Origin: an uncultured virus (IMG/VR IMGVR_UViG_3300017593_000761)
Taxonomy: Duplodnaviria; Heunggongvirae; Uroviricota; Caudoviricetes
Direction: 5' to 3' (one strand)
Length of the DNA stretch: 20,000 bases
IMG/VR virus record: IMGVR_UViG_3300017593_000761
A program made the translations under genes and the position numbers. The first letter of the stretch is position 1. Every line of letters starts with the position of its first letter. The notes below the pieces were generated by a model. The model was given only the letters and a program-made list of their open reading frames with translations, was not told the DNA's origin and did no database searches. Shown piece by piece: positions 1-20,000 of the stretch.

Positions 1-96
1 ATATACAAAGTAGCCCAACAGGGGGAATAGTGCCTTGAAGAGCAGAGTATAATAGTGCGAGTTAACTGAGACGTTTATATCCTTCTCCTCGTTCAT
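1..96 (-). CDS. Hypothetical, probably membrane, protein (partial; runs off the window start)
   Basis: Manual translation from ATG at 96 gives MNEEKDINVSVNSHYYTLLFKALFPLLGYFVY..., open to position 1. The ATG overlaps the TGA of the upstream frame (ATGA coupling). Confidence 0.55.
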   Translation of the reverse strand, partial: MNEEKDINVSVNSHYYTLLFKALFPLLGYFVY

Positions 97-297
97 TCTT
101 CTTTTCCTTTAGTTATATTATTTATACGTATTATATTATCACTAATCTCTTTCATATAATCCGTTAATTTATATATTTCTACTTCCAATCGTCCTCTTTC
201 CTCCTTTAAGAGCTCGTAAATGAAACTCTAAATATTTAATTGCTTCCTTAGGAGGTAGTCTGTTAGCCTTCAGTATCATGTCTTGGACGTTTAACAT
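93..297 (-). pseudogene. Small coiled-coil-like gene interrupted by an apparent 1-nt insertion (or two tiny ORFs)
   Basis: GGAGG RBS then ATG at 297 gives MLNVQDMILKANRLPPKEAIKYLEFHLRALK, continuing to a TAA at 169-171. Removing one base at 205-207 continues as EERGRLEVEIYKLTDYMKEISDNIIRINNITKGKEE* ending at 93, in ATGA overlap with the next gene. Confidence 0.45.
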
Positions 298-311
298 CTT
301 AAGGACCTCCT

Positions 312-1157
312 TTAGTTCAACTCCGAAAGCTTCTCTAAATAGTAAGAGTAAAGCTTCTTGGGAACAGAGTAGTATCTTGCTTTACATTCCGCTGAGATAT
401 ATTGAGCGATAAGAGGCATAGCCACTCTCTTGTCTTTGAATTGTTCTGGTCCTAATTCTTCTAAGACCTTCTGAATTTCATTCATAATCTCAGCCTTTGG
501 AAGCTCAGGGTATTGGGGACTTTCTCTTTCAATTTCAACTTCAACGTCCCTCAAATTAGGAACGTCTAATCTTGCTTTGAAGAAGACACTTCTCCCTCCT
601 CCGTAAGTCTTGAAAACCACTCCTTCTCTCTTTTCTTTCTTTGCTCGATTTAACATCTTCTCTACTTGTCTCTTAAGCTGTTCGATAGCGGAATGCGATG
701 TCACAGCCCAGAGTTTTACGATAGGAAGATTCCACTGATAGCAAAATTGATAGACTCTACTGTAATTCCACCACCCGCTATTGGTATCATAGATATCAAA
801 GATAACTAATTCGTCTCTTTCATGTTTTTCTGTGCGTGTGGGGCTAATACCTTTCTGGAGTAACTCGAAAAAGATAATGATATTGTGATTCCATTGATAT
901 TTTTCAACGTAGAGAGCGTTTGCGAGGGGTTTCATATAGCCACTGTTGATAATGGATGCAAGAATATCCTGACTTGGAGGAATTAGATTTCTACTACCGA
1001 ATTGAATGTTGTTTTTATCATCCAGAAAACATCGACAATTGCTTCCGTCTCTTTTTTCCTCCCAGTATATCAGTTTACCCAATAGCTCACGTCCCTCATA
1101 AGGAGACTCATGCAAATACTTCAATTTAGGATACTTGATTACGTCTTCCTCCTTCAT
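312..1157 (-). CDS. ATP-dependent RNA-ligase-family nucleotidyltransferase (Rnl2-like)
   Basis: Motif I EKRDGSN (adenylated Lys), Ia GSRN, III FFEL, IIIa IFDI, IV EGVVFK, V FFKAR. It has a helical C-terminal domain and no evident OB fold. Confidence 0.8.
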   Translation of the reverse strand: MKEEDVIKYPKLKYLHESPYEGRELLGKLIYWEEKRDGSNCRCFLDDKNNIQFGSRNLIPPSQDILASIINSGYMKPLANALYVEKYQWNHNIIIFFELLQKGISPTRTEKHERDELVIFDIYDTNSGWWNYSRVYQFCYQWNLPIVKLWAVTSHSAIEQLKRQVEKMLNRAKKEKREGVVFKTYGGGRSVFFKARLDVPNLRDVEVEIERESPQYPELPKAEIMNEIQKVLEELGPEQFKDKRVAMPLIAQYISAECKARYYSVPKKLYSYYLEKLSELN

Positions 1158-1256
1158 ATTTGAAGCTGATGCAAATTTTATGTCTCAAGAATAGAATTAT
1201 ATTAGGTTGAGGATAAAATTTCCATAGAACAAGAATGTGTGCAAATGGTGCAAGAT
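1158..1256 (-). repeat. Dispersed intergenic element, copy 1 (inverted relative to copies 2 and 3)
   Basis: The reverse complement carries TTGCACCATTTGC (1241-1253), 19 nt, AAATTTTATC (1212-1221), identical in sequence and spacing to 5290-5302 and 5322-5331. It also has AAATTTGCATCAG, similar to AAATTGCACCAG in copy 2. Confidence 0.75.
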
Positions 1257-1280
1257 TCACGTATAGTCCTTGACCTATAT

Positions 1281-1414
1281 TCACAAAGTCTGCTTGAGTA
1301 ATATAGCAAGGAAGACCATTGCGAAGACGAGCAGAAGTGAATAGCCCATAAGCAACAGGAAGCCTATAAGAGAGTCTTCCCAACGCTCAAACCATCTTCC
1401 TAATTCTCAAACAT
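1281..1414 (-). pseudogene. Small membrane protein gene, apparently frameshifted; paralog-like to 1421-1555
   Basis: GAGGTGA RBS 6 nt before ATG at 1414 gives MFEN*. Adding one base yields MFEKLGRWFERWEDSLIGFLLLMGYSLLLVFAMVFLAILLKQTL* ending at 1281. Confidence 0.5.
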
Positions 1415-1420
1415 CTTTCA

Positions 1421-1555
1421 TCACCTCATAATTGATGCAACCAAAAGAAGTATTGCGAGAGATAGCAGATAAGCAGTCATTCCCAAAAGAAGGAAGGTAA
1501 GCACGGGATGTTTATCCTCCAAACGCTCAATCCATGCTTCAAATCGTTTAATCAT
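1421..1555 (-). CDS. Small single-pass membrane protein (44 aa, not in ORF track)
   Basis: MIKRFEAWIERLEDKHPVLTFLLLGMTAYLLSLAILLLVASIMR*; GGAGG RBS upstream; overlaps the end of the upstream gene. Confidence 0.7.
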   Translation of the reverse strand: MIKRFEAWIERLEDKHPVLTFLLLGMTAYLLSLAILLLVASIMR

Positions 1556-1838
1556 TTTCTTCCTCCTTCAGTTGATTAACATGCTTCCCTATTTCATACA
1601 GAGCCTCCTCACGGGATAATCCAAAGCACTCACAGATGCCCTTGATGAAACCCTCCAGTTGTCTATCGAAATGCTCGCTTTCTTTGTTTGACAGTCCTTT
1701 CTCTCGCCAAACAATGATTTCACCACAGAAGGGACATTTCAGTTCTAAGAAACTCGGGTGCTTAAGAGTTACACCATTCTCCTTCTCTTTAATTATCACA
1801 CCAAAGACCTTACCACAGGATTTGCACTCAACTATCAT
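1548..1838 (-). CDS. Zinc-ribbon-containing hypothetical protein
   Basis: CKSC...CPFC pairs, GGTGAGG RBS, start overlaps the nrdG stop. Confidence 0.7.
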   Translation of the reverse strand: MIVECKSCGKVFGVIIKEKENGVTLKHPSFLELKCPFCGEIIVWREKGLSNKESEHFDRQLEGFIKGICECFGLSREEALYEIGKHVNQLKEEEND

Positions 1839-2575
1839 TTTATGAGTTCCTCACCTTCTCGGGTTCTAACATAGACTGGGAAGTTTGATACTTCCTTTAC
1901 ATGCTCTCCTATTTCTTTGATTTCGTCTTGAGAGAACTCGTCTGTTTCCTCAATGACCTTTCGTCCGTATTGTGGGACATTATCATAAATTCCTTGTTGA
2001 ATCACGTATTCACCCTTGAATTGTTTGAGTTCTCTCGCAATTTGAATGACTTCCTCTTCACCCACCAGTCTCTTAAAGACTGTGGTTTGAATTTGAAGAG
2101 GAAAGTTTGAATTAATGCAATAAGAGAGTGTCTTCCGCACAAATTTCTCTACCCCATTTACTTGAGTTACCTTCTTCCATAGTCTCGGATTGCTTATTGG
2201 AGCCTTAATATCCAAGAAGATTTTATCCACGACCCCAGCCTCTATCAATTCTTTGATGCTTGAAGAGAAATAGCCATTGGTTTGAATGCCTACGAGTCTA
2301 TTTTCTTTGTGTATCCACTCTCCTATTCGTTTAATAGCTTCTACATTAAGAGTGGGTTCTCCACCCGAAAAGACTAAGGCATCAATGAAATCCAATTCCT
2401 TTGTTATCTTCTCAATGACTTTATGAATAGGAACATAATTGGGTTCTGCACACAACTTAAAGTTCTGACAATAAAGACAACGAAGAGGACAACCCCTTGT
2501 GAATAACACAAGAGAATTCAGTCCCCTCCAGTCAATAGTCGAAAGGACTATCCCACCATAGTTTATTTCATTCAT
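1835..2575 (-). CDS. nrdG: Anaerobic ribonucleoside-triphosphate reductase activating enzyme (radical SAM)
   Basis: GCPLRCLYCQN (CxxxCxxC), SGGEPT, TNG and LDIK motifs; adjacent to nrdD. Confidence 0.9.
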   Translation of the reverse strand: MNEINYGGIVLSTIDWRGLNSLVLFTRGCPLRCLYCQNFKLCAEPNYVPIHKVIEKITKELDFIDALVFSGGEPTLNVEAIKRIGEWIHKENRLVGIQTNGYFSSSIKELIEAGVVDKIFLDIKAPISNPRLWKKVTQVNGVEKFVRKTLSYCINSNFPLQIQTTVFKRLVGEEEVIQIARELKQFKGEYVIQQGIYDNVPQYGRKVIEETDEFSQDEIKEIGEHVKEVSNFPVYVRTREGEELIK

Positions 2576-4268
2576 CGTATCTGTCCACCTTTCTATATGG
2601 CAAATCTCGTGTCCTCCTTTCGTGAGTGTTGGACTGTTCCACGAAATAACCCACTATCCTCCTGAACTTAAAGAGATTCCTGTCTCCACAGATGGGACAA
2701 GCCTGAACATCTCCTAAAGTCACGTGGTTATGCGATTGACATCGGGAGATATACGTGTCAAATGCAAAATAAGGGACTTCCTTCTTCACCAACCCTCTTA
2801 TTATCCTCTCCATCTGGTGGACTTCTTTGAATGGACTGGGAATACCCACGAACATCATCTGACCACCCTCAAAGAACTTAGAGAACCTTCCCGTTATCTC
2901 TGCCTTCTCTCCCAAACTCATCTCTATCCACGGCGATACGATTTGATTGGAATACATTTTTCCTGCTTCATAATATCTACAAAATTCGGGATTTCCCGAG
3001 TTATCCGCATATTCTTTATCAGTATCGTAGAGCGAGATAGCAGCTGACTCCGCCGGGACTAATTCACAATTATAGAAGCCTTCCCAGCTATCAATAGTTG
3101 AGCGTATCACCTGAAGAATCTCCTCTAATTCATCCCAAGTGAGAGCTGCCAGTTCTTTAAAGTCCCACAGTCCAATGATTCCTATTGTTGAATACATTCG
3201 TCGTAGTGACCTCAAACCCAGCTGGAAAGTCACATCCAGATGCTGATAATCGTTAAGAAGCTTTCGATGCCAATCAAGGAATTCCCTGATGAGTTGCAAA
3301 TTCTCTTTAATTTTCTCTCGGAATGTATCGGGATGCCTTATGAATATGCCTGGGAGGTTAAGGGACACAACTTGATGACTTCCTATCTGAACACCACCAC
3401 TACCGTAAGAATTGAAGAACGGTCTTCTACTTGATACCAGTCTGCAACATGAGGCTATGGCATCGAGATATGGTAATACAAGGAAGTTATACATCGTGTG
3501 TTTGATGTTCTGTTCCAATGCGAACTTCAGGAATGTCTCATCTTGGATTTGACCGTTTCGTTTCTTCAGTCCCACAGTTATAACTGGGAATCTTAACATC
3601 TGATGTTCTATCTCATTGGTGTGCCATCTCATTACTGCTTTCTGCACAGCTGACAATTCCTCGATTTCTAACTCCCATGCGTTCTTATTAAACAGGTGTG
3701 CTAAATAAGGCTCGTCAAAGAAGGTGATATTCGTAAAGAGAGATTCCGCTCCCTGTCTCAAATGCTGATTGAAAGAATAGAATAATCGCTGAAGTTCATT
3801 ATGGAAACGATACTCGGTGAGCTTCCCATCAGGAGTGGTTTCGATTTTGCTTTTCTTAACGAAATACGTCAGAGCCAATATAAGGTCTGGTATTCCTATC
3901 GCTCCACGTGTCCTGTTAGCCACATAAGACGTGTATTCTATGAGTTGTGAGATGAACGAATCCAATCGCTTTGGTGGCTTGCTCTTGAAGTGTGGATAAT
4001 ACGGAAGACCTTCCGCAAGAATAGGCTCAACGCTAATAGAATAGCAATACGGAGTGAGGATGCACTTGGAAAGATCATGGATATATATCTCGTTTCCGTG
4101 TCTCTTGAGTATCTCCTTACCTTTATTGAACCATTCAGTTATCAGATGCTTATTAAAGACCAGCTCTGCACCCGAAGCTAACTGCTTACGGACATTTGCT
4201 ATATCAGGACTATAATTAGCATTAACATCAACCACACTTTCACCTTCTAAGAATTTCTCAAAGTCCAT
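2568..4268 (-). CDS. nrdD: Class III (anaerobic) ribonucleoside-triphosphate reductase, without ATP cone
   Basis: DxNAN, IYIHDL, PYC, finger-loop SCCRL, ELVPAES, GG, Zn site CQSH...CPIC and glycyl-radical loop RRIVGYF. Confidence 0.92.
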   Translation of the reverse strand: MDFEKFLEGESVVDVNANYSPDIANVRKQLASGAELVFNKHLITEWFNKGKEILKRHGNEIYIHDLSKCILTPYCYSISVEPILAEGLPYYPHFKSKPPKRLDSFISQLIEYTSYVANRTRGAIGIPDLILALTYFVKKSKIETTPDGKLTEYRFHNELQRLFYSFNQHLRQGAESLFTNITFFDEPYLAHLFNKNAWELEIEELSAVQKAVMRWHTNEIEHQMLRFPVITVGLKKRNGQIQDETFLKFALEQNIKHTMYNFLVLPYLDAIASCCRLVSSRRPFFNSYGSGGVQIGSHQVVSLNLPGIFIRHPDTFREKIKENLQLIREFLDWHRKLLNDYQHLDVTFQLGLRSLRRMYSTIGIIGLWDFKELAALTWDELEEILQVIRSTIDSWEGFYNCELVPAESAAISLYDTDKEYADNSGNPEFCRYYEAGKMYSNQIVSPWIEMSLGEKAEITGRFSKFFEGGQMMFVGIPSPFKEVHQMERIIRGLVKKEVPYFAFDTYISRCQSHNHVTLGDVQACPICGDRNLFKFRRIVGYFVEQSNTHERRTRDLPYRKVDRYDE

Positions 4269-4271
4269 TTC

Positions 4272-4298
4272 TGTCCTCCAATTATATTTTAAATATAT
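4272..4298 (-). promoter_or_regulatory. Possible archaeal TATA box/operator plus GGAGG RBS upstream of nrdD
   Basis: Minus strand reads TAATATATTTAAAATATAATTGGAGG before the ATG. There is an inverted repeat TATATTT-N-AAATATA at 4283-4297. Confidence 0.4.
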
Positions 4299-4876
4299 TA
4301 ATCAAGATTGCCCCACTGTTCTGCCATTGCCTTTGCAACCTCTTTATAAGTTCTACTTCTTTCCTTCCATCTGTCACGTGAAGGTGGAAGTTTCCATATC
4401 CGCTGTTTGACATTCTCAGGTCTTTTCTTTATCAATGGTTTCAGAGGTGGGAGGTTTTTTAGCCATAAACAGGTAGCCTTTGACTCATTGACACCAAACA
4501 TCCAAGGCTGAATCAGCTGATCATACTTTCTACCTATCATCTCGACAGCGTATCTATGCGGGATAGGATTTTCAACACATATTCTTTTAATAGGAGCGTT
4601 CAAGAGAGTTCTAAAGAATTCAGCTGCCTCTTTCAACTTCTCCCACCTCTCAGGTCTTTCATGTAACCATCTGACTCCACTATTACACAAATATGTGCAT
4701 GGTGGATGTGCTATCATCAAATCCCAGTTATCGTTTAAGACTTCTCTGACATCACCTTGAATATGATTACCTTTCCGTTCTGAGGGTAACAAATCACAAC
4801 TCCAAGCATCATGTCCTCGTGAGGCAAATTCATCCCTCACTATACCGGAGAACTCACAAGCAATAAGAACTCGCAT
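4298..4876 (-). CDS. Short phage-type putative DNA (cytosine-C5) methyltransferase
   Basis: N-terminus MRVLIACEFSGIVRDEF, then SCD, GDV, catalytic HPPC, ENP, KxTxLW and C-terminal RSxT..A.AMAxQW, typical of this viral family. Confidence 0.75.
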   Translation of the reverse strand: MRVLIACEFSGIVRDEFASRGHDAWSCDLLPSERKGNHIQGDVREVLNDNWDLMIAHPPCTYLCNSGVRWLHERPERWEKLKEAAEFFRTLLNAPIKRICVENPIPHRYAVEMIGRKYDQLIQPWMFGVNESKATCLWLKNLPPLKPLIKKRPENVKQRIWKLPPSRDRWKERSRTYKEVAKAMAEQWGNLD

Positions 4877-4878
4877 CT

Positions 4879-5241
4879 TTAATCCTCCTTCAAGAAATTC
4901 TTAACCCAAGCTTCAAGCGTCTCTTTGTTTTCGTTTGTTTTCTTCTGCCCTCGTTCTTTCTTCATTTCCTCTCTCCATCGTTTATTCAGTAATTCTGTTG
5001 CATCTCCCATTATCTGTGTCCAGAACATCCCATAGAATGCTAATCCTAAACACGCAAAGATAGTCATGGGATCAAGTCCTTTGTAAATCGCAGTGGGAAC
5101 ATTTGAATAATTTGGATACTCACCTCTGCCTCCTAAATGAAGAACCTTTCCGTTATATTCGACGGGAATATCCATTGCCTTTGCGAGCTTAATAATTTCA
5201 TCGTAGTCACCTTTCCACGCCTGTAATGCGAGCTCAACCAT
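4879..5241 (-). CDS. Hypothetical protein (start likely 5241 or 5262 rather than 5322)
   Basis: Track ORF 4879-5322. A GGAG RBS lies 6 nt before ATG 5241, and the upstream extension falls inside repeat copy 2. Confidence 0.6.
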   Translation of the reverse strand: MVELALQAWKGDYDEIIKLAKAMDIPVEYNGKVLHLGGRGEYPNYSNVPTAIYKGLDPMTIFACLGLAFYGMFWTQIMGDATELLNKRWREEMKKERGQKKTNENKETLEAWVKNFLKED

Positions 5242-5286
5242 ACGCTCTCCTACTATTTTCATATTTTGGTCTATCACCACACTATG

Positions 5287-5403
5287 ATTTTGCACCATTT
5301 GCTTATATTTGCACGAGAACAAAATTTTATCGCTGAGCCAATAGTTTTAATCATGTCTCAAGATAAATTGCACCAGAACTCAAAATTGTGCATCTGGTTC
5401 AAT
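5287..5403 (+). repeat. Dispersed intergenic element, copy 2
   Basis: Shares collinear blocks with copy 3 (ATATTTG, AGAACAAAAT, ATAGTTTTA, AGATAAWTTGCA, TGTGCATCT) and with inverted copy 1. It ends in an imperfect inverted repeat ATTGCACCAGA...TCTGGTTCAAT (5367-5403). Confidence 0.8.
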
Positions 5404-5679
5404 AAGCATGTGCTTCCTTCGCTTAAGGTTCTTACTCGCTATTTCATTAAGAGCAAGAGCGGAATAACCCATGATATCCAGAAGAGTATCTTGAACATAG
5501 GGTAAGGCGCTATCCTTCTCTTTCATTGCTAAATTCTTGAGCCTACTGAGTTTAATGGTAAGAATGACATTCACTGCGGTCAAACCGTATTCCTCCCACA
5601 CTCTATGAAACGCATCTCCGTATAATTTATTCTTCCTCTCCAATAAATCATTCACCAACTCAATTACAGCCATCTTCAC
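5380..5679 (-). CDS. DUF1599 / nucleotide-modification-associated domain 1 (Nmad1) protein
   Basis: Pattern RKNxxYG...KLxRLxNL...DTLLDIxGY. Confidence 0.75.
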   Translation of the reverse strand: MKMAVIELVNDLLERKNKLYGDAFHRVWEEYGLTAVNVILTIKLSRLKNLAMKEKDSALPYVQDTLLDIMGYSALALNEIASKNLKRRKHMLIEPDAQF

Positions 5680-6260
5680 ACCTCCTCTATTTTATCTATA
5701 AGACCCCAATCCTTTGCTTCTTGCGGGGACATCCACTTCTCCTTCAACCTTATTGTTTCTCTCACTTCCTCCTCTGTCTTGCCACAACGATTGGCTAATA
5801 TCTTCACTATTTCATTCGTGATTCTGTTCATCTCGGTAACTTCAGTTTCAAGCTGAGAAGTGGATTCGTTGTGGAAATACACCCAACGTTTGGGTTCGTG
5901 TAGCAAGAATGTAGCATGAGGACGAGCTATACGAATATCACCAGCCTGAAGAATAATCATGGCAGCTGCACTCGCTGCGAGACCCTCAACTATTACACGC
6001 ACTTTTATACCAGATTTTGATATCTCTCGTAATGCATCATAAAGAGCAAACGAACCGTGAACTTCTCCACCCTCAGAACACAGCTTCACTGTGAGAGTAT
6101 CTCCTTTCTTTAATTTACGTTTAACCTCACTCAGCAACAACAGATACTCCTTTGTTTTGAATTCATCAACCTCTCCGCTGATATGGATTATACCATCTTC
6201 TAATTCCCGACTCACTATTATGTCCTCTAAACACGTGAAATAATGCTCTTTAACTTCCAT
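5676..6260 (-). CDS. clpP: ClpP-like serine protease (S14 family)
   Basis: SEGGEV, catalytic Ser in GLAASAA, His in LLHEP, and EKWMSPQEAKDWGLIDKI. Confidence 0.85.
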   Translation of the reverse strand: MEVKEHYFTCLEDIIVSRELEDGIIHISGEVDEFKTKEYLLLLSEVKRKLKKGDTLTVKLCSEGGEVHGSFALYDALREISKSGIKVRVIVEGLAASAAAMIILQAGDIRIARPHATFLLHEPKRWVYFHNESTSQLETEVTEMNRITNEIVKILANRCGKTEEEVRETIRLKEKWMSPQEAKDWGLIDKIEEV

Positions 6261-6618
6261 TTTGGATTTCCTCGTGAGTAACCAATAAAATGTAAGGTTT
6301 AGATGTTCTATTCTTCAAGTCGTTAATAGCCGAGTATATATCTGGATATAGTCTTCTTGTGCTACTCTTCTCCATGCCTATACAGGTTCTATCTGCCTTC
6401 ACTATGATTCGTGGATAATACACGGGACCCTCAATCCAGGCAAAACACCAGTGCTCTTTTTCCTCCACTAAGCACTTGTATTCTATGCCTTCTATTACGG
6501 AACATGTATCACGTCTGTGATGAAGGACTATCTTGCCATTGGGAAGTCTCGCTACGTCGTTGCCCTTGTTATCCTTGTGAAACACAAGAACCATTTCCTT
6601 CTTCTCTCCTTCTTCCAT
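6250..6618 (-). CDS. Hypothetical beta-rich protein
   Basis: Track ORF 6250-6633. A GAGGAGG RBS favours ATG at 6618. Confidence 0.65.
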   Translation of the reverse strand: MEEGEKKEMVLVFHKDNKGNDVARLPNGKIVLHHRRDTCSVIEGIEYKCLVEEKEHWCFAWIEGPVYYPRIIVKADRTCIGMEKSSTRRLYPDIYSAINDLKNRTSKPYILLVTHEEIQNGS

Positions 6619-6645
6619 ATTAAACCTCCTCAATAAATATTAGAA

Positions 6646-7281
6646 TTATATCTCTTGGACTTCACCATCTGGATTGACCATCATCAGCTTCGCAGACCTC
6701 TTCCTCGTATCGTATTCTGTCCAGCCGAGAAGAGCTGGTGGGAGAGACCTCTCTATTGCGTATTGCAGTCCCCTTGCCAACGAACCAGTCCTCAAGAGAG
6801 TCACTCGTTTATCTCCACGCAAGACGTCGAGCTTAGCAAGGATGTGATTGTGTCCCAACGCTATAACATCCGCGTCAATGAACTGAAGGAGTTTCCTGTG
6901 TTCACTCCAGATGTCCATTGCTGTGCTTCTGCCATGCGCAAAATAGAACTTAACACCATCCACTGTTATCTCATGTGAAGGTTTACCCAAGTATTCCTCA
7001 TAGACATTGAGACCCACCTGATTGAATATCCTGTATTCGTGATTACCCAAGCAATAAGCTATGACGTTCAATTCCCTCGTTATAGTTCTTACCCAGCGCA
7101 ATTGAGCCTGTGGCTGTATCTCATTCTCGAATTGCATACCATTGGAGAGTCCACAATCTATCAAGTCACCCATGAGAATTACCTTAGCCCCTCGCCAGTG
7201 AGTCTTGGCTATCTCCTCTATGGTCTCTGGAGAAAGCTCTCCCTGACCTATATGCCAATCCCCATTTAATACCACTCTCAT
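6646..7281 (-). CDS. Calcineurin-like metallophosphoesterase
   Basis: All five motifs present: DWH, GDxxD, GNHE, FAHG, GHNH. ATGA-coupled to polB. Confidence 0.88.
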   Translation of the reverse strand: MRVVLNGDWHIGQGELSPETIEEIAKTHWRGAKVILMGDLIDCGLSNGMQFENEIQPQAQLRWVRTITRELNVIAYCLGNHEYRIFNQVGLNVYEEYLGKPSHEITVDGVKFYFAHGRSTAMDIWSEHRKLLQFIDADVIALGHNHILAKLDVLRGDKRVTLLRTGSLARGLQYAIERSLPPALLGWTEYDTRKRSAKLMMVNPDGEVQEI

Positions 7282-9305
7282 ATTCCGCCTCCAAATCTAT
7301 TCAAGTTGGTTTGGGAAAGAATGTCCTCTATTTCTTTTAGAGGAGTATAAAACCATTTATTAAGGATAGTTCTATAATCAATTTCAGGAAGTTCATCAAT
7401 TATATCCTCATGAATAGCCAAATAGCCAATAGAATTATTCTTAGTTGGGACAATAGGAAGCTTCTCGCCTGCATAATACGGTATGCGATACAATCGCAGT
7501 CTGTTCTTTGCGGCTTTGAGATGAGACGTCTGCACTTTGGGTGAGGTTGAAGAGAGGCGTATCCATTCGGCTATATCCATCACATTCTGCTTCTTTATTT
7601 CCTCTTGCACTTGAGACTTCAAAGCACGTAATTCCTCCCATTTGCTCTTGAGTATATACTCGTATGCCAACATAAGTGCATTCCTGATATACATGGGACA
7701 TGACGTTTTATTCACCACCGTCCCAGTTATCTTCAACTTGCCGTCTTTTGTGATGCCAAAATAGTTCTTCTTCTTATCGTAAAGAAACAAGACATCAAAC
7801 TCTTTATCTATATCGAGATTGAATTCCTCGCCCCATGTCTTATGCAATTCCTCATTCAGCTCATTCATTATTTTCACAGGCTCTGGGTGGACTATCATCA
7901 TTGCATCAGTATCTCCCGCTAATATGGGAATGCCTCGTTCTTCTACACGTTTCCAGATATATGTCAGGAGGGCTCGCTCATGTGAAGTTACCTCAGCTGC
8001 CAGCTTCCTGTTATAAAATCGTGATTTTGAATACCCGAGTATCCCTATACAGGCATTAAGTAGGAATTTATATGAGGTATTCCATATCTGACTTTGAGTG
8101 TCTCCTCTTTTCTTGTATAGCTTCTTGTATTCGAGCCTTCTCTCAAACAATTCCCGAATGGTCTCTGTGAGTATGCCTGGATTCCTGATATCCCTATCGG
8201 GCGAGATATTGAAGTGCATAACAATAGATGGGTAGAGTGACGTAAAATCTAACACCGTGACGCCCCGATGCAGACCCTTCTGTGGTTCTCTAACTAGTGC
8301 ACCTTTATACTTTTTATGCTTCACTCTTCCCTTATTAGGCAATACATATTTGTTGTGGTATCGCCTCAAGAGATACGCCTCGATGATACTGCTCCTATTC
8401 ATAATGTCTATGGTATTAAGAGGCACAAGATTCTGAAATGAGAAGACCAACTGTGAGAGTTTCAACTTCTCGTCTATTTCCTTAGTGAGGGTTACATCTT
8501 CTATACAATGAAGGAGCTCTGGTAGAGATGGGTCTTTCCTCCTTCCGAGCACAAGATAAGCAACGTGGTCAAGGAAATATCGTCCTCCTCGCTCTCCAAA
8601 TTCTCGATACGCTCTCATCAGGTCTAATGGCTGACTTTCTCCTATCGTATATTCATCATGGTATTTCCTAAATACGCTCTTGTCTCTGGCACGATTGAAC
8701 ATGTAGGTTAAATCGAAATTACTTGAGTTCCACCCAATAATCACATCGAAATCCAGCGTCTTACAGAACGAGAAGAAGGACTTCAATAACTGTTGGTCAT
8801 CATCAAATACAAAAGCCTTAACGCCGTCTATTGCATAATCTCGTAATACGAAAGGATAATGTCGCTGAGTGAAGCTATCATAAGCATCAATCACGGTGAT
8901 GGGAAGGGGAGCATTCTCAGTGTCGAGAGAACCATTTCCTCGCTCCACTTCGATATCAAAATAAAGTATCCTCCTGTTTAATCCAAACGTTAAATTAGAG
9001 TCTATCAAGTAGCGAGTCAAATAAGGAATGTCAGACTCCATACTAAAACTGACATTTCGTTTTCCTGTCTCAAGGTCTTTTATTGAATTGAATGAAATCT
9101 TATCAAGAGGCTTGTTGTCATAAGAAACGTATCCCTTCTCCCGTGCAACGTGAGGAAATGAAACCTTTTCTTCTGGTCTCACATAGAAATAAGGATACTT
9201 TCCGTTTCGCACTGAGTAGGTTACCTGAGAACCCTCCCGAAACTTCAATTTAACGGAAGGTCTTGAATTCCGTGAACCAATTAGAGAAGCATTCACAAGT
9301 TCCAT
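7278..9305 (-). CDS. polB: Family B DNA polymerase (RNA-primed, archaeal PolB3-like, compact)
   Basis: N-terminal PYFYV and ESDIP...RYLID; ExoI FDIE, ExoII NxxxFD, ExoIII HCIED; motif A DFTSLYPS, motif B KxxxNACIG, motif C GDTD, KKNY; C-terminal PIP-like QTNLNRF. Confidence 0.95.
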   Translation of the reverse strand: MELVNASLIGSRNSRPSVKLKFREGSQVTYSVRNGKYPYFYVRPEEKVSFPHVAREKGYVSYDNKPLDKISFNSIKDLETGKRNVSFSMESDIPYLTRYLIDSNLTFGLNRRILYFDIEVERGNGSLDTENAPLPITVIDAYDSFTQRHYPFVLRDYAIDGVKAFVFDDDQQLLKSFFSFCKTLDFDVIIGWNSSNFDLTYMFNRARDKSVFRKYHDEYTIGESQPLDLMRAYREFGERGGRYFLDHVAYLVLGRRKDPSLPELLHCIEDVTLTKEIDEKLKLSQLVFSFQNLVPLNTIDIMNRSSIIEAYLLRRYHNKYVLPNKGRVKHKKYKGALVREPQKGLHRGVTVLDFTSLYPSIVMHFNISPDRDIRNPGILTETIRELFERRLEYKKLYKKRGDTQSQIWNTSYKFLLNACIGILGYSKSRFYNRKLAAEVTSHERALLTYIWKRVEERGIPILAGDTDAMMIVHPEPVKIMNELNEELHKTWGEEFNLDIDKEFDVLFLYDKKKNYFGITKDGKLKITGTVVNKTSCPMYIRNALMLAYEYILKSKWEELRALKSQVQEEIKKQNVMDIAEWIRLSSTSPKVQTSHLKAAKNRLRLYRIPYYAGEKLPIVPTKNNSIGYLAIHEDIIDELPEIDYRTILNKWFYTPLKEIEDILSQTNLNRFGGGI

Positions 9306-10072
9306 TCTAAATACTCCTCCAAACTTCTTTGATTCCTATCTCGTCCTAAAATTCTTTCTTGTGCTATTTCACAGTATTTTTCTGATATTTCAATGCCTAT
9401 CCACTTACGGTTCAGCCGCTCACATGCCACTGCCGTTGTGCCAGACCCGAGAAAAGGATCCAATACCAGCATGTCTTCTGCTGTATGATTCTTGATAATT
9501 CGGGAGACTAAGTCCAGTGGCTTTTGGTTCTGATGTAACTGTTCAGCGCCAGAGACTCTTCTGAAGAACCAGACATCGGACAGCCTCTTATCAGACACGA
9601 ACCGAGAGCGTCCTTTACTTCCATAAATGATCATCTCATACTGCTGCCCATACTGAGCTTCCAAATCCCCTGCCGTCCAGTTGTTCTTTACCCACACTAT
9701 AATGTTCTTGATCTTGAATCTGGTCTTAACGTATCTTTTGAACACGTCTACGGTCTTCCACGAACAGAACGTGTATATGGCAGCATTCTTCCGTAGAATC
9801 CGGAACGCCTCTCTCAGGAAGAACTTTATCAGGCTTGCATGCTTTATCGAATCGTTATATATTGGCGAACAGAACTCATGTCCCCGGTCTTTACGATAAT
9901 TGGTCTCGTAGCCTATCAGATAGGGAGGGTCAGCTATCACCAAATCTACACTTTGAGTCGGAATAATGTTCATTACTTTCAGGGAGTTACCACAAAGCAG
10001 CACTCCGTTCTCTGTATGGAAGTAGTGATATTTGCTATCAATCAGTTTCTTTCTTAACTCTTCCCAATTCAT
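9293..10072 (-). CDS. DNA amino-methyltransferase (N6A/N4C), beta class
   Basis: DPPY precedes HxxQKP and DPFLGSGTT. Confidence 0.92.
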   Translation of the reverse strand: MNWEELRKKLIDSKYHYFHTENGVLLCGNSLKVMNIIPTQSVDLVIADPPYLIGYETNYRKDRGHEFCSPIYNDSIKHASLIKFFLREAFRILRKNAAIYTFCSWKTVDVFKRYVKTRFKIKNIIVWVKNNWTAGDLEAQYGQQYEMIIYGSKGRSRFVSDKRLSDVWFFRRVSGAEQLHQNQKPLDLVSRIIKNHTAEDMLVLDPFLGSGTTAVACERLNRKWIGIEISEKYCEIAQERILGRDRNQRSLEEYLEWNL

Positions 10073-10785
10073 TTTAGGAAATTTATTAAGGTCTTTTGGT
10101 GTTTATCATATCCTAATACCCGCTTCTGGATTATCTCACAATAACGTTCCGAAATCTCAATACATATCCATCTGCGGTTATGCTTCTCGCATGCCACTGC
10201 GGTTACACCTGTGCCTGCAAACGGATCCAGTATTAATTCTTCTTCCTTAGGACTGCCACGAAGTAGTAATCTTTCCCAAAATTTGAGCGGTTTGGGACAT
10301 GGATGCTCATAGGATTGGTTATCTAACCCTGTTGCCTCTATTATATCGCTTCTCGCTCCGAGTCCTTGAGTTAAGTAGGGGTCCTTACCATACGCGAGTA
10401 TAGGTTGCCATTGAGCAAATCCCCACTTGCCTCTTGAGTTCGTCGTCTTATAGACCCAAGCAAGAATCCAATAAGGAGGTGGATAAAGAGAGATGTTAGT
10501 GAGACCACAGGTTAATAGCATGACTTTGCCTACTCGCACAGCTTGAGGCATGAATTTCTTAATAAGAGCCTTGAGGTTCTCTTTGATATCCTCATAATTA
10601 TCGTATTGCTTTCCTAATGCGTAAGGAGGATCTGTCAAAATCAAATCTATACTTTTATCGGGGAGCATCTTCATGATTTCAATACAGTCCCCGAGAAGCA
10701 TAACTCCTCGATCGGTATGAAAATAATGATATTTGGAGTTAATCAACTCACAATACAATTTATACCAGTCGGTGTGTTCTGTCAT
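10069..10785 (-). CDS. DNA amino-methyltransferase (N6A/N4C), beta class; paralog of 9293-10072
   Basis: DPPY, HPCPKP and DPFAGTG motifs. Confidence 0.92.
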   Translation of the reverse strand: MTEHTDWYKLYCELINSKYHYFHTDRGVMLLGDCIEIMKMLPDKSIDLILTDPPYALGKQYDNYEDIKENLKALIKKFMPQAVRVGKVMLLTCGLTNISLYPPPYWILAWVYKTTNSRGKWGFAQWQPILAYGKDPYLTQGLGARSDIIEATGLDNQSYEHPCPKPLKFWERLLLRGSPKEEELILDPFAGTGVTAVACEKHNRRWICIEISERYCEIIQKRVLGYDKHQKTLINFLK

Positions 10786-10854
10786 TTAGAAACAACCGGA
10801 ACAGAATAACATAGAAGTTTCCATTGAGCATCCTTCCCTGCGTTATTACATCAA

Positions 10855-10962
10855 TTATTGCTCACTTGCACATATTTGGCACAGAACAAAATATTTCATC
10901 TTGGACATAGTTTTATATAGGCTCTAATAGATAATTTGCATGACGCTTATATATGTGCATCT
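10855..10962 (+). repeat. Dispersed intergenic element, copy 3
   Basis: Five blocks match copy 2 at a near-constant offset of 5566-5568 nt: 10872-10878, 10883-10892, 10907-10915, 10929-10940 and 10954-10962. Confidence 0.78.
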
Positions 10963-10994
10963 CATAGGAAATTTACAATATTGCATTGAACATT

Positions 10995-11228
10995 TCAGAC
11001 TCGTCTAATACGAATTCCATGAATAGACTTTAAAGCCTCTATTCGAGATTTCACCGTTTCTTCATCGTCTCCAACTACGCGAATCCATATACAATCCAAA
11101 CGATCTCGTCGGTCTGCCAGTGTGTCTTTTCCGTCAAACCAACTATCTATACTTAGAAGACAGGAGAGCCTAATCTTGCTAATCAAATCCGCAACATTAG
11201 CATAGAACTGTTTCATGCTATCTATCAA
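10995..11228 (-). CDS. Hypothetical protein
   Basis: 77-aa ORF co-oriented with its neighbours; start overlaps the upstream stop. Confidence 0.55.
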   Translation of the reverse strand: MIDSMKQFYANVADLISKIRLSCLLSIDSWFDGKDTLADRRDRLDCIWIRVVGDDEETVKSRIEALKSIHGIRIRRV

Positions 11229-11437
11229 TAAAGAGGGAAAAGGTCGAGTTTTTCACGTAAATCTTCGGGAGTTAATTCGCCATGCTTTCTCTGAAACTCT
11301 TCTACCTTCTTGGGAAGTTCTGGGTCTGACCAAACCTTATCCAAAATTTCTTCTATTTCCTTTATCTTCTTCTTTCTTTGAGATACCCTATCTTCTTTCA
11401 TTTTAATCTTCCTTTCTTGATTATTTATAAATATCAT
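11225..11437 (-). CDS. Small charged hypothetical protein (start possibly 11401)
   Basis: E/K-rich ORF, co-oriented with its neighbours. Confidence 0.65.
   Translation of the reverse strand: MIFINNQERKIKMKEDRVSQRKKKIKEIEEILDKVWSDPELPKKVEEFQRKHGELTPEDLREKLDLFPLY
11422..11433 (-). promoter_or_regulatory. Palindromic TATA-like box TATTTATAAATA
   Basis: Perfect 12-bp palindrome containing TTTATAAA, about 25 nt upstream of ATG 11401, which fits archaeal promoter spacing. Confidence 0.4.
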
Positions 11438-11484
11438 CTCCCAATAAAATCCTTTATTTGGTATTGTCCTTAAAGTGTAATCTC

Positions 11485-12678
11485 CTAAAATCCTATTCTC
11501 TCTATCACGGAGGGCTCTTCACCTAACTTTGTCTGTGCGACTAAAGGCTTGAGCCTCTGGTATGCCATCTCACAATATTCCTCGTTTGAGTCTATTTGAA
11601 TGCTGTTGAATCCCGTTTGTTCGGCAACTACTCCCACTGTCCCAGTTCCTGCGAAAATATCCATCACAACTCCATTTGGAGGACATCCCGCAAGAAGACA
11701 GGAGGACACAAGAGATCGTGGGAATGCAGCCCAATGTGGAAGAGAACTCGGCTCAAGATTAATTTGCCAAACGTTAGGACGGTTAGCTCCGGTTAAATCT
11801 CCCTGATTAACACGCTCTGCGAAGTGACGTGCTCCCGTATGTTTCATAGCACCTTGAATATCTCCTTTGGTTGGATTGAATGCGTGTCTAACTCGTTCTC
11901 GTGTTGCTTCTTTAAGAGGTGTTCGTATGGCGTCTTGATCCCAATAGTAACGTGGACTTTTTACCAATACGTATACGGGCTCATAAGTGAATGCACATCT
12001 ATCGTTTGCAGATGTGGGCATAGCAGAACCAATGGTTGTATTAGTTTTGGAAATCCAAATTTTCTTTGCCCAAATTATCCTGTCTCGAAGTCTCAATCCT
12101 AACTCATCTACGCATCTGGCAATAAATCTTTCATTTTGTAAACATAAGGACTTGGGAGGAATTTCATTAGTGACACATCTTCCTTGATGCTCTCTATATT
12201 TGAAGCTATTCCATCCCATTCCTCCTGTTCTTACGTTTGAACTTGAGGCATAAGAATCTCCTTGGTTCCAAAATATCACTCCCGTCTTCTTGAGAACCCT
12301 CTTCAGTTCTTTCATTATGTCTAAGAGATGATTGATATACATCTCCAAAGATGGCTCGAGTCCAAGTTGTCCATAAAAAGCTCCGCATCTCTTACAGAAT
12401 TTCCCGCTTGAAAAACTCTTATGTTCTGCATCCTTCGTGACTGTGGCTATATCAATTATGTTTGAGCTTATGCCGTGATGGGGCTTACTAAATTTTCTTG
12501 AGCAATCTTCCCATTCGTGCTCACAAGAAGGATTGCCATTCCAGATTGTGTATGTGCTTTCTCCATAATCTCTTAACCCTCCCCAGTAAGGTGGAGAAGT
12601 AACAACACAATCAATGCTTTCATTAGGTAATGTCTTCAACACATCCAGCACATGTCCACAAATTATCGTGTGCTTCAT
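11485..12678 (-). CDS. DNA amino-methyltransferase, beta class, SPPY type (likely N4-cytosine), with Cys/His insertion
   Basis: TSPPYW, CEHEW...CKRCG insertion, GQLGLEP, HxAxFP and DIFAGTGT motifs. Confidence 0.9.
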   Translation of the reverse strand: MKHTIICGHVLDVLKTLPNESIDCVVTSPPYWGGLRDYGESTYTIWNGNPSCEHEWEDCSRKFSKPHHGISSNIIDIATVTKDAEHKSFSSGKFCKRCGAFYGQLGLEPSLEMYINHLLDIMKELKRVLKKTGVIFWNQGDSYASSSNVRTGGMGWNSFKYREHQGRCVTNEIPPKSLCLQNERFIARCVDELGLRLRDRIIWAKKIWISKTNTTIGSAMPTSANDRCAFTYEPVYVLVKSPRYYWDQDAIRTPLKEATRERVRHAFNPTKGDIQGAMKHTGARHFAERVNQGDLTGANRPNVWQINLEPSSLPHWAAFPRSLVSSCLLAGCPPNGVVMDIFAGTGTVGVVAEQTGFNSIQIDSNEEYCEMAYQRLKPLVAQTKLGEEPSVIERIGF

Positions 12679-12785
12679 TTCTGTTCGGGAATCTTAATAA
12701 CGTAAAGACTATAACAAAATGGGCAATAGAAGTAGCCACATTCTAATCTTACCAATTCCGAACCGCATATTGGGCATTCTAACAT
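12675..12785 (-). CDS. 36-aa zinc-ribbon microprotein (not in ORF track)
   Basis: MLECPICGSELVRLECGYFYCPFCYSLYVIKIPEQK*. It exactly bridges the primase stop and the MTase start (ATGA overlap). Confidence 0.75.
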   Translation of the reverse strand: MLECPICGSELVRLECGYFYCPFCYSLYVIKIPEQK

Positions 12786-13630
12786 TTGTGCTTCCTCCAC
12801 TTACACAGCTTCGGGATGCAATATCCTTGCTTCCTGATAGTGCCACACGATGGGATTTTATACTTCTTGCTTCTAATCTGATTGATTTGATATGCTGTTA
12901 CTTCCTCATCCCAGTCTTCCCAACCATAGCCTTTAGCTTCCTCAATCAACTCTGCATCAGTCTTACCCTGTGCTATTCTCAAAGAAGCCCAAGCAAACCT
13001 TATGAATTGGGATGGGTGTCCCTCCCGAATGAAATACTCAATGCAAGGACGATAGAGTTCTTGAGGAACATCTTTAGGAATGGATTGGAACACGTGGATT
13101 TCTTCGCCATCAAGCAAATCAAATGGATTAACGAATTTGGTTATCTTCTGCCGTATGATTCTCACTCGCCGATTCAATTCTGGATAATAACTTCCTGGTA
13201 AACGCGCTAAACCATTTATGACACCATCGGTGATATCATCATAGTGTTCAATGCCAACAGTCTCAATAACATAATCAGAGATATTCCTGAATACATTGGA
13301 GTCCATTTCAACTGGTGAAAGATGCAAATAAAAATGATATCCTCTTTTAGGTTCTGCTATTGTGAATGAGAGACCACGACGATTAGCAAAATCTTCAAGC
13401 TTTTTTATTTCTCGCTCTGCTATGCGCTTTTTACAATCAAAATCATAAAAAAGGTATAATGGGAATGCTTGTCTATCTTGGAACATGCTGATGCTTCCGT
13501 AAAGAGGTTCTTTCTGTATCAGGTATCTCATAATCTCGGATGATGACGTCACTGGGAATTGCTTGAGGTCTGCTTTAGCTATTCTGCGATAAAACCCATG
13601 CGGGAGATAATAGAACAAATCGTAATTCAT
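12779..13630 (-). CDS. Archaeo-eukaryotic primase, PriS catalytic domain fused to the PriL Fe-S C-terminal domain
   Basis: AEP motifs YDFD, RGYHFY and D...RLPGS. C-terminal PCI...RF...YQI..I....Y..PSC.TI...GYC....C carries four Cys. Confidence 0.85.
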   Translation of the reverse strand: MNYDLFYYLPHGFYRRIAKADLKQFPVTSSSEIMRYLIQKEPLYGSISMFQDRQAFPLYLFYDFDCKKRIAEREIKKLEDFANRRGLSFTIAEPKRGYHFYLHLSPVEMDSNVFRNISDYVIETVGIEHYDDITDGVINGLARLPGSYYPELNRRVRIIRQKITKFVNPFDLLDGEEIHVFQSIPKDVPQELYRPCIEYFIREGHPSQFIRFAWASLRIAQGKTDAELIEEAKGYGWEDWDEEVTAYQINQIRSKKYKIPSCGTIRKQGYCIPKLCKWRKHKC

Positions 13631-13809
13631 TCGTTGAGAATTTCTTTTAACGCTCCATTCTTAAATGCGAAAAGGAATTCTTTTACTGCCCTATCGAGGA
13701 CTTCTATCAAGGGAAGTATGTCTCTTGAATTACCTCTCTGTGTCATAGAAATCTCTATAAGAATGGATGGATTTTGGTATCTCAATGTGTACTTATTCTC
13801 TTCTATCAT
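13627..13809 (-). CDS. Hypothetical protein
   Basis: 60-aa ORF with ATGA overlaps at both ends. Confidence 0.65.
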   Translation of the reverse strand: MIEENKYTLRYQNPSILIEISMTQRGNSRDILPLIEVLDRAVKEFLFAFKNGALKEILNE

Positions 13810-13961
13810 ATCCGTGTCAGCTCTTCATAGTCTGCTTTGCTTATCTCTTCAACGACAGTTCGGGTAAGAAGCACAATAGCCTCCTTTAGTTCATCAATAT
13901 CCTTTGCGAGTTTAATATTTATTAGTTTCTTCTCTATTTCTTCCTTGTTTATTGCTAACAT
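13806..13961 (-). CDS. Small helical hypothetical protein (51 aa, not in ORF track)
   Basis: MLAINKEEIEKKLINIKLAKDIDELKEAIVLLTRTVVEEISKADYEELTRI*; GGAG upstream; ATGA overlap with the next gene. Confidence 0.7.
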   Translation of the reverse strand: MLAINKEEIEKKLINIKLAKDIDELKEAIVLLTRTVVEEISKADYEELTRI

Positions 13962-13994
13962 ACTGCCTTCTCCAATAACAATTAAGACTTACGT

Positions 13995-14648
13995 TTAAAT
14001 TCCGCCTTTAACTACGAATATCCCTAAGCTATCAGCAACATCTTCAGCTGAATCTAAGACTTGCTCAAGTCTCGTGAGTATCTCTAAGAGAAGCAGTCTC
14101 TCTCCCTCTTCCCTAAATGCTCTTCTAACCAACCGTATCAACCAGCTTCTATACAGCTCGTCTCCTCTGTTCTCATTACGATTAATACCTTTGATATAAA
14201 AACTGATCTCGTCTTGATTTATCGAAACGTCATAGAGGAAATAAACAGCAAGTGTAATATCCCTTATGGTTGATTTAAAGAGAGGAACGAAATCATCCCG
14301 CATCTGCAATGCAAGAGTGTTTGGTTCTATATTCGCTATCCTCCAAGCAGCACCTTCAATGTTATCAATGATATTATCGAGATTGTGGAGGAACACTTGG
14401 ATATCGCCCTTCTCTTCCGTTACTCTTGTATGGTCATAAAGAAGCATCATGTTCAAATCGTGAACTATTCGGTCTGCACGTTCTTCCATTTCTTTTATAT
14501 TCGAGATTGTTTTGCTCGGATGCTCATTTGCTCCTAAATGCTCAAGAGCATCCACACTCTCCTCTATCACCGAAACCAGTTCTTGAATTGATTGAAGATA
14601 AGTTTCTGTCTTTCTCGGAATCAAATATCTTGAAATTCTTTTTAGCAT
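13995..14648 (-). CDS. DUF47 / PhoU-like phosphate transport regulator
   Basis: Duplicated ExxxD helices: EERAD, LDNIID, ENRGDELY and LEQVLDSAEDVAD. Confidence 0.82.
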   Translation of the reverse strand: MLKRISRYLIPRKTETYLQSIQELVSVIEESVDALEHLGANEHPSKTISNIKEMEERADRIVHDLNMMLLYDHTRVTEEKGDIQVFLHNLDNIIDNIEGAAWRIANIEPNTLALQMRDDFVPLFKSTIRDITLAVYFLYDVSINQDEISFYIKGINRNENRGDELYRSWLIRLVRRAFREEGERLLLLEILTRLEQVLDSAEDVADSLGIFVVKGGI

Positions 14649-15418
14649 TTAATCTCTTTCACCTCTCCTGGATTGGTAAATAATTTTCCTTTTCTTACTT
14701 CTTCTCTTAATCGTTTCAATCCTAATTTATAATAAGTCGGGTCTTTCTCAATTGCTATTGAATTCCTTCCCAAAGATTCCGCTACTACGCTTGTAGTGAA
14801 CATCCCCGCAAATGGGTCTAACACTATATCATTAGGAAAGCTCCAGTATTCCATGAGTTCCCTAATTACTTTACGAGGCTTGAGAGTGGGATGGTTGTAT
14901 CGCTTTCGTTCATCTCCAAGAGCCTTTGGTGCAACAATGTAATCAGGATGTTCCTTGAGGGATTTATTAAAGTGGTGTTCATTTCCTTTCTGGCGCGTTG
15001 CAATTATAAAGAGGATGGATGCACTGCTCCAAGCGTTGCTTCTAAACATCGGAATATATACGGGAGATATCCATACACCAATATTACGAATGTGACTTCC
15101 GTCCTTTTCAATTGCTTGCATTGTTCGTTCGGCTAATCGCTTACCCGTGAAAGTGATAAGAACTCCATTCTCCTTCAATATTGGTATGACAAGAGGAATC
15201 CAGTCTTCTGGGAATATCTCATTCTTGTCCCATTGACCAAAATCCAATGAATACTTTTGATTGTCTATGTTAAGACACGTCTCTTGAGAAATGTTGAAAG
15301 GTGGATCAGTCAGGATCAAATCCACAGAGCCTTTAGGTAATAACGGAAGTATCTTACGACAGTCTCCGTGAAATGCATAATGCCTGATTTTGTCCTTAGG
15401 AAACTCCAGCTTTATCAT
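14642..15418 (-). CDS. DNA amino-methyltransferase, beta class (DPPF, likely N6-adenine)
   Basis: TDPPFN, HPTLKP and DPFAG motifs. Confidence 0.9.
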   Translation of the reverse strand: MIKLEFPKDKIRHYAFHGDCRKILPLLPKGSVDLILTDPPFNISQETCLNIDNQKYSLDFGQWDKNEIFPEDWIPLVIPILKENGVLITFTGKRLAERTMQAIEKDGSHIRNIGVWISPVYIPMFRSNAWSSASILFIIATRQKGNEHHFNKSLKEHPDYIVAPKALGDERKRYNHPTLKPRKVIRELMEYWSFPNDIVLDPFAGMFTTSVVAESLGRNSIAIEKDPTYYKLGLKRLREEVRKGKLFTNPGEVKEIKC

Positions 15419-16043
15419 CTTTCCCGTAAAAGAAATCGAAGATACGCTTCTTAACTGGAGTATCCGCTTCCCTCGATTCTTCTATGACCTTAATGAGTGT
15501 TTGTGATTCCTTGAGGAGGTTTTCAGCTGTAATGTTACCAATGCGAGGGACACACATTAGACACGCAACTCGCAGAGAATGAAGGTTAGCATTGGTCTTC
15601 GATACCTTTATATCGGCTGTTCTTGGAGGTGAGACCTTTTGCTTCTTTTCTATCATCATAGCGAGATACTTGAATGCACTACTCAACTTTGCAAACTCAA
15701 CGATAGGAATACCCATCATTAAGACTGAAATCTTCGTGCCTTCTACCATCGAATTCGTTATGCCTCTACGTGAGATGACTTCCCTCCAACTGAATTCATC
15801 ACCATCAAGAAGTAGAAAAGGATGAGCATAATTAGATTTCATTACATACAAATTAGTCCAAAAGGAAGGGCGTCTTGCAGAGGTAATGAAATCAGATGGA
15901 GTTTTCCTTTCGATTATAATATCCTCAAATTGAATGTCCCCTACCTCAAGCTTGCTACGTCTGATTTTAACGTCCTTTAGTGTTTGAACTGCTGTTTCAT
16001 AAACATGCTTGGGTTCTCTTGTATCCACTATTACCTCGCTCAT
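15396..16043 (-). CDS. ERCC4/XPF-family structure-specific endonuclease with HhH domain
   Basis: VDTRE, GD and ERKxxxD motifs; HhH VPRIGNITAENLL. Confidence 0.88.
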   Translation of the reverse strand: MSEVIVDTREPKHVYETAVQTLKDVKIRRSKLEVGDIQFEDIIIERKTPSDFITSARRPSFWTNLYVMKSNYAHPFLLLDGDEFSWREVISRRGITNSMVEGTKISVLMMGIPIVEFAKLSSAFKYLAMMIEKKQKVSPPRTADIKVSKTNANLHSLRVACLMCVPRIGNITAENLLKESQTLIKVIEESREADTPVKKRIFDFFYGKDDKAGVS

Positions 16044-16372
16044 CTATACATCGGGTCTGGTTTAGGAGTAGAATTAGAGGCTACATTCGGAACCTCCTCA
16101 AATGTGAATAATTCATCTAATGGTTCATCTTCATCAAATAATTCTTCTATGAGCTCCTCTAAAAACTCATCAATTGCGTAATTCATTGTTTCTTCATCGA
16201 GATCCATTGTGAGTTCTTCAAGACATAGAATCAACGCTGCCCTCGCAGTCGTTGGATTGGTCTTTTTTAATCTCGATAGGATAGTCTTTGCTAATTTCTT
16301 AGCTGATCCTTCTTCTTTAGAAGTAATAACCGTGCCAATAGCAGCACTCACTTTTTCCATATCAATTTTCAT
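16040..16372 (-). CDS. Hypothetical protein with a highly acidic C-terminal half
   Basis: Track ORF 16040-16417. A GAGGT RBS favours ATG at 16372. Confidence 0.7.
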   Translation of the reverse strand: MKIDMEKVSAAIGTVITSKEEGSAKKLAKTILSRLKKTNPTTARAALILCLEELTMDLDEETMNYAIDEFLEELIEELFDEDEPLDELFTFEEVPNVASNSTPKPDPMYR

Positions 16373-16403
16373 TCTGATTACCTCACATCGTTTATCACTC
16401 GAA

Positions 16404-17168
16404 TTATACAAAGCCATAATCTTTCTTTAGAGGTAGTTGATGCCATTTGCTCTCCAATTTACCTAAATATCGCCTTCTTCTTATCTGCTTATAGAGTGTC
16501 TTTTCGTCTGTTTCAACCTTGAATGATGGAGTGCGCAACTGAAGGACATACTTGGCATTATAAGCCAGAGTATCTCCACCCCAGATTCTCCCTTCGTCAA
16601 ATCTATTCGCCTTATCCTGTGATTGATGCGAAACTACTATGATGGCAACATCAGTTTCATCAAGAATTAAAGAGAGCTGACCGAGTATTCGTGAGATTAC
16701 ATCGGCTCTCGCACCAAAGTTCTGACGTGCACTTCCTATTGCACCCTTAATGGGCGTTGTTATTGAATCGAGCACTAAGACTTCACATTTGTGTTGCTTA
16801 ATATATTCGAGTGCAGGAAATCTTTCCGTGATAGTGATATTGCTTTCGACCTTGCCCGCTTTACCCTCTTCTCCTTTCGTTATCAACTGGATATTCAAAC
16901 CTAGTGCATTGCCTAAGGAATAGAGAGAACGGCAATTCAATTGAAACGGCTGATGGAATTTACTGCCAAATCGTGGTTGGAGGAATTTAGTAAACGCTTT
17001 TGGGTCTCCTATCTCGGTATTTATCACTACGCTATTGGTCTGACATGCTAATTGATAAGCTAAAAGAGACTTACCTGAATTGGGACCTCCGAAGAGAAAG
17101 AGCATCTCATTTTGTGTCAATCCCCCGTCAACTAATTCATCAACTACTTTTGCGTCAAACCTGAACAT
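16404..17168 (-). CDS. RecA-superfamily ATPase, RadA/RadB-like (core domain only)
   Basis: Walker A GGPNSGKS, catalytic NTE, Walker B LVLDS, RadA-like GGxxLxY and no N-terminal HhH domain. Confidence 0.82.
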   Translation of the reverse strand: MFRFDAKVVDELVDGGLTQNEMLFLFGGPNSGKSLLAYQLACQTNSVVINTEIGDPKAFTKFLQPRFGSKFHQPFQLNCRSLYSLGNALGLNIQLITKGEEGKAGKVESNITITERFPALEYIKQHKCEVLVLDSITTPIKGAIGSARQNFGARADVISRILGQLSLILDETDVAIIVVSHQSQDKANRFDEGRIWGGDTLAYNAKYVLQLRTPSFKVETDEKTLYKQIRRRRYLGKLESKWHQLPLKKDYGFV

Positions 17169-17174
17169 CTTCTC

Positions 17175-18050
17175 TCACTCCAATAAGGATAAAATAGAGA
17201 GGTGAGGAGGGGAGATAGTCCCTCCCTTTGCCTCTGCGTGTCCACCTACCACTAATTCGATATTCTTCTCTTCCGCTTTAGCCTTTAACTTGGACTCTAA
17301 CCAGTTCGATAAATCCCCTCGTATTGAGAATGCACCAGTCTCAGTATTCTGTATGAGGATGGTCTCTTGTATACTCCTTGATAATTGGGTTGCTATCCTT
17401 CCCTCTACTGCGATATCAGATGAGATTTGACCTACCAATATGTCATTCCATTCTATTAGTTCTAATTCTTGGAGTACTGAATTAACTCGTGTCTTCAGTA
17501 ATTGTTTAGCTTCCAAACATCTTGGGTCATTGATAACGTCTATTGGCTTCCTTGCTTCCTCAAGAACGTCCCATGCATCAAACTCCTGTCCCAATCTACA
17601 AAGAGCATTTATACCGGATGATAGGAGGTGATATAACCTCAGGTGGAATGGAACGTTCTTATAGCCATAGAATTTCGTATGCCTCGTCTTCAACATAGGA
17701 CAAGTATCCCACACTTCTAAAGGAATAGAATAGGGTTCCATGTCCCCAACTGCTCCAATGGCAGTAATCCACCATTTTTCTGTGGGAATCTTGTCCTTAT
17801 AATGGTTGAAGACAATCACAGCCGTTGGAACATTATCAAAAATCAATTCGTATTTCCGCTCGCTTGGGTGATTGGGATGGTGGTCTATGACAAGTCCATT
17901 GAAGGAAGGGTCTGGGTGCATATCCAATACAACAGTTGAACCCTCAGCGATATTCCCGAAGTCCCGTATCTCTACTGTGTCCTCTCCATTCGCTAAGGTA
18001 TAAAGAAAAGCTGCGGAGAGTCCGTCCGCGTCGTGATGAGTTGTTATCAT
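17175..18050 (-). CDS. DHH/DHHA1 phosphoesterase (RecJ/GAN-like exonuclease)
   Basis: HHDADG, LD, IDHH, GAVGD, SIR and GGHxxAxG motifs. Confidence 0.87.
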   Translation of the reverse strand: MITTHHDADGLSAAFLYTLANGEDTVEIRDFGNIAEGSTVVLDMHPDPSFNGLVIDHHPNHPSERKYELIFDNVPTAVIVFNHYKDKIPTEKWWITAIGAVGDMEPYSIPLEVWDTCPMLKTRHTKFYGYKNVPFHLRLYHLLSSGINALCRLGQEFDAWDVLEEARKPIDVINDPRCLEAKQLLKTRVNSVLQELELIEWNDILVGQISSDIAVEGRIATQLSRSIQETILIQNTETGAFSIRGDLSNWLESKLKAKAEEKNIELVVGGHAEAKGGTISPPHLSILSLLE

Positions 18051-18646
18051 TTCTTTAGTTTCAATCCGTTTTTACCCAATGAATATTCTCTTCCTTTCAT
18101 AGAGGTCAAGACTTCCTTTATGCTATCAAAGTCCTCGCTTCCTATCTCCAATCCGACTTTCAGTGCCAATTCCTCTATGTTAGCATAAGTCTCGCCTTCA
18201 CACTGTTTGAGTGCTTCTCTAACCTTCTTCTCAAGCTCACCCGTCTCCTTAATTGTAACATTCCAGCTTTGGTTACCCTTCCTCTGCATCGTAAAGACCA
18301 AGTCAGTCCACTCTTCTGGTTTCTCTATATCCCGACCGCTATCTTCAATTGCCTGTCTTATCGCTCCCACCGCACTCTCACTTACCGAAAGGACAGCTAT
18401 ACTATCCTCTTCCATAGCGTAAATGTATGTCTCAAGCACTCCATTTCGGAGCTTCTCATTCACCTCTCGTCCAGCAAGGTCAGTCTCGCCAGGGAAGTAT
18501 CGCACCCATTCTCCCTTGTTCAGCTCTATGCCTTCGGGAGTCTTCCCAGCTTCAAACCTAAAAGTAACTGTCTTCTTATCATTTTGCCCAAAGAATATCA
18601 CAGGTATGGATGTCTTGACCTCACCCATCTTAACAACTTCTGGCAT
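18047..18646 (-). CDS. Hypothetical protein, possibly an ssDNA-binding protein
   Basis: Beta-rich N-terminal domain plus short helical C-terminal domain; GGAGGTGA RBS; coupled to the DHH gene. The function is inferred from context only. Confidence 0.6.
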   Translation of the reverse strand: MPEVVKMGEVKTSIPVIFFGQNDKKTVTFRFEAGKTPEGIELNKGEWVRYFPGETDLAGREVNEKLRNGVLETYIYAMEEDSIAVLSVSESAVGAIRQAIEDSGRDIEKPEEWTDLVFTMQRKGNQSWNVTIKETGELEKKVREALKQCEGETYANIEELALKVGLEIGSEDFDSIKEVLTSMKGREYSLGKNGLKLKK

Positions 18647-18958
18647 TTATTCATCACCTCCTTTTAATTTATCATTTTCTTCGAATATCTCAAGAAGTTT
18701 AGTCTTGTATGCTGCTTTAAGAGCTCCTTCGTGAATGTTCAAGATCTTCCCCGATGAAGAGCCTCCAGATAACTGAACAGCCTCACAGTGAATCGCATAG
18801 CTTAATGTATCCATGATATCTTGGATGACATCCGTCTGAGAGAAATCACCATTGAAGAGCTTAGTAATTGCCTTTTTATAAGTTGCTTCTCTTTCTTCAT
18901 TTTCTGCTTCAATTGCACTCTCAAACATATCCATTATTTTATCCACTATTTCTTCCAT
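18647..18958 (-). CDS. Hypothetical acidic helical protein
   Basis: 103-aa ORF with GGAGG RBS. Confidence 0.75.
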   Translation of the reverse strand: MEEIVDKIMDMFESAIEAENEEREATYKKAITKLFNGDFSQTDVIQDIMDTLSYAIHCEAVQLSGGSSSGKILNIHEGALKAAYKTKLLEIFEENDKLKGGDE

Positions 18959-18972
18959 TTATCTTCCTCCTA

Positions 18973-19158
18973 TTATCTTAAAGAGGTAGATTGTAGAGAT
19001 ATACGTATTTGTTTCTGTGTGCGGGAAGAGAAGAACCATCGAAGCCACGATTTCTTCTTGTGATGAACACCGTTAGGAGGTAGGCGACCATATTTATTCC
19101 CTAAGAAGCGACTGATGAATCTCCACTGGTCTTCAATTTCTAAAATTTTCATCCTCAA
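18973..19158 (-). CDS. Small basic hypothetical protein
   Basis: 61-aa ORF filling the gap between co-oriented genes. Confidence 0.55.
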   Translation of the reverse strand: MRMKILEIEDQWRFISRFLGNKYGRLPPNGVHHKKKSWLRWFFSSRTQKQIRISLQSTSLR

Positions 19159-19160
19159 TA

Positions 19161-19430
19161 TTATCCTTCTGTTTCAGGAGTTGTGGATTGAACTATTGAT
19201 GTCAATCTTGAGTTGCTAACTCCAACTTTACAAAGATACCTCTTATGGAATTTCTCGCACTCACCTTCAGCTATAATATATCCAAGCCGAGTATCCTCAT
19301 TAGACAGAATAATGTCCCCGGGTTCCAAATAATCGTATTCCCCGATATGCGACGTATAATATTCAAGCCTATCATGTTCCTCAGAGCATATCGGACATTT
19401 GTGAGGAATGAGAAAAACTAAATATCCCAT
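19161..19430 (-). CDS. Cys-containing (possible Zn-binding) hypothetical protein
   Basis: CPIC plus later Cys/His residues; GGAG RBS. Confidence 0.65.
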   Translation of the reverse strand: MGYLVFLIPHKCPICSEEHDRLEYYTSHIGEYDYLEPGDIILSNEDTRLGYIIAEGECEKFHKRYLCKVGVSNSRLTSIVQSTTPETEG

Positions 19431-19567
19431 TTCTCCTTCTCGTATATTACATAGAACGTATCGCCATCCTCGTGTGGGACTATATTAATCGAAATGATAT
19501 TGACGCTGGGGTCATTAAGAAGCCGTTCCACTAAACTCAACTGATTAAAAGCTCTTATTAATTTCAT
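19418..19567 (-). CDS. Small hypothetical protein (49 aa, not in ORF track)
   Basis: MKLIRAFNQLSLVERLLNDPSVNIISINIVPHEDGDTFYVIYEKEKWDI*; GGAGG upstream; overlaps both neighbours. Confidence 0.65.
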   Translation of the reverse strand: MKLIRAFNQLSLVERLLNDPSVNIISINIVPHEDGDTFYVIYEKEKWDI

Positions 19568-19844
19568 TATCGTTCTTTCCTCCTTTCCCGAAATTTGTGA
19601 ATGGTGAAGTCATAATCTCTTCCATTGTCTCCTTATCGTTCCTATAATATGCTTCCATAAACTCTTGCTCCGCTTTCGCATCTATCTCCTCTTGATGAAC
19701 TTCACATGGATTTTCTCCTCTTTCACACATCTTTTGGAACTCTTCCAGGGATAATCTACATCTCCCTTCTTTCGAATCCCAATATTTGCATTTGATTGGA
19801 TGATTACAACTCATTTTCTTCTCATCGCCTTCCCTTCTCTCCAC
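19545..19844 (-). CDS. Cys-rich hypothetical protein (start possibly 19814)
   Basis: Five Cys in the N-terminal half; co-oriented with its neighbours. Confidence 0.65.
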   Translation of the reverse strand: MERREGDEKKMSCNHPIKCKYWDSKEGRCRLSLEEFQKMCERGENPCEVHQEEIDAKAEQEFMEAYYRNDKETMEEIMTSPFTNFGKGGKNDNEINKSF

Positions 19845-19858
19845 CTATACTACAAATC

Positions 19859-20000
19859 TTAAAACTGTTCATTTAAAAAAGATTTGCAACAGTCCGTTCT
19901 GATTCTTTTCCCCATTTGATCTCCTATTTCAATCTCAAGAACTTCTTTAAATGCATGAATTTTACCACAATAAAATTCTTTATTCTCTCTTGTGACGGAT
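19859..20000 (-). CDS. Hypothetical protein, 3' end only
   Basis: Open frame ...SVTRENKEFYCGKIHAFKEVLEIEIGDQMGKRIRTDCCKSFLNEQF*. Confidence 0.4.
   Translation of the reverse strand, partial: SVTRENKEFYCGKIHAFKEVLEIEIGDQMGKRIRTDCCKSFLNEQF

Follow-up and report, generated by a model that had tools for sequence, protein, structure and literature searches.

The PCNA-interacting peptide (PIP) box is described as a Qxxhxxaa motif that is usually terminal (PMC3504372). According to the same source, Sulfolobus PolB1 binds PCNA2 through QLTLF, and the beta-clamp-binding consensus of Escherichia coli is QL(S/D)LF. Crenarchaeal XPF is reported to use PCNA as a cofactor (PMC2836553, PMC2588518), and a preprint describes the phage Mu protein MuC as toxic through a beta-clamp-binding motif (bioRxiv 10.1101/2025.01.04.631326). 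Among DNA methyltransferases (MTases), DNMT1 carries a PCNA-binding motif that couples maintenance methylation to replication (PMC9690074). In the literature outside subscription journals, DNMT1 was the only MTase that we found described with a clamp motif, and none from a virus or prokaryote came up.

Here we analyse a 20,000-nucleotide stretch of DNA (hereafter the window) from an uncultured tailed virus, whose genes point to a host that is probably archaeal. All genes and motifs given with coordinates lie on the minus strand. PolB, a family-B DNA polymerase of 675 amino acids (7278–9305; Pfam DNA_pol_B, 4.8e-31; DNA_pol_B_exo1, 1.8e-15), ends in the PIP-like motif QTNLNRF (7293–7313, residues 665–671), followed by GGGI. 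The start of polB is overlapped by the final 13 nt, comprising the last four codons, of MTase-A (259 amino acids, 9293–10072), whose own start is overlapped by the stop of MTase-B (238 amino acids, 10069–10785). Both are beta-class N6A/N4C DNA methyltransferases of Pfam family PF01555 (MTase-A, 5.5e-39, 134.8 bits; MTase-B, 1.9e-23, 84.0 bits; curated cut-off, 26.7). Their predicted PIP cores are QRSLEEYL in MTase-A (9308–9331, residues 248–255, followed by four residues) and QKTLINFL in MTase-B (10075–10098, residues 230–237, followed by one). A preliminary description had placed these motifs in three consecutive, overlapping genes, and minus-strand translation matches it exactly; the weaker variants that it listed were also located as given (see below). 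The PIP core Q-x-x-[LIVM]-x-x-[FYW] is present in QRSLEEY, QKTLINF and QTNLNRF. In place of a second aromatic at position 8, the two window MTases have L and PolB has G; relatives have F (L023), W (L018–20), L or nothing there.

The MTases are flanked by PolB, other MTases, small unknown ORFs and a phosphoesterase. Family matches revealed no restriction nuclease family beside them, some neighbouring ORFs being unknown; judged in this way, the adjoining genes hold no cognate restriction endonuclease, and the earlier designation of the MTases as orphans stands. Both enzymes combine an N-terminal motif IV, (D/S)PPY, with a C-terminal motif I, FxGxG, and DPPY and DPF.G.G are invariant in the MTase alignment. 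The MTase-A body is 52% identical to MTases of Streptococcus and Staphylococcus phages, a similarity confined to residues 31–241; the appended tail comprises residues 242–259 (9296–9349, LGRDRNQRSLEEYLEWNL). The MTase-B tail comprises residues 224–238 (10072–10116, LGYDKHQKTLINFLK). The closest solved MTase, 9c3u_A, aligns to residues 158–223 of MTase-B and ends three residues further on. In an AF2 model of MTase-B built from a 114-sequence alignment (mean pLDDT 90.6), pLDDT falls from 95–98 over residues 201–220 to 78 over residues 221–230 and 46 over residues 231–238. The tails are appendages outside the catalytic fold, each 15–18 residues long and located after its last helix. We rejected the reading of the C-terminal hydrophobics as a structural strand of the MTase fold, because solved homologues stop three residues past the last helix and most members of the MTase-A family lack any tail. 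As part of the overall explanation that we favour, the appendage would end, with somewhat better than even probability, in a PCNA-interacting peptide of the form Q-[KR]-[STG]-L-x-x-[FY](-L).

At the nucleotide level, the tail exists in 12 distinct versions across 15 related viral loci. All of them keep Q, L and the aromatic, and the four x positions vary (K/R at position 2, S/T/G at 3, E/I/M at 5 and E/N/D at 6); the aromatic is followed by nothing, L, LK, FY, LEWNL or WEWNL. L is encoded by TTA, TTG or CTT and the aromatic F/Y by TTT, TTC or TAT. Q is CAA throughout, so no synonymous turnover is shown for this residue. Conservation among homologues had been named earlier as a check, and within this one viral clade Q, L and F/Y are indeed kept, whereas the x positions change. 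Identity is 80% or more among most clade sequences, which sample three body types, so that the independent comparisons (A-type, B-type and L009-type) are few. The LEE codons of polB-adjacent tails contain GAGGA, 8–10 nt upstream of the polB ATG, and part of the tail conservation could therefore serve polB translation.

Between MTase-A and MTase-B, the last 38 domain residues are identical at 27 positions (75/114 nt) and the 13-residue tails at 5 (19/39 nt). The two tails share G, D, Q1, L4 and L8, and position 7 is Y in MTase-A and F in MTase-B; by hand calculation, five random identities in 13 would cover three named positions with a chance of 45/1287 = 0.035. The linker and tail are common to three MTase body types that are mutually 34–40% identical, both gene ends are conserved across body types, and locus L003 joins a B-type body to an A-type tail. 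The tail has been transferred between methyltransferase bodies.

The motif Q..[LIVM]..[FYW] occurs within the last 12 residues of 3 of the 30 called window proteins, compared with 0.14 expected from composition (Poisson P(≥3) = 4e-4). Because MTase-A and MTase-B are paralogues, P(≥2) = 9e-3 is the fairer figure. At least three motif-bearing C-termini arose in 0.07% of 3000 resamplings. The 72-kb relative G002 has the strict C-terminal motif in 2 of 113 ORFs (0.5 expected), namely PolB and the adjacent MTase. Using a matrix built from 23 cellular archaeal PolB PIPs, we ranked the 30 window C-termini; the top five were PolB, MTase-A, MTase-B, an ERCC4 nuclease and a 397-aa MTase, with scores of 6.8 to 4.0, and the next scored -1.9, a gap of ~6 bits. 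The MTase ranked first of 113 in G002. The x positions weakly resemble those of real PolB PIPs (fraction of random at least as good, 0.018–0.31).

Several other C-termini are weaker candidates. The 397-aa PF01555 MTase (SPPY; 11485–12678) has a conserved tail of another kind, AQTKLGEEPSVIERIGF, also found on the B-type MTase bodies P0003 and P0004; its QTKL (11524–11535) is not a canonical PIP, as there is no aromatic at position 7 or 8. A 258-aa PF01555 MTase (14642–15418) has KGKLF (14678–14692) at the site of QxKLF in homologues, followed by 11 residues; KGKLF is invariant in five relatives, which is uninformative at their ~85% identity. The ERCC4/XPF-type nuclease (15396–16043; Pfam ERCC4, 1.1e-11), fourth in the matrix scan, has the PIP-like KRIFDFF (15429–15449) 10 residues from its C-terminus, and relatives keep KKRI[FHR][DE]FFY. 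ORF4879, a 147-aa protein without Pfam or PHROG match (4879–5322), has KETLEAWV (4903–4926) near its C-terminus; TLEAWVKNFL is kept in two relatives at 86% identity, and the matrix score is low (0.2 in G002). Neither QTKL nor KETLEAWV is an established PIP. A relaxed motif, [QKRST]..[LIVM]..[FYW][hydrophobic], is too permissive, as it gave 9 matches among the 113 ORFs of G002 against 4.4 expected, and we rejected this count as support for the ligase, ORF4879 and other weak candidates. A fifth methyltransferase-like gene (192 amino acids, 4298–4876; phrog_757 'DNA methyltransferase', 2.8e-62; without Pfam match) encodes no clamp-like tail, its product ending in ...AEQWGNLD.

A Candidatus Bathyarchaeota MAG contains the nearest named relative of PolB (90% identity); cellular archaeal PolBs are related more distantly. 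One relative (64% identity) is binned as a Halanaerobiales bacterium; all other named ones are archaeal. Among cultured viruses, haloarchaeal tailed viruses match best, at 24% identity. A scan of genome contigs with PolB found no relative. PolBs of the clade end in QTDLNKYI, QTNLSRFI, QTHLFAY, QRNLGGY or QKDLGEF, and some in QRTLF or QTHLFI; cellular archaeal PolBs have QTGLDQFFWK, QMTLGDYF or QTTLFEW at the same place, and many also stop at motif position 7, as in QTTLFEW. Among the matches listed, 67 of 120 PolB homologues have the motif within their last 30 residues. Motif and placement make the PolB tail the positional homologue of the PIP boxes in cellular archaeal PolBs. Besides the ERCC4 nuclease, the window encodes a Rad51/RadA-type ATPase. 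An ATP-dependent ligase is present in G002, and profile searches gave weak Alba and TRASH matches. RecJ/DHH-like or RadA-like proteins are encoded nearby.

The genomes used for comparison were the related virus records G001–G008, of which G004 is 100% complete. Neither they nor the window gave a PCNA_N, PCNA_C, beta-clamp or gp45-type clamp match, and the viral PCNA that had been envisaged elsewhere on the contig did not come to light in this set. As no viral clamp gene is detectable, the clamp would have to be host PCNA, which we assume because PolB has archaeal affinities.

At the site of the window PIP, MTase-B homologues from bacteria or phages have motifs that resemble the beta-clamp type (QLKLF, QLSLF, QLKLNL), and further tails there read QLKLDL, QGKLF and QMCLGF. 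The bacterial beta-clamp-binding motif also has a hexapeptide form, QLxLxL. The pattern Q..[LM] followed by F or by.[LF] lies in the last 15 residues of 38 of the 120 listed MTase-B homologues (shuffles: mean 3.4, maximum 11) and of 25 of 150 representatives (mean 2.2, maximum 7), being roughly tenfold commoner than in shuffled tails. Among viral loci, all eight distinct tails of the clade are of the 7-residue PIP type and none is CBM-type; the 55 distinct tails outside the clade include 1 of PIP type and 17 of CBM-type. Among cultured viruses, the C-terminal motif is QQRLF in the MTase of Sulfolobus virus SMV3 and QMCLGF in gp62 of mycobacteriophage Giles; four of the six cultured-virus MTases examined have no motif. 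In the MTase-A family, 5 of 120 listed homologues (119 other proteins) are PIP-like, including the query, and 8 are CBM-like. A clamp-like tail is no general property of PF01555 phage MTases.

PolB and two MTases share a putative PCNA-gripping peptide, and the virus therefore probably methylates its DNA right behind the fork. We lean towards the explanation that the orphan beta-class MTases of an archaeal tailed virus use PIP tails to dock on host PCNA and methylate new DNA behind the fork. Viral PolB and the MTases would dock by their tails into the hydrophobic pocket and interdomain-connector region of PCNA, this being the host ring loaded on replicating viral DNA. With the ring as a tool-belt, fresh duplex would receive its methyl groups immediately after the fork has passed, ahead of cleavage by host restriction enzymes. 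We infer that the tails bind PCNA and that PCNA may stimulate the MTases; with an archaeal host, the benefit to the virus would be protection from restriction. The idea of replisome tethering put forward in the preliminary description thus holds in part: the tails are conserved and lie outside the fold, and the PolB tail is equivalent in position to the PIP boxes of cellular archaeal PolBs, but no viral PCNA was found in the window or the related genomes.

The tails could instead be inherited baggage that binds nothing, persisting as recombination handles for MTase cassettes and as start signals of the overlapping downstream genes. The GAGGA in polB-adjacent tail codons, the overlap of the last four MTase-A codons with polB, the chimaeric L003, the gene ends conserved across body types and the close relationship of most clade members would all fit. 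However, the MTase-B tail precedes MTase-A, not polB, and has no GAGGA (TTA ATA AAT TTC CTA AAA TGA); sharing only 19 of 39 nt with the MTase-A tail, it yet keeps Q1, L4, aromatic 7 and L8. A Shine-Dalgarno constraint accounts for E-E, which are x positions, but not for Q, L and F/Y, and homologues in unrelated contexts bear the bacterial counterpart motif there, far above shuffles. We consider baggage unlikely. A quite unlikely variant is that the tails do dock, but on another partner: viral PolB, an undetected viral clamp-like protein or a hub (RecJ/DHH-like or RadA-like). Such a partner would suit the lack of a recognisable clamp gene in these genomes, the many ORFs without family match in the window and G002, and the non-aromatic position 8. 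Yet PolB itself carries the motif where cellular archaeal PolBs have their PCNA-binding PIP, so that a shared third partner, rather than PolB, is indicated, and motif and terminal placement fit the PIP consensus as given in PMC3504372.

Two further alternatives keep clamp binding and change its purpose or its host. Binding to PCNA might serve chiefly for takeover, by displacing host polymerases or factors linked to repair or restriction, with methylation targeting secondary. Sharing one peptide, several viral proteins would be in competition for the three pockets per ring, and the toxicity described for MuC would be in line with such a role. The peptide is nonetheless specific to DNA-acting enzymes, which make up the top five of 30 C-termini, and its MTase carriers are catalytically intact by their motifs (DPPY, FxGxG); recruitment of activity therefore fits better than a pure blocker, and we judge takeover distinctly improbable. 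A bacterial host, with tails that are variants of the beta-clamp-binding motif, seems to us very improbable. It would agree with the Halanaerobiales label of one PolB relative, with clade PolBs ending in QRTLF or QTHLFI, and with MTase bodies of bacterial-phage type. Against it stand the Bathyarchaeota affinity of the closest named PolB relative and the archaeal identity of the other named ones, the haloarchaeal viruses as best cultured matches, and the ERCC4 nuclease, the Rad51/RadA-type ATPase, the G002 ligase and the weak Alba and TRASH matches. The spacing Q-x-x-L-x-x-aromatic is also PCNA-type, whereas non-clade homologues use Q-x-x-L-F or Q-x-x-L-x-L.

Beyond host PCNA and this virus, viral DNA MTases may quite generally dock on clamps, whatever the domain of the host, with a host-tuned portable peptide and widespread replication-coupled self-methylation; we hold this broader reading tentatively, at a little under even odds. 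In one PF01555 subfamily, a short C-terminal peptide would be adapted to whichever clamp the host has: against the bacterial beta clamp it would read QxxLF or QxxLxL, and against PCNA QxxLxx[FY] or, in Sulfolobus viruses, QxxLF. Within a virus lineage this portable peptide would move from one MTase body to another, and replication-coupled self-methylation would be an anti-restriction strategy, an independently arisen prokaryotic-virus counterpart of DNMT1-PCNA. If the tails bind PCNA, viral orphan MTases would be replisome components instead of freely diffusing enzymes, which would explain how a rapidly replicating viral genome is fully methylated in time to escape restriction. The tool-belt of archaeal PCNA would gain a new class of client, and the DNMT1-PCNA coupling of eukaryotes a parallel in prokaryotic viruses. 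Tail type (beta-clamp or PCNA) would then predict the host domain of uncultured viruses from sequence alone, and short peptides could be used to probe or inhibit the clamps of archaea and bacteria. The idea is directly testable with peptides and recombinant clamps.

Compared with known systems, the window tails have the same core, Q-x-x-L-x-x-[FY], as the archaeal PIP clients PolB, the RFC large subunit and Fen1; they are likewise placed on a flexible extension at the very C-terminus, and they co-occur with a PolB bearing the same motif. The candidate client here is a virus-encoded DNA methyltransferase, and position 8 in the viral MTase clade is L, F, W or absent, not a fixed aromatic. Relative to bacterial beta-clamp clients, the window tails have PCNA spacing with an aromatic at +7, and MTase-B homologues carry beta-type motifs at the same site. 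Sulfolobus PolB1 QLTLF indicates that QxxLF tails can address archaeal PCNA (PMC3504372), which bears comparison with QQRLF of SMV3 and QRTLF of clade PolBs; the PCNA dependence described for crenarchaeal XPF parallels KRIFDFF of the viral ERCC4 nuclease. PolB1 and XPF act in cellular replication and repair, and their binding has been measured, whereas the viral tails are at present sequence predictions. Like DNMT1, the window enzymes are DNA methyltransferases with a putative PCNA motif, which would favour newly replicated, PCNA-marked DNA. Unlike DNMT1, which has a C5 catalytic domain, they are beta-class N6A/N4C enzymes of PF01555, their presumed purpose is anti-restriction self-marking of the viral genome, and their origin is independent. 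We read the viral MTases as a mechanistic analogue, not a relative, of DNMT1-PCNA, and as what would be a new client class for a known motif.

Three consecutive, overlapping genes on the minus strand of the window end in motifs of the PCNA-interacting peptide (PIP) type, with the consensus Qxxhxxaa. The family-B DNA polymerase (PolB, 7278–9305, 675 aa) carries QTNLNRF at residues 665–671 (7293–7313), the methyltransferase MTase-A (9293–10072, 259 aa) carries QRSLEEYL at residues 248–255 (9308–9331) and MTase-B (10069–10785, 238 aa) carries QKTLINFL at residues 230–237 (10075–10098). All three positions agree exactly with the preliminary description, and the genes do overlap: MTase-A overlaps the stop of MTase-B with its start and polB with its last 13 nt. 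The pattern Q..[LIVM]..[FYW] occurs within the last 12 residues of 3/30 called window proteins versus 0.14 expected (P(≥3) = 4e-4); with the paralogous MTases counted once, P(≥2) is 9e-3. G002, a 72-kb relative with terminal repeats, has 113 ORFs, of which only PolB and the MTase next to it carry the strict motif at the C-terminus (2 versus 0.5 expected). We derived a position matrix from the PIP tails of cellular archaeal PolBs (23 distinct sequences) and with it found the five best window C-termini to be those of PolB (6.8), MTase-A (6.3), MTase-B (4.3), an ERCC4 nuclease (4.0) and a 397-aa MTase (4.0), with the sixth scoring −1.9; in G002, the MTase ranked first among 113. Taken alone, the x positions bear a weak likeness to real PIPs (fraction of random at least as good: 0.018–0.31). 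The C-terminal motif observation is real and non-random.

Every credible gene in the 20-kb window lies on the minus strand. Together they form a tailed virus's module for replication and nucleotide metabolism, which comprises an RNA/DNA ligase-like protein, NrdD, NrdG, ClpP, a metallophosphoesterase, PolB, the ERCC4 nuclease, a Rad51/KaiC-like ATPase, a DUF47 protein, four DNA methyltransferases (PF01555) and a fifth methyltransferase-like gene (4298–4876, phrog_757). These five lie inside 11 kb of the module (the others at 9293–10785 (two), 11485–12678 and 14642–15418), where no restriction endonuclease is recognisable alongside them. The anaerobic ribonucleotide reductase and activase, ClpP-like protease and DUF1599 'nucleotide modification associated' protein (1835–4268 and 5380–6260, −) indicate an anaerobic host and, possibly, additional modification of DNA. 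G002 additionally encodes a terminase, prohead protease, tape-measure protein and ATP-dependent ligase, and has weak Alba and TRASH matches. In its structural gene block (44124–49608, +; L012:4124–9608), an ATP-dependent DNA-ligase domain is part of an 808-aa protein with the tail …TSRLIQFY+14; after it comes a 1023-aa protein that matches Hint/intein and LAGLIDADG. Six or seven small paralogues (about 100–160 aa), without a family match, stand in tandem at G002 20809–24156 (−; L011:809–4156) and have similar C-termini (…GILTFYSSEDIIKNFM, …GMLSIYSPEEIIREFM, …LLSVLSPKEILGRYL).

The preliminary description had proposed checking motif conservation among homologues, and this was borne out in 15 related viral loci (hereafter the clade) collected by scanning viral contigs with PolB and MTase queries. 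Across 12 distinct nucleotide versions of the MTase tail, Q is invariant and always encoded by CAA, L is invariant but encoded by TTA, TTG or CTT, and position 7 is F or Y. All four x positions vary (K/R, S/T/G, E/I/M and E/N/D), and the aromatic residue is followed by nothing, L, LK, FY, LEWNL, LEWNS or WEWNL. The linker and tail LG-x-D-x-x-Q-x-x-L-x-x-[FY] are common to three methyltransferase bodies (A-type, B-type and L009 type) that are mutually only 34–40% identical. At locus L003 (1487–2212), the one methyltransferase upstream of polB combines a B-type body (90% identical) with an A-type tail (…QRGLEEYLEWNS); this hybrid looks like a recombinant of the two tandem genes present in the window. 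MTase-A and MTase-B share 27/38 of their last domain residues (75/114 nt) versus 5/13 residues of the tail (19/39 nt). What remains identical in the tail is G, D, Q1, L4 and L8, and position 7 holds Y in MTase-A and F in MTase-B; the hypergeometric chance of three named positions falling among 5 identities in 13 is 0.035 by hand calculation. The three body types also have in common a clade-specific N-terminal stretch of ~25 residues, DW.KLY..LI.SKYHYFHT (10705–10785 and 9995–10072, −; alignment columns 1–30), which is absent from bacterial-phage homologues, whose alignments begin at about residue 19–31. With both ends conserved and the core variable, the gene resembles an exchangeable cassette.

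The tail is an add-on rather than part of the fold. Among solved methyltransferases, the closest is 9c3u_A (249 aa); its alignment covers MTase-B 158–223 and it stops three residues on, a pattern repeated by 5hfj and 8s9m. A confident AF2 model of MTase-B (114-sequence alignment, mean pLDDT 90.6) places the final fold helix at 213–223, with pLDDT falling to 78 at 221–230 and 46 at 231–238. Identity of MTase-A to Streptococcus and Staphylococcus phage enzymes (52%) is restricted to residues 31–241, and its 120 best homologues include only 8 with a beta-clamp-like and 5 with a PIP-like tail. Six MTase-A homologues (P0428, P0466, P0499, P0446, P0443 and P0470), among otherwise tail-less relatives, have canonical-looking ends of PIP or phage-clamp type: QANIFDFL, QTTIFDFL, QTSIFDFI, QVSIFDLL or QTSIFTDF.

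Outside the clade, homologues of MTase-B offer an unexpected parallel. Among the 120 database sequences closest to MTase-B, most measure about 210 aa and finish directly after the last helix with SQLKLF, QQKLF, QGKLF, RLRQEILL, QQMRLPL and similar peptides; viral contigs have QLKLF, QLSLF, QLKLNL, QLKLDL, QLKLCL or QGKLF at the same site. These tails read as the two forms of the bacterial beta-clamp-binding motif (CBM), which occurs as a pentapeptide and as a hexapeptide. The sequence QL(S/D)LF is quoted for it in an extract of PMC3504372. A literature-style pattern, Q..[LM](F|.[LF]), scored in the last 15 residues, matched 38/120 MTase-B homologues (tail shuffles: mean 3.4, maximum 11 in 500; random internal windows: 0.7) and 25/150 representatives at 50% identity (shuffles: mean 2.2, maximum 7). 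All 8 distinct tails of the 15 clade loci are PIP-type and none CBM-type, while the 55 distinct tails of 63 non-clade loci include 17 CBM-type and 1 PIP-type (a QDQLKLF overlap). All these counts come from related sequences and are not independent events, and bacterial hosts are assumed for the metagenomic homologues. Among cultured viruses, the tail motif is absent from 4/6 MTases (Vibrio, Pseudoalteromonas, Staphylococcus and E. coli phages); gp62 of mycobacteriophage Giles has QMCLGF at its end, and the MTase of the Sulfolobus virus SMV3 ends in QQRLF, resembling the QLTLF with which Sulfolobus PolB1 binds PCNA2 (extract of PMC3504372). On large non-clade phage contigs of up to 141 kb (L080–L086), a set of methyltransferases shows a third recurrent tail type, DQIQL[DE][ND]DL[KA]DY[DE] or RNTQLNLNY.

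Weaker motif variants had also been proposed for the ERCC4 nuclease, the SPPY MTase and ORF 4879. The ERCC4 nuclease, listed there for KRIFDFF, keeps K-K-R-I-x-[DE]-F-F-Y in four relatives and has a PIP-like matrix score; the assignment is credible because crenarchaeal XPF requires PCNA (extracts of PMC2836553 and PMC2588518). The QTKL of the 397-aa SPPY MTase (11485–12678, −) belongs to a tail, AQTKLG[ER]EPSVIE[RK][IV]GF (11488–11538), that is conserved in all relatives and is also found at the end of two B-type proteins, the 223-aa methyltransferases P0003 and P0004, which share 76% identity with MTase-B. It starts with QxKL as in the bacterial-type motif but lacks the aromatic residues of positions 7/8, making it a second, unexplained portable tail. 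A further weak variant, KGKLF of the 258-aa MTase (14642–15418, −), lies at the homologues' QxKLF site, but 11 residues come after it. For KETLEAWV of ORF 4879, support did not extend beyond conservation in close relatives.

Several other accounts of the tails bear weighing. They might merely hitch-hike with recombination handles and translation signals: polB-adjacent tails contain GAGGA inside their L-E-E codons, 8–10 nt upstream of the polB ATG (window 9296–9331, −; L007:8290–8330), so that the PIP-coding sequence probably embeds a ribosome-binding site. This element may constrain the two E positions, but it leaves Q, L and F/Y unexplained, and the MTase-B tail keeps the motif without it; we regard hitch-hiking as unlikely. 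Docking on a partner other than PCNA seems more doubtful still. The PolB tails of the clade (QTNLNRF, QTDLNKYI, QTNLSRFI, QTHLFAY, QRNLGGY, QKDLGEF, QTHLFI or QRTLF) occupy the same place as QTGLDQFFWK, QMTLGDYF, QTTLFEW or QRTLFDFF in cellular archaeal PolBs, and the motif is present in 67/120 PolB homologues.

If the host were bacterial, the tails would address the beta clamp. One PolB relative, at 64%, carries the label Halanaerobiales; the closest with a name (90% identity) is in a Candidatus Bathyarchaeota MAG, the remaining named relatives are all archaeal, and among cultured viruses haloarchaeal tailed viruses match best (24% identity). We consider an archaeal host very probable on these affinities, and a beta-clamp address highly improbable. 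The preliminary description had suggested looking for a PCNA gene elsewhere on the contig; none was found, the PCNA_N, PCNA_C, bacterial beta-clamp and gp45-type clamp families being undetectable in the window and in eight records of relatives, among them G004 (80.7 kb, terminal repeats, 100% complete) and G002 (89% complete). It should therefore be the host that supplies the clamp addressed by PolB and presumably by the MTases. That the tails serve a takeover of this PCNA rather than targeting strikes us as very improbable.

We favour, as reasonably probable, the reading that PolB and the two MTases end in peptides that interact with PCNA. On replicating viral DNA, the three enzymes would then occupy the host PCNA ring together, the new duplex would be methylated directly behind the replication fork, and the virus might thereby gain protection from restriction. 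Replication-coupled methylation is a plausible and internally consistent interpretation. The sequences themselves establish the motif, where it sits, the selective conservation of its residues and its spread across methyltransferase bodies; PCNA binding, an archaeal host and a benefit against restriction are inferred from them. A search of full-text literature, with subscription journals outside its scope, turned up no clamp-binding motif on a methyltransferase of viral or prokaryotic origin. Viral methyltransferases would extend a known motif to a new class of client. To this the window adds a clamp-less virus clade that would have to rely on host PCNA, the movement of tails from one methyltransferase body to another, and, inside one family, a switch from one tail type to the other (beta-clamp-type and PCNA-type). 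In eukaryotes, DNMT1 acts on PCNA (extract of PMC9690074); the proposed viral mechanism would be alike in its working, although the viral enzyme class is unrelated.
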